Shown here in pieces: positions 1-64,000 of a stretch of DNA of 64,000 nucleotides. Positions within the stretch are counted from its first letter, which is position 1, and each line of letters begins with the position of its first letter. The notes beneath the pieces are model-generated. The model was not told the origin of the DNA. It did no database searches and saw only the letters and a list, made by a program, of their open reading frames with translations. This DNA comes from Escherichia coli (GTDB taxonomy: Bacteria; Pseudomonadota; Gammaproteobacteria; Enterobacterales; Enterobacteriaceae): assembly GCF_044647545.1 (NCBI RefSeq), contig NZ_CP172818.1, one strand, 5' to 3'. The position numbers and the translations under genes were made by a program.

Positions 1-305
1 ACTTCCGTCGGTAACTGCGCCAGGTCGAGCGTCGGTTCGCTCAACGCCACGTTATATTCCGGGCGCTGGTGTAAGCCGCCTGTCACTCTTCCTGCAACTT
101 TCATGGTCATCTCATAGCGACCGTTTTCGCCACGAATACGCAAGCCCATGTCGTGCCCACGCAGCCAGTTATCCGGCGTTTCGTAGTAAATATTCAGCAA
201 CTGCACGGGGTCATGGTGCTCGCCGCCCAGCGTATTGAGATGGTCACGCAACGCCTCAACGGCACTGTGATTAACAATAAACTTTAATTCGATTTCCTGA
301 GCCAT
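1..305 (-). CDS. ygiF: inorganic triphosphatase (CYTH domain), N-terminal 101 codons; gene continues beyond window start
   Basis: Minus-strand ATG at 303-305; stop-free translation MAQEIELKFIVNHSAVEALRDHLNTLGGEHHDPVQLLNIYYETPDNW... to window edge; divergent from ygiM as in K-12. Confidence 0.8.
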   Translation of the reverse strand, partial: MAQEIELKFIVNHSAVEALRDHLNTLGGEHHDPVQLLNIYYETPDNWLRGHDMGLRIRGENGRYEMTMKVAGRVTGGLHQRPEYNVALSEPTLDLAQLPTE

Positions 306-546
306 AGCCTTTACTTATCGGTTATGTCACATAAGTGACGATGAACGGCGAACTTAATGCGATCTTTTTTGTCAGTAGATAGTATTTTGCGCCAAATTGC
401 CATGCAACGGGCAATTTGACGGGCGTAAAAGTTTGAAGCAGTGGCAAGACCTGACACAGAGGATTCCGATTGATGTCGAATGCTTTGCGTAGCGACACTG
501 ATGCCACTACTATCGTTCCACTTTCCATGACAATAACGACAGCCTG

Positions 547-1167
547 ATGCCAAAATTACGCCTGATCGGATTAACTTTACTCGCACTTAGCGCGACTGCC
601 GTCTCACACGCTGAAGAAACGCGCTATGTTTCTGACGAACTGAATACCTGGGTCCGTAGCGGTCCGGGAGATCATTATCGCCTCGTAGGCACGGTTAACG
701 CCGGCGAGGAAGTGACCTTATTACAAACTGACGCCAACACCAATTATGCCCAGGTGAAAGACAGCTCTGGCCGTACCGCCTGGATCCCGTTGAAACAACT
801 TAGCACTGAGCCAAGCCTGCGCTCCCGTGTGCCAGATCTGGAAAATCAGGTCAAAACCCTGACCGATAAACTCACCAATATCGATAACACCTGGAATCAG
901 CGCACCGCAGAAATGCAGCAAAAAGTGGCGCAGAGCGACAGCGTGATCAACGGGTTAAAAGAAGAAAATCAGAAACTGAAAAACGAGCTGATTGTCGCGC
1001 AGAAAAAGGTCGATGCCGCCAGCGTACAGCTGGATGACAAACAGCGCACCATCATCATGCAATGGTTTATGTATGGCGGCGGCGTGCTGGGGCTTGGCTT
1101 GCTGCTCGGTCTGGTACTGCCGCACCTGATCCCAAGCCGCAAACGCAAAGATCGCTGGATGAACTAA
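547..1167 (+). CDS. ygiM: SH3-domain membrane-anchored protein
   Basis: ORF track 547..1167, 206 aa, signal peptide plus C-terminal TM; matches K-12 YgiM length and sequence. Confidence 0.85.
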   Translation: MPKLRLIGLTLLALSATAVSHAEETRYVSDELNTWVRSGPGDHYRLVGTVNAGEEVTLLQTDANTNYAQVKDSSGRTAWIPLKQLSTEPSLRSRVPDLENQVKTLTDKLTNIDNTWNQRTAEMQQKVAQSDSVINGLKEENQKLKNELIVAQKKVDAASVQLDDKQRTIIMQWFMYGGGVLGLGLLLGLVLPHLIPSRKRKDRWMN

Positions 1168-1230
1168 ATCGCCTTCTTCGTTGCACTGTCTTATTATTAG
1201 GAATTGTGTATTTGACGAAGGGATGATGGC

Positions 1231-2469
1231 GTGAAGATTTATCTGGTCGGTGGTGCTGTTCGGGATGCATTGTTAGGGCTACCGGTCAAAGACAGAGATT
1301 GGGTGGTGGTCGGCAGTACGCCACAGGAGATGCTCGACGCGGGCTACCAGCAGGTAGGCCGCGATTTTCCTGTTTTTCTGCATCCGCAAACGCATGAAGA
1401 GTATGCGCTGGCACGTACTGAACGGAAATCCGGTTCCGGTTACACCGGTTTTACCTGCTATGCCGCACCGGATGTCACGCTGGAAGATGATCTTAAGCGT
1501 CGCGATCTGACCATTAATGCGCTGGCCCAGGACGATAACGGCGAGATTATCGACCCGTACAACGGTCTGGGCGATCTGCAAAATCGTCTGCTGCGCCATG
1601 TTTCCCCCGCTTTTGGCGAAGATCCGTTACGCGTACTGCGCGTGGCGCGTTTTGCTGCGCGTTATGCCCACCTCGGTTTTCGTATTGCCGATGAAACTCT
1701 GGCGCTGATGCGCGAGATGACCCATGCGGGTGAACTGGAACACCTGACGCCTGAACGGGTATGGAAAGAGACGGAAAACGCCCTCACCACCCGCAATCCC
1801 CAGGTGTTCTTCCAGGTACTGCGCGATTGCGGCGCACTGCGCGTTTTATTCCCGGAAATTGACGCCCTGTTTGGCGTTCCGGCCCCTGCCAGGTGGCATC
1901 CGGAAATCGACACCGGTATTCATACCTTAATGACGCTCTCAATGGCGGCGATGCTGAGTCCGCAGGTCGATGTCCGTTTCGCAACTTTATGCCACGATCT
2001 CGGTAAAGGACTGACGCCACCAGAACTTTGGCCGCGTCATCATGGCCATGGCCCGGCGGGTGTTAAGTTAGTGGAACAACTATGCCAGCGTCTGCGCGTG
2101 CCAAATGAAATTCGCGATTTAGCCAGACTGGTGGCTGAGTTTCACGATCTCATCCACACCTTCCCAATGCTGAACCCAAAAACCATCGTCAAATTGTTTG
2201 ATTCCATCGACGCCTGGCGTAAACCGCAGCGTGTCGAGCAACTGGCGCTGACCAGCGAGGCTGACGTGCGCGGCAGAACCGGTTTTGAATCAGCGGACTA
2301 CCCGCAAGGCCGCTGGTTGCGCGAAGCCTGGGAAGTGGCGCAGTCAGTGCCGACAAAAGCCGTCGTTGAAGCAGGATTTAAAGGTGTGGAGATTCGTGAG
2401 GAGCTGACCCGACGGCGGATTGCGGCGGTAGCCAGCTGGAAGGAACAACGTTGCCCAAAGCCTGATTAA
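1231..2469 (+). CDS. cca: tRNA nucleotidyltransferase (CCA-adding enzyme)
   Basis: ORF 412 aa, [16 protein letters not shown]... with HD domain motif; matches K-12 Cca. Confidence 0.9.
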
Positions 2470-2487
2470 CTAAAAACAGAAATCCCT

Positions 2488-2520
2488 AGGTCGGATAAGA
2501 CGCACAAGCGTATCCGACAC
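2488..2520. repeat. REP-like palindromic unit downstream of cca
   Basis: Imperfect palindrome ggtcggataagacgc...gcgtatccgacac in intergenic DNA. Confidence 0.45.
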
Positions 2521-2530
2521 TATTCCTCAA

Positions 2531-3352
2531 TCAAAAGAACACGACATACACCGCAGCCGCCACAATAAAGCGATAAATGGCGAACGGAATAAACGAAATG
2601 CGCTTAATCAATTGCAGGAAGGTTTTAATCGCTATCAGCGCCACCACAAAAGCGGTGATAAACCCAACGGCAAACATCGGGATATCGCCGGTTGTCAGGA
2701 AGCCCCAGCTTTTGTAGAGATCGAGCGCCGTTGCGCCCATCATCATCGGCACAGCCAGCAGGAACGAGAACTCGGAAGCCGCATAACGGCTCACACCCAT
2801 CAGCATCCCACCTGAAATGGTCGCCCCGGAACGGGAGAAACCCGGCCACAGCGCCAGACACTGGAAACAGCCAATCATAAACGCCTGACGATAGGTCATA
2901 TCATCAAGACCCGGCGCACGCGGCTCTTTCGGCTTCAGGCATTCAGCGGCAATCAGCAACAGACCGCCAACGACCAGTGCATACATCACATTTATCGGGT
3001 TAAACAATGATTTAATCGTGTCGTGGAACAACAGCCCCAGTACCACCGCCGGAATCATCCCCAGCAAAATGTGGATCAGCGTTAAACGGCCTTTGCTTTC
3101 TCCTTCGTGCTGCAACGGGCGACCAAAGTGAATACCAATAAGGCCAAACAGACGTCGCCAGAACATGACAACCACAGCCAGAATTGATCCTAACTGGATC
3201 ACGACTTCAAAGGTTTTCGCCGTGTCGCCCTCAAACCCCAACAAGTGACCGACAATAATCATATGGCCCGTGCTGGATACCGGCAGAAATTCTGTCAATC
3301 CTTCGACCACACCCAATATTGCCGCTATCAGCAGCGAGTGCATATCGCTCAT
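2531..3352 (-). CDS. bacA: undecaprenyl-diphosphate phosphatase
   Basis: ORF 2531..3355; protein [32 protein letters not shown]..., 273 aa from second Met; multi-TM. Confidence 0.9.
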
Positions 3353-3442
3353 CAATAAACCCCTAAATTATAAAAATGTAACGCTTGTCCGAACTACTGC
3401 AGTATGACCAGGTTATAACCGTTTGGTTTAACAGCTGTAAAA

Positions 3443-3811
3443 TTAATTATTTTCTTTCAGATTATTGCCACGCTCAATGATGACGCCAACATTCGCCGCC
3501 CGCGCCACTGCGCCTGGCTTGCTGAGTTTGATACGCACCCACGGCGAGTTGAAGCGTGCTAACAGCAGCTCCGCCACCTCTTCAGCCACGCGTTCCACCA
3601 GCGCAAAACGCGCCCCCTCGACGTGGCTGACCACCGTTTCTGCAATGTCAGCGTAACTGAGGCAATCCGCCACATCATCACTTTTCGCCGCTTTACGGTT
3701 ATCCCACGCCATTTCGATATCGAACACTAACTTCTGTTCGATGGTCTGTTCCCAGTCGTAAACACCAATAGTGGTGATTACCGAAAGTTGCTCTATAAAT
3801 ACAATATCCAT
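3443..3811 (-). CDS. folB: dihydroneopterin aldolase
   Basis: ORF 3443..3814; MDIVFIEQLSVITTIGVYDWEQ..., 122 aa from second Met. Confidence 0.9.
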   Translation of the reverse strand: MDIVFIEQLSVITTIGVYDWEQTIEQKLVFDIEMAWDNRKAAKSDDVADCLSYADIAETVVSHVEGARFALVERVAEEVAELLLARFNSPWVRIKLSKPGAVARAANVGVIIERGNNLKENN

Positions 3812-3915
3812 CACGTCCTGCCTGCTTTTTGGCTAACCGGATACCACTTCCGGCGAAATGTGCGTATTATCCACAGATTCATCGTTGAACACGAATTTTC
3901 AAAACGGAACAGCTT

Positions 3916-4533
3916 ATGAGTGCAATCGCGCCTGGAATGATCCTCATCGCGTACCTCTGCGGCTCCATTTCCAGTGCCATTCTGGTTTGCCGCTTGTGTG
4001 GGCTGCCCGATCCGCGAACCAGCGGCTCCGGCAATCCTGGCGCAACCAATGTGTTACGTATCGGTGGCAAGGGAGCAGCCGTAGCAGTACTGATTTTCGA
4101 CGTTCTGAAAGGAATGTTGCCCGTCTGGGGCGCGTATGAATTAGGTGTCAGCCCCTTCTGGCTAGGCTTAATTGCCATCGCCGCCTGTCTTGGACACATC
4201 TGGCCCGTTTTCTTCGGTTTTAAAGGAGGAAAAGGCGTTGCTACCGCTTTTGGTGCCATCGCACCAATTGGCTGGGATCTCACTGGAGTAATGGCGGGAA
4301 CCTGGTTACTGACCGTGCTATTGAGTGGTTACTCGTCGCTGGGAGCGATTGTCAGTGCACTGATTGCTCCGTTTTATGTCTGGTGGTTTAAGCCACAATT
4401 CACCTTCCCGGTTTCGATGCTCTCTTGCCTGATCCTGCTGCGTCATCATGACAACATCCAGCGTCTGTGGCGTCGTCAGGAGACAAAAATCTGGACGAAA
4501 TTCAAAAGAAAGCGCGAAAAGGATCCCGAGTGA
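3916..4533 (+). CDS. plsY: glycerol-3-phosphate acyltransferase PlsY
   Basis: ORF 205 aa, multi-TM, matches K-12 PlsY (YgiH). Confidence 0.9.
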
Positions 4534-4545
4534 TTTCTGGTGGAT

Positions 4546-5478
4546 TTACATGACCTGATAGCCTTCGTCGGGCTTGCCCAGCCGTTGCTGGCACCATGCC
4601 GCCAGAAATTCCACGCAGACACGTAATTTCATGCTGCGATAGAGCGGCTCCCGGTAAACAGCCCAGATATTGGCGCTTTGTGCATACTCCGGCAATACTC
4701 GCACCAGTTTGCCACTCTCCAGAAACGGCAACACATCCCACTCGGAACGCAACATAATCCCTTTGCCCTCCAGCGCCCATTGCAACACTATCTCGCCGCT
4801 ATTGGAGGAAAGATGCCCGCTTACCTTCACCGATTTTTTCTCCTGACCGTTCCCCAACTCCCATATTCCGTGGGTCATATCGCGCTCTTTGGTCACCAGA
4901 CAATCATGACGACTTAATTCCTGTAAGGATTGTGGCTGCGGATATTTTTGCAGATACTCAGGTGCTGCGCATAATATTCTTTTATTTTTCGTTAACAGAT
5001 GCGCAATATAATAATCAGGAATTTCGTCATTAATACGAATATCCAGATCAATATTATCCTGCACTAAATCAATTTGCCGATCGAACAATTCAAAATGCAC
5101 CTGTAACTCAGGATAATTGCGCATCAGTTCGGTAATGGCTGGCGCAATATGGCTGCGCCCAAAACCAAAACTGCAACCAATACGAATCATCCCCTCCGGG
5201 CGCGTTTTGATTTGCGTGACGTCATCGACCAGTCGCTGATATTGGGTGAGGATTTCCAGCGCATGCTCGTAACAACGTTGGCCACTTTCAGTCAGCGCCA
5301 CACCGCGAGCGGAGCGGTTCAGCAGCGTTGTTGCCAGCGTATTTTCAAGGATTTGGATCCGCTTGGTGACAAATGCAGGCGTCTGCCCAAGCGTCGCCGC
5401 TGCAGCACTAAAACTCCCGCTGTGGACGATTTCTACCAGTACCTGCAAATCTTTGGCTAAAGGCCAGCTATTCAGCAT
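4546..5478 (-). CDS. ttdR: LysR-family transcriptional activator of L-tartrate genes
   Basis: ORF 310 aa with N-terminal HTH; divergent from ttdA. Confidence 0.85.
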
Positions 5479-5684
5479 CGTTAATTATCCGCAGTTGTGA
5501 TAAGCGCAGTGTATTTCGCAAAACATTGCCATTCCCTGCTCTGGCGCAATATTCATTCTTATTTTCGCGTTGATTCACGAACTGTGAATTACATATTCAC
5601 GGCGGCAAAAAATATAAAACCACATTTTTAGTGGTAGTTTGTGGCGGTGAATTTTTCCAGACAAATACATAAACTGGAGTTGCC

Positions 5685-6596
5685 ATGATGAGCGAAAGTA
5701 ATAAGCAACAGGCAGTGAATAAGTTGACGGAGATTGTCGCTAACTTTACCGCCATGATTTCTACCCGAATGCCCGATGACGTGGTGGATAAACTAAAACA
5801 GCTAAAGGATGCCGAAACGTCGTCGATGGGGAAAATCATCTACCACACGATGTTCGACAACATGCAAAAAGCAATCGACCTGAATCGCCCGGCCTGTCAG
5901 GACACCGGGGAGATTATGTTCTTCGTTAAAGTCGGTTCCCGCTTCCCACTGCTTGGCGAGCTGCAAAGCATACTCAAACAAGCCGTGGAAGAGGCAACCG
6001 TCAAAGCGCCACTGCGTCACAATGCGGTAGAAATTTTTGACGAAGTAAATACCGGCAAAAATACCGGTAGCGGCGTACCGTGGGTCACCTGGGACATCAT
6101 CCCCGACAATGACGATGCGGAAATCGAAGTTTACATGGCAGGCGGCGGCTGCACGCTACCAGGCCGCTCGAAAGTGTTAATGCCGTCAGAAGGCTACGAA
6201 GGCGTAGTGAAATTCGTCTTCGAAAATATCTCCACCCTCGCCGTAAACGCCTGTCCACCGGTACTGGTGGGCGTGGGCATCGCCACCTCGGTGGAAACCG
6301 CCGCAGTGCTCTCGCGAAAAGCCATTTTGCGCCCGATTGGCAGCCGCCACCCCAATCCGAAAGCGGCAGAGCTGGAGCTACGCCTGGAAGAAGGACTCAA
6401 CCGTCTGGGGATTGGTCCACAAGGGCTGACTGGCAACAGTTCAGTGATGGGCGTACATATCGAATCTGCCGCCCGCCATCCGTCAACCATCGGCGTTGCT
6501 GTTTCTACAGGCTGCTGGGCGCATCGTCGCGGCACACTGCTGGTTCATGCCGATCTCACCTTTGAAAATCTGTCTCACACCCGGAGCGCGTTATGA
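5685..6596 (+). CDS. ttdA: L(+)-tartrate dehydratase alpha subunit
   Basis: ORF 303 aa; fumarate hydratase class I N-terminal-like; ATGA overlap with ttdB. Confidence 0.9.
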
Positions 6597-7198
6597 AAAA
6601 GATCCTGACAACCCCGATCAAAGCTGAAGATCTGCAAGATATTCGCGTCGGCGATGTGATCTACCTGACCGGTACGCTGGTGACCTGCCGTGACGTTTGT
6701 CACCGTCGCTTGATCGAACTCAAACGTCCGATCCCTTACGATCTCAACGGCAAAGCGATTTTCCACGCTGGCCCCATCGTGCGCAAAAACGGCGACAAAT
6801 GGGAGATGGTGTCCGTCGGCCCGACAACCAGTATGCGTATGGAAAGTTTTGAACGTGAATTTATCGAGCAGACCGGCGTGAAACTGGTGGTCGGCAAAGG
6901 CGGAATGGGGCCGCTGACCGAAGAAGGCTGCCAGAAATTCAAGGCGCTGCATGTGATTTTCCCGGCAGGCTGCGCAGTACTGGCGGCAACCCAGGTGGAA
7001 GAGATTGAAGAGGTGCACTGGACAGAACTCGGGATGCCGGAGTCACTGTGGGTCTGCCGGGTCAAAGAGTTCGGCCCGCTGATTGTCTCTATTGATACCC
7101 ACGGCAACAACCTGATAGCCGAAAACAAAAAGCTGTTCGCCGAACGCCGCGATCCCATCGTGGAAGAGATTTGCGAGCACGTCCACTACATCAAATAA
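6593..7198 (+). CDS. ttdB: L(+)-tartrate dehydratase beta subunit
   Basis: ORF 201 aa; start overlaps ttdA stop (atga at 6593-6596). Confidence 0.9.
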
Positions 7199-7246
7199 CC
7201 CTCCCGGAGAGGCTCACCCCCTCTCCTTTTTCGCAGGCATAACACG

Positions 7247-8710
7247 ATGAAACCTTCCACTGAATGGTGGCGATACCTTGCGCCGCTGGCGGTCATCGCC
7301 ATTATTGCTCTACTTCCGCTTCCCGCAGGGCTGGAGAGTCATACCTGGCTCTACTTTGCCGTTTTTACTGGCGTGATCGTTGGACTGATCCTCGAACCCG
7401 TGCCGGGTGCCGTGGTGGCGATGGTGGGTATCTCCATCATCGCCATTCTTTCGCCGTGGCTGCTGTTTAGCCCGGAGCAGCTCGCCCAGCCAGGTTTTAA
7501 GTTCACCGCCAAATCCCTCTCCTGGGCGGTTTCTGGTTTTTCTAATTCGGTTATCTGGCTGATTTTCGCCGCCTTTATGTTTGGCACAGGCTATGAAAAA
7601 ACCGGGCTTGGACGCCGCATTGCGCTGATTCTGGTGAAAAAAATGGGGCATCGCACGCTGTTTCTCGGCTATGCAGTGATGTTCTCCGAGCTGATACTCG
7701 CGCCTGTAACACCGTCCAACTCGGCGCGTGGTGCGGGAATTATCTTTCCCATCATCCGTAACCTGCCACCGCTCTATCAATCACAACCAAACGACAGCAG
7801 TTCGCGCAGCATTGGCTCGTACATCATGTGGATGGGGATTGTTGCCGACTGCGTGACCAGCGCCATTTTCCTGACGGCGATGGCACCTAACTTGCTGTTA
7901 ATTGGCCTGATGAAAAGCGCATCTCACGCCACACTGAGTTGGGGCGACTGGTTCCTCGGGATGTTGCCGCTCAGTATTTTACTGGTTCTGCTGGTTCCCT
8001 GGCTGGCTTACGTGCTGTACCCGCCGGTACTGAAGTCTGGTGATCAGGTGCCGCGCTGGGCAGAGACGGAACTGCAGGCAATGGGCCCGCTCTGTTCGCG
8101 TGAAAAACGGATGTTGGGGCTGATGGTAGGCGCGCTGGTGCTGTGGATTTTCGGCGGTGATTATATCGATGCCGCGATGGTCGGTTACAGCGTGGTGGCG
8201 CTGATGCTGCTTCTGCGCATTATCAGTTGGGACGACATTGTCAGTAATAAAGCCGCGTGGAACGTTTTCTTCTGGCTGGCCTCGCTTATCACCCTCGCTA
8301 CCGGACTCAACAACACCGGTTTTATTAGCTGGTTTGGCAAACTGTTAGCAGGCAGCTTAAGCGGTTATTCGCCAACGATAGTGATGGTGGCGTTGATTGT
8401 GGTGTTTTATCTACTGCGCTACTTTTTCGCCAGCGCCACGGCGTATACCTCCGCTCTCGCGCCGATGATGATTGCCGCCGCGCTGGCGATGCCGGAAATC
8501 CCGCTGCCGGTATTCTGCCTGATGGTTGGCGCGGCAATTGGTCTGGGGAGCATTCTTACGCCATACGCCACCGGACCCAGCCCGATTTACTACGGTAGTG
8601 GTTATCTGCCAACGGTGGATTACTGGCGACTGGGGGCAATTTTTGGGCTGATATTCCTCGTATTGCTGGTGATTACCGGCTTACTGTGGATGCCCGTGGT
8701 GTTGCTTTAA
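7247..8710 (+). CDS. ttdT: tartrate/succinate antiporter (DASS family)
   Basis: ORF 487 aa, polytopic membrane protein, matches K-12 TtdT (YgjE). Confidence 0.85.
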   Translation: MKPSTEWWRYLAPLAVIAIIALLPLPAGLESHTWLYFAVFTGVIVGLILEPVPGAVVAMVGISIIAILSPWLLFSPEQLAQPGFKFTAKSLSWAVSGFSNSVIWLIFAAFMFGTGYEKTGLGRRIALILVKKMGHRTLFLGYAVMFSELILAPVTPSNSARGAGIIFPIIRNLPPLYQSQPNDSSSRSIGSYIMWMGIVADCVTSAIFLTAMAPNLLLIGLMKSASHATLSWGDWFLGMLPLSILLVLLVPWLAYVLYPPVLKSGDQVPRWAETELQAMGPLCSREKRMLGLMVGALVLWIFGGDYIDAAMVGYSVVALMLLLRIISWDDIVSNKAAWNVFFWLASLITLATGLNNTGFISWFGKLLAGSLSGYSPTIVMVALIVVFYLLRYFFASATAYTSALAPMMIAAALAMPEIPLPVFCLMVGAAIGLGSILTPYATGPSPIYYGSGYLPTVDYWRLGAIFGLIFLVLLVITGLLWMPVVLL

Positions 8711-8752
8711 GTGAGGACGGTGCCGGAAGTGACTCTCCGGCACCCAATAGTT

Positions 8753-9766
8753 TTACGCGGCCGGTAACTCCGCCAGCGGCCAGCGCGGACGCACGCTAAC
8801 GCCGAGATCCGCCGTCGCGCCTGCTTTAAACCGCACCATTCCGGCATAGGCGATCATCGCGCCGTTATCAGTACAAAATTCCGGACGCGCGTAGAACACT
8901 TCGCCACGGCGTTTTTTCATCATTTCAGCCAGCTTCGCCCGTAACGTGCGGTTAGCACTCACGCCGCCTGCCATTACCAGTCGCTTAAAGCCCGTCTGAT
9001 CCAGTGCTCGCTTACACTTAATCATCAACGTATCGACCACCGCATCTTCAAAGGCGCGGGCGATATCAGCACGCGTCTGGTCGTCGGTGCCGTTGTCACG
9101 AATCGTGTTCGCCGCAAAGGTTTTCAGACCAGAAAAGCTGAAATCCAGCCCCGGACGGTCGGTCATCGGGCGCGGGAAGACAAAGCGCCCGGCAGTACCC
9201 TGAGCCGCCATTTTCGACAGTAACGGTCCGCCAGGATAATCCAGCCCCAGCAGCTTCGCGGTTTTATCAAACGCTTCACCGGCGGCATCATCAATAGACT
9301 CACCGAGCAGCTCGTACTGACCAATGCCAGTCACGCTGATTAACTGCGTATGACCGCCGGAAACCAGCAGCGCGACAAACGGAAATTCCGGTGGGTTATC
9401 TTCCAGCATCGGCGCTAACAGATGTCCTTCCATATGATGTACCGGGATTGCCGGAACGTCCCAGGCAAACGCCAGAGAACGCCCCACGGTCGCGCCAACC
9501 AGCAGTGCGCCGACTAATCCTGGGCCTGCGGTATAGGCCACAGCATCAATGTCTTTTGCCGTTAAACCAGACTCTTTCAGCGCCTCCTGGATCAACGGTA
9601 CGGTTTTACGCACGTGATCGCGGGAGGCCAGTTCAGGCACGACGCCGCCGTAGTCAGCGTGCAATTTCACCTGACTATACAATTGGTTGGCTAACAAACC
9701 TTTTTCATCGTCGTAAATGGCGATGCCGGTTTCATCGCAGGAAGTTTCAATACCCAGTACACGCAT
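8753..9766 (-). CDS. tsaD: tRNA N6-threonylcarbamoyladenosine synthase TsaD
   Basis: ORF 337 aa [20 protein letters not shown]...; Kae1/YgjD family. Confidence 0.9.
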
Positions 9767-9964
9767 GACTTGTTTTACCTCGCTTTATTACCGCGCAGTG
9801 TAGGACCAATGCGGGTTGATGTAAAACTTTGTTCGCCCCTGGAGAAAGCCTCGTGTATACTCCTCACCCTTATAAAAGTCCCTTTCAAAAAAGGCCGCGG
9901 TGCTTTACAAAGCAGCAGCAATTGCAGTAAAATTCCGCACCATTTTGAAATAAGCTGGCGTTGA

Positions 9965-10219
<255 letters not shown>

Positions 10220-10329
10220 TTCCCCGAGAGCGTTGCTCTCCGATCAGACCGAGTTGTAGTTGTAAGGCCGTGCTTCCGAAAGGAATGCGCGGCTTATTTT
10301 CGTTTATGAATTGCTAAAAATCGGGGCCT

Positions 10330-12075
10330 ATGGCTGGACGAATCCCACGCGTATTCATTAATGATCTGCTGGCACGCACTGACATCGTCGATCTGATCGA
10401 TGCCCGTGTGAAGCTGAAAAAGCAGGGCAAGAATTTCCACGCGTGTTGTCCATTCCACAACGAGAAAACCCCATCATTCACCGTTAACGGTGAGAAACAG
10501 TTTTACCACTGCTTTGGATGTGGCGCGCACGGCAACGCGATCGACTTCCTGATGAACTACGACAAGCTTGAGTTCGTCGAAACGGTCGAAGAGCTGGCAG
10601 CAATGCACAATCTTGAAGTGCCATTTGAAGCAGGTAGCGGCCCCAGCCAGATCGAGCGCCATCAACGACAAACGCTTTATCAGTTGATGGACGGTCTGAA
10701 TACGTTTTACCAACAATCTTTACAGCAACCTGTTGCCACGTCTGCGCGCCAGTATCTGGAAAAACGCGGATTAAGCCACGAGGTTATCGCCCGCTTTGCG
10801 ATTGGTTTTGCCCCCCCTGGCTGGGACAACGTCCTGAAGCGGTTTGGCGGCAATCCAGAAAATCGCCAGTCATTGATTGATGCGGGCATGTTGGTCACTA
10901 ACGATCAGGGGCGCAGTTACGACCGTTTCCGCGAGCGGGTGATGTTCCCCATTCGTGATAAACGCGGTCGGGTGATTGGTTTTGGCGGACGCGTGCTGGG
11001 CAACGATACCCCCAAATACCTGAACTCGCCGGAAACGGACATTTTCCATAAAGGCCGCCAGCTTTACGGTCTTTATGAAGCGCAGCAGGATAACGCTGAA
11101 CCCAATCGTCTGCTTGTGGTCGAAGGCTATATGGACGTGGTGGCGCTGGCGCAATACGGCATTAATTACGCCGTTGCGTCGTTAGGTACGTCAACCACCG
11201 CCGATCACATACAACTGTTGTTCCGCGCGACCAACAATGTCATTTGCTGTTATGACGGCGACCGTGCAGGCCGCGATGCCGCCTGGCGAGCGCTGGAAAC
11301 GGCGCTGCCTTACATGACAGACGGTCGTCAGCTACGCTTTATGTTTTTGCCTGATGGCGAAGACCCTGACACGCTGGTACGAAAAGAAGGTAAAGAAGCG
11401 TTTGAAGCGCGGATGGAGCAGGCGATGCCACTCTCCGCATTTCTGTTTAACAGTCTGATGCCGCAAGTTGATCTGAGTACCCCTGACGGGCGCGCACGTT
11501 TGAGTACGCTGGCACTGCCACTGATATCGCAAGTGCCGGGCGAAACGCTGCGAATATATCTTCGTCAGGAATTAGGCAACAAATTAGGCATACTTGATGA
11601 CAGCCAGCTTGAACGATTAATGCCAAAAGCGGCAGAGAGCGGCGTTTCTCGCCCTGTTCCGCAGCTAAAACGCACGACCATGCGTATACTTATAGGGTTG
11701 CTGGTGCAAAATCCAGAATTAGCGACGTTGGTCCCGCCGCTTGAGAATCTGGATGAAAATAAGCTCCCTGGACTTGGCTTATTCAGAGAACTGGTCAACA
11801 CTTGTCTCTCCCAGCCAGGTCTGACCACCGGGCAACTTTTAGAGCACTATCGTGGTACAAATAATGCTGCCACCCTTGAAAAACTGTCGATGTGGGACGA
11901 TATAGCAGATAAGAATATTGCTGAGCAAACCTTCACCGACTCACTCAACCATATGTTTGATTCGCTGCTTGAACTGCGCCAGGAAGAGTTAATCGCTCGT
12001 GAGCGCACGCATGGTTTAAGCAACGAAGAACGCCTGGAGCTCTGGACATTAAACCAGGAGCTGGCGAAAAAGTGA
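10330..12075 (+). CDS. dnaG: DNA primase
   Basis: ORF 581 aa with zinc-ribbon CPFHNEKTPSF and TOPRIM region; second gene of rpsU-dnaG-rpoD operon. Confidence 0.95.
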   Translation: MAGRIPRVFINDLLARTDIVDLIDARVKLKKQGKNFHACCPFHNEKTPSFTVNGEKQFYHCFGCGAHGNAIDFLMNYDKLEFVETVEELAAMHNLEVPFEAGSGPSQIERHQRQTLYQLMDGLNTFYQQSLQQPVATSARQYLEKRGLSHEVIARFAIGFAPPGWDNVLKRFGGNPENRQSLIDAGMLVTNDQGRSYDRFRERVMFPIRDKRGRVIGFGGRVLGNDTPKYLNSPETDIFHKGRQLYGLYEAQQDNAEPNRLLVVEGYMDVVALAQYGINYAVASLGTSTTADHIQLLFRATNNVICCYDGDRAGRDAAWRALETALPYMTDGRQLRFMFLPDGEDPDTLVRKEGKEAFEARMEQAMPLSAFLFNSLMPQVDLSTPDGRARLSTLALPLISQVPGETLRIYLRQELGNKLGILDDSQLERLMPKAAESGVSRPVPQLKRTTMRILIGLLVQNPELATLVPPLENLDENKLPGLGLFRELVNTCLSQPGLTTGQLLEHYRGTNNAATLEKLSMWDDIADKNIAEQTFTDSLNHMFDSLLELRQEELIARERTHGLSNEERLELWTLNQELAKK

Positions 12076-12269
12076 TTTAACGGCTTAAGTGCCGAAGAGC
12101 GATCGGGAAGCCCCCGACAGCCGCACTGAGAGGCAGCGGCAAATATATAAGTACGCCCTCGTAATTATCGTTGGCGGTAAACAACCGTTGGATTTCAGCG
12201 TTAACGGCTGAAGGACATCGGGTCAATCGCCCAACACCAACCTCATGAAATAAGTGTGGATACCGTCTT

Positions 12270-14111
12270 ATGGAGCAAAACCCGCAGTCACAGCTGAAAC
12301 TTCTTGTCACCCGTGGTAAGGAGCAAGGCTATCTGACCTATGCCGAGGTCAATGACCATCTGCCGGAAGATATCGTCGATTCAGATCAGATCGAAGACAT
12401 CATCCAAATGATCAACGACATGGGCATTCAGGTGATGGAAGAAGCACCGGATGCCGATGATCTGATGCTGGCTGAAAACACCGCGGACGAAGATGCTGCC
12501 GAAGCCGCCGCGCAGGTGCTTTCCAGCGTGGAATCTGAAATCGGGCGCACGACTGACCCGGTACGCATGTACATGCGTGAAATGGGCACCGTTGAACTGT
12601 TGACCCGCGAAGGCGAAATTGACATCGCTAAGCGTATTGAAGACGGGATCAACCAGGTTCAATGCTCCGTTGCTGAATATCCGGAAGCGATCACCTATCT
12701 GCTGGAACAGTACGATCGTGTTGAAGCAGAAGAAGCGCGTCTGTCCGATCTGATCACCGGCTTTGTTGACCCGAACGCAGAAGAAGATCTGGCACCTACC
12801 GCCACTCACGTCGGTTCTGAGCTTTCCCAGGAAGATCTGGACGATGACGAAGATGAAGACGAAGAAGATGGCGATGACGACAGCGCCGATGATGACAACA
12901 GCATCGACCCGGAACTGGCTCGCGAAAAATTTGCGGAACTGCGCGCTCAGTACGTTGTAACGCGTGACACCATCAAAGCGAAAGGTCGCAGTCACGCTGC
13001 CGCTCAGGAAGAGATCCTGAAACTGTCTGAAGTATTCAAACAGTTCCGCCTGGTGCCAAAGCAGTTTGACTACCTGGTCAACAGCATGCGCGTCATGATG
13101 GACCGCGTTCGTACGCAAGAACGTCTGATCATGAAGCTCTGCGTTGAGCAGTGCAAAATGCCGAAGAAAAACTTCATTACCCTGTTTACCGGCAACGAAA
13201 CCAGCGATACCTGGTTCAACGCGGCAATTGCGATGAACAAGCCGTGGTCGGAAAAACTGCACGATGTCTCTGAAGAAGTGCATCGCGCCCTGCAGAAACT
13301 GCAGCAGATTGAAGAAGAAACCGGCCTGACCATCGAGCAGGTTAAAGATATCAACCGTCGTATGTCCATCGGTGAAGCGAAAGCCCGCCGTGCGAAGAAA
13401 GAGATGGTTGAAGCGAACTTACGTCTGGTTATTTCTATCGCCAAGAAATACACCAACCGTGGCTTGCAGTTCCTTGACCTGATTCAGGAAGGTAACATCG
13501 GCCTGATGAAAGCGGTTGATAAATTCGAATACCGCCGTGGTTACAAGTTCTCCACCTACGCAACCTGGTGGATCCGTCAGGCGATCACCCGTTCTATCGC
13601 GGATCAGGCGCGCACCATCCGTATTCCGGTGCATATGATTGAGACTATCAACAAACTCAACCGTATTTCTCGCCAGATGCTGCAAGAGATGGGCCGTGAA
13701 CCGACGCCGGAAGAACTGGCTGAACGTATGCTGATGCCGGAAGACAAGATCCGCAAAGTGCTGAAGATCGCCAAAGAGCCAATCTCCATGGAAACGCCGA
13801 TCGGTGATGATGAAGATTCGCATCTGGGGGATTTCATCGAGGATACCACCCTCGAGCTGCCGCTGGATTCTGCGACCACCGAAAGCCTGCGTGCGGCAAC
13901 GCACGACGTGCTGGCTGGCCTGACCGCGCGTGAAGCGAAAGTTCTGCGTATGCGTTTCGGTATCGATATGAACACCGACCACACGCTGGAAGAAGTGGGT
14001 AAACAGTTCGACGTTACCCGCGAACGTATCCGTCAGATCGAAGCGAAGGCGCTGCGCAAACTGCGTCACCCGAGCCGTTCTGAAGTGCTGCGTAGCTTCC
14101 TGGACGATTAA
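12270..14111 (+). CDS. rpoD: RNA polymerase sigma-70 factor
   Basis: ORF 613 aa with acidic region 1.1 insert and regions 2-4 (e.g. [13 protein letters not shown], region 4.2 HTH). Confidence 0.95.
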
Positions 14112-14115
14112 TCGG

Positions 14116-14148
14116 TAGGCCGGATCAGGCGTTACGCCGCACCCGGCA
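14116..14148. repeat. REP-like element downstream of rpoD
   Basis: taggccggatcaggcgttacgccgcacccggca palindromic unit. Confidence 0.45.
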
Positions 14149-14164
14149 CTAGTCCCTCTGCACA

Positions 14165-14192
14165 AACGCCACCTTTTCGGTGGCGTTTTTTA
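14165..14192 (+). terminator. rho-independent terminator after rpoD (possibly bidirectional with mug)
   Basis: Hairpin acgccacc-ttttc-ggtggcgt followed by T-run. Confidence 0.6.
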
Positions 14193-14696
14193 TCGCCCAC
14201 GCACTACCAGCGCCTGGTCCAACTCGCGATACGCTTCAACCAGTTTCTCCAGTGAAACGCGACTTAAACCGCTGGGATTTGGCAGCACCCAAATCTGCGT
14301 CGAACCAATGGTGAGCGTTTGTTTCCCCCACTGTGCACCGCGCTGGCTGAATCCCTGTTCATATGCTTGTTTGCCCAGAATCGCCAACGCCTGCGGCTGA
14401 TAATCTTCTATTTTTTCAATTAGCTTACGCCCGCCTGCGTGTAGCTCCTGCTTTGAAACTTCATTGGCTTGCACCGTTGGACGGTCTACCAGTTTGGTGA
14501 CGCCACAACGATAATCCAGCAGATGCTGTGCCTCCTGCGGCTTCAACTGACGGTCGGTAAACCCGGCCTGATATATCACCTTCCAGAAGCGATTTGCCGG
14601 ATGAGCAAAGGGAAAACCCGTTCCGGCGGATGAAAGCCCAGGGTTGATACCGCAAAACACGACCCGTAACCCTGGAGCCAAAATATCCTCAACCAT
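14190..14696 (-). CDS. mug: G/U mismatch-specific DNA glycosylase
   Basis: ORF 168 aa; UDG-family motif GINPGL. Confidence 0.9.
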
Positions 14697-14820
14697 ATTT
14701 ACTCCTTTCTAACATCACCAGGAAAAGTATAACGGATTGAAAATACATTGTTTATAAAAACAGCAGGCGCGCGGTAATGGCTGGATTGCGACACGGAGTT
14801 ACTTTATAATCCGCTACCAT

Positions 14821-14896
14821 GGCCCCTTAGCTCAGTGGTTAGAGCAGGCGACTCATAATCGCTTGGTCGCTGGTTCAAGTCCAGCAGGGGCCACCA
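14821..14896 (+). tRNA. ileX: tRNA-Ile2 (anticodon CAU, lysidine-modified)
   Basis: 76-nt ggccccttagctcagtggttagagcaggcgactCATaatcgc...ggggccacca with encoded CCA; anticodon at 14854-14856. Confidence 0.9.
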
Positions 14897-14904
14897 GATA
14901 TAGC

Positions 14905-14940
14905 AAAGGCTGACGAGAAATCGTCAGCCTTTTTCTTTTT
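14905..14940 (+). terminator. rho-independent terminator after ileX
   Basis: Hairpin ggctgacga-gaaa-tcgtcagcc followed by tttttcttttt. Confidence 0.65.
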
Positions 14941-14949
14941 ATATATCAG

Positions 14950-15714
14950 TTACTTTGCGTGCCAGTAAGCCGCTGCACGTACCCGCTGTGGGTCATACTG
15001 TTCCGCTTCAAAGCGGCGGCTTAAATTCTTAACGACTTTGCCTTCGCCGGTTATCCAGATGAAGTAATCATCGGCAGGGATTTGCATCTGCGCCAGACGC
15101 GCATCTACCGCCTGCTCATCATGCGCCAGCCATTCGATATTAAAACCATCAAGGTGCGCGAGATAATCCTGGCAGGCGTGATCCCGCACGCTAACCAGTG
15201 CGCTAACTTGCGGTTTAACAGCAAGTTTGCTCAACGTTTCCAGGCGGCGGCGCAGTGCGGGCATTCCGGATTCATCGCAGACATACAGCTGATACGCGTA
15301 ATCCTCTGGCACCACCAGCGAACCGCGCGGACCTGCCACCGTGAGTTTATCGCCCGGTTGCGCCTGCATTGCCCAGCTGCTGGCGACGCCACCGTCGTGA
15401 ATAAAGAAATCAATCGCCAGTTCATGGCGTAGTTCGTCATACAGCGGCGTATAGTCACGCGACGGTGGGCGTGGTCCTTCCGGCCAGACGATGCCCTCTT
15501 CCGTTACCGTTGGCGGCACAAAGTGAGCATCAGATTGAGGAAAGAAGAGTTTGCTGTGATCGTCAAAGCCGCGCGATGTAAAACCGTCCAGCGCCTCGCC
15601 GCCAAGGACAATGCGCTGAAAACCGGCGCTAATACGCTCAGCGCGTAGCACAGTCAATTCACGGAAGCGCAGATCATTGCGAACGCGCTGCGGGTAGCGG
15701 GGGGAGTTATTCAT
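14950..15714 (-). CDS. yqjH: NADPH-dependent ferric-siderophore reductase
   Basis: ORF 254 aa; ViuB/FAD-binding siderophore-interacting fold; Fur box upstream. Confidence 0.85.
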   Translation of the reverse strand: MNNSPRYPQRVRNDLRFRELTVLRAERISAGFQRIVLGGEALDGFTSRGFDDHSKLFFPQSDAHFVPPTVTEEGIVWPEGPRPPSRDYTPLYDELRHELAIDFFIHDGGVASSWAMQAQPGDKLTVAGPRGSLVVPEDYAYQLYVCDESGMPALRRRLETLSKLAVKPQVSALVSVRDHACQDYLAHLDGFNIEWLAHDEQAVDARLAQMQIPADDYFIWITGEGKVVKNLSRRFEAEQYDPQRVRAAAYWHAK

Positions 15715-15737
15715 TGTTATCGCCTTCGTGATAGTAA

Positions 15738-15752
15738 TCAGATATATCTAAA
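15738..15752. promoter_or_regulatory. palindromic candidate operator (core agatatatct) near yqjH promoter
   Basis: Perfect 10-bp palindrome agatatatct at 15740-15749; second copy at 15959-15968. Confidence 0.4.
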
Positions 15753-15761
15753 TAAATTTCG

Positions 15762-15790
15762 CAAATGATAATGATTGTTAATCATGATAA
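15762..15790. promoter_or_regulatory. Fur box in yqjH promoter region
   Basis: aatgataatgattgttaatcatgataaat resembles Fur consensus GATAATGATAATCATTATC. Confidence 0.55.
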
Positions 15791-15853
15791 ATGCAAGCGA
15801 TTTGTAGAACTGATATATCTGAAGTATGAGAAGACATTCAGCGTCGTAGCAAG

Positions 15854-15890
15854 GCTGCCGGATGCGGCGTGAACGAATTATCCGGCCTGG
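15854..15890. repeat. REP-like element in yqjH-yqjI intergenic region
   Basis: gctgccggatgcggcgtgaacgaattatccggcctgg. Confidence 0.45.
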
Positions 15891-15956
15891 ATGTGAGGTG
15901 TATTCACGTTTAAAAATCATTTTTATACTTGCAAAAGCGCTCATATCAGATATAAA

Positions 15957-15970
15957 TTAGATATATCTAA
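15957..15970. promoter_or_regulatory. 14-bp perfect palindrome, candidate YqjI operator upstream of yqjI
   Basis: ttagatatatctaa is its own reverse complement; lies about 20 bp upstream of the yqjI start. Confidence 0.4.
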
Positions 15971-15990
15971 TTAAGCAAAAGGAGGCTGAT

Positions 15991-16614
15991 ATGAGCCATC
16001 ATCACGAAGGGTGTTGTAAACATGAAGGCCAGCCACGCCATGAAGGCTGCTGCAAAGGTGAGAAGTCAGAACATGAGCACTGCGGACACGGTCACCAGCA
16101 TGAACACGGTCAATGCTGCGGTGGTCGCCACGGTCGCGGCGGCGGTCGTCGGCAGCGTTTCTTTGGTCACGGTGAATTGCGTCTGGTGATTCTGGATATT
16201 CTCTCGCGCGATGACAGCCACGGTTACGAATTGATTAAAGCGATTGAGAATCTAACCCAGGGGAATTACACCCCAAGCCCGGGCGTCATCTACCCAACGC
16301 TGGATTTTCTGCAGGAGCAGTCGCTGATTACCATCCGCGAAGAGGAAGGTGGTAAGAAGCAGATTGCACTGACCGAACAGGGCGCGCAGTGGCTGGAAGA
16401 AAACCGCGAACAGGTGGAGATGATCGAAGAACGCATCAAAGCGCGTTGCGTTGGTGCTGCACTCCGCCAGAACCCGCAAATGAAGCGGGCGCTGGATAAT
16501 TTTAAAGCGGTGCTGGATTTACGCGTCAACCAGAGCGATATCACTGATGCACAAATAAAAAAGATCATTGCGGTGATCGACCGCGCCGCTTTTGATATTA
16601 CCCAACTGGATTAA
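15991..16614 (+). CDS. yqjI: PadR-family metal-responsive transcriptional repressor with His/Cys-rich N-terminal tail
   Basis: ORF 207 aa; N-terminus MSHHHEGCCKHEGQPRHEGCCKGEKSEHEHCGHGHQHEH... Confidence 0.85.
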   Translation: MSHHHEGCCKHEGQPRHEGCCKGEKSEHEHCGHGHQHEHGQCCGGRHGRGGGRRQRFFGHGELRLVILDILSRDDSHGYELIKAIENLTQGNYTPSPGVIYPTLDFLQEQSLITIREEEGGKKQIALTEQGAQWLEENREQVEMIEERIKARCVGAALRQNPQMKRALDNFKAVLDLRVNQSDITDAQIKKIIAVIDRAAFDITQLD

Positions 16615-16700
16615 CGGATGCGGCGTACCCCTACCCCCCCCGTAGGCCTGATAAGATGCGCCAGCATCGCATCAGGCATTGTGCTCCAACCGCCGGATCC
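16615..16700. repeat. REP elements between yqjI and aer
   Basis: cggatgcggcgtacccc...gcctgataagatgcgccagcatcgcatcaggc...ccggatccggcata. Confidence 0.5.
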
Positions 16701-16710
16701 GGCATACCGA

Positions 16711-18231
16711 TTAATGCAGCACCGTCACCGCGTCTTCCAGTCGGCTGGCGCGGTGTTTCACCATCGCCGACACCTGCGCACTCTCTTCCACTAACTCGGC
16801 GTTTTTCTGGGTGATCAGGTTAAGCTCATCCACTGCACGGGTCAGGCTGGAAAGCCCATCGGCCTGTTCCAGCGTTGAATGGCTAATCTGAGCTATCAAC
16901 TGGGTGACGTTTTTTACCTGTGCCACAATATCTTCCATCGTCCGTCCGGCGGCGTGTACCTGCTGCGAACCGGATTGCACCTTATCAGCACTGGCATCAA
17001 TCAGCTTGCGAATATCGTTGGCAGCATTGGCGCTGCGGCTGGCTAAATGACGCACTTCCCCCGCCACCACTGCAAAACCTTTGCCCTGTTCGCCGGCACG
17101 CGCCGCTTCCACCGCCGCATTCAGGGCCAGAATATTGGTCTGAAACGCAATATCGTTAATCAGCGAAGTAATGGTGCCAATGCGCTGGGTACTGTCGGCA
17201 ATATCGTCCATTGTCTTGATCACCGTAGTCATCGCCTCTCCGCCCTGCACTGCCGCATTACTGGCAGTGATAGAAAGTTTATCGGCAGCCGACGCCGTGG
17301 CAGAGTTCTGTTTCACCGACGCCGCCATTTGGTTCATGGTCGCCACCGTTTGCTGAACGTTATCAACTGTCTGCTGGGTATGTTCGTTCAGTTCATCGGT
17401 GCCTTTCGCCAGCGTCTCACTGCCATTTCTGACACTGGACACCTGGCTTGAGACATCGTTAATTAGCCAACGGCACATCAGACCAAGCTGCCCTACCGCG
17501 CGTAATGTCAGCCCCAGCTCATCGCTGCGATTCAGATGCTCAACACTATTACGCTCTCCGGTCGCCACCTTCAGCGCCTGACGGGCGACATTTTCTATCG
17601 GGCGCACAATCTGCCATTCAAAACAAGCGCTTGCCAACAATACCACTAACGCACAGAGGATATACGTCACCACCGGGGCAGCAACAAACCAAAGCATGGC
17701 CGCCAGCAAGATAAACATCAGGGTCATCACGCCACGCGCCCGCCAGCGAAGCGGTAATGAAGGCAGTTTTCCCAACCAACCTTTACGCACCACCAGGCCT
17801 TTATGAATACGCTTACTGGTCCGTCCGGCGTTCAACGCTTTGTACAGCGGCTCCACCGCCGCGATCTCTTCATCCGTCGCCCGGGTACGAATCGACATAT
17901 AGCCACTGATTTTTCCCTCGCGCACCATCGGTACCGCATTGGCCCGCACCCAATAATGGTCGCCATTTTTGCGGCGATTTTTCACGATGCCGCTCCAGGG
18001 CTCCCCTTTTTTCAGGGTGAACCACATATCCGCAAACGCCGCTTTTGGCATATCCGGGTGACGCACCATGTTGTGCGGTTGCCCCTGTAACTCCTGCAAG
18101 GTATAGCCGCTCACCTGCACAAAAGTGTCATTAGCATGAGTGATATAGCTTTGCAGATCGGTAGTGGACATCAGAGTGGTGTCGTCCGCCAGCGGGGTAT
18201 TTTGCTGGGTGACATACGGATGAGAAGACAT
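16711..18231 (-). CDS. aer: aerotaxis receptor (PAS-FAD sensor, HAMP, MCP signalling domain)
   Basis: ORF 506 aa with PAS N-terminus and methyl-accepting chemotaxis signalling domain. Confidence 0.9.
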
Positions 18232-18513
18232 GTTCGCGTCCTGTGCAGGTTATATGGTTGTTAACTTCTTGTCAGAGTTTATGTCGGCCCCGCTGCGGTT
18301 ATCTTTAACCAATTAATTTGATTTAGATCGCAATTTGCGACTAAAGCACAAATCTAATTCCTTGATTTAAAATACTTTCACTCTGTTACTATACGAAAAC
18401 GTTAATTATCTTGCCCAAAAATCAGGCAATTATTGCCCTGAAAGCGTGCATTTGCGCAGCAATCATCAAATCCATACCCGACAAAAACCGTGCAAAATAA
18501 CAGCAAATGTTAG

Positions 18514-20065
<1,552 letters not shown>

Positions 20066-20069
20066 CTTT

Positions 20070-20426
<357 letters not shown>

Positions 20427-20435
20427 TTACTAAAT

Positions 20436-20471
<36 letters not shown>

Positions 20472-20472
20472 C

Positions 20473-30383
<9,911 letters not shown>

Positions 30384-30392
30384 TTAGCAACG

Positions 30393-30482
<90 letters not shown>

Positions 30483-30581
30483 CCACCGGGCGTATTCTTT
30501 TTGAATCCCATCACAAACCCCGCACTCCCCTTTTCCCTTTTCTCCGGCGACGGCTAAATTAGAACTCATCCGACCACATAA

Positions 30582-32627
<2,046 letters not shown>

Positions 32628-32640
32628 ATCGTTGTTTGAA

Positions 32641-32668
32641 GCGCCGGATGCGACGCATCCGGCACGTC
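32641..32668. repeat. REP-like palindromic unit
   Basis: gcgccggatgcgacgcatccggcacgtc. Confidence 0.5.
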
Positions 32669-32671
32669 GCG

Positions 32672-33088
32672 TTAATCAATAAACAAGGCGGGAGAAATAC
32701 CGAATCGCGTTGCCAGTTTTTTAGCGTGTTCCAGCGTTAATTTCCTCTTCCCGCTCAAAACGCGTGACACCATCGATTTACTGCCTATTTCCGGAAGATC
32801 GGAAAGGGTTAAACCATATTGATCCATAAGGGTACGAATCACGGCTATACCGCCAGGCATGGCTTGAGCCATGGCATTAAATTCCACAAATTCGGGCGCT
32901 GATTCTTCCCACGCGGTTATTTTGGCACACACCAGATCCAGTAAGGGGTTTTCAGGATCGTTGAGCAGCAGATGATCTACCAGTTCCAGCGCCTGGGTGT
33001 ATTGTTCCTCGTTCTGAATACCCGCCAGAAAAGGTGCCACAGCAGTTAGCTTTTCTCCTGCTTGCAAGATGTCGGCAATCGCAATCAT
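32672..33088 (-). CDS. higA: HigA antitoxin (HTH-XRE)
   Basis: ORF 138 aa MIAIADILQAGEKL...; start ATG overlaps the expected higB stop (ATGA). Confidence 0.85.
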   Translation of the reverse strand: MIAIADILQAGEKLTAVAPFLAGIQNEEQYTQALELVDHLLLNDPENPLLDLVCAKITAWEESAPEFVEFNAMAQAMPGGIAVIRTLMDQYGLTLSDLPEIGSKSMVSRVLSGKRKLTLEHAKKLATRFGISPALFID

Positions 33089-33398
33089 TTTTTCCCCTTA
33101 GTACGATGAACGGCGGTAAAGAAATCGTATTCTTTATGCGTCATAACTTCACGTATGTAGCACTTTTGCGATTCAAAAAAGACCATTGCTACAACACGTA
33201 ATTCATTGCCCCGACATTGAAAACATAATGCTTATCCAGATATTTGAAGTTATCCAGAGAAGGGAATACTGCTTTTAATGACTCAGGTTTTTTGAAATAT
33301 CCCTTAGCAATCGTGTTCCCCAGAGCCACCAACTCCGTTTTATGTTGCGGGTATTTTTCCGCAGCATCTTTCAATGCTTTTTGAGTTATCAGGTGCAT
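33085..33398 (-). pseudogene. higB: HigB mRNA-interferase toxin, disrupted by -1 frameshift in a G-run
   Basis: ORF track shows only 69 aa (33189..33398) ending ...NVGAMNYVL*; adding one G to the G4 run (plus-strand cccc 33209-33212) restores ...NVGGNELRVVAMVFFESQKCYIREVMTHKEYDFFTAVHRTKGKK* (104 aa) ending at the TGA overlapping higA. Confidence 0.75.
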
Positions 33399-33579
33399 TC
33401 TTCATCACGTCCGTTGACAAATTGGCAATATGATAACATCCGTTGACAGATTGGCAACGAATGAATTTATCTGTGTGACGGAAGAATAAACGTAGAAAAA
33501 CGCTAAACAAGAGAATGTAGAGGATGGTGACAGGAATTTTTTGTTTTATGGAAGCGCGATTCCAGAACTGGGCAGACAT

Positions 33580-33670
33580 TGCCGGATGCGACGCTTGCCG
33601 CGTCTTATCCGACCTGGGGGTAATGTGCTGAACGTATGCCGGATAAGGCGTTTACGCCGCATCCGGCAGG
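33580..33670. repeat. REP elements between higB and rlmG
   Basis: gccggatgcgacgcttgccgcgtcttatccgac...gccggataaggcgtttacgccgcatccggc. Confidence 0.55.
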
Positions 33671-33682
33671 TAACCCCCAATC

Positions 33683-34819
33683 TTACCGACGACGCCCCAG
33701 CTTCACTGCTTTCAGCACCACAAATTTATTATTCGTGGCGATGGTGGTGCAGTTGCCGAAAATTTTCTTCAGTTTATGGAAGTAATCCAGGTGACGGTTG
33801 GCAACGATATACAGCTCGCCGTTGATTTTCAGGCAGCGGCGGGCGTGGTGGAACATCTCCCAGGCGACGTTATCGGTCAGCGCATGTTGCTGATGAAACG
33901 GCGGGTTGCAGAGCACAGCATTAAAACGGAAAGGCTCCACGCCGGAAAGCGCGTTGTTGATCATAAACTCGCAGCGATCCAGTGCCTCGGGCATGTTGGT
34001 TTCAACGTTCAAACGGCTGGAAGCAACCGCCATCGGTGATTCATCGACAAACACCACTTTCGCCTGCGGGTTTTTATCGAGCAATGTCAGGCCAATAACG
34101 CCATTACCGCAACCGAGATCGACAATCTCACCTTCGAGATTCTCTGGCAGATGTTGCATAAAGAAGCGCGCGCCAATATCCAGCCCGGTGCGGGAGAAGA
34201 CGTTCGCATGGTTGTGGATAGTCCAGTCAGTACCTTCCAGCTTCCAGCTAACGGTCTGCGGCGCATCGGCCAACGGCGGTTCGTTGAAGGTGCAGTTAAT
34301 CAGGCGCGCTTTCTTCCATGCCAGCGTGGTGGTGGTCGGACCGAGCACTTTTTCGAACAGTTCCAGTGTGGAAGTGTGAATGTCACGGGCTTTGGCACCG
34401 GCAATAATACGCGTATCTGGCGTGACCACTTTGCGCAGCGCACGCAGTTGCTGTTCCAGCAATGCCAGTGTTTTCGGCACTTTGATCAGCACCACACCCG
34501 GCTGTTGCGGGTAGTCGGCGGTGCTGTCGAGAAACTTCACGCTCGACTCATCAATCCCGTTGAGGCGTAAATTCTCGCGCGTGGCCAGTTCACTGATGTA
34601 TGAGTCACCAATGCTGTAGGGCTTATGTTCCGCCAGCGCACAGCTTAACGCACCAAAAGCATCATTCAGGATTAACACCAGGCCGCGGATCTCTGTGTCG
34701 TCCAACTGTTGCAGCAAATATTCATCCGCCGCTTCCCACGCCTGTAGCGGGTTAACGTCATCCGTCGCCGGAAAACGTTGTAGTGTCAGTGAACGGAAAC
34801 CGTTGTCTAAGTGGCTCAT
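33683..34819 (-). CDS. rlmG: 23S rRNA m2G1835 methyltransferase
   Basis: ORF 378 aa with tandem methyltransferase domains. Confidence 0.85.
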
Positions 34820-34903
34820 CGGCCCTCCTGAATGATAAAATTTCGACGTTGCCCCTGAAAAGGGTGCGTGAGTATACCCTTTTTCTCTTTTTCGTGGGCG
34901 GTT

Positions 34904-35407
34904 ATGAGCAATCTTACTTATCTTCAGGGTTATCCCGAGCAGCTACTTTCCCAGGTGCGAACGCTGATTAACGAACAGCGTCTGGGCGATGTGCTGGCAA
35001 AACGTTATCCGGGAACACACGACTACGCCACCGATAAAGCCCTCTGGCAATATACTCAGGATCTTAAAAATCAGTTTCTGCGCAATGCCCCGCCGATCAA
35101 TAAAGTGATGTATGACAATAAGATCCACGTGCTGAAAAACGCGCTCGGATTACATACTGCCGTTTCGCGTGTGCAGGGCGGCAAGCTGAAAGCAAAAGCA
35201 GAGATCCGCGTCGCTACCGTGTTTCGCAACGCGCCGGAACCGTTTTTGCGCATGATCGTGGTGCACGAGCTGGCGCACCTGAAGGAGAAAGAGCATAACA
35301 AAGCGTTTTACCAGTTGTGCTGTCATATGGAACCGCAGTACCACCAGCTTGAGTTCGACACCCGGCTGTGGCTAACGCAGTTGTCGCTTGGGCAGGACAA
35401 AATCTGA
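34904..35407 (+). CDS. ygjP: predicted metal-dependent hydrolase (DUF45/WLM-like, HELAH motif)
   Basis: ORF track 34868..35407; K-12 protein is 167 aa from [13 protein letters not shown]; motif [13 protein letters not shown]. Confidence 0.8.
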
Positions 35408-35483
35408 AAATGATGTCAGGCGTTATTTTTTCCTCCTTTAGCGCCTAAAATCGACCTCCTCCCTTTCGTTAAGGATAACGACC

Positions 35484-36176
35484 ATGCTGCGCGCATTTGC
35501 CCGCCTTCTTCTTCGTATTTGTTTTTCTCGCCGGACTCTTAAAATTGGCTGTTTATTGTTGCTTATAGCAGGAGCGACCATTTTTATTGCCGATCGCGTT
35601 ATGGTCAACGCCAGCAAGCAGCTGACCTGGAGTGATGTCAACGCCGTTCCGGCGCGGAACGTGGGTTTATTGCTGGGGGCGAGGCCGGGTAATCGCTACT
35701 TTACCCGACGTATTGATAGCGCCGCAGAGTTGTACCACGCCGGAAAAGTGAAATGGCTATTGGTGAGCGGCGATAATGGACGTAAAAATTACGATGAAGC
35801 GTCAGGAATGCAGCAAGCCTTGATCGCTAAAGGCGTACCGGCAAAAGCCATCTTCTGCGACTATGCCGGATTCTCAACGCTTGATTCGGTGGTGCGTGCC
35901 AACAAGGTGTTTAGTGAAAACCATATCACCATTATCTCGCAAGAATTTCATAACCAACGCGCCATCTGGCTGGCAAAACAGTATGGTATCGATGCTATCG
36001 GTTTTAACGCGCCAGACCTGAATATGAAGCACGGTTTATATACTCAACTGCGGGAAAAACTTGCCAGAGTCAGCGCGGTGATTGATGCGAAAATCCTCCA
36101 TCGCCAGCCGAAATATCTCGGGCCGTTGGTTATGATTGGGCCGTTTAGTGAGCATGGCTGTCCGGCAAAAGAATAA
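35484..36176 (+). CDS. ygjQ: DUF218-family membrane-anchored protein
   Basis: ORF 230 aa. Confidence 0.8.
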
Positions 36177-36254
36177 TGCGTATCTGCGCACGTCGAAGAT
36201 AAAAAAGGCGTGCTACAGTGACGACAGAATCCCTTTATGGAGTATCCACGCGTT

Positions 36255-37241
36255 ATGATACGTTTCGCTGTGATTGGTACGAACTGGATCACTCGCCAGT
36301 TCGTCGAGGCCGCCCATGAGAGCGGTAAATACAAGTTAACCGCCGTCTATTCCCGCAGCCTTGAACAGGCCCAGCACTTCGCCAATGATTTTTCTGTCGA
36401 GCATCTGTTTACGTCGCTGGAAGCGATGGCAGAAAGCGATGCCATTGACGCGGTGTATATTGCCAGCCCAAATTCCCTGCACTTTTCCCAGACACAACTT
36501 TTCCTTAGTCACAAAATTCATGTGATTTGCGAGAAGCCACTGGCGTCGAATCAGGCGGAAGTGGATGCCGCCATTGCCTGTGCGCGGGAAAATCAGGTGG
36601 TGCTGTTTGAGGCATTTAAAACGGCCTACCTGCCGAACTTTCATCTGTTACGCCAGGCGCTGCCGAAAGTCGGCAAACTGCGTAAAGTCTTTTTCAACTA
36701 TTGCCAGTATTCCTCGCGGTATCAGCGTTACCTGGACGGAGAGAATCCCAACACCTTCAATCCGGCATTCTCCAACGGTTCGATTATGGATATCGGCTTT
36801 TACTGCCTGGCGTCGGCGGTGGCATTATTCGGTGAACCGAAAAGCGTGCAGGCAACCGCCAGTTTGCTGGCAAGCGGTGTGGATGCCCACGGCGTGGTGG
36901 TGATGGATTACGGTGATTTCAGCGTTACGTTGCAGCACTCAAAAGTGAGCGATTCTGTCCTGGCAAGCGAGATTCAGGGCGAAGCGGGATCGCTGGTGAT
37001 TGAAAAACTCTCTGAATGCCAGAAAGTCTGCTTTGTACCGCGTGGCAGCCAGATGCAGGATCTCACCCAGCCACAGCATATTAATACCATGCTCTACGAA
37101 GCAGAGCTGTTCGCTACCCTGGTGGATGAGCATCTGGTGAATCATCCAGGGCTGGCGGTCAGTCGTATCACCGCCAAACTGCTGACTGAGATCCGCCGCC
37201 AGACTGGGGTGATTTTTCCGGCAGATAACGTAAAACTATAA
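36255..37241 (+). CDS. ygjR: Gfo/Idh/MocA-family oxidoreductase
   Basis: ORF track 36237..37241; N-terminal Rossmann MIRFAVIGTNWITRQF; 328 aa from that Met. Confidence 0.8.
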   Translation: MIRFAVIGTNWITRQFVEAAHESGKYKLTAVYSRSLEQAQHFANDFSVEHLFTSLEAMAESDAIDAVYIASPNSLHFSQTQLFLSHKIHVICEKPLASNQAEVDAAIACARENQVVLFEAFKTAYLPNFHLLRQALPKVGKLRKVFFNYCQYSSRYQRYLDGENPNTFNPAFSNGSIMDIGFYCLASAVALFGEPKSVQATASLLASGVDAHGVVVMDYGDFSVTLQHSKVSDSVLASEIQGEAGSLVIEKLSECQKVCFVPRGSQMQDLTQPQHINTMLYEAELFATLVDEHLVNHPGLAVSRITAKLLTEIRRQTGVIFPADNVKL

Positions 37242-37299
37242 TTGCCAAAGTAAAACAGTGTAAAAGGTATGTAACAGACCATTGACTGACTGAATGGTC

Positions 37300-37510
37300 T
37301 GTCATACTTTGTTACCTGCAAAGGGGAGTAACTTCATTGTCGGTCGATCGTCATTACGATGTGTGAAAAACCACATCCGGTCACCGGGCAACCCGAAAGG
37401 AATACGCAGACGTATTCCTTTTTTGTTGTAAGTGAGACCTTGCCGGAAGGCGAGGTCTATGCATAAAAAGCAGCGGCTGACGTCTTCCGACGTTGGCCGT
37501 TTTTTTATGT
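37300..37510 (+). promoter_or_regulatory. sraF: alx 5' leader with yybP-ykoY-type (Mn2+/pH-responsive) riboswitch-like element (SraF/PRE)
   Basis: Conserved-looking aaggggagta segment at 37321-37330, extensive hairpins, and terminator-like gcggctgacgtc...gacgttggccgttttttt just upstream of the alx start. Confidence 0.6.
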
Positions 37511-37523
37511 GTAAGGAACTTCT

Positions 37524-38489
37524 ATGAATACTGTCGGCACGCCGTTGCTATGGGGCGGATTCGCTGTTGTTGTCACCATTATGCTGGCTATCGACCTGTT
37601 GTTGCAGGGGCGTCGTGGGGCACATGCCATGACCATGAAACAGGCTGCGGCCTGGTCGCTGGTCTGGGTGACGCTGTCGTTACTGTTTAACGCCGCTTTC
37701 TGGTGGTATCTGGTGCAAACCGAAGGTCGCGCCGTTGCCGATCCACAGGCACTGGCCTTTCTCACGGGTTATCTGATTGAGAAATCGCTGGCGGTCGATA
37801 ACGTCTTTGTCTGGCTGATGTTGTTCAGCTATTTCTCTGTTCCGGCGGCATTACAACGTCGCGTGCTGGTGTATGGCGTGCTTGGGGCGATTGTTCTGCG
37901 TACCATCATGATCTTCACTGGTAGCTGGCTGATTTCACAGTTCGACTGGATCTTGTATATCTTCGGTGCCTTCCTGCTGTTTACCGGCGTGAAGATGGCG
38001 CTGGCTCATGAAGATGAATCAGGCATTGGCGACAAGCCGCTGGTGCGCTGGCTACGCGGTCATTTACGCATGACCGACACCATCGACAACGAGCATTTCT
38101 TTGTGCGTAAGAATGGTTTGTTGTATGCCACGCCGCTGATGCTGGTGCTGATTCTGGTGGAGTTGAGCGACGTGATTTTCGCCGTGGATAGTATTCCGGC
38201 TATCTTCGCCGTGACCACCGATCCGTTTATTGTGCTGACCTCAAACCTGTTTGCGATCCTCGGCCTGCGTGCGATGTATTTCCTGCTGGCAGGTGTGGCA
38301 GAGCGTTTCTCGATGCTCAAATATGGTCTGGCGGTGATTCTGGTGTTTATCGGTATCAAGATGCTGATTGTCGACTTCTACCATATTCCGATCGCCGTCT
38401 CGCTGGGCGTGGTGTTTGGCATTCTGGTGATGACGTTTATTATCAACGCCTGGGTGAATTATCGGCATGATAAGCAGCGGGTAGAATAA
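37524..38489 (+). CDS. alx: TerC-family membrane protein (putative Mn2+ exporter)
   Basis: ORF 321 aa, polytopic. Confidence 0.85.
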
Positions 38490-38812
38490 TTTTTAATCTG
38501 CCTAAGCCGTGTACCCTGTCATCAACATGAGCACCGTTTTCTCCCTCTCCCCAAAAGGGGCGAGGGGACTGACCGAGTACTTTTTTGACGTTGTCATCAG
38601 TCTGGAAGCCGCACGTTGGGCTTTATTTTTATGTCAAATAAATGTAACCATTAAGTTGCAAAATATGACCTCTCTTTAAAATCCAGCATTTTTCGCTTCC
38701 CGAAGCTGTAACTTTCCTTATACTCGACCTTGCAAACACTTTGTTACATCCTGAAAGATGCGTCGACAGAACGCACCAGGGATGTGCGACAACACAATGA
38801 AAGGATCGAAAA

Positions 38813-40057
38813 ATGACTACGCAACGTTCACCGGGGCTATTCCGGCGTCTGGCTCATGGCAGCCTGGTAAAACAAATCCTGGTCGGCCTTGTTCTGGGGA
38901 TTCTTCTGGCATGGATCTCAAAACCCGCGGCGGAAGCTGTTGGTCTGTTAGGTACTTTGTTCGTCGGCGCACTGAAAGCCGTTGCCCCCATCCTGGTGTT
39001 GATGCTGGTAATGGCATCTATTGCTAACCACCAGCACGGGCAGAAAACCAATATCCGCCCTATTTTGTTCCTCTATCTGCTGGGCACCTTCTCTGCTGCT
39101 CTGGCCGCAGTAATCTTCAGTTTTGCCTTCCCTTCTACCCTGCACTTGTCCAGTAGCGCGGGTGATATTTCGCCGCCGTCAGGCATTGTAGAAGTAATGC
39201 GCGGGCTGGTAATGAGCATGGTTTCCAACCCCATTGACGCGCTGCTGAAAGGTAACTATATCGGGATCCTGGTGTGGGCAATTGGCCTCGGTTTCGCACT
39301 GCGTCACGGTAACGAGACCACCAAAAACCTGGTCAACGATATGTCGAATGCCGTCACCTTTATGGTGAAACTGGTCATTCGCTTCGCACCGATCGGTATT
39401 TTTGGTCTGGTTTCTTCTACCCTGGCAACCACCGGTTTCTCCACACTGTGGGGCTACGCGCAACTGCTGGTCGTGCTGGTTGGCTGTATGTTACTGGTGG
39501 CGCTGGTGGTTAACCCCTTGCTGGTGTGGTGGAAGATTCGTCGTAACCCGTTCCCGCTGGTGCTGCTGTGCCTGCGCGAAAGCGGCGTGTATGCCTTCTT
39601 CACCCGCAGCTCTGCGGCGAACATTCCGGTGAATATGGCGCTGTGTGAAAAGCTGAATCTGGATCGCGATACCTATTCCGTTTCTATTCCGCTGGGAGCC
39701 ACCATCAATATGGCGGGCGCAGCAATCACCATTACCGTGTTGACGCTGGCTGCGGTTAATACGCTGGGTATTCCGGTTGATCTGCCCACAGCGCTGCTGT
39801 TGAGCGTAGTGGCTTCTCTGTGTGCCTGTGGCGCATCCGGCGTGGCGGGGGGATCTTTGCTGCTGATCCCACTGGCCTGTAATATGTTCGGTATTTCGAA
39901 CGATATCGCCATGCAGGTGGTTGCCGTCGGCTTTATCATCGGCGTATTGCAGGACTCTTGCGAAACCGCGCTGAACTCTTCAACTGACGTGCTGTTCACT
40001 GCGGCAGCTTGCCAGGCGGAAGACGATCGTCTGGCAAATAGCGCCCTGCGTAACTAA
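38813..40057 (+). CDS. sstT: Na+/serine-threonine symporter
   Basis: ORF 414 aa; DAACS family. Confidence 0.9.
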
Positions 40058-40060
40058 TAC

Positions 40061-40612
40061 TTAGCCCCTTTCGTCTACGGCGGAAGGGGTTTTCTCCACT
40101 TTAAACGGATCAATTCCCCTTTTCTGCATCCGCCAGAAACGAATGATATTCAGGCCATTCATTAGCAGAAAACTCCCCTCAATCATCGTGCCGCCTATCG
40201 ACCCCGCCCAGAAGTTGTGAATCACCCAGCAACACGTTGAAAACCACATTACGCAGCGCATGGTCAGCCCTTTACAGCGGAACAGCGCCCAGGTACTGAC
40301 AATCGTGCCGATTACCGGCAGTAGTTCGACAGGATGATGGAACTTCGCGAGGCCAATTCCACCAGTCAGCACAATAAAAATCGCCATTACCCATAAGCTG
40401 CGCGTGCGTAAGGTAATCAATGTACGAATGGCATTAAGGATGGCACTGGCACCGGCAGGATAGGTGCCCAGAAGAAAAAAATGTACGCCAATAACGGCGC
40501 TATAGACCGAAAGTTGCTTTTTGAAGCGACGTTCGTCACGATTGAAAAATGTTGTGATACCAATCAGAAAGGCGATGACACCCACGCCCTGGGCCAGCCA
40601 ATACGCGGTCAT
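40061..40612 (-). CDS. ygjV: uncharacterised inner-membrane protein
   Basis: ORF 183 aa, multi-TM. Confidence 0.8.
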   Translation of the reverse strand: MTAYWLAQGVGVIAFLIGITTFFNRDERRFKKQLSVYSAVIGVHFFLLGTYPAGASAILNAIRTLITLRTRSLWVMAIFIVLTGGIGLAKFHHPVELLPVIGTIVSTWALFRCKGLTMRCVMWFSTCCWVIHNFWAGSIGGTMIEGSFLLMNGLNIIRFWRMQKRGIDPFKVEKTPSAVDERG

Positions 40613-40694
40613 GATAAATCCTTAGCAGGTATGGAAAAGCAAACGGCGCTTCACATTATGAAACGCCGTTTTTTATTAACAACTCATTTCGACT

Positions 40695-42182
40695 TTATAG
40701 CGTTACGCCGCTTTTGAAGATCGCCAGTTCGCGGAAGTCGTTACGCTCGTTGCAGGTTTGTTTACCGTTGGCAAACTCAACGATGGTGTCGATAAATTCT
40801 TCCAGCAACTGCGGCATCGCTTTACCGTGGATCAGCTGACCCGCGTCAAAGTCGATCCAGTGTTTTTTCTTCGCCGCCAGTTCACTGTTGGTGGCGATTT
40901 TCACCGTCGGCACAAATCCACCATACGGCGTACCACGACCAGTACTGAACAGCACCATATGGCAGCCCGCACCCGCCAGGGCGCTGGTCGCTACGGCATC
41001 GTTACCCGGCGCACTTAACAAGTTCAGCCCCGGCGTTTTCAGACGCTCGCCGTAACGCAGCACGTCAACCACGACACTGGAACCCGCTTTCTGGGTACAG
41101 CCAAGCGATTTATCTTCCAGCGTGGTGATACCGCCCGCTTTGTTCCCCGGTGATGGGTTTTCGTAGATCGGCTGGTCATGGGCAATAAAGTACTGTTTGA
41201 AGTCGTTGACCATGGTGACCAGTTTTTCAAACGTTGCTTCGTCGCGGCAATGGTCCATCAGCAACTGCTCTGCGCCAAACATCTCCGGCACTTCGGTCAG
41301 TACGGTAGTACCACCGTTAGCAATCACGTAGTCAGAGAAACGACCGAGCATTGGGTTGGCGGTAATACCGGAAAGACCGTCAGAACCGCCGCACTCCAGA
41401 CCAAACTTCAGTTCGCTGAGTTTGCCCGGCTCGCGCTTGTCGTTGCGCATCACGTTATACAACTGATGCAAATGCGCGATCCCGGCCTCGATTTCATCAT
41501 CCTGCTGTTGGCAGATCATGAAATGAACGCGTTCAGGATCGATATCGCCCAACGTTTCACGGAATGCGGCAACCTGGTTGTTTTCACAGCCCAGACCAAT
41601 CACCAGCACTGCGCCCGCGTTCGGGTGGCGCACCATGTTTTGCAGCATGGTGCGAGTATTGATGTGATCGTCGCCCAGTTGTGAGCAGCCGTAGGTGTGG
41701 CTGAAGAGGAACACGCCGTCGGTACCTTCAGCGTTGTTGGTCTCTTTCAGGAAACGGTTCTGGATCTGCCGCGCGATGCCGTTAACACAACCCACGGTTG
41801 GCAGGATCCACAGCTCATTACGCACCCCGACATCGCCGTTCGCGCGACGATAGATCTGCACTTCACGATCTGCCGCTTGCGCAGGCAGATCCTGAAAATC
41901 AGGTTGATAGCGATACTGATCCAGATCGCTCAGATTCGTGCGCGTATTGTGGGCGTGAACGTGTTCACCCGCCGCAATATCCGCCAATGCATAACCAATC
42001 GGCAGGCCATATTTAATGACGTTGGCCCCTTTTGCGATATCCGTTAACGCAAATTTATGTCCACGAGCAACATCCTGGCGCAGCGTAACAGTCTGGTTAT
42101 CGACACTGACTTCTGTGCCTTCAGCCAAATCCGCTAAAGCAACCGCGACGTTATCCAGCGCATGGATCTTGATGTATTGCAT
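40695..42182 (-). CDS. uxaA: altronate dehydratase
   Basis: ORF 495 aa MQYIKIHALDNVAVALADL...; SAF plus dehydratase domains. Confidence 0.9.
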   Translation of the reverse strand: MQYIKIHALDNVAVALADLAEGTEVSVDNQTVTLRQDVARGHKFALTDIAKGANVIKYGLPIGYALADIAAGEHVHAHNTRTNLSDLDQYRYQPDFQDLPAQAADREVQIYRRANGDVGVRNELWILPTVGCVNGIARQIQNRFLKETNNAEGTDGVFLFSHTYGCSQLGDDHINTRTMLQNMVRHPNAGAVLVIGLGCENNQVAAFRETLGDIDPERVHFMICQQQDDEIEAGIAHLHQLYNVMRNDKREPGKLSELKFGLECGGSDGLSGITANPMLGRFSDYVIANGGTTVLTEVPEMFGAEQLLMDHCRDEATFEKLVTMVNDFKQYFIAHDQPIYENPSPGNKAGGITTLEDKSLGCTQKAGSSVVVDVLRYGERLKTPGLNLLSAPGNDAVATSALAGAGCHMVLFSTGRGTPYGGFVPTVKIATNSELAAKKKHWIDFDAGQLIHGKAMPQLLEEFIDTIVEFANGKQTCNERNDFRELAIFKSGVTL

Positions 42183-42196
42183 ATCAACCCCAGACC

Positions 42197-43711
<1,515 letters not shown>

Positions 43712-44091
43712 TCAATAAACGTAGTTAAAAAAATTACTCTCAAAGTGGTAAATCTCGCTGCAGGCCGCGCCAGTACTGGCCTCGTGGTCGTCAGGTAATG
43801 TCCCTACAAATATTCGCACATTTGTGATGGCTCTCACCTTTTAAAGTTGTATGACAAGTTATCTTTCTGCCGTCGCAAATCATAAGTCGACGGAATGCAA
43901 ATTGCCGATTCATTCATTTGTTAGATGAATCGGGTTAACCGGTACGGAAGCCGAATTAGCACGAAACTTTCATGGCAACGTTCGGGGCGTGCCGGTTTTT
44001 TTTCGGTTACCCGGTCGTAACTAACATCTTCAGCCTCTGGCGGGATGATGGCCGCGCTTCCTGCGGATATAACAAAACGATGAGGTTTTAC

Positions 44092-45390
44092 ATGCGTAAA
44101 ATTAAAGGGTTACGTTGGTATATGATCGCACTGGTGACGCTCGGCACCGTGCTTGGTTACCTGACGCGTAACACTGTGGCGGCAGCTGCGCCAACTCTGA
44201 TGGAAGAGTTAAACATCTCCACCCAACAGTATTCCTATATCATCGCAGCGTATTCTGCTGCTTATACGGTCATGCAACCGGTAGCGGGTTATGTACTGGA
44301 TGTGCTGGGTACGAAAATCGGTTATGCAATGTTTGCTGTACTGTGGGCCGTATTCTGTGGTGCAACCGCGCTGGCAGGTAGTTGGGGTGGCCTGGCTGTT
44401 GCTCGTGGTGCGGTCGGTGCCGCGGAAGCCGCGATGATTCCGGCGGGTCTGAAAGCCAGCTCCGAATGGTTCCCGGCGAAAGAGCGTTCCATCGCGGTAG
44501 GTTACTTTAACGTAGGTTCTTCGATTGGTGCGATGATTGCGCCGCCGCTGGTGGTATGGGCAATCGTGATGCACAGCTGGCAGATGGCATTTATCATCTC
44601 CGGTGCGTTGAGCTTTATCTGGGCGATGGCATGGCTGATTTTCTACAAGCATCCGCGCGACCAGAAACATCTGACCGATGAAGAACGCGACTACATTATT
44701 AATGGTCAGGAAGCCCAGCACCAGGTTGACACAGCGAAGAAAATGTCCGTTGGTCAGATCCTGCGCAACCGTCAGTTCTGGGGTATCGCGCTGCCGCGCT
44801 TCCTGGCAGAACCGGCATGGGGTACTTTTAACGCGTGGATCCCGCTGTTCATGTTTAAAGTTTACGGCTTTAACCTGAAAGAGATCGCGATGTTTGCCTG
44901 GATGCCGATGCTGTTTGCTGACCTCGGTTGTATCCTCGGTGGTTACCTGCCGCCGCTGTTCCAGCGTTGGTTTGGTGTGAACCTGATCGTTTCCCGTAAG
45001 ATGGTCGTAACGCTGGGTGCTGTGCTGATGATTGGCCCGGGTATGATCGGTCTGTTCACCAACCCGTATGTCGCGATTATGCTGCTGTGTATCGGTGGTT
45101 TTGCTCACCAGGCACTGTCTGGCGCACTGATTACGCTCTCTTCTGACGTGTTCGGTCGTAACGAAGTGGCGACGGCGAACGGTTTAACCGGGATGTCCGC
45201 ATGGCTGGCAAGTACGCTGTTTGCACTGGTAGTCGGTGCACTGGCTGACACCATCGGCTTCAGCCCGCTGTTCGCAGTTCTGGCAGTGTTCGACCTGTTA
45301 GGTGCGCTGGTTATCTGGACCGTGTTGCAGAACAAACCGGCGATTGAGGTGGCGCAGGAATCACATAACGATCCCGCACCGCAACATTAA
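44092..45390 (+). CDS. exuT: hexuronate transporter (MFS)
   Basis: ORF track 43972..45390 (472 aa); 432 aa from [14 protein letters not shown]. Confidence 0.9.
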
Positions 45391-45530
45391 CGCTTAATGT
45401 AAGTCGTAATGACGAAGCCGCCTCTTCAGGCGGCTTTTTCAATCATGCGATTTATATTTTAACAATGGCATACGCATGCATAAAGTGGTATAATAACTTT
45501 GTCTGCCGCATTCCACTCCTGGAGACGCAT

Positions 45531-46307
45531 ATGGAAATCACTGAACCACGCCGTTTGTATCAACAACTTGCCGCTGATCTGAAAGAGCGCATCGAACAGG
45601 GCGTCTATCTGGTGGGTGATAAACTGCCTGCCGAACGCTTTATTGCCGATGAAAAAAACGTCAGCCGCACCGTGGTTCGTGAAGCCATCATCATGCTGGA
45701 AGTTGAAGGCTATGTCGAAGTGCGTAAAGGTTCAGGTATTCATGTGGTTTCCAACCAGCCGCGCCATCAGCAATCGGCTGACAATAATATGGAGTTTGCC
45801 AATTACGGTCCGTTTGAGCTACTGCAAGCCCGCCAGCTCATCGAAAGTAATATTGCCGAGTTCGCGGCAACTCAGGTCACAAAACAGGACATCATGAAAT
45901 TGATGGCCATCCAGGAGCAGGCACGCGGCGAACAATGCTTCCGTGATTCCGAGTGGGATTTGCAGTTCCATATTCAGGTAGCCCTGGCGACGCAGAACTC
46001 CGCCCTGGCGGCTATCGTTGAAAAAATGTGGACCCAGCGTAGTCATAACCCGTACTGGAAAAAACTGCACGAACACATTGATGCCCGTACCGTCGATAAC
46101 TGGTGTGATGACCACGATCAAATCCTCAAAGCGCTGATTCGCAAAGATCCTCATGCTGCTAAGCTGGCAATGTGGCAGCACCTGGAAAACACCAAGATCA
46201 TGTTATTTAACGAAACCAGCGACGATTTCGAGTTCAATGCCGACCGCTATCTGTTCGCCGAAAACCCGGTGGTGCATCTCGATACAGCCACCAGCGGCAG
46301 TAAATGA
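45531..46307 (+). CDS. exuR: GntR-family hexuronate regulon repressor
   Basis: ORF track 45465..46307; 258 aa from [24 protein letters not shown]. Confidence 0.9.
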
Positions 46308-46651
46308 AATTCCTGTCCGACAGGCGCTACAGTGCGCCTGTTTGTCTCGTCGGTAAGCGAAAAGTATAAAGTGTCAGCCTGTGTAAATCCTCTCGCCTCC
46401 CTCCCCTGCATTCAGCAAAATCAGACTCCACGGACATGTAATTTTGATAACGAACAACGTTGACCTTTGTTACAATTAGATTCAATTTGAATTTATGCTT
46501 TTGAATGCTTTCTTATCTCACGATTTAACAGGGAATAGTTCAGGCTGTGTTGATGTATCAAACCCGCAAAACATACCAAAACAGCAATAACATTGCGGTA
46601 GTGCATCATTTAAAACCAGCGTGGCGTTAACCGATTCACCAGGAATAATGA

Positions 46652-47314
46652 ATGGAACTTTTGACCCAATTGCTGCAAGCCCTGTGGGCGCAGGATTTTG
46701 AAACCCTGGCCAATCCGTCGATGATTGGCATGTTGTATTTTGTCTTGTTTGTCATTTTGTTCCTTGAAAACGGCTTGCTTCCGGCGGCCTTTTTACCGGG
46801 CGACAGTTTACTGGTACTGGTCGGCGTATTGATTGCGAAAGGCGCGATGGGCTATCCGCAAACGATTCTGCTGCTGACCGTTGCCGCCAGCCTCGGTTGC
46901 TGGGTCAGCTATATTCAGGGGCGATGGCTGGGCAATACCCGCACCGTACAAAACTGGCTATCTCATTTACCCGCGCATTATCATCAACGCGCACACCATC
47001 TTTTTCATAAACACGGTTTATCGGCGCTGTTAATTGGTCGCTTTATTGCGTTTGTCAGAACACTGCTGCCGACGATTGCCGGGTTATCAGGGCTGAATAA
47101 CGCGCGCTTTCAGTTCTTCAACTGGATGAGTGGTCTGCTGTGGGTATTGATCCTGACAACTCTGGGTTACATGCTCGGCAAAACGCCGGTATTTTTAAAG
47201 TACGAGGACCAGCTGATGTCATGCCTGATGCTGCTCCCGGTGGTGCTGCTGGTGTTTGGCCTGGCAGGTTCTCTGGTTGTGTTATGGAAAAAGAAATATG
47301 GAAATCGGGGGTAA
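46652..47314 (+). CDS. yqjA: DedA-family inner-membrane protein
   Basis: ORF 220 aa. Confidence 0.85.
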
Positions 47315-47317
47315 GGG

Positions 47318-47701
47318 ATGCAAATACCTCGCATGTCACTTCGCCAGCTAGCCTGGTCCGGCGCTGTTTTACTTCTGGTCAGCACACTATTGCTGGCCTG
47401 GTCCGCGGTTCGCCAGCAAGAGTCTACGCTGGCGATTCGTGCCGTTCATCAAGGGACAACGATGCCAGACGGTTTTTCGATCTGGCATCACCTTGACGCT
47501 CACGGCATTCCTTTCAAAAGTATCACCCCCAAAAACGACACTCTGTTAATTACCTTTGACTCCAGCGACCAGAGCGCCGCCGCAAAAGCGGTCCTCGACA
47601 GAACATTGCCCCATGGCTACATCATTGCGCAGCAGGACAATAACAGTCAGGCTATGCAGTGGCTGACCCGGTTGCGGGATAACTCTCATCGCTTCGGATA
47701 A
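47318..47701 (+). CDS. mzrA: modulator of EnvZ/OmpR
   Basis: ORF 127 aa with N-terminal TM; immediately downstream of yqjA. Confidence 0.85.
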
Positions 47702-47847
47702 CTTCCTGTTATCTGAAACAGATCACTCACTTTGGTGATTTCACCGTAACTGTCTATGATTAATGGGGCGGTGGTTAACACGACCGCTTCGTTGTCTGGA
47801 CAATCGTTCCTTTGTAATAGGTCCGAATCACAATGGAAGGTTCAAGA

Positions 47848-48216
47848 ATGAAATACCGCATCGCTTTAGCTGTTTCTCTCTTTGCTCTTAGTGCCGGTAG
47901 TTATGCCACTACCCTGTGTCAGGAAAAGGAGCAAAATATCCTTAAGGAGATCAGCTATGCCGAAAAACACCAAAACCAGAATCGTATTGACGGTCTGAAT
48001 AAAGCCCTGAGTGAAGTCCGGGCCAACTGTTCAGATAGCCAACTGCGTGCCGATCATCAGAAGAAAATCGCAAAGCAGAAAGATGAGGTGGCGGAACGCC
48101 AGCAAGATTTAGCCGAGGCGAAGCAAAAAGGCGATGCAGATAAGATTGCCAAACGCGAACGGAAACTGGCAGAAGCGCAGGAAGAGCTGAAAAAGCTGGA
48201 AGCGCGCGACTACTAA
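47848..48216 (+). CDS. yqjC: DUF1090-family periplasmic protein
   Basis: ORF track 47833..48216; signal peptide MKYRIALAVSLFALSAGSYA; 122 aa from that Met. Confidence 0.75.
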   Translation: MKYRIALAVSLFALSAGSYATTLCQEKEQNILKEISYAEKHQNQNRIDGLNKALSEVRANCSDSQLRADHQKKIAKQKDEVAERQQDLAEAKQKGDADKIAKRERKLAEAQEELKKLEARDY

Positions 48217-48253
48217 CTCACAATAGTCACTACTTACTCACCTGGAGAAAACT

Positions 48254-48559
48254 ATGTCGAAAGAACACACTACGGAACATCTGCGTGCTGAGTTGAAATC
48301 CCTTTCCGATACGCTGGAAGAGGTGCTTAGCTCATCTGGCGAGAAGTCGAAAGAAGAGTTGAGTAAGATTCGTAGCAAAGCGGAGCAGGCACTGAAACAG
48401 AGCCGTTATCGCCTGGGTGAAACCGGTGATGCCATCGCCAAACAAACCCGTGTCGCGGCGGCGCGTGCCGATGAGTATGTGCGTGAAAATCCGTGGACCG
48501 GCGTGGGCATTGGCGCTGCAATCGGTGTAGTGCTCGGCGTTCTGCTGTCGCGTCGTTAA
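48254..48559 (+). CDS. yqjD: ElaB/YqjD-family ribosome-associated membrane protein
   Basis: ORF 101 aa with C-terminal TM. Confidence 0.8.
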   Translation: MSKEHTTEHLRAELKSLSDTLEEVLSSSGEKSKEELSKIRSKAEQALKQSRYRLGETGDAIAKQTRVAAARADEYVRENPWTGVGIGAAIGVVLGVLLSRR

Positions 48560-48561
48560 TT

Positions 48562-48966
48562 ATGGCGGACACTCATCACGCGCAAGGGCCCGGTAAAAGC
48601 GTTCTGGGCATCGGGCAGCGAATTGTTTCCATCATGGTTGAAATGGTGGAAACACGTCTGCGGCTGGCGGTGGTGGAGCTGGAAGAGGAAAAAGCGAATC
48701 TCTTTCAACTTTTACTGATGCTGGGCCTGACGATGCTTTTCGCTGCATTTGGTCTTATGAGCCTGATGGTGCTAATTATTTGGGCGGTTGATCCGCAATA
48801 TCGCCTGAATGCGATGATTGCCACCACCGTGGTGTTGCTGCTACTGGCACTGATTGGCGGTATCTGGACGTTACGTAAATCGCGTAAATCCACCTTGCTG
48901 CGCCATACACGCCATGAGCTGGCAAACGATCGGCAGCTGCTCGAGGAGGAGTCCCGTGAGCAGTAA
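48562..48966 (+). CDS. yqjE: inner-membrane protein (DUF1469)
   Basis: ORF track 48493..48966; 134 aa from MADTHHAQGPGKS. Confidence 0.8.
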   Translation: MADTHHAQGPGKSVLGIGQRIVSIMVEMVETRLRLAVVELEEEKANLFQLLLMLGLTMLFAAFGLMSLMVLIIWAVDPQYRLNAMIATTVVLLLLALIGGIWTLRKSRKSTLLRHTRHELANDRQLLEEESREQ

Positions 48967-49255
48967 AGTCGAACATGAACGACGTAAGGCGCAACTGCTT
49001 AGCCAGATCCAGCAACAACGGCTGGATCTTTCCGCCACTCGTCGTGAATGGCTGGAGGCAACAGGCGCTTACGATCGTCGCTGGAATATGCTGTTGAGTC
49101 TGCGCTCCTGGGCGCTGGTTGGCAGTAGCGTGATGGCTATCTGGACGATTCGCCATCCTAATATGCTGGTCCGCTGGGCCAGACGCGGTTTTGGTGTATG
49201 GAGCGCCTGGCGTCTGGTTAAAACGACCCTCAAGCAGCAACAGCTTCGCGGTTAA
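48956..49255 (+). CDS. yqjK: small membrane protein, GTG start overlapping yqjE 3' end
   Basis: In-frame GTG at 48956 gives 99 aa (V)SSKVEHERRKAQLLSQIQQQRLDL...; ORF track shows the longer frame 48854..49255. Confidence 0.7.
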   Translation: MSSKVEHERRKAQLLSQIQQQRLDLSATRREWLEATGAYDRRWNMLLSLRSWALVGSSVMAIWTIRHPNMLVRWARRGFGVWSAWRLVKTTLKQQQLRG

Positions 49256-49440
49256 CTTCCCTCTGGCCGGAGCCATTCCGGCCTTATCCCTCAAATTTTT
49301 TGAAGATTTTTGACAATTTTCCTTGCTAACAATCACGCTTCGCCACGTTTATGATTCTCTCCATCGACAGCAACGACGCTAATAGCGCGCCCTTGCACAA
49401 AAAAACAATCAGCAGCCTGAGCGGCGCAGTGGAGAGTATG

Positions 49441-49833
49441 ATGAAAAAATTAGAAGATGTTGGTGTACTGGTAGCGCGTATTTTAATGCCGATTCTGTTT
49501 ATTACCGCAGGCTGGGGAAAAATTACTGGCTACGCGGGTACCCAACAATATATGGAAGCAATGGGCGTCCCCGGCTTTATGCTGCCGCTGGTGATTCTGC
49601 TTGAGTTTGGTGGTGGTCTGGCAATCCTGTTCGGTTTCCTGACACGTACCACAGCCCTGTTTACTGCGGGCTTTACGCTGCTGACGGCATTTTTATTTCA
49701 CAGCAACTTTGCTGAAGGCGTCAACTCGCTGATGTTCATGAAAAACCTGACGATTTCTGGCGGGTTCCTGCTGCTGGCGATTACCGGTCCGGGCGCGTAT
49801 AGCATCGACCGCCTGCTGAATAAAAAGTGGTAA
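49441..49833 (+). CDS. yqjF: DoxX-family inner-membrane protein
   Basis: ORF track 49351..49833; 130 aa from MKKLEDVGVLVARILMPILF. Confidence 0.8.
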   Translation: MKKLEDVGVLVARILMPILFITAGWGKITGYAGTQQYMEAMGVPGFMLPLVILLEFGGGLAILFGFLTRTTALFTAGFTLLTAFLFHSNFAEGVNSLMFMKNLTISGGFLLLAITGPGAYSIDRLLNKKW

Positions 49834-49902
49834 GCACGCGCTATACTTAACAATAAAAAACGAGGAGGAAGCTCCTCGTTTTTGCTATTGGAGGAGAGAA
49901 AA

Positions 49903-50889
49903 ATGGGTCAACTGATTGACGGCGTCTGGCATGACACCTGGTACGATACCAAATCCACCGGCGGTAAATTTCAACGTTCAGCTTCCGCATTTCGTAACTG
50001 GCTCACTGCCGATGGCGCGCCAGGCCCCACTGGCACAGGCGGTTTTATCGCAGAGAAAGATCGTTATCATCTCTATGTTTCACTCGCCTGCCCGTGGGCG
50101 CACCGCACGCTGATCATGCGTAAGCTCAAAGGACTGGAACCGTTTATTTCCGTTTCCGTAGTGAACCCGCTGATGCTGGAAAACGGCTGGACCTTTGATG
50201 ACAGTTTTCCGGGAGCAACCGGCGACACGCTCTATCAACATGAATTTCTGTATCAGCTTTATCTCCACGCCGATCCACACTACAGCGGACGAGTTACTGT
50301 TCCCGTGCTGTGGGACAAAAAAAACCACACCATCGTCAGCAACGAATCAGCAGAAATCATACGCATGTTCAATACCGCGTTTGATGCGCTGGGCGCGAAA
50401 GCGGGTGATTACTACCCACCAGCCCTGCAAACGAAAATTGACGAACTTAACGGCTGGATTTATGACACTGTTAACAACGGCGTGTATAAAGCTGGTTTTG
50501 CCACCAGCCAGCAAGCTTACGACGAGGCGGTGGCGAAAGTGTTTGAATCGCTGGCGCGACTGGAACAGATTTTAGGTCAGCACCGTTACCTGACCGGCAA
50601 CCAGCTAACCGAAGCCGATATTCGCCTGTGGACCACGCTGGTGCGTTTTGATCCAGTGTATGTGACCCACTTCAAGTGTGATAAGCACCGCATCAGCGAT
50701 TACCTGAATCTGTATGGCTTCCTGCGCGATATCTACCAGATGCCGGGAATTGCCGAAACAGTCAATTTCGATCACATCCGTAATCATTACTTCCGCAGCC
50801 ATAAGACCATCAACCCTACGGGGATTATTTCAATTGGTCCGTGGCAGGATCTCGATGAACCGCATGGACGAGATGTTCGCTTCGGTTAA
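49903..50889 (+). CDS. yqjG: glutathionyl-hydroquinone reductase (Xi-class GST)
   Basis: ORF track 49882..50889; 328 aa from MGQLIDGVWHDTWYD. Confidence 0.85.
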   Translation: MGQLIDGVWHDTWYDTKSTGGKFQRSASAFRNWLTADGAPGPTGTGGFIAEKDRYHLYVSLACPWAHRTLIMRKLKGLEPFISVSVVNPLMLENGWTFDDSFPGATGDTLYQHEFLYQLYLHADPHYSGRVTVPVLWDKKNHTIVSNESAEIIRMFNTAFDALGAKAGDYYPPALQTKIDELNGWIYDTVNNGVYKAGFATSQQAYDEAVAKVFESLARLEQILGQHRYLTGNQLTEADIRLWTTLVRFDPVYVTHFKCDKHRISDYLNLYGFLRDIYQMPGIAETVNFDHIRNHYFRSHKTINPTGIISIGPWQDLDEPHGRDVRFG

Positions 50890-50944
50890 AAAAAGGCACC
50901 TTACGAGGTGCCTCTGATAATTAGCTAAGTGCGTGTTGTTCATG

Positions 50945-51040
50945 TCGGATGCGGCGTAAACGCCTTATCAAACCTACAAAACATTTATATTCAATATGTT
51001 GCAATGACCGCGCAGGCCAGATAAGCGTAGCGCATCTGGC
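50945..51040. repeat. REP elements between yqjG and yhaH
   Basis: gtcggatgcggcgtaaacgccttatc...ggccagataagcgtagcgcatctggc. Confidence 0.5.
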
Positions 51041-51171
51041 AATTTTGCGCTTGCCCTTATCCTTCACAGCGCCTTATTAATTCATCGAGATAATATTTAC
51101 TGCCATTTCATTCACGTCTATTCTTAATTTGCTGCTTTAAAAACAAGTGATTGAGCAAAATTGAGGCAAAA

Positions 51172-51537
51172 ATGGACTGGTATCTGAAAGTACTAAAAAA
51201 TTATGTCGGTTTCCGGGGTCGTGCGCGGCGCAAAGAGTACTGGATGTTTATTCTGGTCAACATCATCTTTACGTTCGTGCTGGGGCTACTGGATAAAATG
51301 TTAGGCTGGCAACGTGCCGGTGGCGAAGGCATCCTGACGACAATCTACGGTATTCTGGTGTTTTTACCATGGTGGGCAGTTCAGTTCCGCCGCCTGCACG
51401 ACACCGACCGCTCGGCGTGGTGGGCACTGCTGTTCTTAATCCCGTTTATCGGCTGGCTTATTATCATCGTCTTTAACTGCCAGGCGGGTACGCCAGGCGA
51501 AAACCGCTTTGGACCTGATCCAAAACTGGAACCTTAA
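51172..51537 (+). CDS. yhaH: DUF805 inner-membrane protein
   Basis: ORF track 51151..51537; 121 aa from MDWYLKVLKNYVGFRGRARRKEYW. Confidence 0.8.
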   Translation: MDWYLKVLKNYVGFRGRARRKEYWMFILVNIIFTFVLGLLDKMLGWQRAGGEGILTTIYGILVFLPWWAVQFRRLHDTDRSAWWALLFLIPFIGWLIIIVFNCQAGTPGENRFGPDPKLEP

Positions 51538-51778
51538 AACAAATCTCCTCGCCGGATGTCTGACTCATCCGGCTTTTATCATCATGTTGATGAATGAATA
51601 ATTTACTAATGTTTATTTAAAATATTTCAATATCGTTATATAAATTACCTATAAAAAATAACCATGTATTTATCTTAAATATCAAAACCTTTATAACATC
51701 CGAAAAAGAAAGATACGAATAGCATTTACACAATACCCGGAATAGACTTTCGTCACTTTTAATTAAAGGGATGTTTTT

Positions 51779-52135
51779 ATGCAGTGGTATTTAGCCGTAT
51801 TAAAAAATTATGTTGGTTTCTCTGGTCGCGCACGTCGTAAAGAGTACTGGATGTTTACTCTGATTAACGCCATCGTCGGCGCTATTATCAATGTCATTCA
51901 ATTGATTTTAGGTTTAGAGTTTCCATTCCTTTCTCTCATTTACCTGGCAGCAACAATCATTCCGGTCATTGCTCTGTGCGTTCGTCGTCTGCACGATACT
52001 GACCGTTCAGGTGCGTGGGCGCTTCTCTATCTGGTACCGGTCATTGGCTGGTTAGTTCTGTTTGTATTTGCCTGTTTAGAAGGCAATTCTGGCAGCAATC
52101 GTTACGGAAACGATCCGAAGTTTAGTTCAAATTAA
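51779..52135 (+). CDS. yhaI: DUF805 inner-membrane protein (paralogue of yhaH)
   Basis: ORF 118 aa MQWYLAVLKNYVGFSGRARRKEYW... clearly paralogous to the upstream gene. Confidence 0.8.
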   Translation: MQWYLAVLKNYVGFSGRARRKEYWMFTLINAIVGAIINVIQLILGLEFPFLSLIYLAATIIPVIALCVRRLHDTDRSGAWALLYLVPVIGWLVLFVFACLEGNSGSNRYGNDPKFSSN

Positions 52136-52185
52136 TCTTAGAATTGGGGCGATATTTCGCCCCTTTTTATTAAAAATAACAAATA

Positions 52186-53082
52186 TTATTTTCCGCTAAA
52201 AAGTTTGGGAATTTCCCGCAGACACCAGGATTTCGCCTCCCCCATACTGTCACGACGCCAGGCCATAATAATATCGATCTCGCTGGTCGATTCCGGGCTG
52301 ACGACACGCAACCGCCCTTCCGCAATATCTTTTTCGACCATCGGATACGGCATCGTCGCCACGCCAAGCCCCGCCAGTAATGCCTGACGTTTATCTTCAA
52401 TCGTGCTCACCGTTAAGCGCGGCTGTTTGTCCAGCAGTTGTACGGTCAATACCGGGCGCTCACGAGCGGTATCCGCCACCGCAATTCCACGATATTTCAC
52501 GCGCGTCACTTCAGATAACGGTTCCGGCTCCTGATGAATCGGGTGATCAGGCGCGGCAACGTAGACGTTCATTAACGTATAGAGCTTGCGCGAGTTGATC
52601 TCCGACGAGGAGCGAAAATGCATATCCGGCGCGATAACAATATCCGCCCGCCCCTGCTCCAGCCGTTCCCACGCCCCTGCCAGCACTTCGGTGATGATTG
52701 CCAGTTGGGTATTGGCTTTTACCGCCAGTTTGTCAATTAACGGGAAAAAGGCAGGTGTCGGTACCAGCGCTTCGGTCACAATGGTGAGATGCGTTTCCCA
52801 ACCGCGCGCGAGAGCTTCCGCATCGGTAGTCAGTTTATCTGCGGCTTCCAGCAAAACGCGCCCTCGCTCCAGCAACATCCTCCCGACATTGGTGAATTTG
52901 GTGCGATGGCCCGAGCGGTCAAACAGCACCACATCCAGCTCTTCTTCCAGTTTTTGCATGGTGTAGCTAAGTGCGGAAGGCACGCGTCCCAGCTCATCCG
53001 CCGCCGCCGCAAAACTGCCCCGGCGATCGATCGCATCCATAACCCGTAGTGCTTCCAGCGTTAATGCCCTTTCTTTGGCCAT
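52186..53082 (-). CDS. yhaJ: LysR-family transcriptional regulator
   Basis: ORF 298 aa with N-terminal HTH. Confidence 0.85.
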   Translation of the reverse strand: MAKERALTLEALRVMDAIDRRGSFAAAADELGRVPSALSYTMQKLEEELDVVLFDRSGHRTKFTNVGRMLLERGRVLLEAADKLTTDAEALARGWETHLTIVTEALVPTPAFFPLIDKLAVKANTQLAIITEVLAGAWERLEQGRADIVIAPDMHFRSSSEINSRKLYTLMNVYVAAPDHPIHQEPEPLSEVTRVKYRGIAVADTARERPVLTVQLLDKQPRLTVSTIEDKRQALLAGLGVATMPYPMVEKDIAEGRLRVVSPESTSEIDIIMAWRRDSMGEAKSWCLREIPKLFSGK

Positions 53083-53186
53083 TTCGTTCTCATTCAGGAA
53101 ATTTGAACATACCGGGCAGAATATCTGGCTAACAATGTAGCGTCCAGCCCCTTACCATAAAAGGAAGTAAAGAGAGGTCAAGAATT

Positions 53187-53888
53187 ATGATTACTACCCG
53201 AACTGCCAGGCAGTGTGGACAAGCAGACTACGGATGGTTGCAGGCCCGGTATACTTTTTCCTTTGGACACTACTTCGACCCGAAATTGTTAGGCTATGCC
53301 TCCCTGCGCGTGCTTAACCAGGAAGTGCTGGCCCCAGGTGCCGCCTTTCAGCCACGAACCTATCCCAAAGTCGATATTTTAAATGTGATTCTGGATGGAG
53401 AAGCTGAGTATCGCGACAGCGAAGGCAATCATGTTCAGGCCAGCGCTGGTGAGGTGTTGCTGCTCTCTACCCAGCCGGGTGTCAGCTATAGCGAACACAA
53501 TCTCAGCAAAGACAAATCGTTAACGCGAATGCAACTTTGGCTGGATGCCTGCCCACAACGAGAGAATCCGCTGATTCAAAAACTGGCGCTTAATATGAGC
53601 AAGCAGCAATTAATCGCCTCGCCAGAAGGTGGGATGGGAAGCCTGCAATTGCGCCAGCAAGTGTGGCTGCACCATATCGTGCTCGACAAAGGCGAAAGTG
53701 CGAATTTCCAGTTGCATGGGCCACGCGCGTATTTGCAATCGATTCACGGGAAATTTCATGCGCTTACGCATCATGAAGAGAAAGCGGCGCTAACCTGCGG
53801 TGATGGGGCGTTTATTCGTGACGAGGCTAACATTACGCTGGTTGCCGATTCCCCACTGCGCGCTTTGCTGATAGATTTGCCTGTCTAG
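53187..53888 (+). CDS. yhaK: pirin-like bicupin protein
   Basis: ORF 233 aa. Confidence 0.85.
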   Translation: MITTRTARQCGQADYGWLQARYTFSFGHYFDPKLLGYASLRVLNQEVLAPGAAFQPRTYPKVDILNVILDGEAEYRDSEGNHVQASAGEVLLLSTQPGVSYSEHNLSKDKSLTRMQLWLDACPQRENPLIQKLALNMSKQQLIASPEGGMGSLQLRQQVWLHHIVLDKGESANFQLHGPRAYLQSIHGKFHALTHHEEKAALTCGDGAFIRDEANITLVADSPLRALLIDLPV

Positions 53889-53910
53889 TTGTTTTTACAG
53901 GGAGATGATG

Positions 53911-54075
53911 ATGAGTAAAAAATCGGCCAAAAAGCGTCAGCCAGTGAAGCCCGTGGTGGCGAAAGAACCTTCTCGCACCGCCAAAAATTTTGGCTATGAA
54001 GAGATGTTGAGCGAGCTGGAAGCCATCGTCGCGGATGCTGAAACGCGTTTAGCCGAGGATGAAGCTACCGCGTAA
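53911..54075 (+). CDS. yhaL: small uncharacterised protein (54 aa)
   Basis: Translated by hand: MSKKSAKKRQPVKPVVAKEPSRTAKNFGYEEMLSELEAIVADAETRLAEDEATA*; below the ORF-track length cutoff. Confidence 0.65.
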   Translation: MSKKSAKKRQPVKPVVAKEPSRTAKNFGYEEMLSELEAIVADAETRLAEDEATA

Positions 54076-54081
54076 AGACAA

Positions 54082-54189
54082 GTGCCGGATGTGGCGTAAA
54101 CGCCTTATCCGGCCTACAAAACACAACAACATCAACAAATTGTGCAATTCGTAGGCCGGATAAGATGCGCCAGCATCGCATCCGGCACG
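54082..54189. repeat. REP elements between yhaL and cyuA
   Basis: gccggatgtggcgtaaacgccttatccggcctaca...gtaggccggataagatgcgccagcatcgcatccggc. Confidence 0.55.
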
Positions 54190-54207
54190 ATACCCAAAAC
54201 CTGGCGT

Positions 54208-55518
54208 TTATCTGGCCTTGCTCGCCATAATCTCGATAATCTGCCGATCCGTTTGCTGCATCGAATGGCTTGCTAACGCACACAGGTTGGCAATCGACTG
54301 CTCAACATCATGCGCCACGATTCCTTCATTGCCGGTCACTGCGGTATCATCCAGCGCCATTAACACCGCTTTCCACGCAGCCGAAGCACTGGTCGAAACC
54401 TTCATCGCGCAGCTGTTCGACGCTCCATCGCAAATCATGCCGCTGACATCGCCGATCATACTGCTGATCGCCATCGAGATGGTTTCATAACGCCCATCCA
54501 CCAGCCATGCCATCCCGGCGGCGGCCCCCATTGCTGCGGTCGTTGCGGCACAAAGCGCAGACAAACGCGGTAACTGGTTATGGATGTAAATCGCGCTCAA
54601 ATGCGAAAGCATCAGCGCACGCGCCAGCCGTTCATCATCCGCTCCGAAGTGTTCTGCTACCACCACCACAGGCATTGTTGCGGTGATCCCCTGGTTACCC
54701 GAGCCGGAGTTACTCATTGCCGGAAGCGTAGCGCCGCCCATACGCGCATCGGATGCCGCGCTGGTACGAATCACAATGGATGAAGAGAGATCTTTCGCCA
54801 GCAAACCGCGCGCGCACTGTTTTTCCAGCGTCGCACCAATATGCAGCCCCCAGTTACCGCTCAAACCTTCCTGCGATAACGCACAATTTAACTTCGCAGA
54901 ATCGAGAATAAAGCGGATCGCCGCAAACGGGACCTCATTGACGAACTTCAGGATCTCAGCCAGCGTCGTCCTGGAAAGCACCGTCAGCGGCGACTCTTGC
55001 TCGCCCTCTGTCACACACGCCTGCTGGGTAAACACCACACCATTGTGCGTCTCAATATGCACAATGTTGGTATGCCCGCCGACAATGGTGACACACGCCC
55101 ACTTCTCACCGTTCCAGACTTTGGCGCGTGAGAAGAGGATTTCATCGCAAGGTTCCTGGATCTTAACTGAGACTTTCCCCGCCGCCAGCAGTGCTTTGGC
55201 ATCGGCAATTGCCTGCGCAGTTGCATCTTTCAGCACTTCCAGCCCGGCGTTAGCATTTCCACCTAACGCTCCCAGCGCCGCCGCAATCGGCAGCCCCACC
55301 ATTCCCGTGCCGGGAACGGTGACGCCCAGACCGTTCTTCATCAGATTTGGCGAAACCCAGGCTTCTACACGTTCAACCGGACCTTCCAGTTCTGCCGCAG
55401 CAACCGCCGCCGCCAGCGCCAGTGAAATCGGTTCAGTACATCCCAGCGCCGGTTTTACTTCCTCCTGAACGGCGAGGATGTAACGCTGCCATAACGGATT
55501 TAAAGTCGAATCAAACAT
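54208..55518 (-). CDS. cyuA: L-cysteine desulfidase
   Basis: ORF 436 aa [34 protein letters not shown]...; matches K-12 YhaM/CyuA. Confidence 0.9.
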
Positions 55519-55545
55519 ATTAAAAACCTTAAAATTTCAGGTAAA

Positions 55546-55935
55546 TCAAGAAAATGCCAGGAACGGAGAAACACAAAGCAACAAACCAGTGACGATAATC
55601 AGGTACAGAGACATCCCTTTGTATTTGTGCAATGCCGGTACTTTGTAAACCAGCCACGCCGGGATCAGGCACCCTACCATGCCGAAAATCGGGCTACAGA
55701 TAGAGGTGAAGCTCAACACCGGTGCGTTCAGTACGATGGCGCTCCAGGCCAGCAAAATGGCGAAAATCATGATGCCGCGCTGAACGAGATTTTCGTTAAT
55801 CTTCTCGGCAGGCATCTTGCGACGCAGGATGTTCATTACGATCCCTTGCGTTGCTTCGCGAAAGCCTAAATAGACGCCAAAAAACGCGGTCATTACTGCA
55901 AAGATATTGAGAATGACGCTGACCCTTTCACCCAC
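55546..55935 (-). pseudogene. cyuP: 3' (C-terminal) fragment of serine/cysteine transporter gene; 5' two-thirds replaced by the GC-rich block
   Basis: ORF 55546..56160 (204 aa): the C-terminal ~130 aa (...VSVILNIFAVMTAFFGVYLGF...LAFS) look like a HAAAP-family transporter tail, the N-terminal ~70 aa are Gly/Trp-rich low-complexity translation of the C/G-rich block; K-12 YhaO/CyuP is 443 aa. Confidence 0.65.
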
Positions 55936-56640
<705 letters not shown>

Positions 56641-56893
56641 GGGCATTACCGAAAGCGTCAAAGAAAATGCTTATCTTATCGATCCAAAAATTAATTACAA
56701 TACAGATTTAAACATAGAGGATTCTAGCTCAGAGGAATTCCTTTCAGATAATACACTAGAGAAAGACGAAAATTCTCCTGACAATTGCTTTGAGGTCGTA
56801 AAATATAACACATATGAAGCTTATAACTCAGAGAAGCAATATTTTACCAGAGAGGACTATACGTATGATTACGACCTTTTAAATGCAATATAG
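56641..56893 (+). pseudogene. yhaC: AT-rich 3' remnant of an ORF convergent with rnpB (probably yhaC in K-12), 5' part missing
   Basis: Stop-free frame ...ITESVKENAYLIDPKINYNTDLNIEDSSSEEFLSDNTLEKDENSPDNCFEVVKYNTYEAYNSEKQYFTREDYTYDYDLLNAI* ending at 56893; sharp switch from ~80% GC to AT-rich at about 56640; assignment to yhaC is from map position only. Confidence 0.35.
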
Positions 56894-56949
56894 ACTTAAT
56901 AATTTCTTACAAAGTCTATTATTAATACCGTAGATATTTATTCATCTTA

Positions 56950-57024
56950 CTCCAAAAGCAAAAACCCGCCGAAGCGGGTTTTTATAAAGCTCCAAAAGCA
57001 AAAACCCGCCGAAGCGGGTTTTTA
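56950..57024 (-). terminator. two tandem 40-bp copies of the rnpB rho-independent terminator
   Basis: ctccaaaagcaaaaacccgccgaagcgggttttta occurs at 56950-56984 and 56990-57024; on the minus strand each reads AAAAACCCGCUUCGGCGGGUUUUUGCUUUUGGAG just 3' of rnpB. Confidence 0.75.
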
Positions 57025-57032
57025 CGTAAAAC

Positions 57033-57409
<377 letters not shown>

Positions 57410-57441
57410 GGCGCGCAGTATAGAGGGTTTGCGCGCCCTTG

Positions 57442-58587
57442 TCACCCCGCGTTGCGCATTCCAATCGCCAGTGTCGCGGCGATATTACGTGAAGCACGGT
57501 AAATATTGTCATAAGCCCCGCGGAATGCTTCGTCCAACGTACCAATACTGGTCAATACGCTGAAGACCGCATCAATGCCATGCTGATGTACAACGCCAAC
57601 ATCATTGGTCAGGCTACCCGCAATGCCAATCACCGGTTTATGGTACTTTTTCGCCACGTTTGCGACGCCAATCGGAACCTTGCCGTGTATACTCTGGCTG
57701 TCAATACGCCCTTCACCGGTGATCACCAGCGTACAATCGTGAATATGTTCCTCCAGATTCAGCGCCGTAGTGACGATTTCAATACCACTTTTCAGTTCCG
57801 CACCAAGAAACGCCATTAGCGCCGCGCCCATACCACCCGCAGCTCCTGCGCCGGGGACATCTTTCACATCAACATGCAGCGCTTTTTTAATGACATCGGC
57901 ATAGTGAGAGAGGTTATTGTCCAGCTCAACAATCATCGCTTCACTGGCTCCCTTTTGTGGGCCAAAGATGCGCGATGCGCCGTTATCGCCCACCAGCGGA
58001 TTGGTGACATCACAAGCGACGCGAATGACGCAATCTTTTAAGCGCGGATCGAGGCCGGAAATATCAATATCATTCAGAGTATTAAGACTACCGCCGCCAA
58101 AACCAATTTCATTGCCGTTGGCGTCGCATAATTTCGCCCCCAGCGCCTGTACCATGCCTGCACCGCCATCATTTGTAGCGCTACCGCCAATGCCGATAAT
58201 AATGTTTGTCGCGCCGCTCTCCAGCGCCTGCAGAATTAACTCGCCTGTGCCGCGTGAAGTGGTCACGAGTGGATCACGTTTTTCCGCAGGTACCAGCTCC
58301 AGCCCACTGGCCGCCGCCATTTCAATAAACGCGGTTTTGCCATCGCCGGAGATCCCCCAACTGGCATTCACCTTCTCGCCCAGCGGCCCTGTAACCCAGG
58401 CGTGACGTTCGGAACCCTGGGTGGCTGCAATCATCGCTTCCACCGTTCCTTCGCCACCGTCGGCAACAGGAACAGAAACGTACTGTGCATCAGGAAAAAT
58501 TTCCCGAAATCCTTTTTCTATCGCCTGCGCAACCTCGCTGGCAGATAAACTTTCTTTATAAGAGTCTGGGGCGATTACGATTTTCAT
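57442..58587 (-). CDS. garK: glycerate 2-kinase
   Basis: ORF track 57442..58668; 381 aa from MKIVIAPDSYKESLSASEVAQAIEKG. Confidence 0.9.
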   Translation of the reverse strand: MKIVIAPDSYKESLSASEVAQAIEKGFREIFPDAQYVSVPVADGGEGTVEAMIAATQGSERHAWVTGPLGEKVNASWGISGDGKTAFIEMAAASGLELVPAEKRDPLVTTSRGTGELILQALESGATNIIIGIGGSATNDGGAGMVQALGAKLCDANGNEIGFGGGSLNTLNDIDISGLDPRLKDCVIRVACDVTNPLVGDNGASRIFGPQKGASEAMIVELDNNLSHYADVIKKALHVDVKDVPGAGAAGGMGAALMAFLGAELKSGIEIVTTALNLEEHIHDCTLVITGEGRIDSQSIHGKVPIGVANVAKKYHKPVIGIAGSLTNDVGVVHQHGIDAVFSVLTSIGTLDEAFRGAYDNIYRASRNIAATLAIGMRNAG

Positions 58588-58683
58588 ACCTATGCCTGTT
58601 ACCACATGACGCCGGAGGGCGTTTCTCTTATTCGGCCTGGATTCCAGGCCCGGATTGCAATACGCCATCCGGGCACGACGTCA

Positions 58684-59568
58684 TTAACGAGTAACTTCGA
58701 CTTTCGCCAGTTTTTCGTAGTAGCACGCCAGGGCGCTATGATCTGCCGTTCCTAAACCATCTGCTCGCAGTGCCTGCATCATCTCCATAACCGCAGCTGT
58801 GAGCGGCAGTTGCGCGCCGACGCCGTGGGAAGTATCCAGCGCATTTGCCAGATCCTTAATATGCAGATCAATACGGAAGCCCGGCTTGAAGTTGCGGTCC
58901 ATCACCATCGGCGCTTTGGCATCCAGCACGGTACTGCCCGCCAGTCCACCGCGAATTGCCTGATACACCAAATCCGGGTTAACGCCCGCTTTGGTTGCCA
59001 GCGTTAACGCTTCTGACATCGCGGCAATATTCAGCGCCACAATGACCTGATTCGCCAGTTTGGTAACGTTACCTGCACCAATTTCCCCGGTATGCACCAC
59101 GGAACCCGCCATTGCTTTCATCAAATCATAGTATTTGTCGAAAATAGCCTTGTCGCCGCCCACCATCACTGACAGCGTACCGTCGATAGCTTTCGGTTCA
59201 CCGCCGCTCACCGGAGCATCCAGCATATCAATGCCTTTCGCTTTCAGCGCTTCGCTGATTTCACGGCTTGCCAGCGGTGCGATAGAACTCATATCGATCA
59301 ATACCGTACCAGGCTTCGCGCCTTCAATAATCCCATTCTCACCCAGCGCCACCTCTTTCACATGAGGGGAGTTTGGCAGCATGGTTATGATGACGTCGCA
59401 CTGTTCAGCGATCGCTTTAGCCGTAGAGGCTGTTTCTGCACCTGCAGCAATCACGTCAGCAATAGCTTCTGGGTTACGGTCAGCAACCACCAGCGAGTAA
59501 CCTGCTTTCAGAAGGTTTTTACTCATTGGTTTACCCATAATCCCCAGGCCAATAAAACCAACTTTCAT
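58684..59568 (-). CDS. garR: 2-hydroxy-3-oxopropionate (tartronate semialdehyde) reductase
   Basis: ORF track 58684..59583; Rossmann N-terminus MKVGFIGLGIMGKPMSKNL; 294 aa from that Met. Confidence 0.9.
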   Translation of the reverse strand: MKVGFIGLGIMGKPMSKNLLKAGYSLVVADRNPEAIADVIAAGAETASTAKAIAEQCDVIITMLPNSPHVKEVALGENGIIEGAKPGTVLIDMSSIAPLASREISEALKAKGIDMLDAPVSGGEPKAIDGTLSVMVGGDKAIFDKYYDLMKAMAGSVVHTGEIGAGNVTKLANQVIVALNIAAMSEALTLATKAGVNPDLVYQAIRGGLAGSTVLDAKAPMVMDRNFKPGFRIDLHIKDLANALDTSHGVGAQLPLTAAVMEMMQALRADGLGTADHSALACYYEKLAKVEVTR

Positions 59569-59603
59569 AGTCATATCAATCATCTCTCTTGTTGCGGTGG
59601 TGG

Positions 59604-60374
59604 TTATTTTTTAAAGGTATCAGCCAGTTTCTGAGTGGCAGAGCGGAAGACGCCGAGATCGCTGCCGACAGCCACAAACGTCGCCCCCCATTCCAGATAA
59701 CGACGCGCATCGGCTTCGACCGGTGCGAGGATACCGCTGGGTTTGCCGTGCGCACTGGCACGGTTAAAAATATGCTGAATTGCTTTTTGTACATCCGGGT
59801 GCGAGGCATTGCCGAGATGGCCTAATGCCGCAGCCAGATCGCTGGGGCCGACGAAGATACCGTCTACGCCTTCGGTAGCGGCAATGGCATCGACGTTATC
59901 TACGCCCTGCTGACTTTCTATCTGGACCAGAATGGTGATGTTCTTGTTCGACTGAGCGAAATAATCCGCCACGGTGCCAAACATATTGGCGCGGTGAGAA
60001 ACGGAGACGCCGCGAATGCCTTCCGGTGGGTAACGGGTTGATGCCACCGCCTGCTCTGCTTCCTCTTTTGTTTCTACAAAAGGAATCAGGAAGTTATAGA
60101 AACCGATATCCAGAAGACGCTTAATAATTACCGGCTCGTTGGTCGGCACTCGTACTACTGGCGCGCTGGCGCTGCCTTTCAGGGCCATTAACTGCGGAAT
60201 AAACGTGGAGATATCGTTTGGCGCATGTTCGCCATCCAGCACCAGCCAGTCAAACCCAGCCAAACCAAGAACTTCAGTGCTAATCGGGTTAGAGAGTGCT
60301 GACCAGCAACCAATTTGTACCTGTTTCGCAGCCAGTGCGGCTTTGAATTTATTCGGGAAAACATCGTTATTCAT
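59604..60374 (-). CDS. garL: 5-keto-4-deoxy-D-glucarate aldolase
   Basis: ORF 256 aa; HpcH/HpaI aldolase family. Confidence 0.9.
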
Positions 60375-60389
60375 CGCTTATACCTTTGC

Positions 60390-61724
60390 TTATTTCTGCA
60401 ATTCCATACGTTTAATGTCGCCGACTACGAAGAGGTAGCAGACCATCGCCATCAGCGCTGAACATCCCACGAAAACCAGTGCTGCATTGAAGGAGTGCAA
60501 TTCACTTACCAGGTAGCCAATCACCAGTGGAGTGACAATGGAGGCAACATTGCCAAAGACGTTAAAGACGCCGCCGCAGAGACCAACAATCTCTTTCGGC
60601 GCGGTGTCAGAAATCACTGGCCAGCCCAGCGCACCAAATCCTTTGCCAAAGAAAGCCAGCGCCATCAGCATGACCACCAGCGTGGTGTTGTTGGTGTAGT
60701 TACATAAGATAATGGTGGAAGCCAGCAACATTCCCAGCACAATCGGTAGCTTACGTGCCAGGGTCAGGGACAAACCGCGTTTGATCAGATAATCCGAGAA
60801 GACACCTCCCAGTACGCCGCCCGCAAAGCCACACAGTGCCGGAATCGAGGCGACCAGACCCACTTTCAGAATCGACATGCCTTTTTCCTGAACCAGATAA
60901 ATTGGGAACCAGGTGAGGAAGAACCAGGTGATGGTGTTGATAAAATATTGTCCGAAAAATACGCCCAGCATCATGCGGTTAGAGAGCAATTGCTTGATGT
61001 AATGCAGTTTGGGACCGCTTGCTGCCGCACTGCCCGGCTTTTTGTGGTCCATATCGACCACCGCGCCATTTTCTGAGATAAACTTCAGCTCTTCCGCAGA
61101 CATACGTGGGTGATCTGTCGGGTTATGAATCAACTTGATCCACAGCGCCGTCAGCACAAAACCAATCACCCCCATAACGGTGAAGACGTGCTCCCAGCCC
61201 CAGGCGAAAGTCAGCCAGCCAAGCAGCGGCGAAAAGAGCGCCAGCGAGAAATATTGCGCCGAGTTAAAGATGGCGGAGGCAGTACCACGTTCTTTCGTTG
61301 GGAACCAGGCGGCGACAATACGGGCGTTCGCCGGAAATGATGGCGCTTCCGAGAACCCCAGCATAAAGCGCATAAAGAACATGGAGATCCCTGCCCAGGC
61401 CAGCGGGAACATATCAACAAAGCCTTGCAGGAAGGTGAACAGCGACCAGAAAAAGAGGCTGTAGGTGTAAACTTTTTTCGAGCCAAACTTATCAAGCAGC
61501 CAGCCGCCGGGAATTTGCATCAGCAGGTAGGCCCAGCCAAAAGCGGAGAAGATGTAACCCATCGAAACCGCACTTAACTGCAACTCTTTTGCCACTTCGG
61601 TACCAGCAATAGACAGCGTTGCACGATCGGCGTAGTTAACGGCGGTAACAATAAAAATAATCAGTAATATTAAATAGCGGGTATGCACGCCTTTCTTTTT
61701 TACGTCAACGGTGTCCAGAATCAT
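60390..61724 (-). CDS. garP: galactarate/glucarate/glycerate transporter (MFS)
   Basis: ORF 444 aa, 12-TM MFS. Confidence 0.9.
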   Translation of the reverse strand: MILDTVDVKKKGVHTRYLILLIIFIVTAVNYADRATLSIAGTEVAKELQLSAVSMGYIFSAFGWAYLLMQIPGGWLLDKFGSKKVYTYSLFFWSLFTFLQGFVDMFPLAWAGISMFFMRFMLGFSEAPSFPANARIVAAWFPTKERGTASAIFNSAQYFSLALFSPLLGWLTFAWGWEHVFTVMGVIGFVLTALWIKLIHNPTDHPRMSAEELKFISENGAVVDMDHKKPGSAAASGPKLHYIKQLLSNRMMLGVFFGQYFINTITWFFLTWFPIYLVQEKGMSILKVGLVASIPALCGFAGGVLGGVFSDYLIKRGLSLTLARKLPIVLGMLLASTIILCNYTNNTTLVVMLMALAFFGKGFGALGWPVISDTAPKEIVGLCGGVFNVFGNVASIVTPLVIGYLVSELHSFNAALVFVGCSALMAMVCYLFVVGDIKRMELQK

Positions 61725-62098
61725 TTTATTTACCTCGGGTACTTATGCTGATTTTTATTATTATGGGGAAGGTGTTATTTATGAGTTTTATTTATGCCGT
61801 TACGGCAATGAACTCGGGAATTAGTATAAGCAGCGCGAGAATAATAATCATTGTGCAAATGCTAATTTAATTAATACTATTTAAATATTATTTTGAGCAT
61901 ATGCACATAAGGTTGCGCGCTAAAGCACAGATTTGCGCTTTACCTTGCCGGACGGCACTGCAATCCCTGAAATGATTGACATTGATCACATTTCTGCGTT
62001 TAAACTCCTGACATTCTTATTTCACCCAATGAAGTCATTTATTTTTAAATGAGACCAGGTCCTCATTTTAATAACCCCTGGCTGGAGAATATTGCACA

Positions 62099-63670
62099 AT
62101 GGCCAACATCGAAATCAGACAAGAAACGCCAACTGCGTTTTATATAAAAGTTCACGACACAGATAATGTGGCAATTATTGTTAATGATAATGGCCTGAAA
62201 GCAGGAACGCGTTTTCCGGATGGGCTGGAATTAATTGAACATATTCCCCATGGGCATAAAGTCGCATTGCTGGACATTCCAGCTAATGGTGAAATTATTC
62301 GTTATGGCGAAGTGATTGGTTACGCCGTGCGCGCAATCCCACGCGGAAGCTGGATCGACGAATCAATGGTTGTACTACCGGAAGCGCCGCCGTTACACAC
62401 GCTGCCACTGGCAACCAAAGTCCCGGAACCCTTACCGCCGCTGGAAGGATACACCTTTGAGGGCTATCGCAATGCCGATGGCAGCGTGGGCACTAAAAAC
62501 CTGCTCGGCATCACCACCAGCGTCCACTGTGTAGCAGGCGTGGTGGACTATGTAGTAAAAATCATTGAACGCGATCTGCTACCGAAATACCCGAACGTCG
62601 ATGGCGTGGTGGGGCTGAATCATTTGTACGGCTGTGGCGTGGCGATTAACGCACCGGCGGCAGTTGTGCCTATTCGTACCATCCACAATATTTCGCTGAA
62701 CCCTAACTTTGGCGGCGAAGTAATGGTGATTGGTCTGGGTTGTGAAAAGTTGCAGCCTGAGCGCCTGCTGACTGGAACGGATGATGTGCAAGCTATTCCA
62801 GTAGAAAGCGCCAGCATTGTCAGTTTGCAGGATGAAAAGCATGTCGGCTTTCAGTCCATGGTCGAGGATATTTTGCAGGTCGCCGAACGCCATTTGCACA
62901 AACTGAATCGACGGCAGCGAGAAACCTGTCCGGCTTCAGAACTGGTTGTCGGCATGCAGTGCGGTGGCAGCGATGCGTTTTCTGGCGTAACGGCAAACCC
63001 GGCGGTTGGGTATGCGTCTGATCTACTGGTGCGCTGCGGCGCAACGGTGATGTTTTCAGAAGTCACGGAAGTGCGTGACGCGATCCATCTGCTGACACCA
63101 CGCGCAGTGAACGAAGAGGTCGGCAAACGGCTGCTGGAGGAGATGGAGTGGTACGATAACTATCTCAATATGGGAAAAACCGACCGCAGCGCCAACCCTT
63201 CGCCGGGCAACAAGAAAGGCGGTCTGGCAAATGTGGTGGAGAAGGCACTCGGCTCCATTGCGAAATCGGGTAAAAGTGCGATTGTTGAAGTGCTGTCGCC
63301 TGGTCAACGCCCGACTAAACGCGGATTAATTTACGCCGCGACGCCAGCCAGCGATTTTGTCTGTGGCACGCAACAGGTGGCTTCGGGTATCACCGTGCAA
63401 GTGTTTACGACCGGTCGTGGTACGCCGTACGGCCTGATGGCGGTACCCGTCATTAAAATGGCAACCCGCACCGAGCTGGCGAACCGCTGGTTTGATTTAA
63501 TGGATATTAATGCGGGCACCATCGCTACCGGCGAAGAAACTATTGAAGAGGTGGGCTGGAAGTTGTTCCACTTTATTCTCGACGTCGCCAGCGGGAAGAA
63601 GAAAACCTTCTCAGATCAATGGGGACTGCATAACCAGCTGGCGGTGTTTAACCCAGCACCGGTGACCTGA
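62099..63670 (+). CDS. garD: galactarate dehydratase
   Basis: ORF 523 aa; SAF plus altronate/galactarate dehydratase domains, homologous to uxaA in this window. Confidence 0.9.
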
Positions 63671-63818
63671 TTTCTTTTGGAACGTCCCTCGCAAAACATG
63701 GCCTTAGTGCCATGTTTTTATTGTTTAAAGCCCCCACGACCATTAATAATGCATTTGCATTACCTTAGTTCAAGCTTATAATTTGAGCAGAAAACAGGCT
63801 GTAAAAGGACAGTGAATC

Positions 63819-64000
63819 ATGCCCGCTAATGCTCGCTCTCACGCTGTACTGACCACTGAATCAAAGGTCACGATACGCGGACAAACAACTATCCCCGCGC
63901 CAGTGCGTGAGGCCTTAAAACTGAAGCCAGGCCTGGACAGCATTCATTACGAAATTCTGCCTGGTGGGCAAGTATTTATGTGCCGACTGGGAGATGAACA
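63819..64000 (+). CDS. prlF: PrlF (SohA) antitoxin, N-terminal part; continues beyond window end
   Basis: ATG at 63819; MPANARSHAVLTTESKVTIRGQTTIPAPVREALKLKPG...; stop-free to window edge. Confidence 0.75.
   Translation, partial: MPANARSHAVLTTESKVTIRGQTTIPAPVREALKLKPGLDSIHYEILPGGQVFMCRLGDE

Follow-up and report, generated by a model that had tools for sequence, protein, structure and literature searches.

The region of interest is the 276-bp spacer at 15715–15990 of a 64-kb stretch of Escherichia coli DNA, referred to here as the window and analysed over its full length of 64,000 nucleotides. This spacer separates the divergently transcribed genes nfeF/yqjH (14950–15714, minus strand) and nfeR/yqjI (15991–16614, plus strand). 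The former, identified from its open reading frame, its Pfam domains and the RefSeq annotation of identical DNA, encodes a 254-residue NADPH-dependent ferric-siderophore reductase with the siderophore-interacting FAD_binding_9 and SIP domains, and the latter, identified from its open reading frame and Pfam domain, encodes a 207-residue repressor of the PadR family. The gene order rpoD-mug-tRNA-Ile-nfeF/nfeR-aer, with the tRNA at 14821–14893, is found both in the RefSeq annotation of identical DNA from strain 7/2 and in K-12, and the amino acid identity to the K-12 proteins is 99.5% for YqjI (NfeR) and 98.0% for YqjH. The spacer itself has a G+C content of 35.5%, is present in 5422 of 5426 complete E. 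coli genomes, and is 100% identical to that of strain 7/2 and 86.4% identical to that of K-12.

The PadR winged helix of YqjI (PF03551) spans residues 67–136 (16189–16398) and scores 56.6 bits against a cut-off of 27, and PadR proteins of solved structure, Rv3488 among them, match it weakly in sequence (best E value in the PDB, 6e-9). YqjI shares with Bacillus subtilis PadR, Lactococcus lactis LmrR, Vibrio cholerae AphA and Mycobacterium tuberculosis Rv3488 the winged helix, a predicted autoregulation and a palindromic operator, but has a metal ion for its ligand instead of a phenolic acid or drug, and it adds a 56-residue His/Cys-rich N-terminal extension that lies outside the matched structures. 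This extension (residues 1–56, 15991–16158) begins with MSHHHEGCCKHEGQPRHEGCCKGEKSEHEHCGHGHQHEH and contains 12 His and 7 Cys residues, the hexapeptide HEGCCK occurring at residues 5–10 and again at residues 17–22. A first-pass annotation of this DNA had described an HEGCCK-repeat metal-binding tail; the His/Cys-rich repeats are indeed present, but they form an N-terminal extension and not a C-terminal tail. Operators of the PadR/LmrR type have the form ATGT-N8-ACAT, from which the YqjI operator, centred on GATATATC, differs.

Operators, promoters and Fur box of the spacer

The 10-bp palindrome AGATATATCT occurs exactly at 15740–15749 and 15959–15968, and these are its only two copies in the 64-kb window. 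The second copy is contained in a perfect 14-bp palindrome, TTAGATATATCTAA, at 15957–15970, such that direct reading bears out both of the palindromes reported earlier at the two ends of the spacer. When up to one mismatch to AGATATATCT is allowed, four matches are found in the window against 0.72 expected, and three of the four lie inside the 276-bp spacer. In 20,000 first-order Markov simulations of the spacer’s own AT-rich composition, some 10-bp palindrome was present in 45% of runs, while the same 10-bp palindrome arose twice in 0.1% of runs, and three GATATATC cores were obtained in none (0/20,000).

On the yqjH side, the candidate YqjI operator TCAGATATATCTAA (15738–15751) holds the perfect 10-bp palindrome and, within it, the invariant 8-bp core GATATATC at 15741–15748, and would lie on the predicted yqjH transcription start or a short way downstream of it. 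On the yqjI side, the candidate operator (15948–15970) is built from two tandem 11-bp units, AGATATAAATT at 15948–15958 and AGATATATCTA at 15959–15969, with its core at 15960–15967; it overlaps both the –10 hexamer and the start site, predicted to lie near 15963, and the palindrome at this position is conserved. The two cores are 219 bp apart here, compared to 230 bp in K-12. We also considered an 11-nt perfect inverted repeat, GCTCATATCAG / CTGATATGAGC (15939–15949 / 15986–15996), which brackets the yqjI operator, ribosome-binding site and start codon, as a structure that might sequester the ribosome-binding site. We rejected it, since its first arm lies upstream of the predicted transcription start and the pairing is not kept in the E. 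albertii or M15 alleles, nor in other genera; the repeat is probably incidental.

A strict scan of 15650–16050 for σ70 promoters and terminators returned nothing, indicating that the promoters are sub-consensus, and they were placed by hand and with the help of a gSELEX study of the RpoD holoenzyme (PMC3946193). The yqjI promoter as read from the sequence (15929–15956, plus strand) has a –35 element TTGCAA (15929–15934), a 16-bp spacer and a –10 element TATAAA (15951–15956), and TTGCAA-16-TATAAA is also what is listed for yqjI in that study (PMC3946193). All genera compared conserve the TTGC of this –35 element and its distance from the operator, and the ribosome-binding site AGGAGG (15980–15985, plus strand) follows at 5 nt before the ATG at 15991. 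Upstream of the –35 element lies the A/T-rich element TTTAAAAATCATTTTTA (15909–15925, plus strand), in which AAAATCA is partly conserved across genera and which shows 78% complementarity to the sequence around the Fur box; this element may be UP-like, or else a second, weak site resembling a Fur box.

The yqjH promoter can be placed in two ways. Placement A, read from the sequence (15768–15796, minus strand), combines a –35 element TTGCAT (15796→15791), a 17-bp spacer and a –10 element CATTAT (15773→15768). It makes use of GCAAG at 15793–15797 (CTTGC on the yqjH strand), which is invariant in all 30 of the aligned spacers described below, and it would put the start near 15761 and the yqjH-side palindrome at approximately +12 to +21. 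Placement B (15752–15781, minus strand) combines a –35 element TTAACA (15781→15776), an 18-bp spacer and a –10 element ATTTAT (15757→15752), and the K-12 yqjH promoter is listed as TTAACA-18-TTTTAT in the RpoD-holoenzyme study (PMC3946193). Its –10 region is poorly conserved between genera, and it would put the yqjH start near 15745, inside the palindrome. Under either placement, the Fur box would cover part of the core promoter, and the site for YqjI would fall at or just after the start.

The Fur box (15766–15790) consists of two overlapping 7-1-7 motifs. The first, TGATAATGATTGTTA (15766–15780), agrees with the 7-1-7 Fur motif TGATAATnATTATCA at 13 of 15 positions, which is the best match in the 64-kb window, and the second, at 15776–15790, agrees at 12 of 15. 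Against the classical 19-mer GATAATGATAATCATTATC the box scores 14/19, and a search of the 64-kb window for this 19-mer at three or fewer mismatches gave no match. The Fur box is probably real, even though it is no textbook copy: the stretch ATGATAATGATT at 15765–15776 is invariant across genera, which argues that the box is functional. In published listings of the Fur regulon, yqjH is included. A literature search for Fur ChIP-exo work covering yqjH found no paper. The Fur-like box that had been proposed at about 15762–15790 is present, but it lies 16 bp from the yqjH-side palindrome and not midway between the two. The arrangement resembles that of other Fur-repressed iron-acquisition promoters in that AT-rich 7-1-7 inverted repeats would overlap the core promoter of an iron-assimilation gene, and is unlike them in that the box matches the classical consensus at only 14 of 19 positions and the promoter is subject to another, metal-specific repressor as well. 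Elsewhere in the window, GAGAATAATAATCATTGTG at 61837–61855, in the AT-rich spacer between the divergent open reading frames 60390–61724 (minus strand) and 62099–63670 (plus strand), matches the 19-bp Fur consensus at 15 of 19 positions, which is better than the yqjH box.

Conservation of the operators across genera

A single scan of species-representative genomes gave 32 loci encoding YqjI relatives, and yqjH lies divergently upstream in all of those with enough upstream DNA. For the phylogenetic footprint, 30 spacers from Escherichia, Citrobacter, Enterobacter, Lelliottia, Superficieibacter and Raoultella were aligned. These spacers are between 130 and 287 bp long and are mostly unalignable, with the GATATATC core being invariant at both ends and at set distances from the start codons. 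On the yqjH side, the core lies 22–35 bp from the yqjH start codon across the 30 spacers; on the yqjI side, the larger element GATAT(A)-N-TTAGATATATC (15949–15967 here) is invariant across the six genera, 24–31 bp before the yqjI ATG, and in Enterobacter the operator on this side comprises three phased units. Otherwise the only invariant positions are ATGATAATGATT in the Fur box and the –35 elements of the two promoters, i.e., GCAAG and the TTGC of the yqjI promoter. The same elements are also invariant in 10 Escherichia alleles, despite a central block that is only 64% identical. Taken on its own and leaving the literature aside, this footprint argues strongly for a function of the palindromes and the Fur box. 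The new detail that it provides is that the YqjI operator can be pinned to an invariant GATATATC core and that, on the yqjI side, an 11-bp unit is arranged in tandem.

The distance between the two cores varies considerably, being 219, 230 and 217 bp in Escherichia, 183–185, 172–175 and 166 bp in Citrobacter, Raoultella and others, and 96–97 bp in Enterobacter. We found no common helical phase among these operator spacings (96–230 bp) across the genera, and strict phase-dependent looping is therefore unsupported by the comparative data. Steps of 10–11 bp within lineages (219 vs 230 bp, and 174 vs 184 bp) are suggestive, but are too few events to count.

The N-terminus of YqjI, in turn, varies strongly between lineages. 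In Escherichia and Citrobacter it comprises 33–84 residues with one to four HEGCC repeats (84 residues in C. sedlakii), in Raoultella and Enterobacter sp. kpr-6 it is His-rich with no Cys, and in Enterobacter and Lelliottia it is a stub of 13–18 residues, MRHEHEGGGRRPR. All of these lineages keep both GATATATC operators (loci L006–L034), and the DNA-binding logic therefore predates the nickel-sensing module and is the more general of the two. Moreover, as Enterobacter and Lelliottia do not have the His/Cys-rich region, the nickel response cannot be family-wide, and the variation predicts that Enterobacter NfeR would not be nickel-responsive in the same way.

The variable central block

Differences from K-12 are concentrated around the middle of the spacer. 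The hypervariable central block (15817–15908) is 64% identical to K-12 and carries an 11-bp indel, whereas its flanks (15715–15816 and 15909–15990) are 97% and 96% identical and the neighbouring genes 96.7–99%; this contrast would make the block a hot spot of recombination or divergence. The yqjH–yqjI locus of K-12 is otherwise the same in position and order: both palindromes and the Fur box are unchanged, and the terminal operators, Fur box, yqjI promoter and ribosome-binding site are identical or one to two bases off, with the spacer measuring 287 bp there and 276 bp here. E. coli spacers fall into length classes of 276/277 bp and 287 bp. A 68-residue open reading frame at 15738–15944 (minus strand) was rejected as coding, as it sits in the block with the 11-bp indel and 64% allele identity.

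Within this block is a single REP (palindromic unit) at 15857–15888 (plus strand), GCCGGATGCGGCGTGAACGAATTATCCGGCCT, which matches the REP consensus at 30 of 32 positions, confirming the earlier reading of a REP element between the palindromes. Four matches to the REP consensus are found in the window, with 0 expected, and a sub-threshold match to the Rfam family naRNA4, which is REP-derived, covers 15830–15887. The stem GCCGGAT...ATCCGGC has a calculated stability of –7 kcal/mol as DNA, with a z-score of only –0.82 relative to shuffled sequences. None of the spacers compared from outside Escherichia contains the REP, which points to a late insertion, and the element thus reads as a late, Escherichia-specific passenger. 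In the 2014 study by Wang et al., mutation of the REP reportedly left control by YqjI unaffected, and the comparative data agree with this; shortening deletions reportedly disrupt control.

The REP has itself served as an insertion target. In strain IAI39, the IS3-family element IS1397 is inserted in the REP loop, with the junction GCCGGATGCGGCGTGA / TGAACTGC (L040, 1654–1721; equivalent to approximately 15857–15875 here). IS1397 prefers palindromic units as insertion targets, and the IAI39 case fits this preference. The present unit shares with other REP/BIME units of E. coli its consensus match, extragenic position, multicopy nature and, in IAI39, its use by IS1397, but it differs from them in being single, in lying between two divergent promoters and in probably being untranscribed, rather than forming part of a 3′ or intercistronic transcript. 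Further REP/BIME-like elements are seen at 14118–14192, in the rpoD/mug gap, and at 16645–16704, in the yqjI/aer gap, with sub-threshold naRNA4 scores of 31 and 47 bits, respectively. We note that, at the IAI39 junction GCCGGATGCGGCGTGA / TGAACTGCACC, IS1397 parts the yqjH and yqjI operators by approximately 1.4 kb, and this insertion offers a natural test of the “communication” between operators.

At the edge of the central block lies a third copy of the core. The near-palindrome TGATATATCT (15811–15820) matches at 9 of 10 positions and contains a full GATATATC core at 15812–15819. Its distance to the core on the yqjH side is 71 bp, and that to the core on the yqjI side is 148 bp, lengthening to 159 bp in the long allele. 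The distances of 148 and 159 bp are near whole helical turns, although these are two data points only. In K-12, the corresponding sequence is GATATGTC, which differs from GATATATC by one A→G change at 15817. In exact 30-nt haplotype searches against 5426 E. coli genomes, we counted the three commonest haplotypes: the type found in the window (1629 genomes) and a second type (795 genomes) both have an intact core, and the K-12 type, with GATATGTC, is found in 2429 genomes. At least 45% of the E. coli genomes thus carry an intact central core, while K-12 and about 45% carry a mutated one. The core is also intact in E. albertii and another Escherichia species. The other genera have at most a half-site, TGATA(T), at this place, 63–66 bp from the yqjH-side core, and several do not have even that; such reduction or loss indicates that the central site is not constrained like the terminal operators.

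It is conceivable, but in our estimation unlikely, that the central GATATATC core acts as a functional third YqjI operator that differs between E. coli strains. If it did, natural E. coli lineages would differ in the repression loop and in how strongly, or at what nickel threshold, yqjH is controlled, and experiments with K-12 would have captured a two-site form of a three-site system.

The proposed switch and alternative readings

By their titles, the papers of Wang, Wu and Outten (2011) and Wang et al. (2014) (J. Bacteriol.) deal with control by Fur and YqjI and with communication between binding sites, and a published summary of the Wang papers names NfeR as the repressor of nfeF and excess nickel as the condition that lifts the repression. 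Published work further reports that deletion of nfeR in Klebsiella derepresses nfeF 85-fold, and that nfeR is upregulated under nickel stress. Taking these reports together with the gene identities and the cross-genus footprint, the control of yqjH by Fur and by nickel- and iron-responsive YqjI, which the first-pass annotation had presented as known, is well supported. We consider it very probable that the region is the already characterised nfeF–nfeR metal-responsive switch of E. coli, operating here as published for K-12. The feature is thus already known and of little weight as a finding, and the annotation was right to call it a sanity check rather than a novelty, experiments of 2011 and 2014 having already dissected the locus; what it did achieve was to recognise the operators, the Fur box, the REP and the metal-binding sequence from raw DNA.

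In the mechanism that we propose, YqjI/NfeR would bind, through its PadR-type winged helix, to the GATATATC-centred palindromes that lie on or just after both divergent start sites, and this binding would block transcription of yqjH, which encodes the ferric-siderophore reductase, as well as of yqjI itself. The Fur box over the yqjH core promoter would be bound independently by Fe(II)-Fur, such that low iron would also be needed for yqjH to be expressed. Nickel bound to the His/Cys-rich N-terminal extension would lower the affinity of YqjI for DNA, and both genes would then be derepressed. The two operators, 219 bp apart, would cooperate, most likely through a loop bridged by YqjI. The present data show the sequence features, that they are statistically non-random, which genes they belong to and how deeply precisely these elements are conserved. 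Repression, the nickel response and control by Fur are here taken from the literature, while the promoter and start positions, as well as the looping, are what we infer.

A different ligand for the spacer is suggested by published gSELEX data, in which the nfeF/nfeR spacer is the only peak obtained with His-tagged PepA and the fourth strongest peak (intensity 74) obtained with His-tagged FlhDC (PMC8249747, PMC9962212). On the strength of these data, the palindromes, or the whole spacer, might be bound mainly by PepA or FlhDC, with YqjI not being the principal ligand. However, the FlhDC box assigned to the spacer peak sits inside the yqjI coding sequence, the FlhDC peak exceeds those at genuine flagellar promoters (54 at fliE/fliF and 13 at flgA/flgB), and the PepA experiment missed the known target carAB. 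Both data sets made use of His-tag/Ni capture, and we speculate that co-purified His-rich YqjI, carrying its own operator DNA, could explain the peaks; a literature search for YqjI as a contaminant in immobilized metal affinity chromatography found nothing. As the palindrome accompanies yqjI in every genus examined, and the 85-fold derepression in Klebsiella follows from loss of nfeR itself, we regard binding mainly by PepA or FlhDC as very improbable. That this spacer recurs among the strongest peaks of unrelated gSELEX experiments with His-tagged proteins is, in itself, a reason for caution.

Still less probable, in our view, is that the palindrome acts at the level of RNA, in the 5′ leaders of yqjH and yqjI, for instance as a shared target of a small RNA or RNA-binding protein. 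Under placement A the yqjH-side palindrome would be transcribed (approximately +12 to +21), the yqjI-side copy starts at approximately +1, and both lie 24–35 nt from the start codons, all of which would be compatible with such a role. Against it, a loop-less 10-nt perfect palindrome forms no useful hairpin, and conservation is symmetric over the full inverted repeat, with the upstream unit at yqjI overlapping the –10 hexamer, which is not transcribed. In addition, the only Rfam family found in the region is the weak REP-derived match, and the published mechanism is transcriptional repression, as in the switch proposed above. Finally, that the palindromes are functionless chance products of an AT-rich promoter region might be argued from the low G+C content of the spacer and from the ease with which some 10-bp palindrome arises in the simulations, but this reading is effectively refuted by how rarely the same 10-mer recurs in those simulations, by the failure of any run to yield three GATATATC cores, and by the invariance of the core at both ends in six genera whose flanking sequences are unalignable.

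Follow-up and report, generated by a model that had tools for sequence, protein, structure and literature searches.

The window analyzed in this study is a stretch of 64,000 nucleotides from Escherichia coli (contig NZ_CP172818.1), in which the gene neighborhood near 33 kb reads ygjK-fadH-higA-higB-rlmG. In the window the higB locus is a decayed, not a functional, member of the HigBA family of type II toxin–antitoxin modules. Its features are the following.

32672-33088, minus strand: higA, the antitoxin and autorepressor gene, intact, encoding 138 aa; the frame is open and the helix-turn-helix is C-terminal.
33085-33398, minus strand: higB pseudogene of 314 nt, against 315 nt and 104 codons in the wild type.
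33085-33186, minus strand: remnant of the old frame, a 33-codon ORF running from the native Met72 ATG to the TGA that overlaps the higA ATG.
33094-33099, minus strand: Shine-Dalgarno-like AAGGGG, 5 nt 5′ of the higA ATG, from sequence reading.
33189-33398, minus strand: truncated ORF of 69 aa ending ...NVGAMNYVL*, with its TAG stop at 33191-33189.
33209-33212, minus strand: G4 run in codons 63 to 65, the site of a 1-nt deletion (G5 in the wild type), as placed by alignment with SK1144 and K-12.
33404-33428 and 33433-33457, minus strand: two 25-nt direct copies, 88% identical and spaced by 29 nt, putative HigA operators.
33430-33457, minus strand: sigma-70-like operon promoter, TTGCCA, 16 nt, TATCAT, with TG before the -10 and 10 of 12 matches.

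The plus strand reads CCCC at 33209-33212, that is, GGGG on the minus strand, and the toxin frame is lost past codon 64 with a stop at codon 70, leaving no intact frame for a complete fold. The truncated product consists of HigB residues 1 to 64 followed by five out-of-frame residues (AMNYVL, the first A standing in place of G65). Addition of one G in silico brought the gene to 315 nt and restored a frame of 104 codons with the C terminus ...HRTKGKK*. The stop codon of this frame, TGA (33087-33085), overlaps the start codon of higA, ATG (33088-33086), in a toxin-first order. A first-pass annotation, made from the sequence alone, had described the stop after 69 codons, the G4 run and its repair by a single G, the overlap of the repaired TGA with the higA ATG, and an intact higA; all its coordinates were correct, the first two readings were exact in the sequence, and the other two were confirmed, higA also by the protein that it shares with an intact-higB relative (see below). 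The RefSeq/PGAP label on identical sequence is a 'higB, frameshifted' pseudogene, and in the annotated relative closest to the window, 44 features lie in the first 50 kb, the frameshifted higB being the sole pseudogene among them.

The first-pass annotation had left room for the wild-type HigB being something other than the reconstructed 104-aa frame. This was ruled out by comparison with known HigB proteins. The repaired HigB matches chain A of PDB 5IFG, the crystallized HigB mRNA interferase of E. coli K-12, at 104 of 104 residues (100% identity), and it is likewise identical to HigB in 6KML and 5YCL. The intact protein, WP_000550189.1, is common to K-12 MG1655 and SK1144, and the Pfam model HigB_toxin (PF09907) matches residues 20 to 92 of the repaired frame with E=4.4e-22, which places the protein in that family. 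In precomputed data, a weak PF09907 match persists on the truncated 69-aa fragment. NCBIfam HMMs gave zero matches for HigB, truncated HigB, or HigA, and Pfam was used instead; the PGAP naming of the two proteins evidently came about via a rule other than these HMMs. Experiments have established HigB of K-12 (YgjN) as an mRNA interferase that depends on translation and is neutralized by HigA (YgjM), and K-12 higBA is autoregulated through a single Lon-dependent promoter 5′ of higB, which HigA represses (PMC2814082).

To place the frameshift in the fold, a single-sequence AlphaFold model of HigB (mean pLDDT 77) was used. The model has helices at residues 6-15, 17-32, 38-44, and 88-101 and strands at residues 49-54, 57-62, 69-76, and 79-87, and it puts the frameshift in a loop that joins the second and third β strands. 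The 69-aa product retains all three N-terminal helices and predicted strands 49-54 and 57-62, while the predicted strands 69-76 and 79-87 and the helix 88-101 are lost, amounting to 40 of the 104 residues. Without these two strands and the C-terminal helix, the product would not be expected to fold into a ribosome-dependent mRNA endonuclease, and judging from the model and from the homologue SehA (see below), toxicity of HigB is very likely lost in the G4 allele. In our reading, one G of the G5 run in higB was lost in the ancestor of the clone, most likely through replication slippage. Translation now leaves the frame after Gly64 and meets a stop five codons later, and the 69-aa product, devoid of strands three and four of the RelE-type fold and of its C-terminal helix, is probably inactive.

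The antitoxin gene has been left untouched. HigA matches Pfam HTH_3 (PF01381) at residues 84 to 135 with E=2.5e-7, the helix-turn-helix of an antitoxin of this kind, and the protein WP_000560269.1 is identical in the clone that carries the G4 allele, here called ST648 after the strain names given by depositors, and in SK1144, where higB is intact. Relative to HigA of O104:H4 and K-12, the gene of the window shows seven synonymous codon differences and one non-synonymous one, the residue difference from K-12 being V68 versus A68. The AAGGGG sequence ahead of higA would allow its translation uncoupled from higB, and from the roughly 100 nt of A/T-rich sequence between the new stop and higA there is no reason to expect strong polarity on higA.

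Upstream of higB, the promoter and both operator repeats are identical to those of SK1144. The putative HigA operators overlap the -35 element and lie downstream of the -10 element, and each of the 25-nt copies holds an imperfect palindrome (CGTTGCCA-N-TGTCAACG). An inverted-repeat search of the promoter at seed 6 found none because the arms of the palindromes are interrupted, and the palindromes were read from the alignment instead; inverted repeats of higBA have been mentioned as putative binding sites (PMC2814082). Operator 1 of K-12 (33433-33457 in the window) forms a perfect palindrome of the 9+3+9 type, CCGTTGCCA atc TGGCAACGG, from which both the window and SK1144, whose higB is intact, depart at one position by a G-to-T mismatch in one arm; this mismatch is unrelated to the frameshift. 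As the promoter, the operator repeats, the ribosome-binding site of higA, and its coding sequence are all unchanged, the locus should still produce HigA, which would go on repressing its own promoter, and the locus would in effect be an orphan antitoxin and repressor. Farther upstream, a search of window positions 33530-33674 against Rfam returned only sub-threshold naRNA4 matches, corresponding to REP-type palindromic elements between rlmG and higB that have no bearing on the frameshift.

The first-pass annotation had posed two explanations for the missing G, decay of the toxin or a homopolymer miscall, and had proposed comparison with other E. coli higB alleles. We surveyed 5,426 complete E. 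coli genomes with a 70-nt probe centered on the G-run, where an exact span of 70 nt corresponds to G4 and one of 71 nt to G5. The probed stretch of higB was present in 2,826 genomes, 58 of them with G4 and 2,768 without it; these 2,768 were classed by the G-run alone, and all those sampled had the 71-nt span of G5. As one defined difference from 2,768 other genomes, the missing G raises no question of chance. The 314-nt allele of the window recurs identically in 57 of the 5,426 genomes, and the 58th G4 genome, N4220121, differs from it by an extra A in the A-run before the higA ATG. This A (at about 5089-5096 of record L002, corresponding to window positions 33089-33093) sits between the Shine-Dalgarno sequence and the ATG of higA and could be either a real change of spacing or a homopolymer error.

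The 58 G4 genomes are precisely those that match the window at ~100% over 12 kb, with the next identity being 99.0% (SK1144 and AR_0089), and within this clone variation amounts to at most ~3 differences per 12 kb. The clone includes a strain deposited as 'ST648' as well as strains whose names stand for ST648 in published work. In SK1144, the nearest outgroup, the run is G5 and higB is intact, and the 1.1-kb higBA region differs from that of the window only by the G and one synonymous change in higA; in ST131 genomes, higB differs from that of the window by the G only. The G4 run is thus restricted to one clone, and relatives with an otherwise identical higB have G5. Among complete genomes (~2,800), the alternative GTT flank type never carried G4, and the GTC flank type never carried G6. 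In public assemblies (NCBI, JGI/IMG, ENA, and Logan), the exact 69-aa product was present on at least 1,000 contigs and in 2,855 index blocks and sat between rlmG and higA in every place read.

That the strain is truly G5 with an intact higB and that its assembly lost a G is an explanation to which we give next to no credence. Such errors do occur at this site, and the GenBank-only record CP026872.1 (L013) offers an example: at its positions 2501-3226 it has G4 on the GTT flank, in an unrelated lineage whose flanks reach only 95.9% identity to the window, and other homopolymer deletions split its higA and ygjQ genes, and its G4 is probably an assembly error. The 69-aa 'protein' found in databases is hence not always the ST648 allele. 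In the window, however, drop-outs of the type found in L010 to L013 are absent, and the 5.2 kb around higB are 100% identical to those of L009. Moreover, the G4 run is lineage-specific, being present in 58 of 58 genomes of a clone sequenced by many laboratories over many years, and 2,768 genomes that share the same local context do not have it. G4 is therefore not a matter of single or error-prone assemblies scattered without regard to phylogeny; it follows the boundaries of the clone, which a sequencing artifact tied to context would not do, and we conclude that the deletion is real and inherited. Of the two original explanations, decay that leaves an orphan antitoxin is the one supported, and a miscall is rejected for this window.

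The position of the lesion in a homopolymer raises the question of whether the G-run could be a contingency tract in which slippage would switch higB between on and off, given that a +1 slip could in principle reverse it. Yet the tract is just 4 to 5 nt long, all 58 genomes of the clone are G4, and among ~2,800 genomes there is not one G4 on the other flank nor one G6; tract length thus varies neither within the clone nor among its close relatives, and we regard a phase-variable switch as exceedingly improbable. Residual toxin could also be made by recoding or from two pieces. On GTC GGG GCA, a -1 shift would bring the ribosome back into frame by reading GGC again, but C GGG GCA does not fit the X XXY YYZ pattern, and neither a slippery heptamer nor conservation of the two frames across lineages is found. 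As for reinitiation, the premature TAG and the native in-frame ATG of Met72 are a mere 2 nt apart (GTG TTG TAG CA ATG GTC), and the remnant ORF of 33 codons runs up to the ATGA that it shares with higA, so that coupling to higA would be restored. Against this, no Shine-Dalgarno-like sequence precedes the internal ATG, the fragments do not include residues 65 to 71, which form part of the predicted third strand, and the arrangement is confined to a single recent clone rather than conserved. The pattern matches a fresh pseudogene and not an evolved recoding site, and residual toxin by either route appears very unlikely to us. More specifically, that HigB residues 1-64 and 72-104, made through reinitiation coupled to higA, reassemble into a weak, attenuated toxin is more doubtful still; if true, the ST648 clone would carry a naturally split toxin–antitoxin module of low activity.

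The 69-aa N-terminal fragment might instead have been retained for a role unrelated to toxicity, for example as a co-repressor or stabilizer of HigA. In keeping with this, its ORF, start, and promoter are untouched, 57 of the 58 copies are identical with no secondary decay, and some resemblance to PF09907 remains. The absence of secondary decay, however, is equally predicted by the youth of the clone (no more than ~3 differences per 12 kb), and ~1,458 genomes delete higB and yet keep higA. Since higA is kept elsewhere where higB has been deleted, HigA does not need the HigB fragment, and we judge a retained function improbable. We hold it highly probable that the G4 run of higB is a real, vertically inherited loss-of-function mutation that leaves an orphan antitoxin and repressor. 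It is an ordinary, lineage-specific pseudogene of a well-studied toxin gene that is already annotated publicly, and in the literature on toxin–antitoxin systems of ST648 and on frameshifts or pseudogenes of higB we found no paper describing the G4 allele.

The closest known counterpart is HigB-HigA of K-12 (YgjN-YgjM; Christensen-Dalsgaard et al. 2010, PMC2814082), which occupies the same locus between rlmG and fadH and has the same toxin-first order, ATGA overlap, and two-repeat promoter region, with a HigB 100% identical to the repaired one. The difference in the window is the one missing G, with which the toxin frame ends at codon 69. The sehAB system of Salmonella provides a more distant comparison. 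SehA (of SehA-SehB) is 40% identical to 5IFG, on which it was modeled, and most substitutions that abolish its toxicity map to the C-terminal helix (bioRxiv 10.1101/2024.07.09.602740). It is a toxin of the same Pfam type, and its critical C-terminal helix corresponds to the part lost from HigB in the window; SehA nevertheless belongs to another species and locus, and another mechanism has been claimed for it (inhibition of RNase III), so that the support it lends to inactivation is indirect.

Loss of higB in E. coli extends beyond the G4 clone. In the 5,426 complete genomes, higA was found in 4,376 and the middle part of higB in only 2,826, and about 1,458 genomes retain no more of higB than its last 78 nt while keeping higA. 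In the O104:H4 strain FDAARGOS_348 (L004, 1004-1278; approximately window 33162-33486), an example of these genomes, a 324-nt deletion has taken out the promoter together with the two operator repeats and the opening 236 nt of higB, and higA is intact; no sigma-70-like site remains upstream of higA in this allele. The outcome is the same as in the window, namely no functional higB and an intact higA, except that the window keeps the promoter and the whole gene body. As both the frameshift and the 324-nt deletion keep higA, toxin loss with retention of the antitoxin is recurrent at this locus. A third state of the locus was found in Z0117EC0051 (L007, 1566-1684), where higBA is absent and rlmG adjoins fadH directly, and ~1,050 genomes had no match to higA. 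Z0117EC0051 also has an extra gene, encoding a hypothetical protein of 513 aa, between fadH and ygjK. In the ST648-like strain DFL.5 (L008, 9666-11301), which shares 99.9% identity with the window across its first 25 kb, an IS1-bounded deletion reaches from ebgC to a fimbrial usher gene, and ygjI...higBA...exuT are gone.

These losses agree with a wider pattern in E. coli, in which orphan antitoxins are abundant (PMC10790755): toxin repertoires shrink in its lineages while antitoxins stay, and anti-addiction or regulatory roles have been proposed for the latter. In the same study (mBio 2023), the toxin count of ST648 (phylogroup F) is comparatively high; the G4 allele of higB is not mentioned, and higB figures in the Pfam table only. 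We considered an anti-addiction role for the orphan HigA. PLSDB holds 1,056 records with HigB-family toxins, mostly from Klebsiella, and these plasmid toxins are only ~30-40% identical, so cross-neutralization is unsupported. The only 'plasmid' copy of the window-type higB is in PLSDB record NZ_CP141089.1, a 4.94-Mb E. coli entry that is evidently a chromosome filed as a plasmid.

On its own, the G4 allele matters little and is an example of a familiar process. Judging from the truncation, a widespread multidrug-resistant clone that includes the strain 'ST648' would be without a working chromosomal HigB, and its set of stress-inducible mRNA interferases would thus be smaller by one than that of K-12 or ST131. 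This is relevant to users of higBA as a marker and to studies of persistence in this lineage. With the toxin lost by several independent routes (frameshift, 324-nt deletion, and complete absence) and higA usually kept with few amino-acid changes, the locus offers a convenient natural series in which to study the function of an orphan antitoxin.

Several other differences were seen elsewhere in the window. Relative to FDAARGOS_497, recombinant and indel differences lie outside a core of 27-45 kb, and the higBA region is identical. The ygjI gene, which encodes an amino-acid permease (25389-26811), is split into ORFs of 317 aa and 194 aa by an 11-nt deletion relative to FDAARGOS_497, with the deletion point at about 26197. 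This deletion is found in 31 complete genomes, some of them outside the higB-G4 clone, and is annotated as 'frameshifted'; alongside higB, it makes ygjI another genuine pseudogene of the window, one whose phylogenetic distribution differs from that of higB. At 14939-16464 (nfeF-nfeR), the window carries ~80 substitutions relative to FDAARGOS_497 that are absent relative to clone members such as ECONIH1, which looks like a recombination patch separating sub-lineages. Two differences are private to the window: about 18 nt are missing from the cca-bacA intergenic region (2471-2510) relative to all complete genomes compared, and a GCC/CGG triplet is swapped at 30459-30461 in a REP-like element between ygjK and fadH. 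Finally, from 45466 to beyond 50000, next to exuT, where K-12 has exuR directly after it, lies a CS1-type chaperone-usher fimbrial operon that comprises a CfaE/CblD-family adhesin, a TcfC-like usher, and a CS1 major subunit.

Follow-up and report, generated by a model that had tools for sequence, protein, structure and literature searches.

Tandem DUF805 genes of Escherichia coli: conserved yhaH and, on a variable and probably silenced cassette, yhaI

yhaH and yhaI lie side by side in Escherichia coli and encode small membrane proteins of the DUF805 family. Analysis of the locus in a stretch of 64,000 nucleotides of E. coli DNA (here called the window) suggests that they are probably two independently transcribed genes of different evolutionary status, with yhaH belonging to the core genome and yhaI residing on a variable, H-NS-silenced cassette. 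In this model, yhaH is a conserved, vertically inherited gene of the Enterobacteriaceae with its own conserved promoter, 5′ UTR, and intrinsic terminator. The 652-bp low-GC cassette that carries yhaI most likely entered E. coli by recombination across the conserved flanking DNA, its donor being another enterobacterium in which the tandem layout already existed; the event is thus read as a gain. The yhaI promoter, the position of which is proposed, would lie within the spacer between the genes and would most likely be held off by H-NS, and yhaI would be turned on by H-NS antagonists or envelope-stress signaling (Ler, CpxR). The gene pair exists as described, is annotated, and belongs to a known family; it does not amount to a new kind of system.

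RESULTS AND DISCUSSION

YhaH and YhaI are divergent members of one family

The genes are arranged in the order yqjG-yhaH-yhaI-yhaJ, with yqjG ending at position 50889 (Table 1). A TTG-extended version of the yhaH open reading frame (ORF) begins at 51151. YhaH and YhaI aligned over their full lengths by BLASTP, with 63 of 121 residues identical (52%; E = 2e-44). An N-terminal block (M.WYL.VLKNYVGF.GRARRKEYWMF) and a C-terminal block (RRLHDTDRS..WALL.L.P.IGWL..VF.C..G..G.NR.G.DPK) are kept in both, while the center of the alignment is divergent and contains a 4-residue gap. Both proteins matched the Pfam DUF805 profile (PF05656; gathering threshold, 25.7 bits), YhaH with 120.9 bits over profile positions 1 to 111 of 111 and YhaI with 108.9 bits over positions 1 to 110 of 111. 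NCBIfam profiles gave only sub-threshold matches. The initial annotation had described paralogous small membrane proteins with common terminal blocks and different centers, and these comparisons bear that description out.

Both proteins also show the traits of the family. Three hydrophobic helices mark each of them as a small membrane protein, and each has the motif Y..F.GR.RR.EYW before the first transmembrane helix (TM1) and RRLHD...S between TM2 and TM3. All residues that were invariant in a 58-sequence DUF805 alignment (Y11, F14, G16, R17, R20, E22, W24, F26, L28, P62, R69, R70, H72, D73, N107, G110, and P113 in YhaI numbering) are retained in both. At the DNA level, the sole real repeat between the two genes is their first 96 nt, which are 78% identical; beyond the N-terminal block, nucleotide identity is 49 to 55%. 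GC3 is 0.42 in yhaI (GC, 0.434) and 0.61 in yhaH. The genes next to DUF805 ORFs at 80 unrelated loci included no conserved partner gene.

Table 1 Features of the yhaH-yhaI locus, in window coordinates
Feature	Position	Strand	Description	Basis
Candidate sigma-S-type −10 of yhaH	51116-51128	+	GTCTATTCTTAAT; followed by conserved 5′ UTR to the ATG	Inferred
yhaH	51172-51537	+	121 aa from ATG; DUF805 inner-membrane protein; core gene	ORF and Pfam
Variable cassette	51533-52184	+	652 bp: last yhaH codons, terminator, spacer, and yhaI with its terminator	LF82 alignment, junction sequences
AT-rich spacer with putative yhaI promoter	51538-51778	+	241 bp; GC 0.278	Composition
yhaH intrinsic terminator	51551-51579	+	GCCGGATG-loop-CATCCGGC, then TTTTAT	Terminator scan
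CpxR-box-like site	51602-51616	-	ATAAACATTAGTAAA; 1 mismatch to GTAAA-N5-GTAAA	Pattern search (weak evidence)
Candidate yhaI −10 hexamer	51743-51748	+	TAGACT	Cross-genus alignment
yhaI ribosome-binding site	51765-51771	+	AAAGGGA, 7 nt 5′ of ATG	Read from sequence; region conserved in alignment
yhaI	51779-52135	+	118 aa; DUF805 protein; allele A (not that of K-12)	ORF and Pfam
Mosaic patch, allele A versus K-12 allele B	51914-52087	+	yhaI positions 136-309; encodes TM2, RRLHDTDRS loop, and TM3
Terminator hairpin common to convergent yhaI and yhaJ	52146-52163	.	GGGGCGA-loop-TCGCCCC, with an A-run before and a T-run after	Terminator scan
yhaJ	52186-53082	-	LysR regulator; convergent neighbor	ORF and RefSeq annotation of matching records

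yhaI is carried on a variable cassette

The cassette stands in place of a 40-bp terminator segment that is present at the junctions of yhaI-less Escherichia (LF82, Escherichia sp. E2562, and E. marmotae), and its right edge is the yhaJ stop codon. The 40-bp terminator of LF82 is very stable, folding with −20 kcal/mol (z = −8.4), and the C terminus of YhaH in that strain reads ...LEQE, versus ...LEP where the cassette is present. A search for terminal direct or inverted repeats at the cassette returned none suggesting a mobile element. yhaI is lacking in E. marmotae, Escherichia sp. E2562 (cryptic clade), and Salmonella, the two Escherichia having the same 40-bp empty site, and it is also lacking in 1,013 E. 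coli genomes (see below). The initial label of tandem paralogues is thus correct with respect to homology but not with respect to the local duplication that it implied, as yhaI and the spacer form an accessory cassette.

yhaH has the same gene neighborhood in Salmonella, E. marmotae, the cryptic Escherichia clade, and Citrobacter amalonaticus. Across these genera, YhaH shares 84 to 96% identity with its orthologues, the values being 84% for Salmonella (and likewise for Klebsiella) and 96% for E. marmotae. For YhaI, no relative above 57% identity was found in representative genomes, one for each of 100,044 species; E. coli itself was absent from the matches, and the genome representing this species presumably lacks yhaI. 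A larger protein search recovered relatives with 60 to 65% identity only in Superficieibacter, Intestinirhabdus, and C. amalonaticus. The equivalent site of C. amalonaticus contains yhaH, a terminator, a spacer with a GC content of 0.295, a yhaI-like gene (59 to 62% identical; GC, 0.456), and yhaJ. Superficieibacter has three consecutive DUF805 genes, and the locus of Intestinirhabdus alba contains just a yhaI-like gene. Overall, YhaI is 59 to 65% identical to the products of yhaI-like genes of other genera, 55 to 61% identical to DUF805 proteins of Haemophilus and Exiguobacterium, and 54 to 56% identical to YhaH. A neighbor-joining tree grouped the YhaH proteins in a clade with short branches (90% bootstrap) and placed the YhaI-like proteins on long branches.

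These relatives bear on whether the pair could instead be ancient, dating from the ancestor of the Enterobacteriaceae, with yhaI lost repeatedly (in Salmonella, E. marmotae, and part of E. coli). The yhaH-spacer-yhaI-yhaJ layout of C. amalonaticus and Superficieibacter, together with the lone yhaI-like gene of I. alba, is consistent with such a history, as is the position of the YhaI-like proteins as sister to the YhaH clade, although support in the tree was weak (34% and 19%). Against repeated loss, a well-formed homologous 40-bp terminator, and no deletion scar, occupies the empty site in each of LF82, E. marmotae, and Escherichia sp. E2562. Since these sites share an intact homologous terminator, absence of yhaI is the simplest ancestral state for Escherichia. 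We consider an ancient pair with repeated loss possible but doubtful; acquisition of the cassette by E. coli is favored as the probable course, because the empty sites of Escherichia are homologous and intact.

The window carries a yhaI allele different from that of K-12

The 1.3-kb region is 92.3% identical to that of MG1655, and the window resembles K-12 in the locus, the lengths of yhaH (b3103) and yhaI (b3104), the YhaH protein, the terminators, and the spacer, in which 3 of 241 positions differ, none of them in the candidate elements of Table 1. yhaH differs from its K-12 counterpart at 7 positions, all synonymous (dN = 0). In contrast, yhaI of the window is the other major allele and falls short of near-identity to b3104, with 84% protein and 84.0% nucleotide identity. 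Seventeen of the 19 amino acid differences lie in TM2 and TM3 and are encoded by a 174-bp mosaic patch. RefSeq gives the name yhaI to allele B only and leaves allele A without a gene name. The initial statement that both are annotated K-12 genes therefore applies to YhaH, the protein being identical, and fails for yhaI, which is here a different allele.

Substitutions affect 54 of the 174 nt in the patch (identity, 69%; dS, 1.68; dN, 0.21; transitions/transversions, 24/30), a divergence like that between genes of different genera. On either side, yhaI matches K-12 at 98.5% of its first 135 nt and at 97.8% of its last 45 nt. The patch alters 17 residues, each from one hydrophobic residue to another, and leaves the loop identical. 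A dN/dS of ~0.12 in the patch and the retention of all family-invariant residues show that yhaI is under purifying selection and is not decaying. The same ratio, combined with saturation of synonymous sites, indicates that the patch is probably old or was imported and is not the outcome of rapid adaptive change.

Gene conversion was considered as an explanation for the A/B patch and was rejected for yhaH, for an island-borne DUF805 paralogue of E. coli, and for the yhaI-like genes of other genera, all of which are ≤65% identical in the patch. Among 5.8 billion proteins no closer donor was found; the best match not attributable to E. coli was 68% identical, and the best named match was 65% identical. 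A/B recombinant alleles of yhaI occur.

yhaI is a three-state locus in E. coli

The locus was surveyed in 5,426 complete E. coli genomes, which are a biased set of sequenced strains. The allele A patch was found in 2,291 genomes (42%), the allele B patch in 2,081 (38%), and an empty site, where yhaH is followed directly by yhaJ as in LF82, in 1,013 (19%). The cassette is present in ~80% of the genomes, and the totals imply that the A and B counts do not overlap. Each patch haplotype is nearly uniform internally. A strain named ST1193, a B2 lineage, carries allele B, so the states of yhaI do not simply track phylogroup. Far from being fixed in the core genome of E. coli, yhaI is thus a three-state locus, and annotation pipelines already handle its two alleles in different ways. 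Natural allele swaps and knockouts exist in strain collections and, with the links to phages, Ler, and CpxR described below, provide a cheap experimental entry to a widespread membrane-protein family.

DUF805 proteins and phages

ManYZ and PtsG are inner-membrane host factors for genome entry by phages lambda and HK97, respectively. A mouse-gut E. coli (ST345) becomes resistant to phages PhiWec188 and PhiWec190 when it loses yhaH and is sensitive again upon complementation (bioRxiv 10.1101/2024.11.29.626071; PMC12695924). YhaH is thus similar to ManYZ- and PtsG-type factors in that it resides in the inner membrane and is needed for infection by PhiWec188 and PhiWec190 (10.1101/2024.11.29.626071), a likeness at the level of infection, and differs from them in having no known transport function.

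Phages themselves carry DUF805 genes. Both proteins of the window matched PHROG 12855, a phage "moron" membrane protein (E = 5e-22 and 7e-27), and the nin region of Stx phages 75/02 and POCJ13 contains an intact DUF805 ORF that lacks an annotation, with 40% identity over 93% of YhaI. These phage proteins share the DUF805 domain and all of its motifs with YhaH and YhaI but are phage borne, the PHROG profile is longer (333 positions), and the phage-type gene is rare in E. coli, occurring in 8 of 5,426 genomes. A search of YhaH and YhaI against the PADLOC defense models gave no family match at E ≤ 0.01.

The polymorphism of yhaI could be explained by balancing selection, in which phages or other users of inner-membrane DUF805 proteins keep both alleles as well as presence and absence in the population, and yhaI would serve as a variable substitute or decoy for YhaH. 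The intermediate frequencies of the three states, the deep divergence of two patch haplotypes that are each nearly uniform, the requirement of two phages for YhaH (10.1101/2024.11.29.626071), and the DUF805 genes of PHROG 12855 and of phages 75/02 and POCJ13 would all fit this explanation. However, the saturated dS of 1.68 and the dN/dS of ~0.12 indicate that the segment is old or was imported and evolves under purifying selection, phage-type DUF805 genes are rare and PADLOC gave no match, and the state frequencies come from a biased strain set. We consider balancing selection unlikely. About as unlikely, and offered as speculation, is a fuller scenario in which yhaI, silenced but inducible and polymorphic, would substitute for the conserved phage-entry factor YhaH. 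Its ancient TM2-TM3 haplotypes and its presence or absence would be maintained by phages or membrane-targeting agents, and phage DUF805 genes would exploit the same interaction, for example, in superinfection exclusion.

yhaH and yhaI are apparently transcribed and regulated separately

To return to the model of a core gene next to a silenced cassette, each gene has candidate signals of its own. Salmonella, C. amalonaticus, and E. marmotae all retain the element CTATTCTTA upstream of yhaH and the yhaH 5′ UTR (CTTTAAAAACAAGTGATTGA..ATTGAGG), and CTATTCTTA resembles the sigma-S −10 consensus. In Salmonella, YhaH protein increases toward stationary phase, and a yhaH reporter spanning −43 to +45 is repressed by SdsR, an Hfq-dependent sRNA (PMC5137417). 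The candidate sigma-S-type −10 element fits both the stationary-phase rise and the repression by SdsR. Downstream, the yhaH terminator folds with −15.0 kcal/mol (z = −4.27), and 0 of 200 shuffled sequences folded as well; the hairpin common to yhaI and yhaJ folds with −16.3 kcal/mol (z = −3.65).

The spacer between the genes had been noted at the outset as very AT-rich, and it is among the most AT-rich segments of the window: its GC content compares with 0.522 for the window as a whole, 0.11% of 241-bp windows are equally AT-rich, and the GC minimum of the 64 kb (0.245, in 241-bp windows) begins at 51571, within it. A consensus sigma-70 scan of positions 50850 to 52300 found 0 sites versus 3.1 expected, so a yhaI promoter can be proposed from the cross-genus alignment only. 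In that alignment the candidate −10 hexamer is matched with TATATT, TATACT, and TATGTT upstream of yhaI-like genes in three other genera. The region upstream of yhaI is fast evolving, and its footprint across the three genera consists only of a TAnnnT hexamer and the ribosome-binding region. Rfam searches in permissive mode gave sub-threshold matches only, all outside the spacer; one naRNA4-like match was rejected as a REP element.

Published expression data differ for the two genes. In MG1655 overproducing CpxR, yhaI was upregulated 3.2-fold on arrays and 40.3-fold by quantitative reverse transcription-PCR (qRT-PCR), while yhaH was upregulated just 1.9-fold (PMC2731931). In enterohemorrhagic E. 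coli (EHEC), the H-NS antagonist Ler activates yhaI 36-fold, with no effect on yhaH reported (PMC3891560). A strong terminator behind each gene, the 241-bp spacer, and these different responses together argue that yhaH and yhaI are separate transcription units. A single yhaH-yhaI operon, with the spacer merely a long intercistronic region, would agree with the common strand of the two genes and with the listing of "yhaH yhaI yhaJ" as one putative unit by Bury-Mone et al. (PMC2731931). We judge it very unlikely, as a strong terminator lies directly 3′ of yhaH, the two genes respond unequally to CpxR (1.9-fold versus 40-fold) and Ler acts on yhaI alone, the reading direction of yhaJ is opposite to theirs, and many genomes have yhaH alone.

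The CpxR-box-like site in the spacer belongs to a pattern with 12 matches in the window versus 3.2 expected, and it is not conserved in C. amalonaticus. Given the mismatch in the box and its absence from Citrobacter, the effect of CpxR on yhaI may be indirect. The H-NS high-affinity motif was nondiscriminating, with 74 matches versus 59 expected, and the literature yielded no report of H-NS binding or of a transcription start for yhaI. The yhaI cassette nevertheless has the composition associated with xenogeneic silencing, being AT-rich relative to the genome and above all upstream of the gene (GC of 0.278 for the spacer, 0.434 for the gene, and 0.522 for the window). Silencing of yhaI by H-NS through the putative spacer promoter is plausible in view of the 36-fold activation by Ler, the 40-fold rise under CpxR overproduction, and the near identity of the K-12-type spacer; the MG1655 and EHEC strains behind these results both carry the K-12-type allele, and the spacer comparison covered K-12 versus the window. 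The parallel with known silenced genes lies in the low-GC cassette, the AT-rich upstream region, the patchy distribution, and the 36-fold activation by Ler in EHEC (PMC3891560). It is drawn on composition and antagonist response: unlike an island, the cassette holds a single small gene and has no mobility genes or terminal repeats.

A recent tandem duplication inside E. coli followed by divergence is extremely improbable: the genes are adjacent, homologous, and on the same strand, their first 96 nt are 78% identical, and tandem DUF805 genes do recur (80 unrelated loci contain 88 DUF805 ORFs, and Superficieibacter has three consecutive copies), but the two copies are neither mutually closest nor similar in composition, with just 52% protein identity, YhaI no closer to YhaH (54 to 56%) than to the Haemophilus and Exiguobacterium proteins (55 to 61%), 49 to 55% nucleotide identity beyond the N-terminal block, and GC3 values of 0.42 versus 0.61, and yhaI is missing from E. 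marmotae, the cryptic Escherichia clade, and Salmonella while a counterpart of the cassette is found in Citrobacter.

Predicted structure and topology

YhaH is predicted to be a small inner-membrane protein with three transmembrane helices. The distribution of charge, with 8 Lys and Arg residues in the N terminus and the TM2-TM3 loop versus 2 in the remaining loop plus the tail, predicts an N-in/C-out topology. A C-terminal green fluorescent protein (GFP) fusion to YhaH fluoresces at the membrane (PMC3225971), which points to a cytoplasmic C terminus and conflicts with the C-out prediction from charge. An AlphaFold2 model from the yhaH/yhaI locus has helices at residues 20 to 44, 50 to 73, and 78 to 99 (pLDDT 89). 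Our best guess for the role of DUF805 is a structural or scaffolding function in the membrane, the conserved surface being formed by the basic motifs GRARRxEYW and RRLHDxxRS on the same membrane face.

DUF805 paralogues at and beyond the yhaH-yhaI locus

Genes of the DUF805 family were found in several settings beyond the tandem yhaH-yhaI pair. At the yhaH-yhaI locus of Superficieibacter electus there are three such genes in tandem, while the same locus in Intestinirhabdus alba carries a yhaI-like gene only and no yhaH-type gene. Another DUF805 gene, the third to carry an E. coli label, encodes P0120 and lies on an island, flanked by genes for a Wzz-family protein, a regulator of the CaiF/GrlA family, and a phage-type integrase. 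P0120 is 61% identical to YhaI, and its gene had no match in any complete E. coli genome. In K. pneumoniae, a DUF805 gene bearing the name "yhaI" is a species-specific diagnostic target (PMC8864245). This use suggests that lineage-specific, fast-evolving DUF805 paralogues are common across Enterobacteriaceae.

The Stx-converting phages 75/02 and POCJ13 (n = 2) each carry an intact but unannotated DUF805 open reading frame (ORF) of ~124 amino acids that runs antisense to nin-region genes. The product is 40% identical to YhaI, and a census of 5,426 complete E. coli genomes found the gene in only 8.

Locations of the features described (L, other loci compared, each with its own coordinates)
Feature	Location	Strand
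DUF805 ORF, Shigella phage 75/02 Stx	L097:2986-3357 (NC_029120.1 16337-16708)	complement
P0120 gene, island	L092-L094:3001-3360	
DUF805 genes, S. electus	L091:1619-3360	
DUF805 gene, I. alba	L095:3001-3360	
YhaH variant, E. marmotae	L086:2501-2860	
YhaH variant, Salmonella	L088:2501-2857	
REP-like palindromes	window 50920-51070	
naRNA4 match	window 50938-50974	-
IS1, E. coli EC19	L098:500-1197	
1.3-kb query region	window 50890-52190	
Conserved yhaH upstream stretch	window 51116-51171	
CpxR-box-like sequences	window 53157-53181	

Topology and variants of YhaH

With three helices, the positive-inside rule predicts an N-in/C-out orientation for YhaH (window 51172-51537). This prediction conflicts with the membrane fluorescence reported for a C-terminal GFP fusion (PMC3225971). 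In the structural model the third helix is broken at the conserved residues P87 and G90, so this segment may be a helix with a kink or may form a re-entrant hairpin. In one E. marmotae variant of YhaH three residues (QFR) are missing, among them one of the two family-invariant arginines, and one Salmonella variant lacks three TM3 residues; both may be strain-specific in-frame deletions.

Noncoding sequences around yhaH and yhaJ

Upstream of yhaH, a σS-like −10 element and 5′ untranslated region are conserved in four genera, and this stretch is probably the SdsR/Hfq target region known from Salmonella (PMC5137417). The yqjG-yhaH intergenic region also contains REP-like palindromes, and a y-ome review describes yhaH as "surrounded by repeat sites." An Rfam match to naRNA4 in this region was subthreshold (27.6 bits versus a cutoff of 59.5). 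E. coli EC19, a 100% match to the query region, has an IS1 insertion in the yqjG-yhaH intergenic region, on the upstream side of yhaH. Between the divergent yhaJ and yhaK genes are two overlapping CpxR-box-like sequences with one mismatch each.

Follow-up and report, generated by a model that had tools for sequence, protein, structure and literature searches.

In Escherichia coli, the cysteine importer gene cyuP (yhaO) and the cysteine desulfidase gene cyuA (yhaM) form one transcription unit whose promoter, located upstream of cyuP, depends on CyuR and Crp (PMC9040844, PMC4699771, PMC5423876, PMC11408624). This promoter is distinct from that of the tdc operon, and cyuPA expression depends on both regulators (PMC9040844); CyuR has a validated site in the DNA upstream of cyuPA (PMC11408624). 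Cysteine induces yhaO and yhaM in parallel, by 80- to 100-fold (PMC5423876), and a resistance cassette placed in cyuP needed to be taken out again to prevent polarity on cyuA (PMC9040844). In some strains of E. coli and Salmonella, yhaM occurs without yhaO, and a yhaM clone that included just 300 bp of upstream DNA worked on p15A multicopy plasmids, as judged by cysteine resistance and lowered cysteine production (PMC5423876). Of the 1,581 genomes of E. coli and Shigella surveyed by Connolly et al. (2016), 3.29% had yhaO scored as a pseudogene, versus 0.44% for yhaM (PMC4699771).

Here, we analyzed a stretch of 64,000 nt of E. coli DNA from contig NZ_CP172818.1 (the window), in which an intact cyuA lies behind a remnant of cyuP. 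The locus follows the pattern seen in the survey of Connolly et al., i.e., transporter lost and desulfidase kept, but neither the mechanisms nor this deletion is described there (PMC4699771), and our literature search found no paper on this deletion in ST648. A sequence-only reading of the same DNA had recognized that cyuA is cut off from a promoter that it normally shares with cyuP, a view of the operon with which the published work agrees. That reading identified neither the probable cause, in which IS1 inserted and 12.3 kb was then deleted, nor the accompanying loss of the entire tdc operon.

Gene content of the cyuA locus

The genes around the break are ordered yqjG-yhaH-yhaJ-yhaK-cyuA, followed by rnpB-garK-garR-garL-garP. 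The features from cyuA to rnpB are listed below, where L003 denotes the locus of the undeleted close relative FDAARGOS_497 and L001 the IS1-bearing deletion-form locus.

54208..55518, minus strand: cyuA (yhaM), cysteine desulfidase, intact (open reading frame of 436 aa)
55519..55545, minus strand: cyuP-cyuA intergenic spacer of 27 nt with the cyuA ribosome-binding site, unchanged (sequence reading)
55546..55936, minus strand: 3' remnant of cyuP (yhaO), 391 nt, pseudogene fragment (protein comparison)
55937..56643: anomalous C/G-rich block, 707 nt (composition and comparison with relatives)
56081..56574, plus strand: part of the block colinear with tdcE (L003 20304..21040), in native orientation
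56263..56441, plus strand: strongest tdcE-like stretch of the block (blastn versus L003 20602..20815)
56603..56630, plus strand: run of 28 G inside the block
56644..56650: CATTACC, final 7 nt of the terminal inverted repeat of IS1 (comparison with relatives)
56651..56893, plus strand: 3' remnant of yhaC from the right deletion junction onward, 243 nt, pseudogene fragment
56950..57024: bidirectional hairpin terminator unit of 35 nt in two tandem copies, downstream of rnpB
57033..57409, minus strand: rnpB, RNase P RNA (Rfam RF00010, 318.6 bits)

The CyuA protein encoded in the window is identical at all 436 residues to WP_000460504.1 of FDAARGOS_497, confirming that the gene is intact, and the spacer in front of it is located inside a segment that matches the relative H1 near perfectly. 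Full-length cyuP is absent from the position directly upstream of cyuA. Residues 319 to 443 alone are encoded there, and all 125 of them are identical to the corresponding part of the 443-residue CyuP. Relatives with the deletion retain 132 cyuP codons, to which the earlier estimate of about 130 comes close, and the equivalent fragment in L001 is annotated as "amino acid permease, incomplete, missing N-terminus." The function of CyuP, cysteine import, is certainly lost.

Compared with all relatives, one A is missing between positions 55924 and 55925, 12 nt from the edge of the C/G-rich block, which shifts the frame of the outermost cyuP codons. The open reading frame at 55546..56160 had been described as an in-frame fusion of cyuP to GC-rich sequence. 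Its frame is indeed open over 204 aa, but it does not represent a clean in-frame fusion because of this missing A.

In L003, the cyuP-tdcG intergenic promoter region comprises 274 nt (17879..18152) and falls inside the interval that is absent from the window (L003 16946..29227). Hence, the region upstream of cyuP that carries the CyuR/Crp-dependent promoter (PMC9040844, PMC11408624) is missing along with the 5' part of cyuP, which makes up two thirds of the gene; both had been reported as lost.

Probable IS1 insertion and adjacent deletion at cyuP

Insertion of an IS element followed by an adjacent deletion is a textbook mechanism. Positions 4598 to 63500 of the window are ~99.99% identical to NZ_AP022098 (WP4-S18-ESBL-09), from which they differ at just a few bases outside the break, and the window shows ~99.99% identity to ST648-like E. 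coli genomes. Among these relatives, the locus occurs in three states. FDAARGOS_497 represents the intact state, with the order cyuA-cyuP-tdcGFEDCBA-tdcR-yhaB-yhaC-rnpB. The simple insertion state is found in ECONIH1 (NZ_CP009859), where an IS1 in cyuP has the duplicated 9-bp target sequence, CGCTGCGCC, at both ends. The third state, an IS1-adjacent deletion, was detected by megablast in four of 5,426 complete E. coli genomes (WP4-S18-ESBL-09, 4973, EC11, and MS14385), in which a complete IS1 of 768 bp lies between the cyuP and yhaC stubs. The IS1 of ECONIH1 is the same copy as that of the deletion-form genomes and agrees with it in insertion site and orientation; unlike the window, ECONIH1 retains the 9-bp duplication, the 5' part of cyuP with its promoter, and the whole tdc region.

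The window shares with the four deletion-form genomes the break points in cyuP and yhaC, flanks of ~99.99% identity, an intact cyuA, and the same stubs. It differs from them in having a 707-nt GC-rich block in place of the complete IS1, and also in the 1-nt deletion 12 nt from the junction, in a second copy of the rnpB terminator, and in lacking a CS1-type fimbrial operon between exuT and exuR. The deleted interval amounts to 12,282 bp (L003 16946..29227) and includes cyuP codons 1 to 311, the cyuP promoter, tdcGFEDCBA, tdcR, yhaB, and the 5' part, i.e., most, of yhaC.

The junctions were then compared base by base. The left junction, i.e., the cyuP break point, is shared, with 100% identity, by seven complete RefSeq genomes and is identical to that of ECONIH1, indicating that the original insertion junction has been kept at one end of the IS. 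At the right joint, the IS1 terminus is fused to GAAAGCGTC of yhaC (L003 29228), 12,282 bp away, and there is no target duplication: the two flanks of the element are CGCTGCGCC and GAAAGCGTC. The relatives read ...GGCACCATTACC|GAAAGCGTC at this place, whereas intact yhaC has AGATTAT before GAAAGCGTC. In the window, CATTACC, which is absent from intact yhaC, is joined to yhaC at the same base as in the relatives. Only these terminal 7 nt of IS1 are retained in the window, at a joint where four near-identical genomes have the full 768-bp element. The yhaC remnant is 100% identical to both L001 and L003 and is annotated as incomplete, missing the N terminus, in L001. The window cyuP end point coincides with that of the relatives to within 7 nt.

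Since the cyuP end point and the CATTACC-yhaC joint are shared with these relatives, the window was assigned to the deletion form. Both of its junctions are identical in four complete genomes of the 5,426 searched. Because the cyuP break point is shared by seven genomes and both junctions by four, the truncation of cyuP is, by this comparison, neither a chance event nor a private misassembly. The deletion allele is already present in RefSeq genomes, with its stubs annotated by PGAP as incomplete genes.

A related allele is carried by strain E138 (NZ_AP022351, L004 3047-4162). As in the window lineage, a cyuP stub and rnpB are joined there across an IS1, cyuA is intact, and tdc is gone. Unlike in the window lineage, the cyuP stub is 210 nt long, the yhaC fragment is 63 nt, IS1 is reversed, and the genetic background is a different one (97.9% identity). 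Judged from these other junctions, the E138 deletion is independent, and loss of the region has thus been recurrent. In strains 361, EC24, and DFL.5, too, IS1 or an IS1-like element sits at or close to the cyuP insertion site of the window lineage, with different sequence beyond it, and the match in DFL.5 overlaps an annotated WbuC-family gene. This suggests further IS1-mediated rearrangements from the same insertion.

These data are best explained by a two-step history. An IS1 would have inserted into cyuP at codon 312 in an ST648-like lineage, presumably giving the simple insertion state seen in ECONIH1, and an IS1-adjacent deletion would then have run 12,282 bp from the far end of the element. 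The outcome is an intact cyuA behind a 0.39-kb cyuP stub, with the cysteine importer destroyed and cyuA left without its only documented promoter. Cysteine-inducible expression has very probably been lost as a result, and the remaining cyuA transcription would be weak and unregulated at most. The GC-rich block most likely falls outside this biology, as a sequencing, assembly, or in silico artifact standing in the place of IS1. We consider this account as a whole, comprising insertion, deletion, promoter loss, and an artifact in the IS1 slot, to be likely.

Gene loss of this kind is routine for IS elements, and the finding is real but ordinary. For one ST648-like sublineage, it means that high-flux cysteine import has been lost and that cysteine-inducible H2S production by CyuA has probably been lost with it. 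The larger physiological loss is that of the whole tdc operon and hence of anaerobic threonine/serine catabolism (fermentation). The deletion could modestly alter gut fitness and the H2S-linked phenotypes of such strains.

Consequences for cyuA expression

The sequence-only reading had predicted that both the import and the detoxification of cysteine would be reduced. Import is certainly gone. For cyuA, the published work on the operon makes silencing likely: CyuR-dependent, cysteine-inducible expression has very probably been lost, and any residual expression would be unable to respond to CyuR because the whole upstream region that holds the validated CyuR site has been deleted.

We also considered whether cyuA might still be usefully expressed, either from a promoter in the retained 3' end of cyuP or by read-through from IS1 or rnpB, and regard this as unlikely. 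The 300 bp of upstream DNA that sufficed for yhaM function on p15A plasmids (PMC5423876) are all kept in the window, CyuA is 100% conserved with no decay, and the existence of strains having yhaM but not yhaO (PMC5423876) is in keeping with such expression. The retained 300 bp may therefore contain a weak internal promoter, although plasmid copy number or vector transcription would explain the plasmid result equally well. Against it also stand the treatment of a cyuP cassette as polar on cyuA (PMC9040844), the parallel 80- to 100-fold induction of yhaO and yhaM (PMC5423876), and the deletion of the CyuR site upstream of cyuPA (PMC11408624).

The local sequence was inspected for possible sources of transcription. 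In a consensus scan of 54100..57100, neither the cyuP stub nor the block showed a sigma-70-like site; the single promoter-like site of this interval is located in the yhaC remnant, and one site corresponds to the chance level. As for read-through, rnpB is the nearest upstream gene now on the cyuA strand, but two hairpin terminator units separate it from the cyuA locus. The IS1 transposase gene of the IS1-bearing relatives is directed toward cyuA, which favors continued expression; however, IS1 exerts polarity whichever way it is oriented. Read-through "from the anomalous block," on which the sequence-only reading had thought cyuA might depend, is not a meaningful notion, given that the block is most probably not real DNA and stands where the relatives have IS1.

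Nature of the C/G-rich block

The block consists of 47% C and 29% G, has a G+C content of 70 to 80%, and is strongly C-rich on the plus strand. It occupies a slot of exactly 768 nt, the length of IS1, although the stretch that it replaces (L001 6939..7706) is shifted 7 nt to the left relative to IS1 itself (L001 6946..7713). Homopolymers of C9, C12, C12, and G28 are present in the block, versus a longest G/C run of 8 in the rest of the window plus 140 kb of relatives (~200 kb in all). The edges of the block decay into C/G low-complexity sequence.

Part of the block resembles tdcE. By blastn, 56263..56441 aligns with L003 20602..20815 at 75% identity (E = 5e-25), in the same strand as in the native locus, and all 35 gaps are in the window. 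A permissive Smith-Waterman alignment extended the similarity to 56081..56574 versus L003 20304..21040 with a score of 223.5, against a next best of 134; the comparison comprised 90 other segments (134 or lower) and IS1 (103). Nearly every departure from tdcE is a base absent from the block, with a bias by base as well as by strand: counted on the plus strand, 47 to 68% of T, 17 to 41% of A, 9 to 28% of G, and 5 to 8% of C are missing. About 740 nt of tdcE is represented in the block, yet tdcE is a gene deleted in this lineage. No template scored above background for the outer 143 nt (55937..56080) and 202 nt (56442..56643) of the block.

Other templates were tried and rejected. The tdcE paralog pflB scored 142.5 and 96, versus 223.5 and 255 for tdcE, and a three-way MAFFT alignment gave column counts of 18, 13, and 12, a gap-rich and unreliable result. 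A degraded IS1 was discarded because 77 of 400 random E. coli segments score as well under permissive settings and 9 of 400 under strict ones. A 24-nt stretch of the tdcE-derived part (56189-56212) is 79% identical to 56638-56661 at the junction of the block, the IS1 tail, and yhaC; the two share AAAGCGTCAA, probably by chance.

Database searches gave a consistent picture. The block has no megablast match in the 5,426 complete E. coli genomes, and more sensitive BLAST searches of plasmids and phages returned weak matches to E. coli tdcE and pflB only. Three exact words of 24 to 30 nt from the block are absent from viral_contigs, and one exact 31-mer is absent from metagenome_contigs. Four open reading frames, three largely within the block and the cyuP fusion frame, were absent from a collection of 15 billion proteins. 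A herpesvirus-like or other foreign origin, suggested by the C-rich repeats, was rejected on account of the absent words and of BLAST matches confined to tdcE/pflB. Beyond the weak tdcE/pflB matches, these searches gave no relative in another organism, plasmid, phage, or virus of the kind that a horizontally acquired or viral insert should have.

We reasoned that the block is most likely a nonbiological stand-in for IS1, produced during sequencing, assembly, or other in silico processing, because it lacks matches, contains G28 and C12 runs, shows base- and strand-specific loss, and fits an IS1-sized slot. It combines foreign sequence properties with the site of a multicopy repeat, as an artifact would. 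The 204-aa "fusion" frame is therefore not a gene, and neither the "fusion protein" nor the GC-rich block should be annotated as a real feature; the block is a probable sequence error at an IS1 site. That the junction might be an assembly artifact had been named beforehand as grounds for abandoning the claim of a decapitated operon. The block does look artifactual, but the truncation of cyuP is supported by other genomes, and the decapitation stands.

Could the block instead be genuine DNA, with IS1 truly replaced by tdcE-derived sequence and the cyuP stub truly fused to it? The sequence is perfect on both flanks in an otherwise high-quality window, and the core of the block has a recognizable biological template in its native orientation. 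We nevertheless consider this very unlikely. The deletion lineage lacks tdcE, leaving no template in the cell, and the missing bases follow a strand- and base-specific pattern; we know of no double-strand mutational process that would fit such a loss. The G28 and C12 runs are without counterpart in the comparison sequences, the replaced stretch has exactly the length of IS1, the four reading frames tried are absent from the protein collection, and, save for the weak tdcE/pflB similarity, the block is unmatched in the E. coli genomes, plasmids, phages, and viral and metagenome collections. A still more remote version holds that part of tdcE was copied by an error-prone, base-skipping, one-strand process and took the place of IS1 in a recent ancestor. 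Seen from the tdcE sense strand, the base skipped most would be A, which loosely recalls the adenine-specific infidelity of some reverse transcriptases; if true, this would be a new kind of templated mutagenic synthesis at an IS element.

The tdcE similarity could also be read in the opposite direction, as a sign that the whole deletion is an assembly artifact and that the strain has cyuP (or cyuP::IS1) and tdc, with ~12 kb collapsed into a garbled bridge. Such a collapse would account for the tdcE-like sequence, whose orientation and relative order are those of an undeleted locus. However, the CATTACC-yhaC joint (L003 29228) is a specific deletion scar present in four independent complete genomes, and ~740 nt of tdcE alone is represented, with no other gene of the 12-kb interval. 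We hold it to be extremely improbable, and an artifact at the IS1 site of a genuine deletion allele is the reading that we retain.

Other differences from relatives

Several further differences were observed in the window. At 45436|45437 it is without a 5,342-bp CS1-type fimbrial operon (chaperone, major subunit, usher, and tip adhesin), which sits between exuT and exuR in the near-identical genomes WP4-S18-ESBL-09, FDAARGOS_497, and ECONIH1. The empty-site junction had no full-length match of at least 90% identity among complete E. coli genomes, and two small differences lie less than 70 nt beyond it (45492, A/G; 45503-45505, +CTG).

Downstream of rnpB, the two terminator copies (56950-57024) are joined by TAAAG with loss of ACTATG, and one copy is present in the four relatives examined. 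Other E. coli strains, e.g., HYM1, have a different, longer natural repeat at this place. Counting the block itself and the 55924/55925 deletion, the duplication brings the local oddities in this ~1.1-kb neighborhood of the block to three. In ~41 kb, the sole other differences from NZ_AP022098 are GCC versus CGG at 30459-30461, in a REP-like palindrome, and an extra C at 16628 beside a C-run.

Follow-up and report, generated by a model that had tools for sequence, protein, structure and literature searches.

The window analysed here, a stretch of 64,000 nucleotides of Escherichia coli DNA, carries rnpB, which encodes the RNase P RNA, on the minus strand, a convergent remnant of yhaC on the plus strand and, in the spacer between them, two identical terminator hairpins arranged in series. 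The features of this interval are the following.

56644-56893, plus strand: 3' remnant of yhaC, 82 codons and a stop codon, without a start codon, convergent with rnpB
56929-56947, no strand assigned: stretch resembling a segment of the rnpB 3' part (CGTAGATATTTATTCATCT compared with CGTGGACAGTCATTCATCT at 57064-57082; 79% identity over 19 nt)
56950-56984, minus strand: distal (extra) terminator copy, 100% identical to the proximal copy; hairpin 56960-56983, GC core 56965-56978
56985-56989, no strand assigned: inter-copy junction TAAAG, 5 nt, derived from neither flank of the single-copy allele and found in none of 5,426 complete E. coli genomes
56990-57024, minus strand: proximal terminator copy, rnpB T1 (high confidence); hairpin 57000-57023, GC core 57005-57018
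57033-57409, minus strand: rnpB, RNase P RNA (M1 RNA, class A); Rfam RF00010, 318.6 bits, model positions 1-367 of 367; annotated as rnpB in relatives
57417-57445, minus strand: promoter-like site for rnpB, GTGACA-17 nt-TATACT, 10 of 12 matches in a consensus scan, a consensus match only

The promoter-like site ends 8 nt upstream of the 5' end of rnpB. Given the position of the gene on the minus strand, the proximal hairpin begins 9 nt beyond the mature 3' end of the RNA, and the suggestion of a first-pass annotation that terminator hairpins lie 3' of rnpB is borne out by two perfect hairpins. The yhaC remnant is identical to a pseudogene ('hypothetical protein, missing N-terminus') located beside IS1 in NZ_AP022098.1. 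The stretch at 56929-56947, a weak two-copy match which is present also in relatives and in MG1655, may represent the decayed end of an old duplication of the rnpB 3' part, as far as can be judged from sequence likeness.

The 64-kb window holds two copies of CTCCAAAAGCAAAAACCCGCCGAAGCGGGTTTTTA, at 56950-56984 and 56990-57024 on the plus strand, with 0 mismatches; no further copy with up to 3 mismatches was found elsewhere in the window, and 100 shuffles contained 0 such copies. The start-to-start period is 40 nt, the repeated unit itself comprises 35 nt, and the 5 nt that trail each copy read TAAAG after the distal and CGTAA after the proximal one. The pair had been described as two head-to-tail 40-bp copies. 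Two exact copies placed 40 bp apart are indeed present, but since the trailing 5 nt are unlike, the pair does not consist of two full 40-bp copies and the unit is 35 nt long. Tandem Repeats Finder did not report the 40-bp pair at the thresholds used. An inverted-repeat search detected the perfect hairpin AAAAACCCGC-CGAA-GCGGGTTTTT inside each copy, in which the stem CCCGC/GCGGG is lengthened by A5/T5 and the 4-nt loop reads CGAA on the plus strand and UUCG on the rnpB strand. The A-tract and T-tract flanks (AAAAA-CCCGCCGAAGCGGG-TTTTT) are present in both copies and make the hairpin symmetric in form, as had been proposed.

Identity and predicted action of the rnpB terminator

The proximal copy is, with high confidence, rnpB T1, an ordinary intrinsic terminator, and would be expected to terminate transcription, judging from its position, its sequence identity and its fold. 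Its 35 nt are base for base the rnpB-adjacent sequence in MG1655 (L001) and in the loci L002, L003 and L004, and their distance from the mature 3' end is the same there. The first bases past the proximal unit are shared too, and the window (CGTAAAACAGGTGAAACTGACC) and MG1655 (CGTAAATCAGG) differ at the 8th base. The proximal copy, folded on the rnpB strand, reaches -19.4 kcal/mol (z = -5.1) around the UUCG loop and is followed by UUUUUGCUUUU, the U-tract candidate of this strand; the distal copy folds with -17.0 kcal/mol (z = -3.9). Both sequence elements of an intrinsic terminator, a G+C-rich stem-loop and a U-tract directly 3' of the stem, are thus present. A simple terminator scanner missed the hairpins, probably because the A5 and T5 runs lengthen the stem. 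rnpB T1 is among the natural terminators characterised in a published panel, and its upstream A-run and downstream U-run make an extended outer helix (PMC3643576). The window differs from the E. coli rnpB T1 by a second identical copy 40 bp downstream, which was seen nowhere else.

In intrinsic terminators, a GC stem closes in the emerging RNA, and the U-tract then allows release of the transcript. On the minus strand, RNA polymerase running out of rnpB would transcribe AAAAACCCGC-UUCG-GCGGGUUUUU and then GCUUUU, the GC stem with its UUCG tetraloop would form in the nascent RNA, and release would take place in the U-tract about 33-36 nt beyond the mature 3' end, leaving a 3'-extended precursor to be trimmed later. 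A 3' extension of about 33-36 nt presumably fits the M1 precursor of the early literature, which is extended at its 3' end and trimmed with the help of RNase E. Participation of RNase E in M1 maturation has been reported (PMC11251521). The second identical hairpin, 40 nt downstream, could catch read-through only, and the distal copy, if present in the cell, would be a redundant back-up. Its biological weight would be minor, the most that one more identical terminator could do being to reduce read-through. Because each unit is a palindrome as well as a direct repeat of the other, the complete two-unit RNA can also fold as one long nested helix (-42.1 kcal/mol), and for the same reason the DNA should readily lose one copy by slippage.

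Termination in both directions had also been proposed, for rnpB on the minus strand and for the convergent reading frame on the plus strand. From the A-run/T-run symmetry this is plausible. On the plus strand both copies fold with -13.9 kcal/mol, and the U-tract candidates 3' of the stem are UUUUUAUAAAG or UUUUUACGUAAAA. A symmetric A-tract/T-tract hairpin between convergent units, which folds on both strands, is what the window has in common with the bidirectional terminators found between convergent genes (SEnd-seq, RNAP-collision; bioRxiv 10.1101/2022.10.23.513370). However, its plus-strand partner is a promoterless gene remnant. The consensus scan found no plus-strand promoter-like site within 56000-58500, and the sequence upstream of the yhaC remnant is junk. 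Since the 82-codon remnant has neither a start codon nor such a site, there should be little plus-strand transcription that needs termination.

The single-copy allele of the relatives and the searches for a doubling

The locus is matched by 5,425 of the 5,426 complete E. coli genomes. In the closest relatives found (H1-H4, e.g. NZ_AP022098.1) the gene order is cyuA, a truncated permease gene, IS1, the yhaC 3' remnant and rnpB, and an IS1-associated deletion takes out the tdc operon, yhaB and most of yhaC. The window aligns to 66 kb of NZ_AP022098.1 in three blocks (99.990% identity over 41.4 kb, 99.952% over 10.5 kb and 100% over 7.0 kb), and over these roughly 59 kb the two differ at 9 aligned positions, of which 4 are substitutions and 5 are gapped bases. 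The yhaC-rnpB spacer of the relatives holds one terminator copy and reads ...CATCTTA, CACTATG, CTCCAAAAGC, hairpin, ACGTAAAACAGG, compared with ...CATCTTA, copy, TAAAG, copy, CGTAAAACAGG in the window. In other words, CACTATG is swapped for 40 bp (one copy and TAAAG), which amounts to a net gain of 33 bp relative to NZ_AP022098.1; the spacer measures 152 bp in the window and, by the same measure, 119 bp in the relatives. The idea that the repeat could mark the edge of a rearrangement does not hold, since the right-hand edge of the deletion lies at 56643/56644, 306 bp upstream of the repeat, and H1-H4 share the same IS1 deletion yet hold a single terminator copy.

In a tandem duplication the left flank stays in place, and the junction consists of right-flank bases followed by left-flank bases. 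One tandem duplication from the single-copy allele does not lead to the window sequence, in which the left flank is without CACTATG and TAAAG matches neither CGTAA... nor ...CTATG. One deletion from the 113-bp allele of K-12 type, described below, was considered as well and yields neither the left junction nor TAAAG, because CTCC follows TGCCC in that unit. The closest simple scheme consists of a forward jump deleting ACTATGC, copying through the hairpin and a backward jump to TATG, and these three steps still require an extra change to reach TAAAG. Judged from these alignments, the allele would require no fewer than two or three events inside a stretch of 45 bp.

A 121-nt query across the doubling returned single-copy best matches only in the 5,426 complete E. 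coli genomes, with 88 bp in two pieces at 94.4%. In the same set, which comprises complete RefSeq genomes only and was searched by BLAST with the low-complexity filter on, a 47-nt query for the middle junction gave only two partial matches at unrelated loci, and a 47-nt query for the left junction gave no match. The pattern hairpin-N1-31-hairpin was found 0 times in 100,044 species genomes and 0 times in 241 million metagenome records, and the single hairpin, used as a positive control, gave at least 120 matches in each of these two collections. Among the matches listed, E. coli-type rnpB loci account for 24 of 240 hairpin loci, and one Rugamonas contig carries two hairpins 316 bp apart. The exact 25-nt hairpin AAAAACCCGCCGAAGCGGGTTTTTA occurs in more than 120 species genomes of unrelated Proteobacteria, including Pseudomonas, Oxalobacteraceae and Serratia. 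This distribution across unrelated Proteobacteria indicates a generic terminator sequence, and its recurrence is apparently convergent.

Sequence quality and origin of the doubling

A filler of 707 bp, low in complexity and rich in C and G, occupies 55937-56643 of the window; it includes C12 runs and, at 56603-56630, an uninterrupted 28 G. The filler sits exactly between the points where the relatives carry a 768-bp IS1, i.e., between the truncated permease gene and the yhaC remnant. A noisy copy of IS1 was rejected as its source, as the global alignment scores below shuffles and no residual IS1 similarity was found. Within the filler, 56203-56423 shows about 75% identity to tdcE with many small deletions; tdcE belongs to the interval removed by the IS1-associated deletion, and a piece of it should therefore not occur here. 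We know of no natural process that makes such filler, and it looks like the product of an assembly, polishing or generation step. The 306 bp separating filler and repeat, as well as 7 kb beyond the repeat, are error-free relative to the relatives, so that the corruption is not continuous with the repeat.

Further differences from the relatives are scattered over the window. Positions 30459-30461 read GCC instead of CGG, a change private to the window, for which the best match among the 5,426 genomes is 96.3% over 81 nt. At 45436/45437 a 5.3-kb CS1-type fimbrial operon, present in the exuT-exuR interval of NZ_AP022098.1, is missing; the junction of this deletion is spanned by no complete E. coli genome searched, and less than 70 bp from it the window also shows an A/G change and an inserted CTG. 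A 1-base deletion at 55925 (GACC-CTTT vs GACCACTTT) affects the permease remnant 12 bp before the filler.

We consider it somewhat likelier that the doubling is a defect of the sequence record, and not a natural allele, than that it is a real private duplication, and assign to such a defect a probability of about 0.55. This reading is supported by the uniqueness of the doubling to the window, the failure of every single-event derivation, the presence of filler 306 bp away and two further private differences, and it is weakened by the perfect agreement of the sequence flanking the repeat with the relatives and by the fact that filler and repeat are not contiguous. Since the doubling was found in no other sequence searched and adjoins corrupted sequence, it would be either a private mutation or an error, and in both cases of little wider interest. 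Its practical use is that of a quality flag, the region of about 55937-56990 being unfit for inference unless the underlying reads are checked. The first-pass annotation had not weighed an unreal doubling.

Palindromic hairpins do undergo short tandem duplication in nature, and databases by definition lack a private allele. A genuine, very recent and private tandem duplication, which would place two identical intrinsic terminators in series, is a possible explanation that we hold tentatively. Such an allele would increase the total termination of rnpB read-through and, on the plus strand, would stop transcription coming from IS1 and the yhaC remnant. Its copies are perfect, as a recent event would leave them, its flanks are free of errors on both sides, and it would have arisen in a spacer that is naturally hypervariable and changes via repeats, with lengths of 115, 119/120, 240, 400/403, 520 and 626 bp among the loci listed. 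On the other hand, at least two to three events in 45 bp would have been needed for the loss of CACTATG, the gain of a copy and the new TAAAG junction, none of the other genomes and metagenome contigs searched has the 40-bp tandem, palindromic direct repeats of 35 bp only 5 bp apart would be expected to slip away fast, and the record is unreliable nearby. That the 40-bp tandem is a real private mutation, in which the terminator of an essential stable-RNA gene underwent a complex duplication associated with the hairpin and slippage has not yet removed the copy, appears less likely than not to us, although conceivable. If true, the allele would be a naturally occurring double T1, and its rnpB 3'-end formation could be set against that of the single-copy relatives.

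The pheV terminator and the 113-bp repeats of K-12

Another potential source of the extra copy is ectopic exchange with the terminator of tRNA-Phe (pheV), or else a by-product of the IS1 deletion, in which case the repeat would be a marker of the rearrangement; we regard these origins as highly unlikely. The pheV terminator resembles rnpB T1 in its position after a stable-RNA gene and in 20 shared nucleotides, TCCAAAAGCAAAAACCCGCC, but lies at another locus and has its own loop and right arm, TTGTGGGCGGGTTCTT. Moreover, the island-end fragment of one genome, which holds the pheV terminator with only the 3' end of the tRNA, reads TATAAAGCTCCAAAAGCAAAAACCCGCC, like the window junction. This extra match extends over just 5-7 nt, however, and is found in 1-2 of the 5,426 genomes, and each window copy has the rnpB-type loop and right arm, with GAAG in place of TTGTGG. 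A by-product of the IS1 deletion is at odds with the single-copy state of the relatives that share this deletion and with the distance of 306 bp to its edge. The shared TCCAAAAGCAAAAACCCGCC, which comprises the left flank and left arm, lies at 56951-56970 and 56991-57010 of the window and, in pheV loci, at 153-172 of L250 and near 1510-1535 of L007 and L008.

Knowledge of T1, and of repeated terminators behind rnpB, goes back to the 1980s. In MG1655 the yhaC-rnpB spacer is 613 bp long (L001 2104-2716) and contains the exact hairpin three times at 113-bp intervals, together with decayed copies and a REP-like element, so that the K-12 reference does have repeats 3' of rnpB, in line with the first-pass annotation. 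The 113-bp unit consists of a duplicated piece of the rnpB 3' part, GGTGAAACTGACCGATAAGCCG...GTCATTCATCT, followed by CTCCAAAAGC and the hairpin; the rnpB 3' segment between K-12 hairpins also reads GGTGAAACTGACCGATAAGCCG...CATTCATCT. We take these 113-bp repeats between yhaC and rnpB to be those of the early rnpB literature. A literature search on them returned nothing useful, the early rnpB papers lying outside its coverage.

Like the pair in the window, the K-12 repeats are head-to-tail terminator hairpins downstream of rnpB. They differ in their period, 113 bp compared with 40 bp, and in their content, as the K-12 unit copies about 60 nt of the rnpB 3' end, whereas TAAAG alone lies between the units of the window. 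They differ in distribution too, K-12 units being widespread and the 40-bp tandem unique to the window. The expectation that the arrangement departs from the reference was therefore right, since MG1655 shows 113-bp units and not a 40-bp two-copy structure, but the difference is not one in the copy number of a single repeat. Although repeated terminators do exist in MG1655 and at least one full 113-bp unit is present in 3,237 of 5,426 complete E. coli genomes (about 60%), a copy-number variant of these classical repeats is the explanation to which we give the least credence, as both the period and what the unit contains refute it, and so do junctions that a deletion from the 113-bp allele (...TGCCC precedes CTCC) does not reach. 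The metagenomic E. coli contigs among the matches listed show hairpin spacings of 113-114 bp only. In L003, the distal unit bears the variant hairpin CCCGCCAGTTTACTCTGGCGGG.
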